From assembly GCF_009914755.1 (NCBI RefSeq), contig NC_060943.1: a stretch of 64,000 nucleotides of DNA; one strand, 5' to 3'. Shown here piece after piece: positions 1-64,000 of this stretch; position 1 is the first letter of the stretch, and each line of letters begins with the position of its first letter. Origin of the DNA: the human T2T-CHM13v2.0 reference genome, Homo sapiens. The translations under genes and the position numbers were made by a program. The notes below the pieces were generated by a model. It did not search any database, had not been told where the DNA came from, and worked only from the letters and a program-made list of their open reading frames with translations.

Positions 1-972
1 AAATTAATACTTTTGTAATTTCTTATGCCTGTCTTTACTGCAATCTGTAAACATAAATCGTAAAGATTTCATGGACACTTATCACTTCCCCAATCAATAT
101 CCTTGTGATTTCCTATGCCTGTCTTTGCTTTAATCTCTTAATCCTGTCAGCCGAGAAGGATGTATATCGTCTCAGGACCCTGTAATAATTGTGTTAACTA
201 CACAAATTGTACAGCATGTGTGTTTGAGCAATATGAAATGTAGGCACCCTGAAAAAAGAACAGGATAACAGCAATTGTTCAGGGAATAAGAGAGAGAACC
301 TTTAACTCTGACCGCCGGTGAGCCGGGCGGAACAGAGCCATATTTGTCTTCTTTCAAAAGCAAATGGGAGAAATATCACTGAATTCCTTTTCTCAGCATG
401 GAACGTCCCTGAGAAACAGAATGCGCACCTAGGGGTAGGTCTCTGAACTGGCCTCCCCCGGGCGTACCTGTCTCTTATGGTCGAGATTGCAGAGGTGAAA
501 TAAACTCCAGTCTCCCATAGCGCTCCCAGGCTTGTTAGGAAGAGGAAATTCCCGCCTAATAAACTTTGGTCAGACCGGTTGATCTCAAAACCCTGTCTCC
601 TGATAAGATGTTATCAATGACAATGGTGCCCAAAACTTCATTAGCAATTTTAATTTCACTTCGGTCCTGTGGTCCTGTGATCTCGCCCTGCCTCCACTTG
701 CCTTGTGATATTCTATTACCCTGTTAAGTACTTGATGTCTGTCACCCACACCTATTCGTATCCTCCCTCCCCTTTTGAAACTCCCTAATAAAAACTTGCT
801 GGTTTTTGTGGCTTGTGGGGCATCACAGATCCTACCAATGTGTGATGTCTCCCCCGGAGGCCCAGCTTTAAAATTTCTCTCTTTTGTACTCTGTCCTTTT
901 ATTTCTCAAGCCAGTCGACGCTTAGGCAAATAGAAAAGAACCTACGTGATTATTGGGGCAGGTCCCCCGATA
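1..972 (+). mobile_element. MER11-type (HERV-K11/HML-8) LTR, 5' part outside window
   Basis: Internal repeats 'tttcctatgcctgtcttt', AATAAA near 787 and 3' end 'agaaaagaacctacgtg...ggggcaggtcccccgata' match the recalled MER11 consensus. Confidence 0.75.
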
Positions 973-1219
973 CAAGGCCAGCACAGTGCCAAGTATGTCC
1001 ACCTCAGTGAGCTGCGGAGAGGTGACTGCACCCTTTATTGACTGACTACTAGGAAACTGTCAAGAGGCAGCCCACTGAGCATGGCCATCTTAAAGGAATT
1101 TCAGGTGTCCCTACAACAGAGAATATGCCTTGAGAAAGGGGGAAAAAATAGGCCACTTAGCTTGGGTAGACAAGGCTCATGACAAGTCCCTGCATCTCAG
1201 CTACTGACTTTAAAAGTTG

Positions 1220-3175
1220 TTTGGGGAAAAGAAAGAGAGATCAGACTGTTACTGTGTCTATGTAGAAAGAAGTAGACATAAGAAACTCCATTTTGTTCTG
1301 TACTAAGAGAAATTCTTCTGCCTTGAGATGCTGTTAATCTGTAACCTGAGCCCCAACCCTGTGCCCACAGAGACGTGCTGTGTTGATGAAGGGGTGGGTT
1401 GCCCCTCCTCACCTGTGGGTGTTTCTCGTAAGGTGGAACAAGAGTCTTGGAAAAGAAAAGACACAGAGACAAAGTATAGGGAAAGAAATTAGAGGACCCG
1501 GGGAACCAGCGTTCAGCATATGGAGGATCCCGCCAGCCTCTGAGTTCCCTTAGTATTTATTGATCATTCATGGGTGTTTCTCCGAGAGGGGGATGTGGCA
1601 GGGTCACAAGACAATAGTGGGGAGAGGGTCAGCAGACAAACACGTGAACAAAGGTCTTTGCATCATAGACAAAGTAAAGAATCAAGTGCTGTGCTTTAGA
1701 TATGCATACACATAAACATCTCAATGCCTTACAGAGCAGTATTGCTGCCCGCATGTCCCACCTCCAGCCCTAAGGCGGTTTTTCCCTATCTCAGTAGATG
1801 GAACGTACAATCGGGTTTTATACCAAGACATTCCATTGCCCAGGGACAGGCAGGAGGCAGATGCCTTCCTCTTGTCTCAACTGCAAGAGGCATGCCTTCC
1901 TCTTATACTAATCCTCCTCAGCACAGACCCTTTACGGGTGTCGGGCTGGGGGACGGTCAGGTCTTTTCCTTCCCACGAGGCCATATTTCAGACTATCACA
2001 TGGGGAGAAACCTTGGACAATACCTGGCTTTCCTAGGCAGAGGTCCCTGCGGCCTTCCGCAGTGTTTGTGTCCCTGGGTACTTGAGATTAGGGAGTGGTG
2101 ATGACTCTTAAGGAGCATGCTGCCTTCAAGCATCTGTTTAACAAAGCACATCTTGCACCGCCCTTAATCCATTTAACCCTGAGTTGACACAGCACATGTT
2201 TCCGAGAGCATGGGGTTGGCGGTAAGGTCATAGATTAACAGAATCTCATGGCAGAAGAATTTTTCTTAGTACAGAACAAAATGGAGTCTCCTATGTCTAC
2301 TTCTTTCTACACAGACACAGTAACAATCTGATCTCTCTTGCTTTTCCCCACAGTTGACTTAAGGTTTAATGGATTTAGGGCTGTGCAGGATGTGGTTTGT
2401 TAAAAAAGTGCTTGAAGGCAGTATGTTTGGTAAAAGTCATAGCCATTCTCTAATCTCGAGTACTCAGGGACTCAATGCACTGCAGAAGGCTGCAGGGACC
2501 TCTGCCCAGGAAAGCCAGGTATTGTCCAAGGTTTCTCCCCATGTGATAGCCTGAGATATGTCCTCATGGGAAGGGAAAGACCTGACTGTCCCCCAGCCCA
2601 ACACCCGTAAAGGGTCTGTGCTGAGGAGGATTAGTGAAAGAGGGAGGCCTCTTTGCCGTTGAGATAAGAGGAAGGCACCTGTCTCCTGTTTGTCCCTGGG
2701 AATGGAATGTCTCGGTGTAAAACCCGAACGTTCGTTCTATTTACTGAGATAGGAGAAAACTGCCTTATGGCTGGAGGTGAGACATACTGGCGGCAATACT
2801 GCTCTTTACTGCACTAAAATTTTTGTGAAAAGTCAGACATAAATCTGGCCTATGTGCGCATCGAGGCACAGCACCTTTCCTTAAACTTATTTATCACAGA
2901 GATCTTTGCTCACTTGTTTTCCTGCTGACCCTCTCCCCACCATTACCCTATTGTCCTGCCACATCCCCCTCATCGAGATGGTAGAAATAGTGATCAATAA
3001 ATACTGAGGGAACTCAGAGACCAGTGCCGGCGTGGGTCCTCCGTATGCTGAGCGCCGGTCCCCTGGGCCCACTGTTCTTTCTCTATACTTTGTCTCTGTG
3101 TCTTATTTCTTTTCTCAGTCTCTCATCCCACCTGACGAGAAACACCCACAGGTGTGGAGGGGCTGGCCCCCTTCA
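1220..3175 (+). mobile_element. HERV-K(HML-2) solo LTR (older LTR5A/B type), split by a nested LTR
   Basis: Starts 'tggggaaaagaaagagagatcagactgttactg', ends 'ggctggcccccttca'; GTTGT on both flanks; sequence resumes at 2353 after the insert. Confidence 0.9.
1387..2352 (-). mobile_element. HERV-K(HML-2) solo LTR, LTR5_Hs-like, nested in the previous LTR
   Basis: 966 bp; minus strand begins TGTGGGGAAAAGCAAGAGAGATCAGATTG and ends GGGGCAACCCACCCCTTCA; TSD GTTGA at 1382-1386 and 2353-2357. Confidence 0.92.
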
Positions 3176-3678
3176 GTTGTGAGGATCAATATGTATACTC
3201 ATATTAAAGATTGTTTTTTGCTTCAGGCTGTTTGGAAAACACCAAGCGTAGAAACTTGAAATTGTGTTCTATGAAAAAACTGGATACCAAAGCCACTATC
3301 AAGGTAGGAGGTGGGACTTGACTCAAGAGACCAGGCTCCAACACCAGACAAAATTAAGGACTAGCTAAAACAGCAACAGGGCAGAAGCAGCTTTTCATAA
3401 GACTTACCCACCAGTATGCCATGTCACGTTTACCATTTCCATGGTAACACCTGGGAGTTATTGCTGCTTTCCATGACAACAAGCTGATGACCTGAAAGTT
3501 ACCACCTTTTTCTAGAAATTTATGCATAATCCACCCCTTACTTTGCATATAATTAAAAGTGGGTAGAAATATGACTGAAGGGCTGCCTCTGAGCTGCTAC
3601 TCTGGGCATACTGCTCCACAAGGAGTAGTACCTCTGCTGCTGCTGTGCACTGCCACTTCAATAAAAGTTGCTATCAAA

Positions 3679-4284
<606 letters not shown>

Positions 4285-4644
4285 CTAACATCACTGTGGG
4301 ACCCCTGAATTCTTTTGAAATGTAAGATGAAGTCTTTTTGCAAAATGGAGTTAGTTATGTCAAGAGTGCTCTGTACATGTTGCGAACTCAAAACAGACAA
4401 CTCCCCATTTTCTCTCTTTTTTTCCCCCCTGAGATGGGGAGTCTCACCTTGTTGCCTGGAGTGCAATGGGACGATCTTGGCTCACTGCAATCTCGTGACC
4501 CACTATGCTTGGCCTTAATATTTTCTACTATAGTTTATGCTAAATCTTTTTAGAGAAATCCTTCCCCACATCAAGATCATAAAAATATTATCTTATATTT
4601 CCTTCTAACACTTTTAGAGTTTTGCTGTTCAATTCAGGGTTCCA

Positions 4645-5373
<729 letters not shown>

Positions 5374-6479
5374 TGAAAATAGGTGGATGATCTAACTCTG
5401 TTTTAAAAGCCTGATTTTGGCTGCAACTTGTGTATATAAAAGACTTCTCAGCAATCTTGTGCCTTGGTTCCCCTGAAACAGGTACCTCACCTATATTTGG
5501 TAGTTGGTGATCTGGAGACAAATAGTATCCTGTGTGACTGAAAAAGATCCCTGGAATCTGTGCCTGTGTGTCTCAGAACATCATCATATTTACATGTATT
5601 TTATTTCATTGGATTTTATTTTTCATGCTGTACTGTAGCCTTTGTCTTTCTTGGAGTCTTAGGTAAGTATAACTTGTGGAGTCATGTGAGACTGTTCAAC
5701 ATCTTACCCTGAGTAACTGCTATAATTGCAGTCACCTATTTTAGGGAAAAACATTGTACTTGAAAAGGAAACATATTTTTGTAAAATTAATATCAAGTTC
5801 AGTGTATTTTATAATTTATTCTCAATTTAAGAAAACCGTTTAGGGGACTTTGCTGCTACATTCTAGAGAGGGATTAATAAAAACATGTCTCACATTTGGC
5901 TTATGTTGTTTCAAAGGGAAACACATCTTGCACACCTTGTGGCTATGAAGGAAAGAGAGGCTTATTTTATTTGACTATAGGATCAAGCCACATTATCTAT
6001 TCATGCAATAAAACCAGGACTGCAAAAATTATTTAATTTCCATCTCTCTGATATCAGGGACTATCTCTCAAACTATTTAGAATTCAGAAGCGGCATATAA
6101 CCTGTGAAGACTCATCTTCCTCAATCCCCAAGTATTTCGTTGGTTTACAAGAAACAAAACCCTGTATAAAGATGACGGCTTCTACTATATTTCATCCAAT
6201 CTGAGATACCTTTGGTTGTATGGCACACCACACTTTTACACACCAAGTTCTCCATTTAAATATGTTAAGCCACATATATAAATAAGTATGCCACACTTAA
6301 ATTTTAGCAGTGGTAATATGTTGGAAAAATGTCTATCTTAGAATTGATGAGATAAAGTTTTACCCAAGAGTGGCACAACATCTTCCAGACCCATTTACAA
6401 ATACTAGCAAACACTACAGAGATAAAGATAAACAGTATTGTATTGAGTTTTTTACTGAAACAATGAACCACAGCAGTTC

Positions 6480-6908
6480 TGTGGGGAGTCGAAAGCCTGA
6501 GGGTCGTGACCAATTCAGCATTCCACTGCAGGCTATATGATCAAACAGCAAACTGTTTATCATGAATGCAGAATGTGGGCAAACTCGTATCTGCACCTGC
6601 CACCAGAAAGTATGCTGAGGGCAATCACTGCCTGGCACCATGCTCCTTGAGGTTATCTACTGGGACATCTGGAGCCTACTGTTCAAAGAATGCAGTCATG
6701 CAGGCCTGCACTAAATCAAGCAGCTGACCGACAACCACCCCCGCTCCTTGTTTTCTTTACTCAATAAATATGAAGTGCTATAGAAGCTCAGGGGCCTTGT
6801 TCACTAGAAGCAAGAAGCCCCCGACCCCTTCTTCCAAACATATTCTTTTGTGTTTGTCTTTATTCCCACATTCATCCTCCTTTGTTCAGTCCAGTAGGGT
6901 CCGTGGCA
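6480..6908 (+). mobile_element. LTR3-like (HERV-K3/HML-6) solo LTR
   Basis: TG...CA, 429 bp, near-TSD CAGTTC/CAGATC; 'gagggtcgtgaccaattcagcattccactg' is shared with three other copies in the window. Confidence 0.75.
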
Positions 6909-7264
6909 CAGATCAATTATAAGTTACGTAGCATTATACAAAGATTCAATGCAGATATTCTATGGGAAGTCTTTATGCACATTTAATCATACATACTACA
7001 AATTCACAATTGTGATGTTAACACATGCAGTTCCCAAATATGAGCAATCATTTTTACAATAAAAATAGGCAAAAACACTTAAATATTTGGTATTGTTCTT
7101 ATATTTTTTGCTTTGTTTTCTGACAAGCATATTTATTTACATATTTAATACAATACTTTCTATAATGCTGATTATATAACAAGAGCAGAAAAAAAATACA
7201 GATGAAAGCATGATTTCCCAGATTCATTAACATACAAAATTACAAATTTCTTTTTTCTTTTCCT

Positions 7265-7530
7265 TATTTATTTATTTATTTTTTTTTTTTAGACAGGCTG
7301 TCACCCAGGCTGGCAAAATCTTGGCTCACTGAAACCTCCACCTCTTGGCTCAAGTAATTCTCTGCCTCAGCCTCCTGAGTAGCACTATCTCCAGCTAATT
7401 TTTGTATTTTTTTGTAGAGATGGAACCCTATGTTGAAAACACTGGTCTCGAACTCCTAAGCTCAAACGATCCTTCCAATTTGGCCTCCCAAAGTGCTGAG
7501 ATTACAGGTGTGAGCCACTGCACCTCACCT
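7265..7530 (-). mobile_element. Alu (old, J-type)
   Basis: Degenerate antisense Alu. Confidence 0.8.
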
Positions 7531-7858
7531 AAAGTACAGAATTTCTTCCTTAGTGTCAATTATCTGAAACTGATGTAACTGCATATTATGCCAACAACAT
7601 CCCCATAATCAGTAATACATAGATGTTCCTTCCTGTGTGTTCCCTCTGGCTTATATTCAATTGACATTTATTGAAACAGGTATTACCTCCTGACTGGCAT
7701 CATGCCCAGCACTATTCTCTGATAAGAAAGGATGTGTAAGCTTGAAATTAAGGTTTGTTCACATTTGCTGCAGCCTTGAGGTTTCACTCTTACATTAACC
7801 TTGTGGTATAATGAGCTAGTCCTTCTCACTGCCAACTTTCAGATATTCACTTCATTTA

Positions 7859-8056
<198 letters not shown>

Positions 8057-8059
8057 TCA

Positions 8060-8275
<216 letters not shown>

Positions 8276-9483
8276 CTAAGGTTTCTCTCCAGTGTGAGAC
8301 CGCTGATGAATATTCAGGTGTGACTTTTGGCTGAAAGTCTTCTGACACTGACTGCATTCATAGGGTTTTTCCCCTGTATGAGTTCTTTGGTGTAGGATGA
8401 GACTAAACTTGATGGAGAACATTTTCCCACATTCGTTGCATCCATAGGGTTTCTCTCCCATATGAGTTCTCCAGTGAGTATTGAGGAATGACTTTACACT
8501 AAAGCCTTTTCCACATTCACTGCAGTGATACGGTTTCTCTCCTGTGTGAGTTCTCTGATGTCTACTGAGCTCAGATCTCTGGATGAAGGCTTTCCCACAT
8601 TCATTACACCCATGCGATTTTTCCCCGGTATGGATTTTTTGATGTAAAATGAGGTTAAACTTAAGGGGGAATGTTTTCCCACACTCATCACAACCATAGG
8701 GTTTCTCTTCTGTGTGAGCTCTCTGATGGATCATGAGCTGTGACTTATTGCTGAAGCTTTTCTGACATTTGCTGCATCCATAGGGTTTCTCTCCAGTATG
8801 AGTTCTTTGATGGAAAGTGAGTTTTGACTTATCACTAAAACCTTTTTGACATGTATGACACTCAAAGCATTTCTCTCCTGTGTGAGTTCGTTGATGTTTA
8901 TTAAGGCATGACTTATCAGTAAAAGCTTTCCCACATTTATTGCACTCATAAGGTTTCTCTTCTGTATGGGTTCTCTCGTGTAAAATGAGACAGGACTTCC
9001 ATCTGAAGGCTGTCTGACATCTACTGCATCCATAGGGCTTCTCTCCTCTTTGTGTTCTTTGATGCTTAAAGAGGTCCAACTTCTGGGAAAAGGCTTTCCC
9101 ACAGTCACTGCAGTCATACTGTTTCTCTCGTTTTTGAGTTTTCCAGTGTTTTATGAGCTGTGACTTATGACTGAAAGCCTTTACACGTTCATTATATTCA
9201 TTGTATTTCTCTTCAGCATGAATTTTCTCATGCTTAGGATAAAGAAAAACTTTGTCATATCCATTACATTCACCTTCATTTCTTGCATAGCTTCTGTTTT
9301 GAATAAAGTACTCTAGATTAGGATTCAGGTGTTTCCCAAGTACAAAAGGGGTATGAAGGTTTGAGCTCAGATGAGATGTTATGTTGCCAAATATATGATA
9401 TTTGTGGTGTCTGTCCATAGTTTCAAGGCTGCTTTGGTTTTCTCGGTGCCATTCTGTGTGATCATTGACTTGCCAGGCATCTT
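8276..9483 (-). CDS. Open part of the finger exon of the unnamed KRAB-ZNF locus (1 degenerate + 9 intact C2H2 fingers)
   Basis: ORF 8276..9499 with repeated C-x2-C-x12-H-x3-H and TGEKP linkers; acceptor TTTCTAG ending at 9484; translation unproven. Confidence 0.55.
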
Positions 9484-10243
9484 CTAGAAAGGAGACCAAT
9501 TAATCCACTGTGATCATGTAATAAAAGGAGTAGAAGCTCACAGCAAGAGCCAAGGAGAGAAGAGGAAGTGAAACTGTGGGTAGAGAATGAAAGTCTGAGA
9601 TATTTATAAATGGAAGAAGAAAAAACAGAAGAAACTATGAGAGGTATGAAACACATACAAAATGAAGATAAGGGAGGAAAATTTAGGAATACTTGAAAAT
9701 AGGGCTATGACTATGAATTAGGGGGATGAAGACAGGGAAAAGCAAGTAAACTAAAGATGCCAGGGAGAAAGATTAACCAGGAAAGCAAGTTCTGAGATGA
9801 GCCAGAGAGGGATTTGATCAGAGTACCTAAAAGAAGAACATGGATTCTTTTAAAAGCCAAGCAAAAGAGTTCTAATATGGAGCAACTAAAAAGTGGAGGC
9901 AGTATTAAGGTATGTGAGGAGCTTATGTCAGCTGTTCTTAGTCACATTCACAACTTTAAGAACTTCAAAAACATTTCTCCAAACAGCATTTCAGAGATGC
10001 CCCCCTACTTCTGTTCAACTGGGATATTACTTTAAGTTCTCCTATAGGACTGGTTTTTCACTTACCTGGACAAACCTGACTCTGGATTTCTTCCTCTAGT
10101 ATCCATGGTTTTCCTTGCTCCAACCAGAATAATGTGTCTGCTTTGGTAACTTGATACCCTAGAAAAGTATCAAGGAAAATTATAAAGGACACATGAATGC
10201 AAATACTAGGGCTACAAGACTTCTGAAAAATGATGAAGATTAC

Positions 10244-10538
<295 letters not shown>

Positions 10539-10751
10539 GAAGATTACATTTAAGGGGTTAAATAATTTGCATCTGGGCCAAGTAAAGGCCTTAACGTCCA
10601 TTGGAAATGAGAGAAAAACACTCTGTTAGAGGCCAGAAAAGTACTAAAAATCTATGATGTATTAAACTGAAGTCTAAAAAAAGTAAAGTATTTGTGAGGC
10701 CCCACGCTTTTTAATTACTCAGAAAGGAAGGGCAATTGATTGCCTACACTA

Positions 10752-11030
<279 letters not shown>

Positions 11031-11174
11031 TTATAATATATAGGAAAAATGTTTTAGTTAAAATATCCTATTTCGGTACTTCCATTCATTCACTGATTCA
11101 CATATTTAATTATTCATTCACAAAAGAGAAACAGAACCTCCTTACATCCTTTAATAAAATATTTAATCTGCAAC

Positions 11175-11668
11175 AGCAGTCCCCAACTTTTTCGGCACCA
11201 GGGACTCGTTTTGTGGAAGACAATTTTTCCACATACTGGGGCAAGGGGATGGTTTTGGAATGATTCAAGTGCATTACATTAATTGTGTACTTTATTTCTA
11301 TTATTATTACATTGTAATATATAATGAAATAATTATACAACTCACCATAATGTAGAATCAGTGGTAGTCCTGAGCTTGTTTTCCTGAAACTAGATGGTTC
11401 CAGCTGGGGGTGATGGGAGACAGTGACAGATCATCAGACATCAGAGTCTCATAAGGAGTGTGCAACCTAGATCCCTCGCATGTGCAGTTCATAACAGGAT
11501 TTTCACTCCTAGAAGAATCTAATGCTGCCTCTCATCTGACAGGAAGGGGAGCTCAGGCAGTTATGTGTATGATAGGGAGTGGCTGTAAATACAGATAAAG
11601 CTTGCTCACTGACCTGGTCCACTTCCTAACAGGCCACAGACCAGTGGCAGGGGTTGGGAAGCCCTGTT
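11175..11668. mobile_element. MER1A-like hAT-Charlie element
   Basis: Terminal inverted repeats 'cagcagtccccaac'/'gttgggaagccctg' and typical internal sequence. Confidence 0.7.
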
Positions 11669-11934
11669 CTAGAGAATCATTGAGCCTGAGGGTGGGCAAG
11701 GGACACTCAACTAAAATTCACTCAAATTCACATTTAGATATGTCAATGCTGATACAGGAAACCATAAGAATACACAAAAATGTTTCAAGATTGATTATTT
11801 TAAAGATGGTGAAAAAGGATTAAGAGGGAACTTTCAGGTTTTGCACTATAAAATTCTATATTGTTTGAAAGTTTGACACTGCAAATTTTTTTTTAATTCA
11901 TTCAAGTTGGAGAAGTATTATAATGATGATGATT

Positions 11935-12224
11935 TTGTTTAGAGACAGGGTATTGCTCTGTTACCCAGGCTGGAAGGCAGTGGCATGATCACAGCTCACT
12001 GCAGCCTTGACCTCCTAGGCTCAAGCAATCCTCCCACCTCAGCCTCCTGAGTAGCTGGAACTACAGGTGTGTGCCACCGTGCTCAGCTAACTTTTGTATT
12101 TTTTTGTAGAGACAGGGTCTTACTATGTTGCCCAGGCTGGTCTCAAATTCCTGGGCTCAAGTGATCTTCCCACCTCAGCCTCCTAAAGTGCTGGGATTAC
12201 AAGTGTGAGCCACCATCGCCCAGC
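11935..12224 (-). mobile_element. Alu (J-type)
   Basis: Antisense Alu. Confidence 0.88.
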
Positions 12225-12424
12225 TCACATTGTGAATATTTTAAGCTTCATTTATATAACTGGAATTTTAAAAAAATAAGTAGATAAGTATTGGCTTTGA
12301 ACAGAGAGCTAACACTGCATTCTTGGGTGTGAAGAGATTATGAAGGGAAACTCTAAGACTCTGTCAACATAACTTGGAACTGTTTACTAATCAATGTAAA
12401 TAGGAGTTTCTCTACCTCAGCACT

Positions 12425-12686
12425 ACAGGTTGAGCATCCCTGCTTCAAAATTCTGAAACCTATAATGCTCCAAAATCTGAAATTCTTTTTAGGGCTGAGG
12501 TGATGCACAAAGGTCATGCTTGAAGGAAATGCTTACCAGGACATTTCAAATGTTGGATTTTCAGATTAGGGATGCTCAACTAGTAAGTATAAGTAAGTAA
12601 GTAAGCAAGCATTCTGAAAAAAAAAAAAATCTAAAATCTGAAACACTTCCAGTCCCAAGCATTTCTGATAGGGGATGCTCAATCTG
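12425..12686. mobile_element. Tigger4/MER46-like DNA transposon relic
   Basis: TIRs 'caggttgagcatccct' ... 'ggggatgctcaatctg'. Confidence 0.65.
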
Positions 12687-12690
12687 CATT

Positions 12691-13612
12691 TGTTGGAGGC
12701 CGAGAAAATGGGGGTTGTGACCAACCCAGTATACCACTGGAGGCTATATGAGCAAACAGAAAACTGTTCTCATGAAAGCAGGATGTTGGAAAACTGACAA
12801 ATTGCATCTGCCACCAGAAGGAGTGCCAAGAGCAGTCACACCCCAGGCAGAGTGTTCCTTGTGGTTTGTAGGGAGCCAAAGGCCCATGGGACATGATCAG
12901 CTCAGCATTCCACTGGAAGCTACATGATCAAACAGCAAACTGTTTATCACAAATGCAGGATATGGGCAAACTCACGACTGTGCCTGCTGACAGAAAGTTT
13001 GCTGGCGGCTATCATTCCCTGGCGCTGAGGTTATCTGCTGGGACATCTAGAGCCTGTTGTTTGAGGAATGCAATCTTGCAAGCCTACTCTGGACCAACCA
13101 ACTGACCCCTTCTTCCACACCCCTTCTCACTATCCCTTTTGCCTAATAAATACAAAGGGCTGTGTAAAGCTCAGAGCCTTTGTCCACTAGAGGCAAGGTG
13201 CTCCTTGACCCCTTCTTCCAAATATACTCTTTTGTCTCGTCTTTTATTCCCGCATTTGCCCCACTTTGTTCAGCCCACCAGGGATTGTGGCAGGTTACAT
13301 AGTGGCCCCCCCCAAACAGTGACAGAATCGAGTGCTCCACAGTGGTTATCTATAGGAACATCTGAAGCCTGTTGTATAAAGAAAGTAATTATGTGTACCT
13401 CTAATGAATCAAAGCAGCTGACCAACCGTTACCTCTCTCTCCCTATTGATTCTACCTAATACATATGAAGGGCTGTAGAAGCTGAGGGCTGTCTTTGCTC
13501 ACTAGAAGCAAGGAGTCCCCTGACCCCTTCTTTTAAAATGTATCTTTTTGTCTTTGTCTTCACTTCTGCATTTGTCCCATTTCGTTCAATCCCATAGGAA
13601 CAGACTGTAACA
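12691..13612 (+). mobile_element. LTR3-like (HML-6) solo LTR, split by a nested LTR3-like element
   Basis: TGTTGGAGGC...GTAACA; near-TSD TGCATT/GGCATT. Confidence 0.78.
12867..13341 (+). mobile_element. Nested LTR3B-like solo LTR
   Basis: TGTAGGGAGCC...CTCCACA; perfect 6-bp TSD GTGGTT at 12861-12866 and 13342-13347. Confidence 0.8.
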
Positions 13613-13803
13613 GGCATTGACATTTTGGTTTGGAGAATTCTTTATTTTGGGGCACTGTAGTGTCATTGTAGGATGCTTAGCAGCATTCTTAGCCTCTATC
13701 CACTAGCTCCAATTAGCACACCCTCCTTTCCCAGGTGTGACAATCAAAAATTTCTCCAGACATTGCCAAATGTCACCTGGGGTCAAAAAATGAAAACCAC
13801 TGA
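13613..13803. mobile_element. MER20-like relic
   Basis: 'ttgacattttgg...cattgtaggatgcttagcagcat...tctccagacattgccaaatgtc'. Confidence 0.6.
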
Positions 13804-14343
13804 TAAAAAAAAAAGCAGAATATTGAGGACTCTTTGTGGAAGACCATATGATGGTCATAGAATCCATCCATCTTAAAAATCTCTACATTTTATCCCTGAA
13901 TAAAAACAGACCCCCAGGAGGCTGTGGACTTTGGCTACACTGTTCTGGGTCCCTGAAGCACTCTGATCACTGAGTTTGGTTTTGGTATTACACCACTGGC
14001 TTATCTGTGGGGGCACTAACTTCTATATGATCTATATCATGACCCATCAAAGAAATTTCTTCTTAAGTAACATGAAATATTCACTTTTCTAGAGGAGCTT
14101 TCTCCTCAGGGAAAAGGAAACGATTTGTTATTGTGTCCATGTGGTAGACTGCATTTCCCAAAGATGACCACAATAATATCTCACATTCCAAAGAAAACCT
14201 TCTGCTAAATCTTGCCACTCCCACACGAAGAGATGGAGCCTATTCCCTTCCCCCTTGAACCTAGCTAGTCTTGGTGATTTGCTTGTACCTGCAGAATACA
14301 ACAGAGGTGACACAACATAACTTCCGAGGCTAAGGCAGAAAAG

Positions 14344-15332
14344 CATGGGGGAAAGAATGAGAGATCAGACTATTACTGCATCTATGTAGAAAAAGGAAGA
14401 CAAAAGAAACTCCATTTTGATCTGTACTAAGAGAAATTATTCTGCCTTGAGATGCTGTTAATCTGTAACCCTAGCCCCAACCCTATGCTTGCAGAAACAT
14501 GTATTGTATTGACTCAAGGTTTAATGGACTTAGGGCTGTGCAGGATGTGCCTTGGTAAAAATGTGTTTGCAGGCAGTATGCTTGGTAAAAGTCATGGCCA
14601 TTCTCCAGTCTCGAGTACCCAGGGACACAATGCACTGCAGAAAGCCACAGGGATCTCTGCCCAAGAAAGCCTGTGTATTGTCCAAGGTTTCTCTCCACTG
14701 AGACAGCCTGAGATATGGCCTCATGGAAAGAGAAAGACCAGACTGTCCCCCAGCCTGACACCCATAAAGGGTCTGTGCTGAGGAGGATTAGTGAAAGAGG
14801 AAGACCTCTTTGCAGTTGAGATAAGAGGAAGGTATCTCTCTCCTGCTCATCCCTGGGAATGGAATGTGTCAGTGTAAAACCCGATCGTACATTCTATTTA
14901 CTGAGATAGGAGAAAACTGCCTTATGGCTGGAGGTGAGACATGGTGGGGGCAATACTGTCTTTACTTCACTGAGATGTTTGTGTAAAGTCAAAGATAAAT
15001 CTGGCCTATGTGCATATCAAGGCACAGCACCTTTCCTTAAACTTATTTATAACACAGAGTCCTTTGCTCACGTTTTCCTGCTGACCCTCTTCCCACCATT
15101 ACCCTATAGTCCTCCCACATCCCCCTCACCGAGATAGTAGAGATAGTAATCAATAAATACTGAGGGAACTCAGAGACCAGTGTTGGTGCGGGTCCTCCGT
15201 ATGTTGAGTGCCGGTTCCCTGGGCCCACTTTTCTTCCTCGATAGTTTGTCTCTGTGTCTTATTTCTTTTCTCAGTCTCTCGTCTCCACCTTGTGAGAAAT
15301 ACCCACAGGTGTGGAGGGGCAGGCCTCCTTCA
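14344..15332 (+). mobile_element. HERV-K(HML-2) LTR5A/B-type LTR followed by a primer-tRNA copy
   Basis: Full U3-R-U5 colinear with the other LTR5 copies; ends 'ggcaggcctccttca'; first two bases read CA rather than TG. Confidence 0.92.
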
Positions 15333-15334
15333 TC

Positions 15335-15407
15335 TGGCACCCAACATGGGGCACGAACCCATGACCCTGAGATTAAGAGTCTCATGCTCTACCGACTGAG
15401 CTAGCTG
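15335..15407 (-). tRNA. tRNA-Lys(CTT) retrocopy/pseudogene including 3' CCA
   Basis: Minus strand reads GCTAGCTCAGTCGGTAGAGCATGAGACTCTTAATCTCAGGGTCATGGGTTCGTGCCCCATGTTGGGTGCCA; anticodon CTT at 15375-15377; 5' end of the acceptor stem is missing, so probably non-functional. Confidence 0.93.
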
Positions 15408-15696
15408 CAGAATGCAACAGAGGTGACACAACATAACTTCTGAGGCTAAGGCAGAAAAGGCCCTGTGGCCGCATCTTGGCTGTCTCAGAGCCAGCATCAT
15501 GCTGTGAGAAGCCCATCCATGTCACATGTGGAGGTCACACACAGGTGCTCTGGCTGGCAGCCTCCTTGAGCCTAGTTTTCAAGTAATCCCAGCCTGGCAC
15601 ACAGATACAGAGAGGAAGAAGCCTTCAGATGATTCCAGTCCCCAACCTTCTGAGTCTTCCAGTTGAGATTCAAGACATCATGGTGTGAAGACAAGC

Positions 15697-16918
15697 TGTG
15701 CAGTAAAGGATAAACAGAGCGAGTCTGGGTTACCCAGAAACTGAACATTCCAAAGAAAGGCTCAGCCCTTCCCTATACCTGGCAGGTAACTTCTAAACCA
15801 AGCTTGTCCAACCTGCGGACCATGGGGTGCACATGGCCCAGGAGGGCTTTGTTTTGTTGTTGTTGGTGGTGGTGCACACAGCCCAGGAGGGCTTTGTTTT
15901 GTTGTTGTTGTTGTTGTTTTTGTTGTTTGAGATGGAGTTTCACTCTGTTGCCCAGGCTGGAGTGCAGGGGCACAATCTCAGCTCACTGCAACCTCCAACT
16001 CTCAAGTTCAAGCGATTCTCCCACATTCGAGCAATTCTCCTACTTCAGCCTCCCAAGTAGCTGAGATTACAGGCATGTGCCACCATGCCCAGATAGTTTT
16101 TTGTATTTTTAGTAGAGACGGGGTTTCACCATATTGGCAAGCCTGGTCTGGAACTACTGACCTCAAGTGATCTGCCCACTTCAGCCTCCCAAAGTGCTGG
16201 GATTACAGGCATAAGCCACTGTGCCTGGCCTCCAGGAGGGCTTTGAATGCAAAACAAATTTGTAAACTTTCTTAAAACATTATGAGATTTTTTGAGTTTT
16301 TTTTCTTTTTTCTTTAAGCTCATCAGCTATTGTTAGTGTTAGTATATTTTATGTGTGGCCCAAGACAATTCTTCTTCCAGTGTGGCCCAGGGAAGCCAAA
16401 AGACTGCACACTCCTACTCTAAGCCGTTGGAATATATTGTCCGATGAGGGTCTTTGTTTACTGGGAGCCTTGGGTCACACAAGATCGTCTATGCTAACAA
16501 TGTATGATGGAAGCCTTGGGCCACACTGTAGTTATGGTGGCCTCTGAAAGGGCTGAAGAATAAGGTCAGCCACTCATGTGCTCAGCCTCACCCATATAAC
16601 TAAAGCCAAATAAAAACCCTGGACACCCAGGCTCAAGTGGGCTTCCTGTACTGGCAATACATCATGCCTGTCGTCACACATCATGGCTAGGACAATCAAA
16701 CATTGTCCATATGACTCCACAGAGAGAGGAAAACTCAAAGCTTCTGCACAGCATCTCCCAAACCCTGCCCTACACACCTTTCTCTGTTTCTGATTTTAAC
16801 TGTATCCAGTCTATGTAATAAAATAAAATCATGAATATGACAGTTTTGCTGAGCTCTGTGTTATTCTAACAAATTATTGAACCTGAGGAACCCCAGATCT
16901 TGCGATCCCCAGAACATA
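15697..16918 (+). mobile_element. Old ERVL/MER68-like LTR interrupted by Alu (15885-16230, -) and MER30 (~15805-16420)
   Basis: 'tgtgcagtaaagg...ccctggacacccaggctcaagtgggcttcc...ttattgaacctgagg'; MER30 motif 'agctcatcagctattgttagtgttagt'. Confidence 0.5.
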
Positions 16919-17040
16919 CAAGCCATCACCATGTCTCACTTCCTGACTCAGTGAATCCATGCAGATCATAAAAGTAAATTCACATCTCTAGGTCTTGGGC
17001 TGGCTTGCTATATAGCAACAGATTACTTGGAATAGGGAAA

Positions 17041-18089
17041 CAGTCATAACAACATTTTAGTCCATGATGGGTTGCACACACAATGGTGGTCCCTTAAGAT
17101 TATAATGGAGCTGCCAACAAACATATGAAAAAAAGCTTATCATCACTGGTCATTAGAGAAATGCAAATCAAAACCACAATGAGATACCATCTCATGCCAG
17201 TTAGAATGGCAATCATCAAAAAGTCAGGAAACAACAGATGCTGGAGAGGATGTGGAGAAATAGGAGCACTTTAACACTGTTGGTGGGAGTGTAAATTAGT
17301 TCAACCATGTGGAAGACAGTGTAGCAATTCCTCAAGGATCTAGAACTAGAAATACCATTTGACCCAGCAATCCCATTACTGGGTATATACCCAAAGGATT
17401 ACGAATCATTCTACTATAAAGACTCATGCACACATATGTTTATTGCAGCACTGTTCACAATAGCAAAGACTTGGAACCAACCCAAATGCCCATCAATGAT
17501 AGACTGGATAAAGAAAATGTGGCACATATACACCATGGAATACTATGCAGCCATAAAAAAGGATGAGTTCATGTCCTTTGCAGGGACATGGATGAAGCTG
17601 GAAACCATCACTCTCAGCAAACTAACACAGGAACAGAAAACCAAACAGCACATGTTCTTACTCATAAGTGGCAGTTGAACAGTGAGAACATATGGACAAA
17701 GGGAGGGGAACATCACACACCGGGGCCTGTTGGGGGTTGTGGGGCTAGGGAAGGGATAGCATTAGGAGAAATACCTAATGTTGGTGATGGGTTGATGGGT
17801 GCAGCAAAACACCATGGCACATGTATACCTATGTAACAAAACTGCACGTTCTGCACATGTACCCCAGAACTTAAAGTATATATTAAAAAAAAAGATTATA
17901 ATGGAGCTGAAAAATTCCTGCCATCTAGAGACGTGGTAGCCATCTCAAGGTAGTAGCATGTGTTACTCAGTTGTCAGTGATGATGCTGGTGTAGACAAAC
18001 CTACTGCTCTTCCAGTCATATAAAATACAACACATAAAATATGGATAGTATGTAATTCTTGTTAATGATATACATGACTATGTTACCAG
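17041..18089 (+). mobile_element. Tigger3 5' portion interrupted by L1
   Basis: 'cagtcat...ggtggtcccttaagattataatggagctgaaaaattcct...gactatgttac' matches the recalled Tigger3 5' end. Confidence 0.7.
17114..17891 (+). mobile_element. L1PA 3' fragment (ORF2 C-terminus + 3'UTR)
   Basis: ORF 17436-17678 'MFIAALFTIAKTWNQPKCPS...' is L1 ORF2-like; 18-bp TSD AAGATTATAATGGAGCTG at 17096-17113 and 17892-17909. Confidence 0.93.
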
Positions 18090-19079
18090 TGTAGGGGAAA
18101 GAAAGATAGATCAGACTGCTACTGTGTCTATGTAGAAAGAAGTAGACATAAGAAACTCCATTTTGTTCTGTACTAAGAAAAATTCTTCTGCCTTGAGATG
18201 CTGTTAATCTGTAACCCTAGCCCCAACCCTGTGCTCACAGAAACATGTGCTGTGTCGACTCATGTCCAAGGTCTAATGGATTTAGGGCTGTGCAGGCTGT
18301 GCTTTGTTAAAAAGTGTTTGCAGGCAGTATGCTTGGTAAAAGTCATCACCATTCTCCAGTCTCGAGTACCCAGGGACACAATGCATTGCAGAAGGCCACA
18401 AGGACCTCTGCCCAAGAAAGCCTGGGTATTGTCCAAAGTTTCTCCCTGCTGAGACAGCCTGAGATATGGACTCATGGGAAGGGAAAGACCTGACTATCCC
18501 CCAACACAACACCCATAAAGAGTCTGTGCCTAGGAAGATTAGTAAAAGAGGAAGGCCTCTTTGCAGTTAAGATAAGAAGAGGGCATCTGTCTCCTGCTCA
18601 TCCCTGGGAATGGAATGTCTCAGTTTAAAACCCAATTGTACATTCTATTTACTGAGATAGGAGAAAACTGCCTTATGGCTGGAGGTGAGACATGCTGGCA
18701 GCAATACTGCTCTATACTACACTGAGATGCTTGTGTAAAGTCAAACATAAATCTGGCCTACGTGCACATCAAGGCACAGCACCTTTCCTTATTTATGACA
18801 CAGAGAACTTTGTTCACATATTTTCCTGCTGACCCTCTCCCCACCATTACCCTATAGTCCTGCCACATCCCCCTCACCGAGATGGTAGAGATAGTGATCA
18901 ATGAATACTGAGGAAACTCAGAGACCAGTGCTGGCAGGAGTCCTTCGTATGCTGAGTGCTGGTCCCCTGGGCCCACTGTTCTTTCTCTATACTTTGTCAG
19001 TGTGTCTTATTTCTTTTCTCAGTCTCTCATCCCACCAGATGAGAAATACCCACAGGTGTGGAGAGGCTGGCCCCCTTCA
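18090..19079 (+). mobile_element. HERV-K(HML-2) LTR5A/B-type solo LTR without TSD
   Basis: TGTAGGGGAAAG...CCCCCTTCA; flanks TACCAG and TAAGGT do not match. Confidence 0.92.
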
Positions 19080-19330
19080 TAAGGTTGTTGAGATTTATCT
19101 ATGTTGGTGCATGCATCTATGATTTGTTTTTTATTATTGTTCAGTAGTATTCCAGGGTATGATTACACTGCAATTTGCTTATACATTCATGTACTGATGG
19201 ACACTTGGACTGTTTCCTGTTCAGGGTATTATGCATAAAGGTGCTAAGAACATTCTTGTGAGTCTTTGTGAGGACATATCATTTCATTACTGTTGTATAA
19301 GTATCTAGGAGTGGAATTCCTGAGTCATAA
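19080..19330 (-). mobile_element. Old L1M fragment
   Basis: 'tgagatttatctatgttg...gatggacacttggactgtttcc...ctaggagtggaattcctgagtcata'. Confidence 0.6.
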
Positions 19331-19979
19331 GATTCTTGCTTTTATTTTGCAATTCTCCTAAGGAGTCATATAGTTCTGTAAAGCTTTTCACTCTTCACAG
19401 ATTTGATATTTTAAGTAACACGGTATGTTTCTGAAATGGAGTTTGCATTTTGGGGCATTTTCTATAGATGTATCATGAAGGACACGTGAAAACTCTGTTA
19501 TAAATATAAACACTCCACTGCATGCAGGAATTTCCTTCTCATTCTTCCAATGGAATTGTCTTAATTTAGGTTGGATCAGAATTAGAATTTACGTTATGAT
19601 GACTATGTAAATAATATTTATAGGTCAGTCAGGTAGTATCCTATGATTACTTTTCTTGCACAACTTTTTTTTTTCTTTTTTCTTTTTTTCCTCATGAAGG
19701 GGTTGCCAAGGCTGTGTAGTGCAGTGGCTATTGATAGGTGCGATCATAGCTCACTGCAGCCTGGAACTCCTGGGCTCAAGCGATCTTCCTGCCTTGGTCT
19801 CCCCAGTAGCTGGGACTACACGTGTGCGCCATCGCGCCCGGGCTTGCACAACTTTTCATTCTCCCAGAGTCGCCTTATTTATTCCTTCCAGAATTTTAGG
19901 CACTTGGTTCTCCGAAAGCCCCGACGTTAAGATTGACTCCACCTACAGCAGAGGGAAGGCCCTTCTTCTCTCTTAAGGA

Positions 19980-21000
19980 AAATTCCCGCCTCCCGCATTG
20001 GATTCCTTTTCCGGTTGGCTGGTGGCTGCTCTCTTTACCTGCACTGGGCGGTGACCGTGTCCCTCAAATGTAAATGAGGTTCCAGGGGTCGCTGTTTTTT
20101 CACTTTCCGTTGACGGGGTGAACAATATCCTCGTACCTCGATTGCCTCTCCACACCCTTTTGGTCCTCAAAAATCTTCCTCTTGTCCTCCACATGTAGCT
20201 AGATGCGTTTTCGCGGTATATGACTCAGGGTGCGATTGCTCTTTTTCCTCTGTGGAGAAAGCGTTTTCACTTGTACGGACACCTAAGTGTTAAGATGGCC
20301 GCGCCCATTGTGTCATTCCCGTCATTCTTTGTGCAAAGCGGATGACTTTTCTCCCCAGCCCGCTAAGGTGCACGTAGCCATACCATGTTTGTCTTGGCTA
20401 AGCTCGACCCTCTGAAAATAAATGAAACTTGGGCGCAGGATTTAGGTGCCAAAATATGGAGTTCTTCACCGTCCCGCGCTATCCCTGAATACTTGGGCAG
20501 AAAAGGTCCACTTTACCTTCCGTACGTGCAGGATTCAAAGATGGCTGCCTCCAGTATCCGTGACGAGAGGACGCGAACTTACTACCTCCCAGTCGTCCGT
20601 GCTCCGTACACCTGCAACTTCAGACCTTCCTCGGCCGCCGTAGGCCGGCTTGGAGGCTGGGGGAGGGCCCAGAAGTGGAATAATTCAGGAAAGTGCAGGT
20701 TCTGGGAAGTCTCGGTGGGTTCCCCGCAAAATCAGGTCTGTGTGTGGGTCTGTCTGTCAGGATGAGGGGAGGAGGGTGTCTGTGGGCGTCCGTTTAGTGC
20801 GGAGCCGTGGAGTTTGTGGGGGAAGCGGGAGCAAGTGGGAGTCGGGGTATTGGGGTTGGGGCGTCTCCGGAGTCAGCCCTGAGGGATCCCAGTGGTCGGT
20901 GGTCAGAGTCTGTCCAGAGCAACACTTGGAAGTCCGTGATCAGGGTTTGGTGCCTTTGCGGGTCACTCTGTAGGGCTCGGTGATTGAGGACTGGAGTGAG
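19980..21000 (+). promoter_or_regulatory. ZNF613: CpG-island promoter and non-coding first exon of ZNF613
   Basis: CpG-rich; YY1-type AAGATGGCCGC (~20292) and AAGATGGCTGC (~20538); ACTAC..CCCAG motif at 20581; candidate donor CAG|GTCTGT at 20735/20736 followed by G-rich intron. Confidence 0.75.
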
Positions 21001-21044
21001 GAGTGGTTTTTGTCAAGGAAAACTGTGTCTGCTTCGGATTCGGG

Positions 21045-21423
<379 letters not shown>

Positions 21424-21774
21424 TAATCAGGATTTAATATGCGACTCAGTGAGGAGGAGCCCGGGTTCATGTGAACCTAGGTGTGTGGTCCAGGTTTTTG
21501 GATTAATCTAAGGGGGTGTGACCATGTTAGGGAGGTCTAGATGTGACAGTCGTGGAGAAGCTTGTGAAGGCTGAAGCCTTGGCAGCCAGGGCATCCTGAT
21601 TGGTGTGTGTGTTCAGGTCCAACGGTACATTCCCTCTCAGTCCCTTTTAAGTTTCTCTGCAAGGACTGGTTTACAAATCTCATTTGACTTCTCACATCTC
21701 TCCTTTCTCTCATCCTGGTAAATAGGAAAGCTTTGGGGAAGATCAAAGATTAATCAAATCTAAAATGGTAAGGT

Positions 21775-22100
21775 GGCCTGGCGCGGTGGCTCACGCCTAT
21801 ATTCCCAGCATTTGGGAGGCCAAAGTGGGCGAATTGCTCGAGCCTAGAAGTTGGAGATCAGCCTGAACAACATAGCCTGTCTCTCCAAAAAATACAAATA
21901 TTAACTGGGTGTGGTAACACACGCCTGTAGTCTCAGCTACTCGGGAGGCTGAGGTGGGACGATCACGTGACCCCGGGAGTTCTAGGCTGCAGTGAACTAT
22001 GATTGAGCACTGCACTCCAGCCTGGGCAACAGAGTGAGACCCTGCCTCAAAAAAAAAAAAAAAAGAAAAGAAAAGGAGAAAAGAAAAAGGAAAAAACAAA
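21775..22100 (+). mobile_element. Alu
   Basis: Sense Alu with A-rich tail; TSD 'aaaatg(g/a)taagg'. Confidence 0.88.
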
Positions 22101-23179
22101 ACGAAGAAAATGATAAGGTTTCTATTAAAGATTTTCGTTCTTCTTCCTCAGGTTTACTGTGTGAATGTGTGTATACACACACGTAAATATTTTCTTTCAG
22201 GTTCTGACACAAGTAAAACATCTCTCTTATCCCAAAATGTGTTCCCCAGTAATGACTTTTGATAAGATTTTTGTATATTTCAATTTCAGTTTTCTATGCT
22301 TGATTTTCACAATGCAGATAAGCTGCTGAAACATTGGTATAATTTGCCGTATTTAATTTTACATTATGAACGTTCTTATAGTAAACATATCATCCATGTT
22401 TTTGTTTAAAAATTTTTTTTTAAGATTTCTGTAATAGTATACCATCAAGAGGCAAAACTGCACCACTGTGACTTGAATCACTAAGTGTATGGATATATTT
22501 AGATAGAATTTTAAGACTTAAAAAGTTCACTTATCACTTTTAAGAATGGGTTACAATTCTATGTTTACCCAAACATGTTTCTCCCTGACCCTCATCAGCA
22601 CCTTAGTTTTTAATTTTTTTGCAATTGTAAATGGTGTGTTTTTAATTTTGACCTTTCTGTTCTCTTCTAATTTACTCTTACATAGAAGAGCAATTAGTTT
22701 AGAAAATATTTACATTGTTTTTGGTCACCTTACTGAACAAACTTCCCTGTTCTCCAGGTTACAAAAACTTTCAAACATATAACATGATTTAAAGAACTTT
22801 ACAATTGAATACCTGTTTGCCTACCATCTGGATTTTATCATCATTTTATTGTGTTTCTTTTATTACATATCTATCTATATATCATCCTTCTACTCATCAT
22901 TAATCCACCTTTTTTTCTTTTTATAGAGATGGCATCTCACTATGTTGCCCAGGCTGATCTTGAACTCCTGACCTCAAGTGATCCTCTCTCCTTGGCCTCC
23001 TAAAGTGCTGGGATTCCAGGTGTGAGCCACTTCACCCAGCCACATTTATCCATCTTGTAAAATATTGCTTTGTTTTTTGGTGCATTTCAAAGTAAGTTGC
23101 AGACATTCATACATTTGCCCCTGAATATTTCAGTAGGTTTATCATAATTAAGTTCTACTGACAGCTTTTCCTAATTACA

Positions 23180-24240
<1,061 letters not shown>

Positions 24241-25004
24241 ACATAACTGAGGTACATGTATTTTTACTAAATATGGAATTGTTAGTATTTTTAATAGCTA
24301 GATAGCTCCATTTCTGGATGTGTGTACTTCTAATCAGCCAGTTAATCCTGTTAATAGACCTAAATCCTTTACGTCAACTTTGCATGCATGTGTCGCTATT
24401 TCCTTTACAAAAATTTCCAAGGTGGATTTTTGGGTTCTAGTAATATCTCAAATGGAAGTATTCAATGCAAAGTGTTATTTCCAAAATTGTTTAGTCACTT
24501 AATACTGATAAAAAAGTATGTCTATTTTGGAATGCTTGCAACTTTTAGATATAAAATCATCAATCTGACTAAAAACTTATTTTTTGTATATGTTCAATTG
24601 AATCTATAAAACTGTCACTCTTCCTTAGTCATATAATTTATTTCCTCTTCTCTAATATTGATTATTTATACTTGATTCTTTATCAAACTAACTGGGTAGC
24701 CTTTCCAGAATAGTTAAAATAGTGATAATCATCCTGTTCATCTTCGATATTGCTCTTGACTTTAGAGAATGTACTTTTATAGTTTCATAGAACTTTTTTT
24801 TCTTCATTCCTAGAACTTCTGTAGGATGTATTTAATTTTTTAAAATGAGGTAAAATTCACAAGACATAAAATTAATCATTTTAAAGTCAACAGTGCAATC
24901 GTTCTTAGTACAGTCACAGTGTTGTACAACCACCACTTGCAGCCACTTCACATTCTCCCCTCCAGTAGACCCTGGCAACCAACTATGTGCTTTCCGTCTC
25001 TTTT

Positions 25005-25495
25005 TGTAGAGTGCCCGATTCTGTCGCTGTTTGGGGCGCCAGTTGTAACTGACCATGATTCCTGGTAGACTGAACAAAGCGGGGCAAACGAGGGAATAAA
25101 AGACAAAAACAAAAGAGTATATTTGGAAGAAGGGGTCAGGGGGCACCTTGCCTCTAGTGGATAAGGGCTCTGAGCTTTACACAGCTCTCCGTATTTATTA
25201 GGCAAAAGAGATAGAGAGAAGGGGGGGTGATTGTCGAGTAATTGTCAGTCGGCCTTTTGGTTCACAGCAGGCTTGTGAGATTGCATTCCTTGAGCAATAG
25301 CCTCTAGATGTCCCCATAGATAGCCTCCAGGAGCCCAGCGCCAGGGAATGGTGGCCCTCAGCAAAGCTGGGGCAGGTACAGAAGCGAGTTTGCCCACATT
25401 CTGTACTCGTGATAAACAGTTTGCTGTTTGATCATGTACTCTCCAGTGGAATGCTGAGTTGGTCACGATCCCTTTGGCCTTTTCGGCTCCCAACA
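25005..25495 (-). mobile_element. LTR3B-like solo LTR
   Basis: Minus strand TGTTGGGAGCC...GCACTCTACA; TSD TCTTTT on both sides. Confidence 0.8.
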
Positions 25496-25497
25496 TC

Positions 25498-27298
<1,801 letters not shown>

Positions 27299-29416
27299 AG
27301 TCACCTTTTTTTTGACTCAATATTTGTTCTGTTGTTGTAAACCTTTGACTATTTTTCAGAGTTCTGACCAAGTTTTTGTTTTTTGATTGTTTTTACTTGA
27401 TTTTTTGATAGTTTTTTTACTTGAGTTTTTGATTTTTCGATAGAGGGACGGACCCTTGGACCTACCTACTCTGCCATTTTTACTCAATGAGATTTTCCTC
27501 CACAGTATATATGCTTTTGTTTTTTTTGTTGTTGGTACTTTTAAAAAAGAAATAAACTGATGCAAGTGCACCTTCAGTGATATCCTCTAATCCACCCCCT
27601 TTCCTCTCCTCCATCCCTAGGGATAACTATTCCCTTGAACTAATTTCATATAATGCATGTTTTATTAAATGTGTACATATTGAAAAATAATACATAGTCT
27701 TATTTTATGTTTTTTAATTTTTTAAATATACTTTTCTTTGTTGTTTCTTTCATATGATGATGATTTGTGAACACGTCCTGTTTGGTAGTGATGCTTTAGA
27801 ATTTATGGAAATTTTCTTTATGGCTTCCTATACATACATGAGTTTTCAGGAAATATACTCCTCCAGGGAAAGGACTTAGCCACTGGAGCAAACAGGCGTG
27901 ATTACATTCTCCAGAAAGCTCATAAGGGTCAAAAATGAAGTAGAAGCTCTTCAGCTATTCCTGGGAAAGGGGCTGTGGAAGCTCATGGGAAAGGAAGCCT
28001 TGCTGTTTGAAATACACACCCTGGATGTCACTGAAATGTTGCATCCACCACCTCCTGCCCAGGAATGTTAGATCATTTGGGTTCTGCACCTTTCCACTAG
28101 TGGCGTTCTAAGAAGAAAAGTGTGAAACATCTCTTGCCACAATTACGTGCTTCTGAGATTGCAGAGGGAAGGGGAGCATTTGCAGCTGTGGGTTAAAGGA
28201 TGAGTCAGTGCAGACCCTGTGGGTTTGGAGCATGCAGGAGGGCCACCGGGAGCTTGTCACAATGATTCCACCCAGGTGGAAGGAAAGCTTAGGGTGACTC
28301 CATCCAGTTGATGCTCTCACCATGTGAGCCTCTTACTTGAGTTTTAGAATTGGGCATAAAAAAAGCCTCTGGGGCCGCCACTCTCTGACCTGCTGCTTTC
28401 AGGCCAAGGGTGTAGCGTGCAGTTTTTCCATTTGTCTTTGTGCCTGTGTCACTGTTGGCAGTGCTGATTTCAGAAGGTCAGATTATATGTCTATGACAGT
28501 GGCCATCTTCCATGATGAATGAAACTCCCTCAAGGTAGTAGCAAAGAGAGCTAAGATGTATGATGATGGTATGCAGTCCAAAGGTATTCAGCAGAGGCTA
28601 AGGTCATGTTCTTGGAGACAGGCTGTGTGGGTTCAGATTCTACTTCTGCTTTTGGACAATATAGTCAAATCTGTAAGCCTTAGGTCAATGTTGGAATGGG
28701 AAATAATGATTGATACTTTATAAGGATGTAACGCAGAAGGTAGTAATGAGAATTCAAATACAACAACCCCTCTGCTTGGCTTAATACATTTGTCTTCAAA
28801 CTGAGGCATGCCTACATGTGAGGTGTATGATGACTTTTGACCAGGCATGTGGACACACGTGGTTTTAAAGAAATAAATATCCAATTCCTCACCTTCTCTG
28901 TCCTTTTTCTAAAACCTGATCTAAGAAGTTTCTTGGTGTTGCAGCATCATGTTGGTGCTGGTTCTCCTTTCCCATCTCCCCTCTCACAGTCACCTCACTT
29001 ACATTTCACAGAAGAAAGACAGTTTGTAAATGTATTGGCCATACCTGTAGAATCTTATGTTTTGTTGCTCCAGGATTTGTTGTTGCCCCAGGGTGGGTTA
29101 AAACTTCTGGGGCCCCAAATAAAGGGACAGTTAGAGATGGCCTTGCATTAAGGTGAGAACACAGCAGCAGTGACAGCACCTGGGCCTGCAGGGAATGTAC
29201 ACTCAAATCAATTTACTCTTCAGCCCACAGGTCCTGACTTCAGGAGCAAGACACTTCAAGTGAGGTGAGGAGGAGGTTCCAGGACCTGGATACCATCCTT
29301 TGCAGGGATGTAATTCACCAGAGACCAAGATTTCTAGCCAGAAATTGAGGGCAGCTCAAGGAGAGACTACAGACACAGCATCCTACTTACTGGCTATTTC
29401 CCAGTAACAAAAGAAA

Positions 29417-29431
29417 ATGATCAAGTCCCAG
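29417..29431 (+). CDS. ZNF613: ZNF613 first coding exon (MIKSQ)
   Basis: AAAATGATCAAGTCCCAG|GTGACT; candidate acceptors at 29223 or 29230. Confidence 0.88.
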
Positions 29432-29609
29432 GTGACTTTTTGTTTGTTTTAGTCTTTCCTTCATCACATGATTGATTTCTGGAAGACTTTAAAAGTCAGT
29501 TGAATTAAGTCAAAAAGTATAATTTGGTAAACTAGGATTTGTGCATCAGTAAATTTAGATTGTAATTTCAACATCTAGGCAAAGTAGGATCAGGACTATA
29601 TTGTTTACA

Positions 29610-30660
<1,051 letters not shown>

Positions 30661-30914
30661 CAATGGAATTCACACAAAATGACTAATGTTGGAACCTAAT
30701 GTGTGACCGGAGCATCCTGTGGGTTATAGTAGCTGTCACCTTCTGTCTAATGTCTCTGACTGTCATCACATCCAGAGAGTCCTTGGTCACAGGATATGCA
30801 CTGACTCTCAGGAGAAAGCAGACCAGTTCCCGAGAGGTGTCACTATTAAATGCACTTAGGTCCCAGGACAGTTTTTAGATGGTTCTTCCTAGAGGTGGTG
30901 TGACAGATGATGTC

Positions 30915-32827
<1,913 letters not shown>

Positions 32828-33367
32828 TATTTATTTATTTTGTAAGCCAGTCACATTTAGCAGTAGGGGGTAATAATACTTAATTGTCTCTTGTTCTTTG
32901 GACATGTTTTGGAAAGAGTCTTTTACTCCTCCTAACATATAAAATATACTTATTTATTATGTAGTATCTTGTAGTGTTTGGGGTTTCTTCCTGGTTGATT
33001 CTGGTAGCGCACATGAAGATTCATTGAAGATTCATGATGAATAAAGAAGTATGCTTTATTCATCCTGATATTGCTAAAATATATTTAGTGCCTGGCAAAT
33101 AGGTGCTCAAAAAAAAAAAGAGGATTAGCAAGAGGATTAAATGATTGGTTCTTATAGAAACTTCTGATTTGTTAAATGATAGATAATTACACAATTACAG
33201 AATATTTTGCTAGAGATAGATTTTGAATATAGATAGATTTTGGAGATGGATTTTTGCCTCTATGACAATGTATTTTTTTAAAAATCACAGCACCTAGATA
33301 TATAGATGCAGACTATTTGGTAAAAATGAGCAGAACAATGTTCTTCACATTTCTTCCATATAAATGA

Positions 33368-33634
<267 letters not shown>

Positions 33635-33814
33635 TAGATTCTGTACCCTCTCTGGCCCCAGATAAAAGAGTGTAATGTGCCCCCTTTAGAGGGAAAATCC
33701 CTTTGCTTTGCAGACACATAAATTACATAGTTCCTAAAACAGAACATGGTCCCATGTTGATAGACCACAGCTCAATTCAATGAGCCTAAGTTGTGTATCA
33801 TTTCCTATGAACAG

Positions 33815-33907
33815 GGTATCAAGCCAGCAAACCAGATGCACTCTTCAAGTTGGAACAAGGAGAGCCATGGACAGTAGAAAATGAAATCCACAGCCAAATC
33901 TGTCCAG
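33815..33907 (+). CDS. ZNF613: ZNF613 KRAB-B exon
   Basis: aacag|GGTATCAAG...TGTCCAG|gtgagt; YQASKPDALFKLEQGEPWTVENEIHSQICP; 93 nt. Confidence 0.96.
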
Positions 33908-34109
33908 GTGAGTTCAGGGTGAGAGCCAGCAAGGAGGGTGGCTGAGCAAGTCACATGATAGTTGTTCAGCAGTGTCTGAGCTGTCAGGGCATCTGAGGCT
34001 GTGTGGACAGAGCCTCCATGTATCCCTCTCCCCACACAAAAGCTCTTTCTCCTTCGGGTATTTAGAGGAACATCTGCTTCGTTATCGCGTCTTGGATTTC
34101 ATCACTGTT

Positions 34110-34646
<537 letters not shown>

Positions 34647-35786
34647 TAGATAATGTTGATTTTTTTTTTCCAAAGGTCTTCCCACCCTATCTTGGACTCT
34701 GTGCCCCCTTAGTAACCTGGTCTGTTGCTTTGCATATATTTGCTTCCTTAGCTTCTCTTTTTTCTCCCACTCTGAGGTCCTCCAGAGGTTCTGTTTCCCA
34801 TTTATTTTGCTCTGTTCTCATATCCTTTAAAAGTTTCCTTCATTCTAATGACTTAAGTTCTTGTTCTCTATGGAGATTCTCAGATTGACATCTCCCTTAA
34901 TATTTCCTAACTTACATGTTTGTACCTATTTTTTACCCACTTGCATGTCAACTCCTTGAGTCGATCCTGGCCACCACAGGGTTACCTTGAAACTTCCCTG
35001 CCTCCTCAGCTACCGTATTTAAAGTCTTTGCTCTTTCAATTGATTTTTGAAGTAGTCTCATTCTCTTTCCAACCCAAACCAGATTACTACACCTCATGCC
35101 TGCTTTGCTTCAATTTCCTTTTGGAATCATTAATTCTGCCTATTATTTAGTTTCTCTTAAATTATATTGCTGGACTTATTCCCTTAAAGCTTTTCTGTTC
35201 TTACCATAGTCTGATGGCACTGAGTCCCAGTGAATCATAGCAGTCATATAAGATGGAAATTTCTCATCTGTCAGGTGATATTCTAGTTGAATCACCATGA
35301 TATGGTATCATCTTGCCTACACAGAGTTTGTTTTCCTTTTCCTTTTCATAAATTCAAAGCCAACTATATATAAAGCACTACATTTGAAGTAGTTTCCGCA
35401 GTGTGTCCCTTACTTTCCTTGTTTCATTGCCTTAAATATTTTTTGATAGACTATTACATATGGGCCCTGACAGCTGTGAACATCAATAACAACAACAAAA
35501 TTCTTCTTGGAGATTACCTGCTAAAAGGAAGAGGCACAAAATTAATCAAAATGGATAAATGTCTTGTGGTGAAAAATGCTGGGAAGACCAATAACAAAGT
35601 ATAATGAGGGATGCCGGGAGTGGGAATGGCTGTTTGGTCAGATGCCTTTGAGCAGCTGTATGACAGACATGAATACGTCCCCCTGGTGAATTACCTTCCA
35701 AGTAGACAAAATAGCAGGTCCAAAGGCCCAAGGCAGGTGTGTGTTTGAGGAACTTCAAGGAAGCCTGTGTGAATACAGAGGAGTGA

Positions 35787-36194
<408 letters not shown>

Positions 36195-36431
36195 ATGACT
36201 TGATTTTTTAAAAAATTATGAGATGAGGAAACATGAGGGAGTTTTGAGTAGAAGAGTGACATGATGTCATTTATATTTAAAAGGATCACTTTGACTACTT
36301 TGTAGAAAGTATACAGGAGAAGGCAGAGGTTGAAGCCTGAAGTCCACTTGGGAGGCTATTGCTATAGTACCAGAAAGAGTGATTCTCTTCCATCTAGGTA
36401 GAAGGGGTGAGTGTTAGTGAGTTTCAGAATA

Positions 36432-36968
36432 CAGGAGTCCCCTGTTATCCACAGTTTCTCTTTCTACAGTTTCAGCTACCTGTGGTCAACTATGGTCTGA
36501 AAATGTTAAATGGGAAATTCTAGAAATAAACAATTCTTAATTACATTGCTCACCATTCCAAGGAGCATGAAATCTTGCACCATCTTGCTCCATCCTGGAA
36601 CAGGAATCATTTTTTGTCCAGCATATGCATGCTGTGTACCCTACCCACCTGTGTCACTTAGTAGCCATCTTGGTTATCAGATCAACTGTCAAGGTATCAC
36701 AGTGCTTGTGTTCAAGTAACCTTTGTTTTACTTAATAATGCTTCCAAAGCTCAAGAGTGTGATGCTGGCCTATTGTTATAATTCTTCTATTTTATTATTT
36801 GTTATTGTTAATCTCTTGCTGTGCCTAGTTTGTAAACTTTATTATAGGTATGTATGCACTGTACAGGAAAAAACATAATGGATATAGGGTTAAGTATGAT
36901 TCAGAGTTTCAGGCATCCATGGTGTGGGGGGTGTCTTGGAACATATCGCCCATAGATGAGGGATTACT
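36432..36968. mobile_element. MER44/Tigger7-like DNA transposon relic
   Basis: TIR-like 'caggagtcccctgttatccac' ... 'atagatgagggattactg'. Confidence 0.6.
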
Positions 36969-37316
36969 GTATATTTATAAAAGACATAAGGAATTTACTA
37001 CTGAAGTAGACAAAGGGTGTGAGACAAACATACAAATGAAAGATGATAGTAAGGTTTCTGGCATGAGTCCGAGCAGGAATTAACTTGCCATTTCCTGAGA
37101 AATTTACCTTGTTTATACACTGACTGCTTTTATTTTTTGTTTTCTTTGTTTAAATTATAATGGTTTATTCTTGTCCAAGTGACAATAGGCATATCTACTT
37201 GGAGTTTTTTAAACAGTGGAAATAGTGTGGTCAGTAGAGCCAGCCTGTACAAGACTGTTTGTGAAATAGTTCTATTCCATGCTCATGGAAAGATTTATTG
37301 TTCTCTTCTTTCCTAG

Positions 37317-38935
37317 AAATCAAGAAAGTTGACAATCATCTACAGATGCACTCACAAAAGCAAAGATGTCTGAAGAGAGTGGAACAATGCCATAAACATA
37401 ATGCATTTGGAAACATCATTCATCAGAGGAAAAGTGATTTTCCTTTAAGGCAAAATCATGATACATTTGACTTACATGGGAAAATACTGAAATCAAATTT
37501 AAGTTTAGTCAACCAGAACAAAAGGTATGAAATCAAGAATTCTGTGGGGGTTAATGGAGATGGGAAATCCTTCCTTCATGCCAAGCATGAACAATTTCAT
37601 AATGAAATGAACTTCCCCGAAGGTGGAAATTCTGTGAATACAAATTCACAATTCATTAAGCATCAGCGAACTCAAAACATAGATAAACCCCATGTATGCA
37701 CTGAGTGTGGGAAGGCTTTCCTCAAGAAGTCTCGCCTCATCTATCATCAGAGAGTTCACACTGGGGAGAAACCTCATGGATGCAGTATATGTGGGAAAGC
37801 CTTCTCCAGAAAGTCCGGGCTCACTGAACACCAGAGAAACCACACAGGAGAGAAACCCTATGAATGCACTGAATGTGACAAAGCATTCCGCTGGAAATCA
37901 CAGCTCAATGCACACCAGAAAATTCATACAGGAGAGAAGTCATATATATGCAGTGATTGTGGAAAAGGCTTCATCAAGAAGTCTCGGCTCATTAATCATC
38001 AGAGAGTTCATACAGGAGAGAAACCACATGGATGCAGCCTGTGTGGGAAGGCCTTCTCCAAAAGGTCCAGGCTCACTGAACACCAGAGAACTCATACAGG
38101 AGAGAAACCCTATGAATGCACTGAATGTGACAAAGCATTCCGCTGGAAATCACAGCTCAATGCACATCAGAAAGCTCACACAGGAGAGAAGTCATATATA
38201 TGCCGTGATTGTGGAAAAGGCTTCATTCAGAAGGGAAATCTCATTGTACATCAGCGAATTCATACTGGAGAAAAACCCTATATATGCAATGAATGTGGAA
38301 AAGGCTTCATCCAAAAGGGCAACCTCCTTATTCATCGACGTACTCACACTGGAGAGAAACCCTATGTATGCAATGAATGTGGGAAAGGCTTCAGCCAGAA
38401 GACATGTTTAATATCCCATCAGAGATTTCACACAGGAAAGACACCCTTTGTATGTACTGAGTGTGGAAAATCCTGCTCACACAAGTCAGGTCTCATTAAC
38501 CACCAGAGAATTCACACAGGAGAGAAACCCTATACATGCAGTGACTGTGGGAAAGCTTTCAGAGATAAATCATGTCTCAACAGACATCGGAGAACTCATA
38601 CAGGGGAGAGACCGTATGGATGCTCTGATTGTGGGAAAGCTTTCTCCCACTTGTCATGCCTTGTTTATCATAAGGGAATGCTGCATGCAAGAGAGAAATG
38701 TGTAGGTTCAGTCAAATTGGAAAATCCTTGCTCAGAGAGTCATAGCTTATCACATACACGTGATCTCATACAGGATAAAGACTCTGTTAACATGGTGACT
38801 CTGCAGATGCCTTCTGTGGCAGCTCAGACCTCATTAACTAACAGTGCGTTCCAAGCAGAGAGCAAAGTAGCCATTGTGAGCCAGCCTGTTGCCAGAAGTT
38901 CAGTCTCAGCAGATAGTAGAATTTGCACAGAATAA
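37317..38935 (+). CDS. ZNF613: ZNF613 zinc-finger exon (12 C2H2 fingers + C-terminal tail)
   Basis: tcctag|AAATCAAG; spliced CDS 15+127+93+1619 = 1854 nt = 617 aa, matching the recalled ZNF613 protein. Confidence 0.95.
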
Positions 38936-39050
38936 AAACCATATGAATGCAGTGAATGTGGTAGTGCTTTCAGTGATCAATTACATCATATGTCACAAAA
39001 AACACAGAGGAACAAACTGATATATTCAAGGTGGAAAGCCCTTGAATAAA
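38931..39050 (+). terminator. Candidate ZNF613 polyadenylation signals
   Basis: AATAAA overlapping the stop codon (38931-38936) and again near 39045; usage cannot be determined from sequence. Confidence 0.4.
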
Positions 39051-41374
39051 ACCTTATGGCTAATAAGCATATACTCAGAGAAAAATAGTATGAAGTGGAG
39101 ACTGGGAAATTCTTTTATGGGAAGATAGATCTTCTCATCAGTGACCATAGATCACATCTTCAGTGAGCTTATAGTTGGTAGAAATATAATGATCATGGAA
39201 AAGTCCTTGTTCAGAAACAGTACGCCAGTAGGTATCAGGGGGTTTACACAGGAGAGAAACTTTTGGAAGACCTTTGAAGGCTATGAATGTGGCAGGGTTG
39301 CTAGTGGTACATTCTGCCTTATCCTCAGAGGGAATCATATAGAAATAAAACTATGAAAATGTAACTAGAACATCTTCATCAAAATATGAAAGAACACACG
39401 AAGCAAATAAGCCCTGTGAAAAGGAGTATTTTAGAGATTTCGATCAGAAATCTAACATCATTATATGGCAGATAATATACAGGATGTGTATTTTAGGACA
39501 ATATACCTTGAATCACTAGTTGATATGTCAATGACTAATTAAAAGGGGTTGTCAGTGTTACACATCATTGGTTAAATTTATAGCACAATGTACCTCTTCC
39601 CCCTTTTTTGATAAGAGTCTTCTATTCCCAACCAAGATCATTATATGATTAGCTCTTGTGTTTCTTTGATTCCAAATTTCTTCACTTGTTATTTCAGACT
39701 ACTGAAGCTCTTCAAAAGGAAAAATGTATTTAATTTAATAATGTAACACAACAAGTTTGGATGTGTTTAACTTTATAAATAATCACCCCAGAGGAATGAA
39801 GTTCAAAACTTGTGAATAACCAATTGGCCATGCTCTTAATTTAGAAGGTAGTCCTCATCCTAACCCTGTGGTTTGTCTTATTGTTGGCATAAGCACCATT
39901 CAGAATAGTTTGAATGATCTATTTTCTTTACCTGAAACTATTTCCTTTATCTAGGAACCGTGGATGATGGCAGTGGGAAACAAAGCAAAATTGCAAGCCA
40001 GCATTTTTAAAAAGCTGGATTATATGCATGTAGCTATTTTACCCTCCAGCAGCTGTAGTTAAAAAATGCATATGCCTATATCAGTTGAAAGAGACATACA
40101 ATATAAGATCAAATTGTCCTGATAATTTCTTATTCAAGGGACATATTTGGAGTGGGAAGGGGAAAGGACTCAATTTTCCTTACATAAAACAGGATATGAA
40201 TACTTTTCTAAAAAGTGTTCATGTCTTCTCTCTACCTAAATTATAAATTCCTTGATAGTTTGTAGGCAATTGTATATACCCTAGCAGATACCAAAATAGA
40301 AATTAATTATATGTAGATTTGGAAGATGAATGAAGGTGCATGAATAACCCAGTGGACAATTATCAAAATTACTTTTGCCATTGAAGGAAAGGAACTACTG
40401 GCAAGAACTTCTAAGGATTAGTATTATTCTAAAAAAAACTTTAAAAAAATCTGAATAGAGACTCATTTCTGTCATAAGAGGGGCAGAAGAGAGAAGGAAT
40501 AGGATTCACAGAATAAGCCCAATAAAAGAACAAAATAACTTCATTCTCTAAAAATAAAGGACAGCATGTAAGATGGGTAAAGGTGAGATCCTTTTGGATA
40601 TCTTGGATAAGAACCCTTAAATTTATCTACAGACCTGTCACCTTGGAGAGCTGCTACTGTTTTAAAGATCCTGGCTCCTCTGTGGTATGCTGAATTGGAA
40701 CATAAGATTTCTCTTCATCATTCCTTCTCACTTGGGGTTAAGACCCTTGTCCTCTCCTATACTCAGAGTTCCTTCCCTTGATCTAATAAAGATACATCCA
40801 TGTTAGAAACAGTCCTGCTCACAAGGAAAAATAAAGTGGAAATTTGCCATAAAGTGGCTGCCTCACAGTGGAAACCCGAAGTCTGGGTTATCGGGTGATT
40901 ACAACAAATAGTTTTTGAGCATCTGCACTGTGGTAGACACTTGTACACACAGGATACACTGAAGAACAAACATAAAGTAGTGGCCTGTAACAGGATGGAT
41001 TCAGTACAGATGCTCTACAGTTAAGAGTATAAGAAATGAACTCTTCTTCAACCTGGACTTCAGATTCTCTCTACTTCTTGCCTTGTGAATCTGCACATCC
41101 TATCATAGCAGTCGTAGCATCTTACTCCCTGAACACATAAATCAGGGTGCGCTACTGGGCTTCCCAGGCCTGTCCTTGGGACCAGGTGTTGAAATCACCT
41201 TTCAGAAGTTGGCATCCCAGCTAAATAAATTTAACTGGATACTCAGTTCCAGGTTGCCTCTTTCAAAAGGCACATCACCCCATGCCTTCATAAAAATGGT
41301 AGCCGACATTTATTAAGCATGCGGTTTGCCAAATGGTAACTGCATTATTTAGTAATTTAAAAAAATTAAAGTTT

Positions 41375-41687
41375 GTTTTTGTTTTTGTTGTGTTTGAGAC
41401 AGGGTCGTGCTCTGTCGCCCAGGCTGGAGTGCAGTGGCCTGATCATGGCTTACTGAAGTCTGGACCTCCTGGGCTAAAGCCATCCTCCCACCTCAGCCTC
41501 CAGAGTGGCCGGGACTACAGGTGCATGCCACCACACTCTGCTAATTTTTGTATTTTTGTATTTTTTCTGTAAAGGCAGTGTTTCACTATATTTCCCAGGC
41601 TGGTCTCCAACTCCTGGGCATAAGTGATCCTCCTGACTTAGCCTCCCAAATTGCTGAGATTACATGTTTGAGCCATGGCACCCGGCC
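41375..41687 (-). mobile_element. Alu (J-type)
   Basis: Antisense Alu. Confidence 0.85.
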
Positions 41688-42029
41688 TCTTTAGTTATTT
41701 AACACTCTTATATGCTCCATTTCCATCTTCAAGTGTTTCAGGGAAATATTTGATTAAATTTGAGGCCTCATTCCTTTTTCCTTATTACAGGTAACCACAC
41801 ACTGTATGCAGTTGCACGTGGGCATTGGTCCTCATAGAGATCGCTCCCGTATTTGGCCTCAAGACAATTCTCGGCTAGACTAGCCTTGCCCATTCTTTTC
41901 TGCATCCGTTGAAGGAGATTCAGAACATCCACAAATTTGGTCCACTCTGTGACCGCTGTCCCCCTATTCCCCTTCAGCCACTTCGCCTTTGGCACACCTT
42001 GTTGGTCCTGAAGAGGCCCTCAGAAATAC

Positions 42030-42750
42030 TCCACATTCCGCCCTAAACTCCCAACAGATTGTATTTTCTACTGAATGGAAACTGACACCTCCTAAGATGA
42101 ACTGCAGCCACGATGCTTCTTCCTAACGGCTCAATATGGGGTACAGCGCGCGGCCATCTTATTTTTTTGCTCAGGCTGTTAAAAGTTTTTATAATTTTCT
42201 GACAATTTATCCAGTTTGCGCAGTGACTGAGGTGCCCTGAAATTAATTCACTGTCTTCCAACGCCGTGGTAACAGCCCTTCCGGGTTCTCTGGTGGGAGT
42301 CGCCGAGATGGGCGTGGCCATGATACGTCACAATACGAGGCCGAGGGAGGAATTCTGTCGTCTGGGAACGGCTGGTTTCGCGGTCAGACGCCGAGGGCCC
42401 TCGAAGTCCCTAGCAACGGCTGCGGAGGGAGATGTAAGTCGTTTTGGACGCAGGCTCAGTGTTTGGTCCCAGCGTTCGGTGGAGTCCGGAGAGACTCAGG
42501 ATCAGATGAGTCGGGGTCTGGATGTGGCTCCAAGTGAAAGGCCTGTGGGGGTCAGTGAAGGGGAGCCCCCTGTTCTGAGACCGTGTGGGACCCCGCGTCC
42601 TGGGGTTCTTTCTGGGTTTACTCAATGGAGAAGCCTGGCTTTGGTGATAGGGCGCCTGGCGGTCAGTAATTAAGAGACTGGAAGATATTAACGACCGACT
42701 GTCAAGGTTTATGGTCGTTGAGGGAATGCCGTGGGAATCAGTGGTTGAGA
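42030..42750 (+). promoter_or_regulatory. ZNF350-AS1: CpG-island promoter and first exon of a plus-strand non-coding transcript (probably ZNF350-AS1)
   Basis: CpG-rich; YY1-type GCGGCCATCTT at ~42150; strong donor GAT|GTAAGT at 42433/42434; no KRAB exons downstream on +; symbol from recalled gene order. Confidence 0.55.
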
Positions 42751-43444
42751 AACGGGGTAGGAAAGTGTGTATCAGTGAATGAACTTGGTGTCCATTCCGG
42801 GTTTGCAATTTAATGTGATAGAGAAGCTTGGGGCTGGAGAATGTTTTAGTGAAAGAGGTTTTAGTTTGCGGTTTCAGATTTAATTTGGAGTCAATGTTTG
42901 AGGAGGCCTGTACATGTCTGTGGTTTAGGGGCCTGAAGAGGCTGGAGCTTTGGAGGCCCAAGGGCCCTGGAGAGTGGATGGGTTGAGGCTTAATAATTGA
43001 CTGCTGGTTACAGTTGTGATTAAACTACATTTACCTAGTGGATCTACATGCAGTTCAGTTCTTCAAGTCCAAGTCCGTCTTAAAAATAACAATGAAAAAC
43101 ATTTCCCTTCCTATATTCATATCATTGTCTACAAATTTCTGGACGAGGAAATTACGAGTTTGCTACTAAAGTCGAGCTTTTTTCCTCTCTAGTTCCCAAC
43201 TTTACCATGTCGTTTTCATAAATATTTTCTTTCAGATTTATTCCAACACAAGAAAATAATCTCTGTTACCCACACTTCTGATTTTTATTTAGGAGCATTT
43301 TTTTTTTCGTTTCATCCTCACAGTTTTCACAATTGCAATACTTTGGGTAAATATTTGATTTCATCACTTAAATTCTCATCACAAACATACATACATGTAT
43401 GTATATATAGTATATATATCTATATTTCTGTCTCTATATACATC

Positions 43445-43464
43445 TGTCTATGTATGTATGTATG

Positions 43465-43512
<48 letters not shown>
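43445..43512. repeat. (TATG)n(TATC)n tetranucleotide microsatellite at an Alu tail
   Basis: About 11 TATC units preceded by TATG units. Confidence 0.92.
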
Positions 43513-43517
<5 letters not shown>

Positions 43518-44564
43518 ATACAGAGAGAGTCAGTCTTGCCCTGTCTCCCAGGCTGGAGTACAATGGTGCCATCAGCTCACTCTAACCTTGAACTCCTGGG
43601 TTTAAGGGATCCTCCTGCCTCAGCCTCCCAAGTAGCTGGACTACATATAAAATTTTTCAATGGCAGTATCACATCAGAAGGTTGTACCAGTGGCTTAGTA
43701 AATGGAGTCACATTAAATGTTTGCCTTAATTAGGATGGAATTGACATGTATAAAATATTCAATTCTATTTCTATATTTTCTATCTATATATAACATTCTG
43801 ATACTCCAATTACTCAAGTTCTTCTGTTCCCACCCCAAGATTTGTGATTCACTTTTTTATGTCCTAGATCTTATGGTTACATTTATTCTTAAGTGGCTTA
43901 TACTGTTTTTTTTGATAATTCCTCTAGAAGAGGAAGTCATTTTTTAAAAATTGAGACAGAGTCTCACACCGTTGCCCAGGCTAGAGTGCAGTAGTATGAT
44001 CTTGGCTCACTGCAACCTCCGCCTCCCAGACTCAAGGGATTCTCCCACTTCAGTAGCTGGGACTACAGGCACTCGCCACCATGCCCAGCTAATTTTTGTA
44101 TTTTTTGTAGAAATGAGGTTTCACCATGTTGCCCAGGCTGGTCTTGAACTCCTGAGCCCAAGTGATCCACCTGATGCATTACCTGCCTCGGACTCCAAAG
44201 TGCTAGGATTACAGGCGTGAGCGACTGCTCCTAGCCAAGCGTTTCTTAAATCCAAATATTTGCTGGAGTATGCGTACCTAATGCATGTATGAAGGCCTAT
44301 CCCTCTGAGAGTCTGGGTTGATAGATTTGGAGTACAATCCCTGCAGAGTGTTGATAAAATTCTCTATGGAATGCTGTTGTGACATACTTGGTAACTCACA
44401 GCCCTAATATATGCTAAAATGGATGGAATTTTGTGAGAAACAAGAAAATATCTTCTAGTAGTGATGATTTTTTGTAACAAATATATGAAATATCTGTATG
44501 TAATACAGGATTTAAACACAAGGTATTGTTAGAATTCTAGGTTGTGTGAAGTTACATGTCAAGA

Positions 44565-45043
44565 TGTTACTGAAATGCCAAGGGTTCAGTCTAGGTCCCG
44601 TTGCTTGCCACACAGAAAGACAATCACTGAGACAATGAGTATTGCGAGAGAAGAAAGGCTTTTTTGGGTAACATCAGGTGGGAGAGGAAAATAAATATCA
44701 AATCTGTCTCCCCACAACCGACTAAAATTGGTGGCTTATATAACAGGCAAGGAATATAAAACAGGAATTAGGGAAGGGTAAGGAAGAGGAGTTGGCCAAC
44801 AGGAATCAGGTGGTCGGTTAGGCAATCATGATGGATGAGGGGTCCACCATCGCATTGTCTAGATGCAGTGATCTGGTAAGTTTCAGTTCCTTGAACTATC
44901 TGGGAGGCCTGAATGGTTTCATGAGAAACGAACTCAGATAAAATGAATATAAGTTTCAAGCTTTAAGACTAGGAGAGTCAATTTCTATATTTATTCAAAA
45001 AGACTGTTAACATCATTTCTGTGGGGAAATCCAGCCAGTTTAA
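44565..45043 (-). mobile_element. ERV1 (MER4-group) LTR, probable 3' LTR of a decayed provirus
   Basis: 'tgttactgaaatgccaagggttcagtctaggtcccgttgc...' has the form of an antisense LTR U5 end and abuts internal retroviral sequence. Confidence 0.55.
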
Positions 45044-45472
45044 AAAATGATCAGCAAAGATAGGGAATATGGTAGAAATGTAAAGGAAATAGAGGTTAAA
45101 GTGATATATAGAGCATAGGGAATGATGGCATGATATGTAAAAGGCATGTCTAAATTTTGAATAAACATAATGAAGGGCAGAGAATGAAGAGATTAAATGG
45201 AAAATTTGTCAGGCCATGAGGGAGAATGCCAAAAGATTTGGTCCGAAGCCAACCATATGAAAGCCAATGTTAGAAGGTGTCTGTAGGGGAAGTAGTAGAA
45301 TAGAAATGTGGATAAGTGGGGTAATCATAGCAACATTAACTTTTATTGCCAGGCCGAGTGGATTTTGTGTTAGTAATTGAGGTAGCATGGTAGAGGGTAG
45401 GTTTCTTTTGTATTTTTCTAGCCTATGGGTAGTCTTATCTTTCACCCAGTGACAGCAATGATGCAATAATAA

Positions 45473-45749
<277 letters not shown>

Positions 45750-46033
45750 TGATCCACCCGCCTCAGCCTCCTAAAGTGCTGGGATTACAGGCGTGAACCA
45801 CCACCTTACATTCTGGCTGGGGAAAACAAAATAAAAACACAAGGAAACTAAAAAATGAGGTAGCTGCAAATTATGAGAGAAAACACACACTGCCTATATC
45901 CAATCAGGGAAATAAGCAGACACACTTGTTTTAAACAAATATCTTGGGAGAGGCAAGTCAGAATGTCAGATTTCGACTTCAACGTATCTGTGACACTCTT
46001 AGATGGTCATCCTGTTTTTAAAATGCATCCCTT

Positions 46034-46850
46034 AGGGAGGTGGGGGGGTCAGCCCCCCGCCCGGCCAGCCGCCCCGTCCGGGAGATGAGGGGCGCCTCTG
46101 CCCAGCCGCCCCTACTGGGAAGTGAGGAGCCCCTCTGCCCGGCCAGCCGCCCCATCCGGGAGGGAGGTGGGGGGGTCAGCCCCCCGCCCGGCCAGCCGCC
46201 CCGTCCGGGAGGGAGGTGGGGGGGTCAGCCCCCCGCCCGGCCAGCCGCCCCGTCCGGGAGGTGAGGGGCGCCTCTGCCTGGCCGCCCCTACTGGGAAGTG
46301 AGGAGCCCCTCTGCCCGGCCACCACCCCGTCTGGGAGGTGTACCTAACAGCTCATTGAGAACGGGCCATGATGACAATGGCGGTTTTGTGGAATAGAAAG
46401 GGGGGAAAGGTGGGGAAAAGATTGAGAAATCGGATGGTTGCGGTGTCTGTGTAGAAAGAGGTAGACATGGGAGACTTTTCATTTTGCTCTGTACTAAGAA
46501 AAATTCTTATCCTGTTGATCTGTGACCTTACCCCCAACCCTGTGCTCTCTGAAACATGTGCTGTGTCCACTCAGGGTTAAATGGATTAAGGGCGGTGCAA
46601 GATGTGCTTTGTTGAACAGATGCTTGAAGGCAGCATGCTCGTTAAGAGTCATCACCACTCCCTAATCTCAAGTACCCAGGGACACAAACACTGCAGAAGG
46701 CCGCAGGGTCCTCTGCCTAGGAAAACCAGAGACCTTTGTTCACTTGTTTATCTGCTGACCTTCCCTCCACTATTGTCCTATGACCCTGCCAAATCCCCCT
46801 CTGCGAGAAACACCCAAGAATGAACAATAAAAAAAAATAAAAATAAAAAT
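46034..46850 (+). mobile_element. 5'-truncated SVA retrotransposon (VNTR + SINE-R + polyA)
   Basis: VNTR 'gggggtcagccccccgcccggccagccgccccgtccgggag', LTR5-derived SINE-R, AATAAA and A-tail; 14-bp TSD AAAATGCATCCCTT at 46020-46033 and 46851-46864. Confidence 0.96.
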
Positions 46851-49574
46851 AAAATGCATCCCTTTTCTTCATTCTGTATCATCAAACTAATTTTCCCAAA
46901 GCACCAATCTCACATTTAGAGAGAAACTTATTCTCAGTGTCCAACCTTTAGCCTCACTGTGGGCACATTCTCCTGTGCTTCTAAAGAAAGAGGGAAAGAT
47001 GAGAAACAATGATCATTTGGAAAGTTTGCAACAGGCCAATGAACCATGTAGACCTCTCCAGAAGCAGATGTGCTTCTGAATAGGATAAGATGTGTTACTG
47101 AATGGGTGCTACTGCTGGTGCCCACATGTGTTGTCTGTCACCTTCAGTCACATTTGGCATGTAGTACCTACACAGATGTCAGATCTGAATTTTTCCCATT
47201 TCATTGTCCCTAATACACTGATCCCTTGTCATGTAACTAATAGCATCTTCTATAATTCTACAATTATGTCTTGGTTGGCATCACAAAAGGGGCCTAAGGG
47301 ACCACCTTATTCCTTTTAAACCAAGACTCATGCCACCTTTACATATTTCTTAGAAAGGAGGATATATAATGGAGGAAGACAAGGCTCACCGATGAGTTCA
47401 AAACAAGGGGACGAAGAAAGTGAGGAATTAAGGTTTGCTCCTAAGTATTTTGCTTGAGTCAAGAGACTTTTTTTTTGAAAGATATATTTAACATTTTACA
47501 TTATGTATATAATAGTCAAAAAGTCTTTTATCTCAGTCAATGAATATTTTATTTCAGTGAAAGGGTCTTATATATCGGGGACATCTGGCCTGGGATCTAG
47601 GAAACATGGAAGGAAATTAATCTGTAATAAAGTGTTAGTAATTAAGAGGTCAAGCTCTATGACTCAGTCTCCAAAGTCAACTTTCCTCAAGTCCTAATAA
47701 CTTTTAGACGCCCCCAATATACAGACTATTTTCTTTTAGGCTCAACTTTCTTTACATAAGACATGTGAATCCACACGTCTATGCCTTCTACATTTTAGTG
47801 CAAGGATTAGTAAAAAGTAACTAATAGAGCGCTTTCCAGTTTGGTTAAAGGGAGTCCTTTAACCAAATATCATTTTAGATATCATTTCCAGTAGAAAAAA
47901 ATCTCCTGGCTGAAGTTCATGGGTTTTAAGTTCTTTGTTTCCTGGGAGTTCACTATAAAAAGAGTCTTTTTTCAAATTATGATTTTTAGGTAGTTGTTTT
48001 ATAAAGATGTCAGAAAAATTTAATATGTCTTCTTTTAGCATTATGGATTTATACTTTCCTGGGGATAGTTTCATGCATCTACCTGTTATTATCTCAATTA
48101 GGGAAAACTGATGTCTACCAAAAGGGGTGGATTTTAGGTTAAGGAAAACCAGTGGAAGGGCCCTTGGCCAAGACATGTGAAAAGCCTGGGTTAATTTTGC
48201 CAATTGAATTTTAATTATTTTGTTTATGCATTCTACTAATGCAGATGACTGAGGGGGATATGCAGAATGGAAGTGTTAAAGAATTGGCCATATTTTACGT
48301 AGTGACTGAATTACATGGGCAGTGAAATGAGTACCTCTGCCCCTATGAAGTTCTAGAGAGACTCCTCAAGTCTAAATAATTTTTCAAGGAGAATTTTACT
48401 TAATGTTAGGGCTGTTGCTCTTCTGCATGGAAATGCTTCTACCCAATGAAACTATACAGACTTTCATTACTAGAACATACTTGTATCCTTGTGATGGGGT
48501 AGTCGAATAAAATCTGCCACACCTCAAAGGGGGCCTCAGGTAAAGAAAAATGTTCTTAGGAACTATGTAAAGGTTTCCCTGGATTATATTTTGGGCAAAT
48601 ATGGCAGCAACTAAATGCTTTATGAGCTATAGTTGAAGAAACTTTTCAAAATACTATTTTTCTCAATAACCACTTTATCAGGGCTCCGGTGAATTAAATC
48701 AGTCCGTAGGGTTGAAAATGATGATTGTAATTCAGTAGGAAGTATAGGCAAGTTGTTTAGTCCACACCATATTTCACCTTTTTGTTTTATATTTTCTAAT
48801 TCTGTTTTTAGAGCTCTGGATTGGGTTAATTTATGTCAAATTTGGGGGCTTCTTTCAAAGTTAATATGAATTGTTTTTATTGCCTAGATGTATTTAGGCA
48901 GTCCTCATTGTAACCTTATGAGCTAGCTGACTTCCTTCACTTTCTGGAGTATCTGATTTGGAATTTTTTGGAGTATCTGATTTGGATTTTAATAATAGGT
49001 AGTGAGTTTTATAATAATGTTTTTTTAATAATAAAGAGATAAGGTATCCATTTTTTATGGACTGGCCGGAAGAGGTTCAAGACCCTCTTTATTTATTTTC
49101 ACAGTATTACAAAGTCACGAATGACTTCAAAGGTATATCTGTTGCCTGTATATAAATTAGCAGTTGTTCATTTTGCCAACTGACAAGCTCTAATTAGTGC
49201 TGTCAATTTGGCTTGTTCAGCAGAGATTGCTTCTAGAAGATAAGCACTTTCTATTTTTTCCCTTGGGATATTATAACATAACCTGCTTGTAAATTTGAGA
49301 TTAATCTTTAAGTAAGATCTGTCTGTAAATCAAACCACACCAGTGTTACTAAGATGAGTTTCTTGCAGGTTTGTCCTAGGAGAGAAAAGCTGACCAGTTA
49401 AGGTTATGCAATCATGAGGCATTTCATCCAAATTTAGGGGGAGAAGAGTAGCAGAATTTAGGTTATTACATGTAGACATTGTCATATGAGGTCCAGAAAG
49501 AAGTAAGACTTCTAAAGGGACTAGCTTGCTAACTAAGTAATTCTGAGCATGAAGTGAATTTAGAAGTGCTTCCA

Positions 49575-50236
<662 letters not shown>

Positions 50237-50975
50237 ACCAGTAGGGTGATTGCTGTATTAACCCCATGCAGGCTGGTAGTCCTCTAGCCACTGAATCCAA
50301 CTGCTGACTGTTGTATTATATAGGTCTCTTTTGAGCCCCATGTTTTTGGGTCATAATGCCTAGGGTATTTTCTTGATCTTCCTGTACAAACAACGTAAAC
50401 AAAATAATTTGGATTTCCTAGTACTGGGGCATCTATAAGATCCTTTAAATTGTTCCTAACATTAATTGATTTTTCTCTGTCCAATCCAGAGAGTCTGCTT
50501 GTCTCATTTTAAAAGGGTATAGAAAGGTAAGCTTTTAATGAAAAATTCAGAATCTAATTTCTGCAATAATTTTCCAGTTCCAGAAATCCTCTTAGGTGTT
50601 TTCTTAGTTTTTAGGGTAAGCAAGGAAAATATTTGTTTTATTCTATTTGCATCAATAAAAAGGCTTTTCTTGGACAATAGATAACTCTAAATATTTTACT
50701 CATTGTAGACAGAACTCAAGATTTTTTATTGGAGACCCCATGTCTCTTTGAAAGCAATTTTTGTAACAAGTGAATCCCATCTTTTTGTAGCAGCTTTCTC
50801 ATCTTCTGAACAAAGAAGGAAATCATCCACATATTGTATTAAAGTATAGTTTTCAAAAATGCAGCATATAAGACATTTGGTTTCAATATTTCTGAGAAAT
50901 AAGTTGGACTCTGAGTATATTCCTGAGGCACAATCATCCATGTCCATTGTTTGTCTTTCCATGTGAAGCCAGTAG

Positions 50976-51970
50976 TGTGGGGGAAAGCAAGAGAGATCAG
51001 ACTATTACTATATCTATGTAGAAAGAAAAAGACGTAACAAACTCCATTTTATTCCGTACTAAGAAAAATTCTTCTGCCTTGAGATGCTGTTAATCTGTAA
51101 CCCTAGCCCCAACCTTGTGCTTGCAGAGACATGTGCTGTGTTGACTCAAGGTTTAATGGATTTAGGGCTGTGCAGGACGTGCTTTGTTAAAAATGTGTTT
51201 GAAGGTAGTATGCTTGGTAAAAGTCATCGCCATTCTCCAGTCTCAAGTACCCAGGGACACAATGCATTGCAGAAGGCCACAGGGACCTCTGCCCTAGAAA
51301 GCCTGGGTATTGTCCAAGGTTTCTCTCCACTGAGACAGCCTGAGATATGGCCTCATGGGAAGGGAAAGACCTGGCCATCCCCCAGCCTGACACCCATAAA
51401 GGGTCTGGGCTGAGGAGGATTCGTGAAAGAGGAAGATCTCTTTGCAGTTGAGATAAGAGGAAGGCATCTGTCTCCTGCTCATCCCTGGGAATGGAATATC
51501 TCAGTGTAAAACTTGATCATACATTCTATTTACTGAGATAGGAGAAAACTGCCTTATGGCTGGAGGTGAGATATGCTGGGGGCAATACTGCTCTTTACTG
51601 CACTGAGATGCTTGTGTAAAGTCAAACATAAATCTGGCCTACGTGCACATCAAGGCACACACAGCACCTTTCCTTAAACTTATTTATGACACAGAGTCCT
51701 TTGCTCACGTGTTTTCCTGCTGACCCTCTCCCCACCATTACCCTATAGTCCTGCCACATCCCCCTCACCGAGATTGTAAAGATAGTGATCAATAAATACT
51801 GAAGAAACTCAGAGACCAGTGCTGGCGTGGGTCCTCCATACGCTGAGTGCTGGTCCTCTGGGCCCACTGTTCTTTCTCTATACTTTGTCTCTGTGTCTTA
51901 TTTCTTTTCTCAGTCTCTCATCCTACCTGACGAGAAACACCCACAGGTGTGGAGGGGCTGGCCCCCTTCA
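50976..51970 (+). mobile_element. HERV-K(HML-2) LTR5A/B-type solo LTR without TSD
   Basis: TGTGGGGGAAAG...CCCCCTTCA; flanks CAGTAG and GCTGTA do not match. Confidence 0.92.
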
Positions 51971-52606
51971 GCTGTACACAAGCAAACACCAGATTCTCCA
52001 TTCTCAGGTTCCATTACTCTATGCTGTACATTTGATTCTTATTCCGCCCCTTCTGAGGTATCTTGTGGTCTTATACGCTACCAGGAATTTGCAAGTACTT
52101 TCCCTTCTTGTGAAGTGTTTGGCACACAGGAAAACATGAGGGAATATTAGTTACTATACTTGTCCTTTCATGAATCATTTGAAATGTCACTTCTTCAGAC
52201 AGCATTCTGGGATGCCTCTCAGTTTTGTCTTATTTATAATAATGCAATCATTAAATATAAAATTGCAACTCTTAAGTGGGGCTAAGGAAGGGAACTATAG
52301 AAGGCATTCAATAGGGAAATAGAGGAAGCATCTCTCTTCCGGGAATAATTGAAGATCATTTTTCCTGATCATCATCATCTGCTCACTTAACTGCTGTTCA
52401 GAATGGACTGTGAGTTCCACAAAGGCAGAAGTCTATAATTTATTTTTAGCCCCAGTGCTCAGAACAAAAACTGGAACACAGCACTTCAATAATAAGACTA
52501 TTGAACAAATAACCATATTTGGCTGACAGGCTACAGTCTTTCCTTCTTCACTTACCCTCAAGGTGCTGTGCTGCTGCTCAGTGATAATTAAACATAGAAA
52601 AGATGC

Positions 52607-52966
<360 letters not shown>

Positions 52967-53436
52967 TTATAAAAAGAAACACTGGACGGATTCACAGTAA
53001 ACATGTTTACCTGTAAAAGCTAGAAGGTCAGGGGAAAACTAGGATTGAGAACAGGATAAGATATTCACAAATGTGCTTTTTTGTACAGCTTTAAGTTTTG
53101 AATCGCATGACTATGTGACCTAGTCAAACTATTTCAGAGTAAAAATAAACAGCCAGTAGAGTCTCTATCGCCCTAGGAGTGGAGGCTGATCACAGGGTAA
53201 TCTAAGGATGAGATCATAAAATAAAACAAACCCTCCAAGCAAAAAAAAAAAAAAAAAGTTTTAGATGCCAGAAAACATTTGAATCTACAGCCTGCCACTT
53301 GGCAGCTAAGTAGCTTGAAAGCTGTTGGAGCAACACTCCTTAATTCAACCAAATACTGTCTCAGCATCTGCGAGGTGCCTGATCTAGTGCCCAATGTTGG
53401 AGGTGAAATGATGAGGAAAAAACAGACCTGCTCTCT

Positions 53437-54425
53437 TGAAGGGGGCCAGCCCTTCCACCCCTGTGGATATTTCTCATCAGGTGGGATGAGAGACTGAGAA
53501 AAGAAAGAAGACACAGAGACAAAGTATAGAGAAAGAACAGTGGGCCCAGGGGACCGGCGCTCAGCATACAGAGGACCCACACCAGCACTGGTCTCTGAGT
53601 TCCCTCAGTATTTATTGATCACTATCTCTACCATCTCGGTGAGGGGGATATGGCAGGACTATAGGGTGATGGTGGGGAGAGGGTCAGCAGGAAAACATGT
53701 GAGCAAAGGACTCTGTGTCATAAATAAGTTTAAGGAAAGGTGCTGTGTGTGCCTTGTTGTGCACATAGGCCAGATTTATGTTTGACTTTACACAAACATC
53801 TCAGTGCAGTAAAGATCAGTATTGCCCCCAGCATGTCTCACCTCCGGCCATAAGGCGGTTTTCTCCTATCTCAGTAAACAAAATTTACGATTGGGTTTTA
53901 CACTGAGACATTCCATTCCCAAGGACGAGCAGGAGACAGATGGCTTCCTCTTATCTCAACTGCAAAGAGGCCTTCCTGTTTTACTAATCCTCCAGGGCCC
54001 AAACCCTTTATGGGTGTCGGGCTGGGGGAGGGTCAAGTCTTTCCCTTCCCAAGAGGCCATATCTCAGGCTGTCTCAGTGGGGAGAAACCTTGGACAATAC
54101 CCAGGCTTTCTAGGGCAGAGGTCCCTGTGGCCTTCCGCAGTGCATTGTGTCCCTGGGTACTCGAGACTGGGGAATGGTGATGACTTTTACCAAGCATACT
54201 GCCTGCAAACACATTTTAACAAAGCACATCCTGCACAGCCCTAAATCCATTAAACCTTGAGTCAACACAGCACATGTTTCTGTGAGCACAAGGTTGGGGC
54301 TAGGGTTACAGATTAACAGCATCTCAAGGCAGAAGAATTTCTTAGTACAGAACAAAATGGAGTTCCTTATGTCTACTTTCTTCATAGACACAGTAACAGT
54401 CTGATCTCTCTTTCTTTTCCCCACA
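53437..54425 (-). mobile_element. HERV-K(HML-2) LTR5A/B-type solo LTR
   Basis: Minus strand TGTGGGGAAAAG...CCCCCTTCA; perfect TSD CTCTCT at 53431-53436 and 54426-54431. Confidence 0.94.
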
Positions 54426-56100
54426 CTCTCTGCCTTCAGGAAGTTTAGAATCCAGATGGGGAATGCACATGGAAATCTACAAAATGTTAAACTGCAGTTC
54501 CCCTAAGTGCTAGGAAGAAGAGGAACACGATCCTATGGAAGGCCAGACTGGTGAGGGAAAGTTGCTCTGAATTAGTGATGTTTGAAGATCCTGAAGGAGG
54601 AAAAATGCAGAAAATGGGGGGAAAGAAAAGTTCAGGCAGAAGAAAGAGCATGCACAGAGGCCTGAAGGTGATGAAAGGATGTCAGCAGCATATGAGGGGC
54701 CAAAAGAGGGCCAGTGTGTCAGAACAGGGAGAGCAAGGTGGAGTATGGGAGAGGGAAGAAAGAACCGGAACATGCAGACTTGATGGCCATTTTAAGGATG
54801 TTTGCCATTGTCCAGACCCCAAGCAGAACAGTCATTGCAAGTTTCAAAGTTTAAAGCTAGAGAGTTTCATAATCACAGCTCTATTAAGCTTAAAAAGTAT
54901 GCTATATGAGGAATCCTTGGCTCAGTGCGTGGCAACCTTTTTGTCATCAAGTCACAGTTTTGATTAAGTTCAGGCACACCTATACTCTTGATTCCTCCTC
55001 TTCCCCTCACTGGGACTAATAACATTACTTGTATTAATTGTGTTTCTTGCTAGACACTGTTTTAAGGACTTTACATTTACTTCTCACAACAAACCTGAGG
55101 CAGATATTTTAAAGCTAAAGTCAAGACCTTGGTAAATTAGTTGCTCTATGGCACATGGCTTGGGCATGGCAGGGCAGGATTCAAACTAAGCAGTGTGACT
55201 TCAGGATACATTCCAAATCACTATGCAGGACTGCCTCTTGGCCCAGGAGGGACTGAGGTCATGGGAGCAGATGAAGGGTGATCTTCAGTGAAACTATAAG
55301 GATCTTGGGTTTGGGAGCAGACATGATGTGTACCAAGCTTAGGTATGCACTGAGCCTCCTTCATCTGGGAGGTCAAGCTCTGAAAGGTACGTTAAGCAAT
55401 TGCTCAGGGTAGGCCTGGCCAACTCATCCTTAGACCCTGATAGAGCATAAGCAACCTGACCTTACCATGGAAGGATGTGCAGATTCACAAAGGCCAGATG
55501 TGGATAGGGCCTGGTTGGTGGAGCGCCCATTTCTGATTCTTTGCTGGAGAGTATCTGCTCTGAATCTATCCCATTATAATGTGGGGGTAATGATGGGGCA
55601 CTAATCCAGGATTTAGGGCAAAGATGCACAAAATTAGGTGTGCACCAGAAAGCCCTCATTACAAATGCAGAGTGCCAGGTTCCAGCCCCAGAGGATCTGG
55701 TTTAGGAAGTCTAGGGGTGACTCAGGGATTTGCATCTTTTTAAATTTCTGAGAGACTTGCGGCAAGAAGCTCACAGACAATTACAAATACTCCTGGAGTA
55801 TTCTGTGCTTACAAATGCTGTAACAGGCTCTCCTCAGTACACTTAGGTCTTGGCTCAAATTACATCCAGAAAAGCCTTCCCTTGGAGAAAAAAAATAACA
55901 TATTTTTAAAAGCCCCCATCACTACGTATGCATTAGTATCCACTACTAGTCTTTTTCTCCTTCCTAACATCGTACAATCTGTTTCTCTGCCTCACTCAAT
56001 GGTAAAGTTTATAAAGGTTATTCCTTTGCCTGTATTGTTCACCGATCCATCCTACTGTATCTAAAACAGTGCCTTGCACAGTGATGATATATAAAAGTTA

Positions 56101-56455
<355 letters not shown>

Positions 56456-58047
56456 TTATTTTCCTATGAGCAGCACTTACTGTAACTTGGACAGTGTATC
56501 CATATGGGATGAAGGTTAAAAAACCAGATAAAGAAGGCCAAGAGACCTACTCCCAGAAAAGTGAGAATGATGAAGATAAATCATGTCTCAAAAAAAAAAA
56601 AAAGAAAAGAAAAATCACATCTCAGTTCAGCAGGTCACAGAGAAGCTGGGATCTCTGAAATGGTAACCCTAGCGGGTGATAGGTCTTATGGACAAATAAA
56701 AGCGTCATCTCTAAGACGTCCCAAAAGAAACCCACCTCCTCCCATCTGTTACAGTCTCATCCATTCTCAGAGACTAAGATTTTCCTCCTCCTTTGTGTTC
56801 TACTTATTCTAAGAGTCCTTTTCCTTTTCTGCTCTGCCCCTTTTATATTTGGCTAAGTCTTTCTAATCACACAAAAGTTGTGAGTGACAATTCTATTCTT
56901 TACAACTGTCATTCCCTTCAATGACAAAATACGCTTCTCTTTCCAAATCATTCTCTCTCCAAATCAATACATAATTAGTTTTTGTTTTTCTATGTGTTGG
57001 GAAATATTAGATCATGCAAAGCAGCCTCTCCAGCATAACTTTCTGGGATGTTGGAAATAATGACAAAGAGTCCTCATTGTCTGAAAGTTCTGTTCACTCT
57101 GCTGTCCAGTTTAGTAGCCTCTACTCACATATACAGCTCTTGAGCAGTGAGGGAACTGAATTTTTAAATTTTGTGTTCAGTTTCTTTAATTCTAAAATTT
57201 AAGTAGCTACAAAACTTAGCAGGGAATTTGTAATCTCTTGGAGAGATAAGACACGGGCAAAAACAAACAAACAAAAAGCCCTCCTTTTTGTACTAAGGTG
57301 CTTAAGTACCATTAACAGCAGTCCTTCTGCTACTCCTTGAACAATAAATTATCGCGTCCCCTGGACACAGTTACTCCATGTCCATTTCACCTAATGTAGA
57401 TATTTGCACCGCCTGACTAGATTGCCTGAGTGTAATGATACCACTTAAAATTAACCCCACAAACTCTCCAGGAGACCACAAACTTTTTCTTCTTTGACCT
57501 CAGCTCCTGGAACAGGACAAGGTACAAAGGAAATAATTTTAAAATATTTGTTTAATGAAACAAATTGACTAGTTTCACAGATCCCTCTGCATAATACAAA
57601 GTTCTGAAAGTTTATGGTCCTGGTTTTCAATTAATCCTCCACACTGGCACTGGTCTAAGGAAACTGAATTGACACATATGTGTCCCACATTCCACCATTA
57701 CAGTATTAGCCCTTTCCCACCAACTGCCCCTTATGAAGCTTTTCAGTCACTGCAACACTCCCGACACCAATTATCTCATCTGTTTTAAAAATTCACAGTA
57801 CTTCATTTCCTCCACTTAAAAGTACTTGGGCTTCCTTTACTCATTTAATTGACACAGTCGAGCAATTGCTGTGTATGTGCTTAGGTTAACATCAAATTTG
57901 CCTGTGTATCACAGCATACATTTTAATAGGATGAGTTTATCAGGCTATCTCAGCCTTATACATGTTCTCTCAGTGTATGCTTTTCGGCCACATAATGAAC
58001 TACAAATTTTTGCTCAACCCTTTTCCACATAGATCTGAGTTTTCTTC

Positions 58048-60140
<2,093 letters not shown>

Positions 60141-61772
60141 CCAAAGTATTCTTTTTTTTAATGCCTTGATGTGAGGTGTCTCTTAGTAATAACCCTATGA
60201 CCTGAGTGTAAATAAAACTCCATGTTTAATGTTCCTTGCACATTGGCAAAAAGTAATAGTATAAACAAACTAAAAGGTGAAAGCAGTTAGCATAAAACAA
60301 GGTTAGATCACTAATAATAAAGACAGATTTGGCTGCTTTCTAAATGTGCCTTGCAAAACAGACCTTAAAATACAAGCAATTCACTGTGACCAGCAGACCA
60401 GAGGCTGGAGGCCCATTTCGTCCAAAGAACAGATTCATTCATTCCACATACTCTTACTGAATGATCACCGTGTGCCAGGTATGGTGCTGGTGTTGGGGAT
60501 AGGCACAAGAATCGCTTGAATCCAGGAGGTGGAGGTTGCGGTGAGCCAAGTTCACACCATTGCGCTCCAGCCTGGGCACAGAGCAAGACTCTGTCTTAAA
60601 AAAAAAATAAATTAATAAAAATAAATAATAATAATGAATAATTTTTAAGGGAATGAGTCAGGGAAGTAATCATATGTGTGGAACACACCAGGCAGGGTTT
60701 AGGAAAGAGGATGGAAATCTCTTTGTGAGCAAGATGGTATTATATCACAGAGATCACTGAAATGAGAAATTTGACAGGTAACATGGTTTACTGGGACTTG
60801 GTGTCATCAGAATACGATGGGGAAAAAAACGAAAGCAAATTATTAAATACAGAAAGGAACCAAATGGAAGTAGGCGGGAGTTGAGAATGTAGGATGTTAA
60901 AAAAATGACTTTTTTACTTAGAGATGCATCATGACTAGCAGAGACCTTTAAAGAAGAGAGCTCTTCAGGCAGGTAATACCCAGATGGCCAAGATTCAGGA
61001 TGTACAGGAACAAACGAAAATCCAAACTTAATGGTTTTCTTGGAGGAAAGATGATTCTAGTTCCTTGCAGTTACTAGGAACTCAGGGGAGAGTTGCCATG
61101 AAGTAAATTACACAGAACTAAAATCTGTGTTAGATAACAACAGGGAGATGTCAGTTTGGGACTCTCCTCCAGGGAGCGGAAGGAGTTTAAACTTACTAGA
61201 ATGAAGGCAATTTTGAAGAGTGAAGGGCACAGATGAGAAAATGGAGAACGGGACCTTTGGAGAACCTAAGAATAAGGAAAAAGAGAAGCGAAGGAAGCCA
61301 AGGCACAGCGAAAGTCCAGTTTACCCTGAGGAAGCCACATCCATCACAGGGGAGGTGTTAGGAGGGGAGGTCAGCATTAGCCAAGGGGCACAAAGGGGTG
61401 GGAGTCCGAAAACAGTGAGGACTTCAAAGTTTCCTCTTTGGAAAGAGGCCTGGAAGGTGGAATTTCGTAACAAGAGAGGTGGAACAACATGAAGAAGGGA
61501 AATACTTGAAACCCGAGGAAGAAGAAAATTATGCAGGCAAACAAACAATATGTAGATAAAATAATCAGATCTCTGAGGAGATAAAGAGTTTTTGTTTTGT
61601 TTTGTTTTTTTTTTAACTCTAAATTCCTACAAAGAAAAACTGGTCTCACACTGGGAGACAGATGAGTAGAGGAACTGTTTACATATCCTCAAACCCCCTT
61701 CACAGCTGTGCTGCCTTCTCTGACTGTCTAGAATGTGACTTCCATAGCCTTCTGTCTTGTGGGTTCTCTCAC

Positions 61773-61868
61773 CTGAACAGGCTCCACTGTGGATTCCATC
61801 TTCAATTGTCCACAGTTGTTCTCCTTGTTCCAACTTGAAGAGTGCATCCGGTTTGCTGGCTTGATACC
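61773..61868 (-). CDS. ZNF350: ZNF350 KRAB-B exon
   Basis: aacag|GGTATCAAG...TTCAG|gtgaga; YQASKPDALFKLEQGEQLWTIEDGIHSGACS; 96 nt. Confidence 0.96.
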
Positions 61869-62107
61869 CTGTTCATGGAAAATGATAGAGGACTTAGACA
61901 TATCAAATTGGGCTGGCAATGTCAAGAAGGAAGAATGTTACATTTCAAGAAACTTGAGTTTCTTAAAATACCCAAAATTTAGTTTCTTATCTGAAACTAT
62001 GAAAGTTTCGTTTCATATCTGTAACATCAAGGTTTTTCTCTTACAAGAGGGTAGATTACACCGTCTTGTGTGGGAGCAAGAGAAGGATCTGAGAATCTAC
62101 CACTTCA

Positions 62108-62344
<237 letters not shown>

Positions 62345-62660
62345 TTAATAAAGTGATGTCTTTTTGATGATGTGGAAGAAATGCTAAAGTTTTTCTGCTC
62401 ATTTCCACTCTACAGGCTGTGTGCATATACCAAATAGTTTTTTTTTTAATACAATGTGGAAGAAGTAAAGTCCTAATATAATATTCTGTAACTGTATATT
62501 CAGTCATCCTCCATTCACCCAATTGGAAGTTTCTATAAAGTGTAGAAGTTAAATCTTGCTAACCTAAAAACAATATATTTATACATTTTATATATGTAAA
62601 TATATATGAATATATGTACATATATTTATTTTAGATACATGCAAATGAAAGACATATATA

Positions 62661-63765
<1,105 letters not shown>

Positions 63766-64000
63766 ATATATCACAAATCCAGGCCTCCTATTTTTCTGAT
63801 GGACTAATTATAAACTGAGGGTTCCTATGACCTCCTTGAGTTTGATAATTTCTCAAGAAGAAGGAGAAAATCAAGTAATGGAGAAACAATATCCAAAGAT
63901 CTAACACTGAAAATTTTTCAGAACTGATTAAACACTCCAAAATTCAAACTCAAGAAATCCAACAACTTTTCAAGCAAGAAGTCTACACGTAGGCACAACA

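What the first reader, a model, noticed from the sequence alone, without database searches (positions are those of the whole stretch)
14289..15459. HERV-K LTR fused to a near-complete copy of its own tRNA-Lys primer, inside a 55-bp target duplication: fossil of aberrant reverse transcription and one-ended integration
Seen: a full LTR5 (14344-15332), the usual TC spacer and the 18-nt PBS (15335-15352). Where the gag leader should follow, the sequence continues as the reverse complement of tRNA-Lys(CTT) for at least 71 of 76 nt, including the post-transcriptionally added CCA. The unit is flanked by a 55-bp direct repeat, whereas the normal LTR5 TSDs in this window are 5-6 bp. Established: HML-2 primes on tRNA-Lys(CUU), plus-strand strong-stop synthesis normally halts after 18 nt at m1A58, and retroviral DNAs with one defective end can be joined by host repair with long target duplications. 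Inference: RT copied through the whole primer, the U5 end was unusable by integrase and was joined by host repair (1-3 nt microhomology C/CTG at 15405), and either the strong-stop DNA itself integrated or a provirus later collapsed to a solo LTR. This is an L1-independent route to tRNA pseudogenes, and it puts Pol III A/B boxes facing antisense into the LTR, resembling a tRNA+LTR proto-SINE.
Basis: partly seen in the sequence, partly recalled or inferred. Interest (0 to 1): 0.92.

Follow-up and report, generated by a model that had tools for sequence, protein, structure and literature searches.

The report
Retroviral LTR fused to its tRNA primer
An ancient HERV-K insertion kept a DNA copy of almost the whole lysine tRNA that primed its reverse transcription and sits inside an unusually long 55-base duplication of host DNA, and it is one of about ten such fossils in the human genome.

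Summary
Window 14344-15332 is a full-length, roughly 10% diverged LTR5-type LTR. It is followed by TC, the 18-nt PBS (15335-15352), and the reverse complement of tRNA-Lys(CTT) down to tRNA position 6 (15405), with the CCA included. A 55-nt direct repeat (14289-14343 and 15405-15459; 2 mismatches) abuts both ends.

The locus is not unique. Among 40 scored tRNA-Lys-CTT-like hits in the same genome, 12 loci carry the CCA. Ten of these sit in PBS register behind an ERVK-type LTR or inside a provirus; 2 are poly-A (L1-type) copies.

Three loci have the tRNA copy followed by a terminal LTR piece and a normal 5-6-bp duplication. One other (chr16) has an aberrant end and a duplication of about 116-127 bp.

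The base opposite m1A58 is changed in 4 of the 10 loci (permutation P = 2.3e-4 for the three transversions). In the window it is the only non-CpG change. This fits reverse transcriptase reading through a modified primer.

Read-through of the primer, followed by host-mediated joining of the unusable end, is well supported. Three points are not settled:
- whether a provirus was ever present;
- why the LTR starts with CA instead of TG;
- any Pol III or proto-SINE role.

Ten literature searches found no description of such germline fossils.

The parts
14289..14343 (.). Left copy of the 55-nt host direct repeat (58 nt, from 14286, if the imperfect TACC/TAGC overlap is counted)
   Evidence: the repeat finder; BLAST within the window; the only other genomic match is the right copy
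14344..15332 (+). Full-length LTR5-type (HERV-K HML-2-like) LTR, U3-R-U5. It starts CATGGGGG (expected TGTGGGGG) and ends CCTTCA
   Evidence: 88-90.5% identity over query 3-989 to three other LTR5 copies in the window; 76-90% to LTRs at L002, L003, L005, L006; termini read
15333..15334 (+). TC spacer between U5 and the PBS
   Evidence: The same TC is seen at L002, L003, L006, L007, L024, L026, L050, L051; L005 has CC
15335..15352 (+). 18-nt primer binding site, the complement of tRNA-Lys(CTT) positions 76-59 including CCA; two CpG transitions
   Evidence: Alignment to tRNA genes from L013 and L017 plus CCA. At 6 ordinary LTR5-PBS junctions, similarity stops at this boundary (query end 71-73; L008 read)
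15353..15353 (+). Base copied opposite tRNA position 58 (the m1A58 site): A where T is expected. It is the only non-CpG difference from the tRNA
   Evidence: permutation test
15354..15405 (+). Continuation of the tRNA complement, positions 57 to 6 (possibly to position 4 at 15407 if 15406 is a decayed CpG)
   Evidence: ARAGORN tRNA-Lys(ctt) 15339-15409 minus strand; Rfam RF00005 46.7 bits; alignment
15405..15459 (.). Right copy of the 55-nt host direct repeat. Its first 1-3 nt (C, or CTG) overlap the end of the tRNA copy, giving junction microhomology
   Evidence: The two differences from the left copy are at 15414 (G vs A) and 15441 (T vs C, at a CpG)

Best explanation
This is a molecular fossil of a failed step in retroviral DNA synthesis, not a working element.

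How it most likely arose:
1. An HML-2-type virus primed on tRNA-Lys(CUU).
2. During plus-strand synthesis, reverse transcriptase should stop after copying 18 nt of the primer, at m1A58. Here it went through that base, inserting A instead of T, and copied the primer down to about position 6.
3. The resulting DNA end (LTR-TC-PBS-tRNA complement) has no U5 terminus that integrase can use.
4. Host repair joined that end to chromosomal DNA at 1-3 nt of microhomology, 55 bp away from where the U3 end was joined. Both flanks therefore carry the same 55-mer.

Shown: the architecture, the CCA, the register, the position-58 change, the duplication, and the recurrence at other loci.

Inferred:
- that m1A58 was present and read through;
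- that host repair joined the tRNA end;
- that integrase joined the U3 end;
- that the unit integrated as it stands, rather than as a provirus with a tRNA-tailed right end that later collapsed to a solo LTR.
For: 1. The tRNA piece is a cDNA of the mature primer.
- 67 of 71 positions match tRNA-Lys-CTT plus CCA.
- CCA is not encoded at any of the 10 loci found with real tRNA-Lys-CTT genes (9 distinct genes; L010 and L033 are the same place); their 3' flanks are listed.
- The TC spacer and PBS register are exact.

2. The architecture recurs. One search scored 40 of 45 candidates. Thirteen hits, at 12 loci, include the CCA. Ten of these loci are ERV-linked:
- window, L002, L003, L005 and L006 behind LTR5;
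- L024, L026 and L051 behind a second LTR family;
- L050 behind a third, old repeat family;
- L007 inside an HML-2 provirus (Pfam).
The other two (L009, L025) are poly-A copies.

3. The events are independent. Two isodecoders were captured, and the end points differ: tRNA positions 14, 14, 11, 8, 6, 6, 3, 2, 1, 1.

4. Position 58 is changed in 4 of the 10 loci: A, A, G, C. Three of the 9 non-CpG transversions in the whole set fall there. Permutation gives P = 2.3e-4 for position 58, and 0.017 for any site.
- m1A causes both arrest and misincorporation by reverse transcriptases (PMC4787781, abstract and passages).
- m1A58 is needed for the plus-strand stop (PMC8599865, abstract and passages).

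5. A second locus has a long duplication. L005 has an aberrant right end (tRNA copy, then inverted gag) and a host duplication of about 116-127 bp (107 of 127 aligned columns identical, 12 gapped). Retroviral DNAs with one end unusable by integrase are inserted by host enzymes, with duplications much longer than 5 bp (PMC5041404, passages).

6. Three loci (L002, L003, L026) have the tRNA copy followed by the last 53, 340 or 10 nt of the LTR and a normal 5-6-bp duplication. When a U5 terminus was regained, integration was normal.

7. The 55-mer appears to have been single-copy before the insertion. A diverged paralogue of the flanking ancient repeat (L054) aligns colinearly with left flank + 55-mer and with 55-mer + right flank, holding one copy.

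8. Negative control: 0 of 7 non-cluster tRNA-Lys-TTT-like copies have CCA plus an LTR.
Against: - The LTR begins CA, not the conserved TG; 7 of 7 other LTR5 copies inspected begin TG. Normal integrase joining of the U3 end is therefore not shown, and both ends may have been joined by the host.
- No orthologous empty site could be examined. The single-copy state of the 55-mer rests on a weak paralogue alignment (62-68% identity, E = 0.001 for the right half).
- Six of the 10 loci have the expected T at position 58. Read-through could equally reflect unmodified primers in those cases. One L1-type control (L025) also has A at position 58, so the signature is not specific to the retroviral enzyme.
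- The position-58 test uses only 10 events, with tRNA end points judged by eye.
- The census is a lower bound. It covers BLAST-level sensitivity only, with 40 of 45 candidates scored.
Confidence: 0.8

Rival explanations
1. The read-through happened as above, but at the right end of a complete linear viral DNA. The tRNA primer was not removed from the minus strand, and the plus strand copied it beyond the 3' LTR. A full provirus was inserted one-endedly and later collapsed to a solo LTR by LTR-LTR recombination, leaving LTR-PBS-tRNA.
For: The final structure would be identical. Solo LTRs far outnumber proviruses in this family (recalled, not tested here). L007 shows that a full tRNA copy can sit inside an otherwise provirus-sized element.
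Against: Nothing in the human sequence requires a lost provirus. At L005, what follows the tRNA copy is a template-switch product (inverted gag), not host DNA. This shows that aberrant products were inserted directly.
Confidence: 0.3
2. Integrase played no part. A free LTR-PBS-tRNA cDNA (extended plus-strand strong-stop DNA with its template) was captured at a staggered chromosome break by end joining at both ends.
For: The U3 terminus reads CA instead of TG. The tRNA-side junction shows only 1-3 nt of microhomology.
Against: The LTR is otherwise complete to its first base position, with no terminal loss as is common in end joining. The chr16 analogue (L005) has a normal TG start together with a long duplication.
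Confidence: 0.2
3. The 55-nt repeat is unrelated to the insertion: either a pre-existing tandem duplication or a later local duplication.
For: No empty site was seen directly.
Against: The two copies abut exactly the two ends of the inserted unit. The 55-mer is found nowhere else in the genome. The paralogue L054 has one copy. A second tRNA-tailed locus has the same topology with about 120 bp.
Confidence: 0.07
4. Two independent events: an ordinary LTR or provirus insertion, plus a separate L1-mediated tRNA retropseudogene (or a pre-existing tRNA gene) that happens to lie beside it.
For: L1-type CCA-bearing tRNA-Lys copies do exist (L009, L025).
Against: There is no poly-A. The junction has the exact 18-nt PBS register and TC spacer. 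CCA is present, and genes lack it. The arrangement repeats at 10 loci with different flanks.
Confidence: 0.02

Closest known systems
Aberrant 'one bad end' retroviral integrations (ASLV and HIV vector experiments of the Hughes laboratory; PMC5041404, passages read; the original ASLV papers seen only as references)
   Same: One viral DNA end is unusable by integrase and is joined by host enzymes. Host duplications are far longer than the canonical 4-6 bp. Extra viral sequence, sometimes inverted, can sit at the aberrant end, as at L005.
   Different: Those are somatic events in cultured cells, made with engineered end mutations or integrase inhibitors. Here the bad end is a natural copy of the primer tRNA, fixed in the germ line. 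The supposedly good U3 end reads CA rather than TG.
Read-through of the plus-strand strong-stop site when m1A58 is missing (PMC8599865; abstract and passages read)
   Same: Plus-strand DNA continues into the primer tRNA beyond the 18-nt PBS complement.
   Different: [quoted passage not shown] The loci here show that such products did reach the germ-line genome. In 4 of 10 loci the position-58 base suggests read-through of a modified base rather than absence of the modification.
Circular retroviral DNA with a tRNA sequence between the LTRs (Colicelli and Goff 1986; title seen in a reference list, paper not held, content recalled)
   Same: A primer tRNA copy is retained next to U5 in a viral DNA form.
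   Different: That was unintegrated circular DNA from an acute infection, not a chromosomal insertion with target duplications.
tRNA-bearing LTR elements (Helenus TRIMs; PMC10886601, abstract and passages read) and the strong-stop-DNA model of SINE origin (Ohshima and Okada; recalled, not read)
   Same: A tRNA-derived sequence is physically linked to LTR sequence. On the minus strand the window reads tRNA-CCA, then antisense U5-R-U3, which is the arrangement the strong-stop model needs as raw material.
   Different: In Helenus the tRNA-like part lies inside the LTRs, the elements are multi-copy, and the authors found no complementarity between that part and the PBS. Here the tRNA lies outside the LTR, is the primer itself, and each locus is a single dead-end event with no sign of amplification.
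L1-mediated tRNA retropseudogenes
   Same: Both are DNA copies of a mature tRNA that include the CCA.
   Different: The L1-type copies (L009, L025) have a poly-A tract and no LTR. The window element has neither poly-A nor L1 hallmarks and is fused in PBS register to U5.

Membership tests
HERV-K (HML-2) LTR5 solo LTR | Full-length homology to other LTR5 copies | tested here: met
Query 3-989 aligns at 88-90.5% to three LTR5 copies in the window and at 76-90% to LTRs at four other loci.
HERV-K (HML-2) LTR5 solo LTR | TG...CA termini | tested here: not met
   It ends in CA but starts with CA instead of TG. Seven of 7 comparison copies start with TG.
HERV-K (HML-2) LTR5 solo LTR | 5-6-bp target site duplication directly flanking the LTR | tested here: not met
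   The LTR is flanked on the right by TC-PBS-tRNA, and the whole unit by a 55-nt repeat.
Functional tRNA-Lys(CTT) gene | Complete 73-nt gene with acceptor stem and no encoded CCA | tested here: not met
   Positions 1-5 are missing and CCA is present. Genes at L010-L019 and L033 have non-CCA 3' flanks.
Functional tRNA-Lys(CTT) gene | Cloverleaf and internal promoter boxes | tested here: inconclusive
   ARAGORN and Rfam still recognise a tRNA. The A-box region is unchanged, but the B box carries the position-58 change. The box consensus is recalled, and transcription cannot be tested here.
L1-mediated retropseudogene or chimeric retrocopy | 3' poly-A tract next to the duplication | tested here: not met
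   There is no A-run at either junction on either strand. The controls L009 and L025 do have one.
One-ended (host-completed) retroviral integration | An aberrant viral end carrying extra sequence, joined to host DNA with a duplication much longer than the canonical length | tested here: met
   The right end is a tRNA tail, with a 55-nt duplication. The analogue L005 has about 116-127 bp. The criterion is taken from PMC5041404.
One-ended (host-completed) retroviral integration | The other end is a normal integrase junction | tested here: inconclusive
   The LTR is complete to its first position, but that position reads CA, not TG.
SINE or tRNA-bearing TRIM (mobile LTR+tRNA unit) | Multiple dispersed copies descended from one LTR+tRNA source | tested here: not met
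   The 10 loci differ in isodecoder, tRNA end point, LTR family and downstream structure. None is a copy of another, apart from a local tandem duplication inside L003.
SINE or tRNA-bearing TRIM (mobile LTR+tRNA unit) | Pol III transcription from the tRNA part | not testable with these tools

The most novel reading that the evidence does not exclude
ERVK-type viruses repeatedly left germ-line insertions that preserve near-complete cDNA copies of their mature, chemically modified tRNA-Lys(CUU) primers. There are at least 10 such loci, across three LTR families, and they form an uncatalogued class.

These fossils would:
- record how an extinct reverse transcriptase handled m1A58, through misincorporation at position 58;
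- show that products considered non-integrable do integrate, either through a regained U5 tail (normal duplication) or through host repair (55 to about 120-bp duplications);
- account for most CCA-bearing tRNA-Lys-CTT pseudogenes in the human genome (10 of 12 loci);
- provide physical examples of the tRNA-plus-LTR intermediates that the strong-stop model of SINE origin invokes.
Probability: 0.45. Interest if true: 0.72.

Novelty: new variant of a known kind. Interest (0 to 1): 0.6.

Why it matters
Two phenomena known from cell-culture retrovirology are shown here to have happened naturally and to have become fixed in primate germ lines: loss of the m1A58 stop, and host-completed integration of a viral DNA with one bad end.

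It also gives a simple explanation for most CCA-bearing tRNA-Lys-CTT pseudogenes in the human genome. They are copies of the ERVK primer, not L1 products.

The base at position 58 offers a rare window on tRNA modification and on the behaviour of an extinct viral polymerase tens of millions of years ago.

The set of loci is small but well structured: normal duplications where a U5 tail was regained, and long duplications where it was not. It can therefore serve as a natural test of models of plus-strand transfer failure.

It has no evident effect on the neighbouring ZNF genes.

Tried and rejected
- Three papers were not held: Colicelli and Goff 1986, the HITME recombination paper, and Oh et al. 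2006. Their content is cited only from titles in reference lists or from recall.
None returned a paper describing germ-line LTR-PBS-full-tRNA insertions. 'LTR5B' with 'tRNA-Lys' returned 0 papers. 'tRNA pseudogene' with 'LTR' and 'primer binding site' returned one general review (listing only). Subscription journals and supplements are outside this library, so prior description cannot be excluded.
- No orthologous empty site could be checked, because no primate genomes are held. As a substitute, three diverged paralogues of the flanking ancient repeat were fetched. Only L054 spans both flanks, and the match is weak.
- Long duplications were sought at L006. Only an imperfect match of about 18 nt, starting with TGATTT, was found, and it is not significant.
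- The left LTR boundary of L051 fell in satellite-like sequence, so its duplication could not be determined. The left boundary of L050 was not determined either.
- A search for inverted LTR5 sequence downstream of L005 found none within 10 kb.
- The hypothesis that the chr7 tRNA fragments (L044, L045) are related events was dropped. They are segmental duplicates of a fragment with no LTR.
- tRNA-Lys-TTT was tested as a possible second primer with similar fossils: 0 of 7 copies qualify.
- No structure, complex or protein-homology search was relevant, and none was run.
Full report
**What is in the window**

The stretch reads, left to right:
- host sequence ending ...GGCAGAAAAG at 14343;
- a 989-nt LTR (14344-15332);
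- TC (15333-15334);
- the 18-nt lysine primer binding site (15335-15352);
- then, without a break, the reverse complement of the rest of tRNA-Lys(CTT) down to tRNA position 6 (15405);
- after that the host sequence resumes with the same 55 nt that precede the LTR (15405-15459 = 14289-14343).

Tool support:
- ARAGORN calls a tRNA-Lys (ctt) on the minus strand at 15339-15409.
- Rfam's tRNA model scores 46.7 bits against a gathering score of 29.
- The repeat finder reports the flanking repeat as 58 nt at 95%. BLAST reports 55 nt at 96.4%.
- The 55-mer has no other match in the genome.
- The LTR aligns over its whole length to three other LTR5 copies in the window at 88-90.5%.

Two details differ:
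- The LTR starts CATGGGGG, whereas all 7 other LTR5 copies I read start TGT(G/A)GGG.
- Of the 3 other full LTR5 copies in the window, only one has a clean 6-bp duplication (AGAGAG).

**The tRNA piece is a copy of the mature primer**

Real tRNA-Lys-CTT genes were recovered from the same genome (loci L010-L019, L033). None is followed by CCA.

Against these genes plus CCA, the window matches 67 of 71 positions. Three differences are CpG transitions. The fourth is T>A at the position copied from tRNA residue 58.

The copy is in exact PBS register behind the TC spacer. There is no poly-A on either strand.

At ordinary LTR5-PBS junctions the similarity to the tRNA stops at the 18-nt boundary. This is seen in 6 hits ending at query position 71-73, and in the provirus L008 read. 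The extension is therefore not part of the normal leader.

**The locus is one of a class**

A search of the window's own genome with LTR end + PBS + tRNA, and with TC + PBS + tRNA alone (45 first-look candidates, 40 scored), gave 13 hits at 12 loci that include the CCA.

Ten of these loci are linked to retroviral sequence:

| Group | Loci |
|---|---|
| Behind LTR5-type LTRs | window; L002 (chr18); L003 (chr1); L005 (chr16); L006 (chr5; LTR only 76% identical to the window's) |
| Behind a second LTR family, starting TGTTGC(A/G)GGAAG | L024 and L026 (chr7); L051 (chr11) |
| Behind a third, old dispersed repeat whose copies end within 8 nt of the TC | L050 (chr3) |
| Inside an HML-2 provirus | L007 (chr19) |

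In L007, the segment between the protease/G-patch and RNase H is replaced by about 13-22 nt of U5 end, then TC, PBS and a full tRNA copy. The junction shares 9 nt with the start of pol.

The other two CCA-bearing loci (L009, L025) have poly-A tracts and no LTR. They look L1-made.

The remaining 27 hits are:
- gene-type sequences without CCA: 13 tRNA-Lys-CTT-type, 7 tRNA-Lys-TTT-type;
- 7 tRNA fragments.

The ten events are independent:
- Two isodecoders were captured: the GAGACTCTTAATCTCAG type in 8 loci and the GGGACTCTTAATCCCAG type in L002 and L006.
- Copying stops at tRNA positions 14, 14, 11, 8, 6, 6, 3, 2, 1 and 1.
- The flanks are unrelated.

As a negative control, 7 non-cluster tRNA-Lys-TTT-like copies were read. 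None has CCA with an LTR.

**Position 58**

The first base after the PBS is copied from A58, which is 1-methylated in cytoplasmic tRNAs. This is the accepted stop for plus-strand strong-stop DNA (PMC8599865, abstract and passages).

On the LTR strand it should be T. The observed bases are:
- A in the window;
- A in L007;
- G in L005;
- C in L050;
- T in the other six loci.

Position 58 is the only non-CpG site hit more than twice. It holds 3 of the 9 non-CpG transversions in the set.

I redistributed each element's transversions over its own non-CpG sites 200,000 times. This gave 3 or more transversions at position 58 with frequency 2.3e-4, and at any single site with frequency 0.017.

m1A is known to cause both arrest and misincorporation, including dATP insertion in some contexts (PMC4787781, abstract and passages). 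This suggests that at least some of these events were read-through of a modified primer, not use of an unmodified one.

Caveats:
- There are only ten events.
- The tRNA end points were judged by eye.
- One L1-type control (L025) also has A at position 58.

**What happened after the read-through**

*Group with a regained U5 tail.* In L002, L003 and L026 the tRNA copy is followed by the last 53, about 340 or 10 nt of the same LTR. The whole unit is flanked by a normal duplication (CTTCCC, AAGTG, AGAAAC).
- The growing plus strand evidently switched back onto LTR sequence and ran to the U5 terminus.
- This recreated an end that integrase could use.
- L003 carries one extra [LTR 650-end + PBS + tRNA] unit. 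That unit is 98.7% identical to the first copy, but 96.0% and 94.5% separate the terminal piece from the other two. The extra unit therefore looks like a later tandem duplication.

*Group without a regained tail.* Here the end is joined to host DNA irregularly.
- Window: 55-nt duplication, with a junction inside C/CTG shared by the tRNA and the host.
- L005: the tRNA copy runs into reverse-complemented gag (MA to NC; Pfam, BLAST). The host flank is duplicated over about 116-127 bp (107 of 127 aligned columns identical, with one 12-nt gap).
- L024: the copy lies in an Alu with an ambiguous overlap of about 5 nt.
- L006: at best an imperfect match of about 18 nt.
- L050, L051: not resolved.

This matches the experimental finding that viral DNA with one end unusable by integrase is still inserted, with the bad end joined by host enzymes. 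The resulting duplications are 'usually much larger' than 5 bp, and extra viral sequence in either orientation can be present (PMC5041404, passages).

**The 55-mer was probably single-copy before the insertion**

No primate genome is available here. The flank belongs to an ancient repeat with a few diverged paralogues.

One paralogue (L054, chr12) aligns colinearly in two ways:
- to window 14143-14332 (left flank + 55-mer);
- to window 15408-15521 (55-mer + right flank).

Both 55-mer copies map to the same L054 segment. The identities are low (62-68%), so this is supporting evidence, not decisive.

The two 55-mer copies differ at 2 of 55 positions, one of them a CpG. Together with LTR copies that differ by about 10% from one another, this fits an old insertion. 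I give no date, because 2 differences carry a very wide error.

**What remains open**

1. The human sequence cannot tell whether the unit integrated as it stands, or as the right end of a full provirus that later recombined to a solo LTR.
2. The CA at the LTR start is unexplained. It may be two adjacent transitions, or a sign that the host also joined the U3 end.
3. The Pol III/proto-SINE idea has no support.
   - The copy lacks tRNA positions 1-5.
   - Its B box carries the position-58 change (the box consensus is recalled).
   - No LTR+tRNA unit has been amplified.
   - No expression data could be consulted.

**Comparison with what is known**

The components are known:
- the m1A58 stop and its loss (PMC8599865);
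- tRNA sequences retained in circular viral DNA (Colicelli and Goff 1986; title only);
- host-completed one-ended integration (PMC5041404).

tRNA-bearing LTR elements exist (Helenus; PMC10886601). There, however, the tRNA-like part lies within the LTRs of multi-copy elements and is unrelated to the PBS.

[quoted passage not shown] The loci here are natural counter-examples.

Ten searches of the held library found no description of germ-line LTR-PBS-tRNA fossils. Subscription literature and supplements were not covered.

**Verdict**

- The one-ended-integration step is supported by analogy and by a second long-duplication locus, but it is not proven.
- The proto-SINE suggestion is unsupported.

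I rate this as a new variant of a known kind, of moderate to good interest.

Noticed in passing
L007 with L022/L023 (G000 C19:38110900-38130799, minus strand): An HML-2 provirus in which the region between protease/G-patch and RNase H (the RT domain) is replaced by about 13-22 nt of U5 end, TC, PBS and a complete tRNA-Lys copy. The upstream junction shares 9 nt (AGGGGCAAC) between pol and U5. It looks like a double template switch involving the primer-bearing strong-stop DNA.
   Followed up: partly
L005/L021 (G000 C16:2944300-2955894, minus strand): LTR5-CC-PBS-tRNA (to position 2) is followed by reverse-complemented gag. The Pfam domain order is odd: p24 C-terminal domain before p24 N-terminal domain, with a gap between the BLAST blocks at L021 8829-9066. 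This suggests a further rearrangement or an insertion inside the inverted piece.
   Followed up: partly
L003 (G000 C1:39371403-39374521, minus strand): A tandem extra unit [LTR 650-end + PBS + tRNA] is 98.7% identical to the first copy. The true terminal LTR piece is 94.5-96% identical to the other two. This points to a later unequal-crossover duplication on top of the original aberrant insertion.
   Followed up: yes
tRNA position 6 across loci (window 15405; L002; L006, L051, L025): Copying stops exactly at position 6 in both the window and L002. Three of the six copies that extend beyond it (two ERV-linked, one L1-type control) have C>T there. Position 6 is an m2G site according to the title of PMC8599901 (search listing only). 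This may be a second modification footprint or chance.
   Followed up: no
window 50976-51970 (+) and 53437-54425 (-); 18090-19079 (+): Two full LTR5 copies lie in inverted orientation about 1.5 kb apart. Two of the three full LTR5 copies checked (50976-51970 and 18090-19079) lack a recognisable 5-6-bp duplication. This may reflect recombination between elements or decay.
   Followed up: no
window 1222-3175: Nested or rearranged LTR5 fragments lie on both strands: 1400-2350 minus at 77%, 2354-3175 plus at 89%, and 1222-1377 plus at 88%.
   Followed up: no
L044/L045 (G000 C7:45912135 and C7:36021714; a third copy at C7:43709404): A 51-nt tRNA-Lys-CTT fragment (about positions 55 to 4) with identical flanks is present at three chr7 sites. 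This is a segmental duplication of a tRNA fragment, unrelated to LTRs.
   Followed up: partly
window 15949-16000: A sub-threshold Rfam hit to mir-3135 (33 bits against a gathering score of 80) at the edge of the searched stretch, in sequence that looks Alu-like. Probably not meaningful.
   Followed up: no

What the first reader, a model, noticed from the sequence alone, without database searches (positions are those of the whole stretch)
14289..15459. HERV-K LTR fused to a near-complete copy of its own tRNA-Lys primer, inside a 55-bp target duplication: fossil of aberrant reverse transcription and one-ended integration
Seen: a full LTR5 (14344-15332), the usual TC spacer and the 18-nt PBS (15335-15352). 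Where the gag leader should follow, the sequence continues as the reverse complement of tRNA-Lys(CTT) for at least 71 of 76 nt, including the post-transcriptionally added CCA. The unit is flanked by a 55-bp direct repeat, whereas the normal LTR5 TSDs in this window are 5-6 bp. Established: HML-2 primes on tRNA-Lys(CUU), plus-strand strong-stop synthesis normally halts after 18 nt at m1A58, and retroviral DNAs with one defective end can be joined by host repair with long target duplications. Inference: RT copied through the whole primer, the U5 end was unusable by integrase and was joined by host repair (1-3 nt microhomology C/CTG at 15405), and either the strong-stop DNA itself integrated or a provirus later collapsed to a solo LTR. 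This is an L1-independent route to tRNA pseudogenes, and it puts Pol III A/B boxes facing antisense into the LTR, resembling a tRNA+LTR proto-SINE.
Basis: partly seen in the sequence, partly recalled or inferred. Interest (0 to 1): 0.92.

Follow-up and report, generated by a model that had tools for sequence, protein, structure and literature searches.

The report
Retroviral LTR fused to its tRNA primer
An ancient HERV-K long terminal repeat on human chromosome 19 runs straight on into a DNA copy of the tRNA that primed its reverse transcription, a fossil of a copying error that recurs at about nine other places in the same genome.

Summary
Window 14344-15332 is an LTR5-type HERV-K LTR. It is followed by TC, the 18-nt primer-binding site, and then 53 more bases complementary to tRNA-Lys(CTT), down to tRNA nt 6. 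The unit sits between two copies of a 55-nt target sequence that differ at 2 of 55 positions.

Three things are new.
1. It is not unique. The same genome holds 12 loci with CCA-bearing tRNA-Lys(CTT) complements. Ten directly follow HERV-K-type sequence in primer-binding-site register, from three LTR families. Two isodecoders, different end points and a scattered tree show independent events.
2. The only non-CpG difference from the tRNA gene in the window copy is at tRNA position 58, the m1A58 stop site. That position is changed in 4 of 10 copies (expected 0.5).
3. The window LTR begins CA, where 8 of 8 comparators begin TG, so integrase joining of the U3 end is not shown.

Copies that regained a U5 end have normal 5-6-bp duplications. 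Copies ending in tRNA do not.

Verdict: a germline fossil of primer read-through, joined at the tRNA end by host repair. Whether a provirus ever existed here is unresolved. The proto-SINE idea has no support.

The parts
14289..14343 (.). Target-site duplication, copy 1 (55 nt), part of an old interspersed repeat
   Evidence: Paralogues L075, L078, L079 and L080 carry this stretch once.
14344..14345 (+). CA at the place of the canonical LTR-initial TG
   Evidence: Eight of 8 full LTR5-type comparators begin TGT.
14344..15332 (+). LTR5-type HERV-K (HML-2 group) LTR, U3-R-U5, 989 nt, ending ...TTCA
   Evidence: 88-90% identity to other copies over the full length. Tree.
15333..15334 (+). TC dinucleotide between U5 and the primer-binding site
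   Evidence: TC in 5 of 5 normal proviral copies.
15335..15352 (+). 18-nt primer-binding site, complement of tRNA-Lys(CTT) nt 76-59 including CCA; two CpG transitions
15353..15353 (+). Base opposite tRNA position 58 (m1A58): A where T is expected. The only non-CpG difference from the tRNA gene.
   Evidence: 0 of 60 other non-CpG positions differ.
15353..15405 (+). Read-through: complement of tRNA-Lys(CTT) nt 58 to 6. 15406-15407 could be nt 5-4 after CpG decay, or target.
15405..15459 (.). Target-site duplication, copy 2 (55 nt). Its first base overlaps the last tRNA-derived base.

Best explanation
This is a germline fossil of aberrant HERV-K (LTR5-type) reverse transcription. Plus-strand DNA synthesis started at the U3 edge and copied U3-R-U5 and the TC. 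Instead of halting after 18 nt at m1A58 of the primer tRNA-Lys(CUU), it bypassed that modified base, inserting a wrong base opposite it. It then copied the tRNA down to nt 6 (shown by sequence). The resulting right end had no CA terminus that integrase could use. It was joined to chromosomal DNA by host end-joining or fill-in with 1-3 nt of overlap, at breaks in the two target strands 55 nt apart, which duplicated the target (inferred). The left end is also non-canonical (CA for TG). The insert may therefore have entered without integrase as an LTR-length, strong-stop-type DNA. Alternatively, integrase joined one end of a full-length DNA, two later substitutions changed TG to CA, and the provirus collapsed to a solo LTR. 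I treat these two as about equally likely. The tRNA-like part is a dead pseudogene, not a working gene.
For: The LTR-TC-PBS register is exact and the complementarity continues for 53 further nt. Normal copies diverge into the leader after the PBS in 5 of 5 cases. The window copy matches the tRNA gene at 67 of 71 positions. Three differences are CpG transitions and the fourth is at position 58, with 0 of 60 other non-CpG positions changed. Position 58 is changed in 4 of 10 LTR-linked copies against 0.51 expected, Poisson-binomial P = 7.6e-4. The event recurs. Twelve loci have CCA-bearing copies (40 of 40 candidates scored), and 10 of them lie directly behind HERV-K-type sequence. Independence is shown by two isodecoders (B type at chr18 and chr5a, A type in the others), different tRNA end points, and a tree in which the 5 read-through LTRs need 4 changes (222 of 500 shuffles as low). 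The kind of end predicts the kind of duplication. The two copies that switched back into the LTR and regained a U5 end have 6-bp (CTTCCC) and 5-bp (AAGTG) duplications. The window copy has 55 bp, and chr7a has 0 bp inside an Alu. Literature, passages read: m1A58 is needed for the plus-strand strong stop, and read-through blocks normal completion (PMC8599865). When one viral end is bad, the good end goes in by integrase and the other by host enzymes, most often with long host duplications (PMC5041404). tRNA primer sequences occur in 2-LTR junctions (PMC5618025).
Against: No empty orthologous site could be examined, so the timing and single-step nature of the insertion rest on the duplication and on paralogues only. 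The CA start contradicts a clean integrase-joined U3 end, yet long duplications are best documented for one-ended integrase events, so the two clues pull in opposite directions. The position-58 test concerns a site I noticed while reading the alignment, although it is the biologically predicted one. After correction for 64 non-CpG columns it is only about 0.05. Six of 10 copies carry the expected T. For chr16, chr5a and chr7b no duplication could be assigned (for chr16 and chr5a; by eye for chr7b). The pattern 'tRNA end means abnormal duplication' therefore rests on the window and chr7a.
Confidence: 0.85

Rival explanations
1. One-ended integrase integration of a full-length HERV-K DNA whose right end carried the tRNA copy. 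Host repair joined the right end, and LTR-LTR recombination later left a solo LTR.
For: Long host duplications are the commonest outcome when only one viral end is integrase-competent (PMC5041404). Four other tRNA-ended copies (chr16, chr5a, chr7a, chr7b) start exactly at TG, as expected for an integrase-joined left end. chr19b keeps HERV-K pro/pol sequence in front of the U5 end and the tRNA copy, so read-through right ends do occur on longer viral DNA.
Against: The window LTR starts CA, not TG, whereas 8 of 8 comparators start TG. Elsewhere in the tRNA part, 0 of 60 non-CpG sites changed, so two later substitutions at exactly these two bases are improbable. No internal viral sequence remains here.
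Confidence: 0.4
2. Direct, integrase-independent insertion of an LTR-length, strong-stop-type DNA (plus-strand strong-stop DNA with read-through, paired with minus-strand DNA). No provirus ever existed at this site.
For: The insert corresponds to plus-strand strong-stop DNA: from the U3 edge (minus 2 nt) to inside the tRNA. Both junctions are non-canonical: CA at the left, and tRNA with 1-3 nt of overlap at the right. Read-through is expected to block plus-strand transfer (PMC8599865), leaving just this molecule.
Against: Most HERV-K insertions are solo LTRs today (recalled), so the absence of internal sequence proves nothing. A 55-bp duplication is not the usual outcome of simple fragment capture at a break. 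No experimental precedent was found in the searches I ran.
Confidence: 0.4
3. Two unrelated events: a solo LTR, and later a tRNA retropseudogene (for example L1-mediated) that landed beside it.
For: Two CCA-bearing tRNA-Lys copies elsewhere (chr1a, chr5b) are preceded by T-runs rather than an LTR, so tRNA copies of another origin exist.
Against: The register with TC and the primer-binding site is exact. The orientation is antisense. There is no A-tail. One 55-nt duplication encloses both LTR and tRNA. The same arrangement occurs at 9 other loci.
Confidence: 0.02
4. The 55-mer pair is an older local duplication, unrelated to the insertion.
For: The flanks belong to an old interspersed repeat.
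Against: The repeat boundaries coincide with the two ends of the insert to the base. Four of 4 paralogues that cover the stretch carry it once, and in L080 the spacing to the downstream flank fits a single copy. The copies differ at only 2 of 55 positions, while the paralogues are 65-74% identical.
Confidence: 0.03

Closest known systems
Aberrant retroviral integrations with one defective end (ASLV vectors and HIV-1 under integrase inhibition; PMC5041404, passages read)
   Same: A viral end that integrase cannot use is joined by host enzymes. Extra viral-derived sequence can remain at that end. Host DNA is most often duplicated over far more than the normal 4-6 bp.
   Different: Those are cell-culture events with engineered or drug-blocked ends. 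This is a natural germline event tens of millions of years old, the extra sequence is the primer tRNA itself, and here the 'good' end is also non-canonical (CA for TG).
tRNA primer sequences in unintegrated circle junctions (PMC5618025; also a cloned murine leukaemia virus circle with a whole tRNA between the LTRs, recalled and not seen here)
   Same: Plus-strand synthesis runs on into the primer tRNA, or RNase H fails to remove it, so that tRNA-derived bases sit next to U5.
   Different: Those molecules are unintegrated dead ends. Here the product is integrated and inherited.
m1A58-dependent plus-strand strong stop (PMC8599865)
   Same: The same step of reverse transcription. The fossil shows what happens when the stop fails.
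   Different: That work removes the modification. The misincorporation at position 58 in 4 of 10 fossils suggests bypass of a modified base rather than use of unmodified tRNA.
L1-mediated retropseudogenes of small RNAs
   Same: They yield tRNA-derived pseudogenes that include the post-transcriptional CCA.
   Different: No A-tail here. The tRNA copy is physically continuous with a retroviral U5 in primer register. The target duplication is 55 nt.
LTR elements with tRNA-like Pol III promoters in their LTRs (Helenus/TRIMp3; PMC10886601, passages read) and the strong-stop-DNA hypothesis for the origin of tRNA-derived SINEs (recalled, not seen here)
   Same: A tRNA-derived module next to LTR sequence.
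   Different: Those are families that amplify by descent. The human copies are independent one-off events with no sign of amplification.

Membership tests
HERV-K (HML-2 group) LTR5-type LTR | Full-length homology to other LTR5-type LTRs | tested here: met
   88-90% identity over about 990 nt to four copies in the window and to copies on other chromosomes. Sits inside the tree of 15 copies. The subfamily name (LTR5A/B) was not tested.
HERV-K (HML-2 group) LTR5-type LTR | TG...CA termini | tested here: not met
   The 3' end is ...TTCA as in the others. The 5' end is CA where 8 of 8 full comparators have TG.
Canonical integrase-mediated insertion | 5-6-bp target duplication | tested here: not met
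   55 nt here. 5-6 bp in 3 of 5 other window copies and in chr18 and chr1b.
Plus-strand strong-stop DNA with primer read-through | U3-R-U5, 2-nt spacer and PBS in register, continuing as complement of the same tRNA beyond nt 59 | tested here: met
   (tRNA nt 76 to 6, 67 of 71 identical to the gene).
Plus-strand strong-stop DNA with primer read-through | Template was the mature, modified tRNA | tested here: inconclusive
   The position-58 change is the only non-CpG difference, and 4 of 10 copies are changed there (P = 7.6e-4 uncorrected). CCA is present but is also part of the PBS, so it is not independent evidence.
One-ended integrase integration (aberrant integration) | One normal viral-host junction | tested here: inconclusive
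   The left junction has CA for TG. This could be two later substitutions or a host-made junction.
One-ended integrase integration (aberrant integration) | Long duplication or rearrangement of host DNA at the aberrant end | tested here: met
   55-nt duplication. Precedent in PMC5041404.
L1-mediated tRNA retropseudogene | A-rich tail after the RNA 3' end | tested here: not met
   On the tRNA-sense strand, CCA is followed directly by GA and the U5 complement.
tRNA-derived SINE or LTR element with Pol III head | Copies related by descent from a tRNA+LTR master | tested here: not met
   Two isodecoders and different end points. Read-through LTRs are scattered in the tree.
tRNA-derived SINE or LTR element with Pol III head | Pol III transcription | not testable with these tools
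   No expression or ChIP data are held. tRNA nt 1-5 are missing, position 58 in the B-box region is changed, and the first T-run lies 489 nt downstream.
Functional tRNA-Lys(CTT) gene | Complete acceptor stem; CCA not encoded | tested here: not met
   nt 1-5 are absent and CCA is encoded. True genes L010-L019 lack CCA.

The most novel reading that the evidence does not exclude
Some solo LTRs were never proviruses. When HERV-K-type reverse transcriptases bypass m1A58 and copy the primer tRNA, the stranded LTR-length strong-stop DNA can be inserted into germline DNA by host repair alone. The human genome then keeps a multi-family series of such events. The series also records the m1A58 status of germline tRNA-Lys tens of millions of years ago, and shows three fates after read-through: a jump back into the LTR, a jump to another RNA such as 28S rRNA, or direct joining to the chromosome. 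In the second LTR family a spacer-plus-PBS hexamer followed by a repeated U5 end even seems to have become part of the LTR of a large subfamily.
Probability: 0.3. Interest if true: 0.8.

Novelty: new variant of a known kind. Interest (0 to 1): 0.62.

Why it matters
Each step (strong stop at m1A58, read-through into the primer, host-mediated joining of a bad viral end) is known from cell-culture and in vitro work. The ten full-text searches I ran found no description of inherited, integrated products of primer read-through.

The series gives natural evidence on several points:
- Betaretrovirus-like reverse transcriptases bypass m1A58 in vivo, at roughly 1% of surviving LTR5-type ends. That is 5-6 loci against 551 first-look candidates, which is a rough denominator.
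- The bypass often leaves a wrong base opposite m1A58.
- The kind of end predicts the kind of integration.
- tRNA pseudogenes can arise without L1.

It also warns annotators that 'tRNA-Lys' repeat calls next to HERV-K-type LTRs are by-products of priming. The subscription literature was not searchable, so prior description cannot be excluded.

Tried and rejected
- Orthologous primate loci: no primate genomes are held, so the empty-site test could not be run. Old paralogues of the host repeat were used as a weaker proxy.
- Target duplications of the other tRNA-ended copies. Local alignment of 150-nt flanks gave nothing above shuffles for chr16 and chr5a. A CTTTTT hexamer near both ends of chr16 and a TGATTT hexamer at chr5a are too short and too low in complexity to count. 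chr7b flanks were read by eye only.
Only small pieces were added later.
- Naming the LTR families: no repeat library is held. The second family (at least 1687 first-look candidates) looks to me like MER11/HERVK11, from memory only. The third family (133 candidates) is unnamed.
- PMC10886601, PMC12220202 (abstract), PMC7472051 and PMC3747384 did not describe this phenomenon.
- A scan of other HERV groups with other primer tRNAs was not done.
- Dating: the 2 of 55 differences between the duplicates and a terminal branch of 0.053 give only 'roughly ten to a few tens of millions of years'. I did not try to refine this.

Full report
**What is there**

Reading the window shows a 989-nt LTR at 14344-15332. 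It is followed by TC (15333-15334) and an 18-nt primer-binding site (15335-15352). The same strand then continues for 53 more bases (15353-15405) as the complement of a tRNA.

- ARAGORN calls tRNA-Lys(ctt) at 15339-15409 on the minus strand.
- Rfam's tRNA model scores 46.7 bits, E 2.5e-8, against a gathering score of 29.
- The LTR is 88-90% identical over its whole length to four other LTR5-type copies in the window (50976-51970, 53437-54425, 18090-19079, 2354-3175) and 77% to a fifth (1385-2352). It is similarly close to copies on other chromosomes.
- In 5 of 5 normal proviral copies fetched from the same genome (L008, L021, L023, L025, L027), the LTR is followed by TC, the primer-binding site and then an unrelated leader. 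The continuation into tRNA is therefore abnormal.
- The unit is bracketed by a direct repeat, 14289-14343 versus 15405-15459. It is 55 nt long with 2 differences, one at a CpG. Its local alignment score is 101, against at most 24 in 200 shuffles.

**Comparison with real tRNA genes**

A search of the window's own genome with the tRNA part (40 of 40 candidates scored) returned the tRNA-Lys-CTT genes. Six gene loci (L010-L015) share one sequence, which I call isodecoder A. L017 and L019 carry a variant with a changed anticodon-stem pair, isodecoder B.

The window copy matches isodecoder A at 67 of 71 positions, tRNA nt 76 down to 6. Three of the four differences are CpG transitions. The fourth is at 15353, opposite tRNA position 58, where the plus strand has A instead of T. 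None of the other 60 non-CpG positions differs.

Position 58 is the m1A58 site where plus-strand strong-stop synthesis normally halts (PMC8599865, passages read).

**The event is recurrent**

The same search lists 12 loci where the tRNA complement includes the CCA complement.

Two of these (chr1a at C1:54838082 and chr5b at C5:168924462) are preceded by T-runs and are probably of another origin.

The other ten lie directly behind HERV-K-type sequence, in the same TC (once CC) plus primer-binding-site register:
- Five have full LTR5-type LTRs: the window, chr18 (C18:46280261), chr1b (C1:39372903), chr16 (C16:2954271) and chr5a (C5:26303099).
- One, chr19b (C19:38120807), has HERV-K protease/polymerase-start sequence joined to the last ~10 nt of U5.
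- Three have a second LTR family: chr7a (C7:98371268), chr7b (C7:12733072) and chr11 (C11:54695319). That family has at least 1687 first-look candidates.
- One, chr3 (C3:1721780), has an old third family with 133 candidates, whose hits mostly end at the LTR edge.

A junction-spanning query (20 of 20 scored) found the same five LTR5-type loci (six places, the chr1 locus twice) and no more. The search skips very common words and needs roughly 80% identity, so these are lower bounds.

**The events are independent**

- chr18 and chr5a copied isodecoder B; the others copied isodecoder A.
- The tRNA copy ends at different places:
  - nt 6 in the window and chr18;
  - nt 11 in chr1b;
  - nt 14 in chr7a and chr7b;
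  - nt 1-2 in chr16, chr5a and chr19b;
  - about nt 7-8 in chr3 and chr11, which is uncertain.
- In a maximum-likelihood tree of 15 LTR5-type LTRs, the five read-through copies are scattered. They need 4 changes, and 222 of 500 label shuffles are as low.

There is no sign of a tRNA+LTR master that amplified, so the proto-SINE reading has no support. In addition, the window copy lacks tRNA nt 1-5, carries the position-58 change inside the B-box region, and has its first minus-strand T-run 489 nt downstream.

**Position 58 across the series**

The base opposite position 58 is A in the window and chr19b, G in chr16, C in chr3, and the expected T in the other six.

From each copy's own non-CpG mismatch rate (30 of 584 sites overall), 0.51 changed copies are expected. 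The Poisson-binomial P for 4 or more of 10 is 7.6e-4, and for the six LTR5-linked copies P for 3 or more is 5.9e-4. No other non-CpG column is changed in more than 2 of 10 copies.

A caveat applies. I noticed the site while reading the alignment, although it is the predicted one. Correction for 64 non-CpG columns brings the value to about 0.05.

I read this as bypass of a modified base with misincorporation in some events. Unmodified primer may account for others. That m1A gives mismatches in reverse-transcription-based sequencing is recalled, not checked here.

**What happened after read-through**

Three fates are visible.

1. *A jump back into the LTR.*
   - chr18 has the LTR, TC, tRNA nt 76-6, then the last 53 nt of U5 again, and a normal 6-bp duplication (CTTCCC).
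   - chr1b has tRNA nt 76-11, then the last ~400 nt of the LTR, and a 5-bp duplication (AAGTG). Its 459-nt unit was later doubled in tandem; the repeats are 97.4% identical.
   - Regaining a U5 end thus goes with a normal two-ended integrase footprint.

2. *A jump to another RNA.* In chr19b the complete tRNA copy is followed by the complement of large-subunit rRNA (Rfam LSU_rRNA_eukarya, 162 bits).

3. *Direct joining of the tRNA end to host DNA.*
   - The window copy has a 55-nt duplication.
   - chr7a has none at all. Its flanks abut at positions 2126 and 2128 of a reference Alu in the same locus.
   - For chr16, chr5a and chr7b no duplication could be assigned.

The 55-mer pair arose at this locus. 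The flanks belong to an old interspersed repeat, and the 4 of 4 paralogues that cover the stretch (L075, L078, L079, L080) carry it once.

**How the window copy was inserted**

The right junction has at most 1-3 nt of overlap (C, or CTG if 15406-15407 are decayed tRNA nt 5-4). It has no CA end, so host joining is the reasonable inference.

Experimental work shows that when one viral end is unusable, the good end is inserted by integrase and the other by host enzymes, most often with host duplications much longer than 5 bp (PMC5041404). That fits the 55-nt duplication.

However, the window LTR begins CA, where 8 of 8 full comparators begin TG. A ninth, interrupted window copy reads TT. The four other tRNA-ended copies start exactly at TG. 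Non-CpG change in the tRNA part of this copy is 0 of 60, so two later substitutions at just these bases are improbable, though possible through a CpG intermediate.

Two routes therefore remain about equally likely:
- one-ended integrase integration of a longer DNA, with later collapse to a solo LTR;
- integrase-independent insertion of an LTR-length, strong-stop-type DNA.

The sequence cannot separate them.

**Age**

The duplicates differ at 2 of 55 positions. The LTR's terminal branch is 0.053 changes per site. The tRNA part has 3 of its 10 CpG-column bases changed. This suggests roughly ten to a few tens of millions of years, and I did not refine the estimate.

**Literature**

Ten full-text searches found no description of inherited LTR-plus-primer-tRNA products.

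Passages were read in PMC8599865, PMC5041404, PMC5618025 (tRNA primer sequences in 2-LTR junctions), PMC10886601, PMC7472051 and PMC3747384. For PMC12220202, the abstract and outline were read.

Two items are recalled only: the older report of a cloned murine leukaemia virus circle with a whole tRNA between its LTRs, and the strong-stop-DNA hypothesis for SINE origin. Subscription journals are not covered by the library, so prior description cannot be excluded.

**Verdict**

The claim of an integrase-joined U3 end is not shown, and the proto-SINE idea is unsupported.

The locus is one member of a small, previously unremarked series in the human genome. The value of the finding lies in the series and in the position-58 signature, more than in this single copy.

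Noticed in passing
L053 (G000:C19:38119307-38122379), locus 1253-1568: A chimeric cDNA fossil. HERV-K protease/polymerase-start sequence is joined to the last ~10 nt of U5, then TC, then a complete tRNA-Lys complement (position 58 = A). This is followed by the complement of large-subunit rRNA (Rfam 162 bits). It looks like a template switch from the 5' end of the primer tRNA onto rRNA.
   Followed up: partly
L081, L082, L084 (G000 C5:43668470, C4:55877940, C23:150269530); 24 of 40 scored hits end at query position 207: In the second LTR family, 3 of 4 sampled members end with the U5 end, then TCTGGC (the spacer plus the first four PBS bases), then a 16-nt repeat of the U5 end. This suggests that an old read-in-and-jump-back event became fixed in the LTR of a large subfamily. 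The fourth sampled member (L083) has the LTR, TC and about 7 PBS bases, then unrelated sequence.
   Followed up: partly
window 50976-51970 (+) and 18090-19079 (+): Two full LTR5-type LTRs with canonical TG...CA ends but no matching 5-6-bp target duplication. They may be products of recombination between different insertions.
   Followed up: no
window 1222-3175: An LTR5-type LTR (1222-1377 plus 2354-3175, duplication GTTGT) is interrupted by a second, older LTR5-type LTR in the opposite orientation (1385-2352, duplication TCAAC).
   Followed up: partly
window 776-972: The 3' end of a copy of the second HERV-K-type LTR family, 81% identical to the chr7a copy, ending ...GATA and followed by unrelated flank.
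   Followed up: no
L063 (G000:C1:39371403-39374470), oriented 1106-2426: The read-through unit of chr1b (about 400 nt of LTR 3' part plus TC plus tRNA nt 76-11; 459 nt) is repeated in tandem at 97.4% identity. This is much closer than the age of the element would give, so it is a later unequal exchange or conversion.
   Followed up: partly
L072 (G000:C11:54693819-54696890): This read-through copy has a 5'-truncated LTR that abuts ~170-bp tandem repeats (alpha-satellite-like) on the left and unrelated sequence on the right. A rearranged pericentromeric site.
   Followed up: no
window 15949-16000: A sub-threshold Rfam match to the mir-3135 precursor family (33 bits against a gathering score of 80). 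By recall it lies in Alu-like sequence, and it is probably a repeat-derived chance match.
   Followed up: no

What the first reader, a model, noticed from the sequence alone, without database searches (positions are those of the whole stretch)
15353..15353. Genomic record of an RNA modification: the only non-CpG mismatch in the tRNA copy is at m1A58
Seen: against the recalled tRNA-Lys(CTT) sequence the copy differs at 15339, 15346 and 15362 (all CpG-type transitions) and at 15353, where plus-strand A replaces the expected T. Counting from the 3'-terminal A76 at 15335, base 15353 is tRNA position 58 (T-loop reads TTCGTGC instead of TTCGAGC). Established: m1A58 blocks Watson-Crick pairing, is the strong-stop signal, and causes misincorporation when RTs read through it. 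Inference: the template was a mature, modified tRNA, and this transversion is the ancient HERV-K RT's misincorporation at the point where it should have stopped.
Basis: partly seen in the sequence, partly recalled or inferred. Interest (0 to 1): 0.85.

Follow-up and report, generated by a model that had tools for sequence, protein, structure and literature searches.

The report
RNA methylation scar in LTR-tRNA fossil
An ancient retrovirus's copying enzyme ran past its usual stopping point on its tRNA primer, and the resulting LTR-plus-tRNA DNA, now fixed in human chromosome 19, carries a wrong base exactly where the tRNA bore a methyl group, a pattern that recurs in other reverse-transcribed tRNA copies.

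Summary
The minus strand at 15335-15405 is a DNA copy of mature tRNA-Lys(CTT), positions 76 to 6, including the CCA tail. Against intact Lys-CTT genes of the same genome it differs only by G49A, C65T and C72T (CpG transitions) and A58T (window 15353).

The copy continues the primer-binding site of a complete HERV-K-type LTR (14344-15332). The unit of LTR plus tRNA is flanked by a 54-bp target duplication. It is therefore neither an integrase product nor a recombinational solo LTR. Its shape is that of plus-strand strong-stop DNA that read through the primer.

- 5 of 13 CCA-bearing Lys-CTT copies differ at position 58 (T, T, T, C, G), against about 5% at other non-CpG positions (P=4e-4; 4e-3 without this locus).
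- 0 of 16 copies without CCA differ there.
- Both CCA+polyA tRNA-His retrocopies examined carry T58.

The m1A58-misincorporation reading is the most probable one (about 0.72). It is not proven for this locus:
- Ape orthologues could not be examined.
- Three non-CCA pseudogenes of other tRNAs also carry T58.
- The enzyme is inferred, not shown.

Eight literature searches found no description of such a genomic record.

The parts
14290..14343 (+). left copy of the 54-bp target-site duplication
   Evidence: the repeat finder D1. Local alignment of the flanks, 52 of 54 identical. A genome search finds this 54-mer only at these two places.
14344..15332 (+). complete HERV-K-type (betaretrovirus-like) LTR, U3-R-U5. 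The first two bases read CA instead of the usual TG; the LTR ends ...CTTCA.
   Evidence: Aligns over 14346-15332 with the LTRs of L004, L024, L016, L019 and L035 (76-90% identity). It also aligns with 5' LTRs of proviruses L056, L054 and L059 (82-87%), whose downstream frames hit Pfam Gag_p10 and Gag_p24.
15333..15334 (+). two-base spacer 'tc' between U5 and the primer-binding site
   Evidence: Sequence. The same TTCATCTGG junction occurs in L004, L019 and L035.
15335..15352 (+). 18-nt primer-binding site, the complement of tRNA-Lys(CTT) positions 76-59 including CCA
   Evidence: In normal proviruses, homology to this insert stops at 15350-15352. That is one base before position 58.
15353..15353 (-). 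tRNA position 58: T in tRNA sense (plus-strand A) where all genes have A
15354..15405 (-). the rest of the tRNA copy, positions 57 down to 6 (read-through part)
15406..15459 (+). right copy of the 54-bp target-site duplication

Best explanation
Window 14344-15405 is one 1,062-bp insertion. It consists of a complete HERV-K-type LTR, the usual 2-nt spacer, and then the complement of mature tRNA-Lys(CTT) from A76 to G6. This is the anatomy expected of plus-strand strong-stop DNA. Such DNA starts at the polypurine-tract-primed 5' end of U3, copies U3-R-U5, and then copies the tRNA primer still attached to the minus strand. It normally halts after 18 nt, one base before m1A58. Here it ran on almost to the 5' end of the tRNA. 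Read-through DNA of this kind cannot make the second strand transfer. This dead-end molecule was instead captured in the germline at a staggered break (54-bp target duplication, no integrase signature). The plus-strand A at 15353 (T58 in tRNA sense) is most likely the dA that the reverse transcriptase put opposite m1A58 while bypassing it. Shown: the anatomy, the duplication, and the excess of position-58 changes in CCA-bearing copies. Inferred: the order of events, the capture route, and that the enzyme was the retroviral RT.
For: (1) Anatomy. LTR, tc, PBS and tRNA 76->6 are contiguous. Related proviruses share the LTR and PBS but diverge at 15350-15352, one base before position 58. (2) A 54-bp duplication sits flush with both ends and occurs only twice in the genome. 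(3) Recurrence. 10 of 13 CCA-bearing Lys-CTT copies abut a retroviral U5 end. Six have a full LTR of this family (L001, L004, L016, L019, L023/24, L035). Three have a second LTR family (L018, L022, L032). One lies inside a rearranged provirus (L002). L004 is LTR + tRNA + the last 53 nt of U5 with a 6-bp duplication CTTCCC, so it was made and inserted by viral enzymes. (4) Position 58 is changed in 5 of 13 copies (T, T, T, C, G). Background at the other 49 non-CpG positions is 32 of 637 cells, with 8 of 637 transversions. Poisson-binomial P=3.9e-4 for any change and 1.2e-4 for transversions. Without this locus the values are 4.1e-3 and 2.2e-3. (5) Controls. 0 of 16 Lys-CTT genes or pseudogenes without CCA are changed at 58 (Fisher P=0.011). 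(6) Another tRNA. 2 of 2 tRNA-His copies with CCA+polyA have T58, and the one non-CCA His pseudogene fetched has A58. Pooled: 7 of 16 CCA copies against 3 of 36 decayed non-CCA copies, P=0.0057. (7) Literature. m1A58 is required for the strong stop, and without it RT copies further tRNA sequence (PMC8599865, passages). m1A gives both arrest and mismatches, and with G at +1 the C signal is low (PMC4787781, section 27). This fits T, T, T, G with one C.
Against: 8 of 13 CCA-bearing Lys-CTT copies keep A58, and so does the one initiator-Met 3'-half+CCA+polyA copy (L108). The mark is therefore not obligatory. Three copies without CCA carry T58: Lys-TTT L074 and L075, which are related to each other, and an initiator-Met-like pseudogene L107. 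T58 can thus also arise, or persist, without a visible CCA. Numbers are small. The searches score only the best candidates (40 of 45, 40 of 65), and the first query itself carried T58. The non-CCA controls for His, Phe, Gln, Val, Ala and Met were hand-picked dispersed, decayed hits (16 short stretches), not a census. L001, L002 and L020 share C65T and C72T as well as T58. I attribute this to recurrent CpG decay (each seen in 6 of 13 copies), but common descent of the tRNA segment is not formally excluded. The first two LTR bases read CA rather than TG, which is unexplained. No orthologue was examined, so the base could be younger than the insertion.
Confidence: 0.72

Rival explanations
1. Ordinary point mutation after insertion. 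RT read through an unmethylated or correctly copied A58, and the A-to-T change at 15353 arose later by chance.
For: The two duplication copies differ at 2 of 54 sites (Jukes-Cantor 0.038). About one random non-CpG change is therefore expected somewhere in a 71-nt copy. 8 of 13 sister copies show read-through without a change at 58. Three non-CCA pseudogenes have T58.
Against: The chance that the single non-CpG change falls on one pre-specified site is about 1 in 60. An A-to-T transversion is rarer still; my estimate is 0.002-0.02 per site at this age (inference). The same site is hit in 4 of the 12 other CCA-bearing Lys-CTT copies and in 2 of 2 His retrocopies, but in 0 of 16 Lys-CTT copies without CCA.
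Confidence: 0.12
2. The primer was a variant tRNA that encoded U58. It could not be methylated, so it gave no stop. On this view T58 is the cause of the read-through, not its scar.
For: An A58U mutant tRNA-Lys3 has been used to argue for loss of the stop (mentioned in the introduction of PMC8599865). T58 is the commonest variant among the read-through copies.
Against: None of the 16 Lys-CTT genes or pseudogenes without CCA in this genome has anything but A58. The variants at 58 differ between copies (T, C, G). They also occur in tRNA-His copies and in polyA-tailed copies that needed no strong-stop failure.
Confidence: 0.05
3. The scar is an m1A58 misincorporation, but it was made by another polymerase. 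This could be LINE-1 ORF2p or a host repair polymerase copying the RNA end of a captured minus-strand DNA-tRNA molecule, rather than the HERV-K RT.
For: PolyA-tailed tRNA copies without any LTR (L020, L093, L094) carry the same T58, so non-retroviral RTs leave the same mark. The 54-bp duplication shows that host-side steps took part.
Against: The left end of the insert coincides, within 2 nt, with the 5' end of U3. That is where plus strands start, but it is not a natural end of minus-strand DNA. There is no polyA tail and no T-rich nick site at the duplication borders. Sister locus L004 was finished and inserted with a 6-bp duplication typical of integrase.
Confidence: 0.1

Closest known systems
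Read-through of the plus-strand strong stop when m1A58 is missing (HIV-1 and M-MLV RT in vitro; TRMT6-mutant cells), PMC8599865
   Same: Same step of reverse transcription. The normal stop is one nucleotide before position 58, and continued copying of the tRNA gives a product that cannot complete plus-strand transfer (passages read).
   Different: That work is in vitro and in cell culture with lentiviral and gammaretroviral RTs. It reports no sequence scar and no fixed genomic copy. Here the product of a betaretrovirus-like element is fixed in the germline and carries a mismatch at position 58.
Cloned circular M-MuLV DNA with a tRNA copy between the LTRs (Colicelli and Goff 1986), and an HIV provirus abutted by reverse-transcribed tRNA-Gly (PMC12220202)
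   Same: A retroviral RT copies nearly a whole mature tRNA (CCA present, a few 5' bases missing), and the copy stays joined to an LTR end. I read this as described in the Background and Discussion of PMC12220202.
   Different: Those are experimental, somatic or episomal molecules, made with spurious or self-primed tRNA-Gly. No modification scar is discussed in the passages I read. I could not read the 1986 paper itself (not held).
RT signature of m1A in RNA-seq (PMC4787781)
   Same: m1A gives arrest plus misincorporation at the modified base. The mismatch mix depends on the 3' neighbour, and with G at +1 the C signal is low (section 27). The genomic copies show T, T, T, G and one C.
   Different: That signature is read in sequencing libraries made with commercial RTs. 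Here it is read in chromosomal DNA tens of millions of years old.
Capture of retrotransposon cDNA at chromosomal breaks in yeast (Ty1; recalled from Moore and Haber 1996 and Teng et al. 1996, not read here)
   Same: Integrase-independent insertion of incomplete reverse transcripts by host repair.
   Different: Recalled only. That is yeast with induced breaks. I have not checked whether tRNA primer sequence or long target duplications were seen there.

Membership tests
Read-through plus-strand strong-stop DNA | Starts at the 5' end of U3 (polypurine-tract priming) | tested here: met
   Alignments to six other LTRs and to proviral 5' LTRs begin at 14346-14356. The insert begins at 14344, but its first two bases are CA, not TG.
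Read-through plus-strand strong-stop DNA | Complete U3-R-U5 followed by the spacer and an 18-nt PBS complementary to the tRNA 3' end including CCA | tested here: met
Read-through plus-strand strong-stop DNA | tRNA complement continues past position 58 towards the tRNA 5' end, with no internal proviral sequence | tested here: met
   The copy runs to position 6 and is followed directly by the right target duplication.
Integrase-mediated provirus or solo LTR | Short (5-6 bp) target duplication and TG...CA ends | tested here: not met
   The duplication is 54 bp, the right end is tRNA position 6, and the left end reads CA. The contrast is L004, with its 6-bp CTTCCC duplication.
LINE-1-mediated processed pseudogene | 3' polyA tail and an A/T-rich nick site at the duplication border | tested here: not met
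   There is no A-run at either junction. The duplication borders read CC|TGCAG and GAAAAG|GCCC.
m1A reverse-transcription scar | Mismatch exactly at the methylated base, recurrent in independent reverse-transcribed copies and absent from DNA-level copies | tested here: met
   5 of 13 against 0 of 16 for Lys-CTT. 7 of 16 against 3 of 36 over seven tRNA types. The three exceptions without CCA are noted.
m1A reverse-transcription scar | The template tRNA-Lys(CUU) carried m1A58 at the time | not testable with these tools
   That mammalian tRNA-Lys(CUU) has m1A58 is recalled knowledge. PMC8599865 states only that TRMT6-TRMT61A makes m1A58 in human tRNAs.
Functional tRNA-Lys(CTT) gene | Complete acceptor stem, with CCA not encoded | tested here: not met
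   Positions 1-5 are absent, CCA is encoded, and T58 breaks the conserved T54-A58 pair.

The most novel reading that the evidence does not exclude
The human genome holds a small class of germline insertions that are dead-end reverse-transcription intermediates: an LTR plus the whole primer tRNA. They entered by at least two routes, integrase and host break repair. More generally, reverse-transcribed tRNA copies preserve a readable record of an RNA modification (m1A58, possibly also t6A37). Such copies could serve as a 'paleo-epitranscriptome', reporting the modification state of primers and the bypass spectra of extinct reverse transcriptases.
Probability: 0.55. Interest if true: 0.75.

Novelty: new variant of a known kind. 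Interest (0 to 1): 0.62.

Why it matters
Whether m1A58 is the natural stop signal for plus-strand strong-stop DNA was debated for decades (PMC8599865). These loci are natural, in-vivo products of failure of that stop. A mismatch at exactly that base in about 40% of them is what a methylated template would leave.

The loci also show that incomplete reverse transcripts can enter the primate germline without integrase. In addition, they suggest a way to read past RNA modifications and RT error spectra directly from genome sequence, in any species with tRNA retrocopies.

For annotation, the tRNA-Lys call at 15339-15409 is a retro-copied primer, not a gene. The LTR is not a recombinational solo LTR.

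Tried and rejected
- Functional tRNA gene: rejected. The 5' end is missing, CCA is encoded, and T58 is present.
- Solo LTR formed by LTR-LTR recombination, or a truncated provirus: rejected. The 54-bp duplication is flush with LTR+tRNA.
- LINE-1 retrocopy: rejected for this locus (no polyA).
- L001 and L002 as duplicates of each other: rejected. L002 lies inside a provirus between pro/pol and RNase H/integrase frames, next to a 28S fragment.
- Replication in tRNA-Lys(TTT): 0 CCA-bearing copies among 37 matches, so no test was possible.
- tRNA-Pro: 25 matches, none a dispersed decayed copy covering position 58. None was fetched.
- Phe, Gln, Val and Ala: no CCA-bearing copy among the 10 stretches fetched that matched those tRNAs (L097 was a different tRNA and was dropped). 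They serve only as controls.
- Target duplications at L016, L019, L035, L018 and L032: none found. L022 has a doubtful low-complexity 16-17-nt repeat.
- Naming the LTR subfamily: no repeat library is on hand, so it is left at 'HERV-K-type'.
- Primate orthologues: no primate genome is held.
- Colicelli and Goff 1986: not held.
- Supplements of PMC4787781 and PMC8599865, which may hold mismatch spectra: not opened.
- Literature searches: none found a paper describing a genomic m1A58 scar or germline LTR-whole-tRNA insertions. Subscription journals and old scans are not searched, so prior description cannot be excluded.

Full report
**What is at the site**

The minus strand of 15335-15405 reads as tRNA-Lys(CTT). 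ARAGORN calls it at 15339-15409. Rfam's tRNA model gives 46.7 bits against a gathering score of 29.

I took reference sequences from intact Lys-CTT genes of the same assembly rather than from memory. Six loci (L005-L010) are identical to one isodecoder and two (L012, L014) to a second. Against the first, the window's copy covers positions 6-76 and differs at G49A, A58T, C65T and C72T.

Positions 49, 65 and 72 belong to CpG dinucleotides; 58 does not. The copy ends in CCA, which none of the genes encodes (3' flanks).

**Surroundings**

On the plus strand the tRNA complement is the direct continuation of a retroviral junction. A 989-bp LTR (14344-15332) ends in ...CTTCA. It is followed by the spacer 'tc' and the 18-nt primer-binding site at 15335-15352.

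The LTR aligns end to end with LTRs at five other loci (76-90% identity). It also aligns with the 5' LTRs of proviruses L056, L054 and L059 (82-87%). Their downstream frames match Pfam Gag_p10 (E=6.7e-22 and 1.3e-23) and Gag_p24, so they are betaretrovirus-like, HERV-K-type elements. In those normal proviruses the similarity to the window stops at 15350-15352, the last bases of the PBS and one base before tRNA position 58. In the window it continues for 53 more bases of tRNA.

**How it was inserted**

Immediately left of the LTR (14290-14343) and immediately right of the tRNA copy (15406-15459) lie two copies of one 54-nt sequence. They are 52 of 54 identical. A whole-genome search with the right flank finds this 54-mer only at those two places.

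The inserted unit was therefore exactly LTR + spacer + tRNA(76->6). A 54-bp duplication, a right end inside a tRNA, and a left end reading CA instead of TG all exclude retroviral integrase. The absence of a polyA tail or a T-rich nick site argues against LINE-1. A recombinational solo LTR would not retain sequence internal to the provirus.

The shape is that of plus-strand strong-stop DNA: it begins at U3, runs through U5, and ends on the primer tRNA. This molecule did not stop after 18 nt but ran almost to the tRNA's 5' end. According to PMC8599865 (passages read), m1A58 is needed for that stop. [quoted passage not shown] I infer that this dead-end molecule was captured at a staggered chromosomal break. 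The capture route itself is not shown.

**Is the change at position 58 a scar of m1A58?**

Two searches of the window's own genome were made. One was seeded with this copy (40 of 45 candidates scored). The other was seeded with an A58 sister copy (40 of 65 scored). Together with two stretches fetched by coordinate, they gave 13 independent Lys-CTT copies that carry CCA.

| Group | Loci | Evidence |
|---|---|---|
| Full LTR of the window's family | L001, L004, L016, L019, L023/24, L035 | |
| LTR of a second family | L018, L022, L032 | |
| Inside a rearranged provirus | L002 | |
| No LTR | L003, L020 (polyA tail), L031 | |

So ten of the 13 abut a retroviral U5 end.

Over positions 14-73, position 58 is changed in 5 of the 13 copies: T in L001, L002 and L020, C in L016 and G in L031. 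No other non-CpG position is changed in more than 2. Background is 32 changes in 637 cells, 8 of them transversions.

| Test | Result |
|---|---|
| Poisson-binomial with each copy's own divergence, any change | P=3.9e-4 |
| Same, transversions only | P=1.2e-4 |
| Same, without the discovery locus | P=4.1e-3 (any) and 2.2e-3 (transversions) |
| Fisher, 5 of 13 CCA copies vs 0 of 16 non-CCA Lys-CTT loci | P=0.011 |
| Fisher, pooled: 7 of 16 CCA copies vs 3 of 36 decayed non-CCA copies | P=0.0057 |

The 16 non-CCA Lys-CTT loci are 10 genes and 6 decayed pseudogenes. None has anything but A58.

tRNA-His gives a second, independent case. The two copies that carry CCA plus a polyA tail (L093, L094) both have T58, and the one non-CCA pseudogene fetched has A58.

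The observed bases (T five times, G once, C once) agree with the published m1A signature. m1A gives mismatches as well as arrest, and with G at the +1 position the C signal is low (PMC4787781, section 27).

**What speaks against it**

- Eight of 13 Lys-CTT copies, and an initiator-Met 3' half with CCA and polyA (L108), keep A58. That is expected if some primers were unmethylated or the RT sometimes inserts the right base. It still means the scar is not obligatory.
- Three copies without CCA carry T58: Lys-TTT L074 and L075, which share other changes and are probably one event, and the initiator-Met-like L107.
- The controls for tRNAs other than Lys were hand-picked dispersed decayed hits, not a census. 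One fetched stretch (L097) turned out to be a different tRNA and was dropped.
- No primate orthologue could be examined, so I cannot show that the base dates to the insertion.
- The two duplication copies differ by 2 in 54 (Jukes-Cantor 0.038). With mutation rates that I assumed, this gives roughly 17-38 My. At that age about one random non-CpG change per 71-nt copy is expected. For this locus taken alone, the argument rests on that change falling on the one site specified in advance.

**Which enzyme?**

The left end at the start of U3 is a plus-strand start, not a natural minus-strand end. Sister locus L004 consists of LTR + tRNA + the last 53 nt of U5 and is bounded by a 6-bp duplication (CTTCCC). 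So it was completed and inserted by viral machinery.

This makes the retroviral RT the likeliest author of the read-through. However, polyA-tailed copies (L020, L093, L094) show that other reverse transcriptases leave the same mark. The enzyme at this locus is therefore inferred.

**Comparison with what is known**

Read-through of the strong stop and copying of whole tRNAs by retroviral RTs are known from experiments:
- PMC8599865.
- Colicelli and Goff 1986, as described in PMC12220202. The 1986 paper itself is not held.

The m1A mismatch signature is known from sequencing libraries (PMC4787781).

Eight full-text searches and passages of PMC7472051, PMC11905727, PMC13174262 and PMC4189335 turned up neither of two things:
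- a description of germline LTR-plus-whole-tRNA insertions;
- any reading of an RNA modification from chromosomal retrocopies.

The library omits most subscription journals, so earlier description cannot be excluded. I class the finding as a new variant of known kinds.

**Verdict**

The main rivals are a later point mutation (0.12), another polymerase making the same scar (0.10), and a U58 variant primer (0.05).

Noticed in passing
L004 (G000 C18:46278758-46281834), locus 514-1629: LTR + tc + tRNA-Lys complement (76 to about 7) + the last 53 nt of U5, bounded by a 6-bp duplication CTTCCC. This is a mini-element with two integrase-competent ends. It was probably made by a template switch from the tRNA back to U5.
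   Followed up: partly
L002 (G000 C19:38119305-38122382), locus 1255-1600: Inside a HERV-K provirus, the RT part of pol is replaced by about 15 nt of U5 end + tc + a full tRNA-Lys copy (T58) + about 100 nt + a 135-nt 28S rRNA fragment (Rfam LSU_rRNA_eukarya 162 bits, model positions 1199-1334). All of these are antisense to the provirus. The flanking frames hit RVP and G-patch on one side and RNase_H, rve and Integrase_Zn on the other. It looks like serial template switching.
   Followed up: partly
L016 (G000 C16:2952763-2955846), locus 786-2563: A gag frame (Gag_p10, Gag_p24, NC zinc knuckle) in sense runs directly into tRNA-Lys sense (C58) + CCA + an antisense LTR. This is an inverted join, perhaps autointegration or fold-back.
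   Followed up: partly
L023/L024 (G000 C1:39370944-39374473): Tandem 459-bp units, each made of the 3' 400 nt of the LTR plus the tRNA copy from position 12. The two tRNA copies are identical, including their mutations, so the duplication is later than the insertion.
   Followed up: no
L018, L022, L032 (G000 C7:98.37M, C7:12.73M, C11:54.70M): A second LTR family (71-86% alike over 670-1050 nt; CCA is followed by a GATATC hairpin) also carries whole tRNA-Lys(CTT) copies. All three have A58. I could not name the family.
   Followed up: partly
L093 (G000 C1:112431720-112431860) and L094 (G000 C20:59115500-59115650): tRNA-His copies with CCA and polyA tails. Both have T at position 58; L093 also lacks C56.
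   Followed up: partly
L019 and L031, tRNA position 37: A37-to-C transversions occur in 2 of 13 CCA-bearing Lys-CTT copies. Position 37 carries t6A in this tRNA (recalled), so this may be a second, weaker modification scar.
   Followed up: no
L074, L075 (Lys-TTT-like) and L107 (initiator-Met-like): Pseudogenes without CCA that nevertheless carry T58. L074 and L075 also share G1A and G5A. They may be retrocopies that lost or never had CCA, or ordinary mutations.
   Followed up: no
genome-wide matches: There are many dispersed, well-conserved matches to only the 5' part of tRNAs: Gln positions 1-44 at 93-98% identity, and His, Phe and Val positions 1-36/38. Their origin was not examined.
   Followed up: no
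window 14344-14345: The LTR begins CA where all related LTRs begin TG. This could be two transitions, filler from end joining, or imprecise plus-strand priming.
   Followed up: no
window 15927-16229: Two partial Metazoa_SRP matches below the gathering score (49.5 and 37.9 bits, minus strand). I take this to be an Alu element just downstream of the insert.
   Followed up: no
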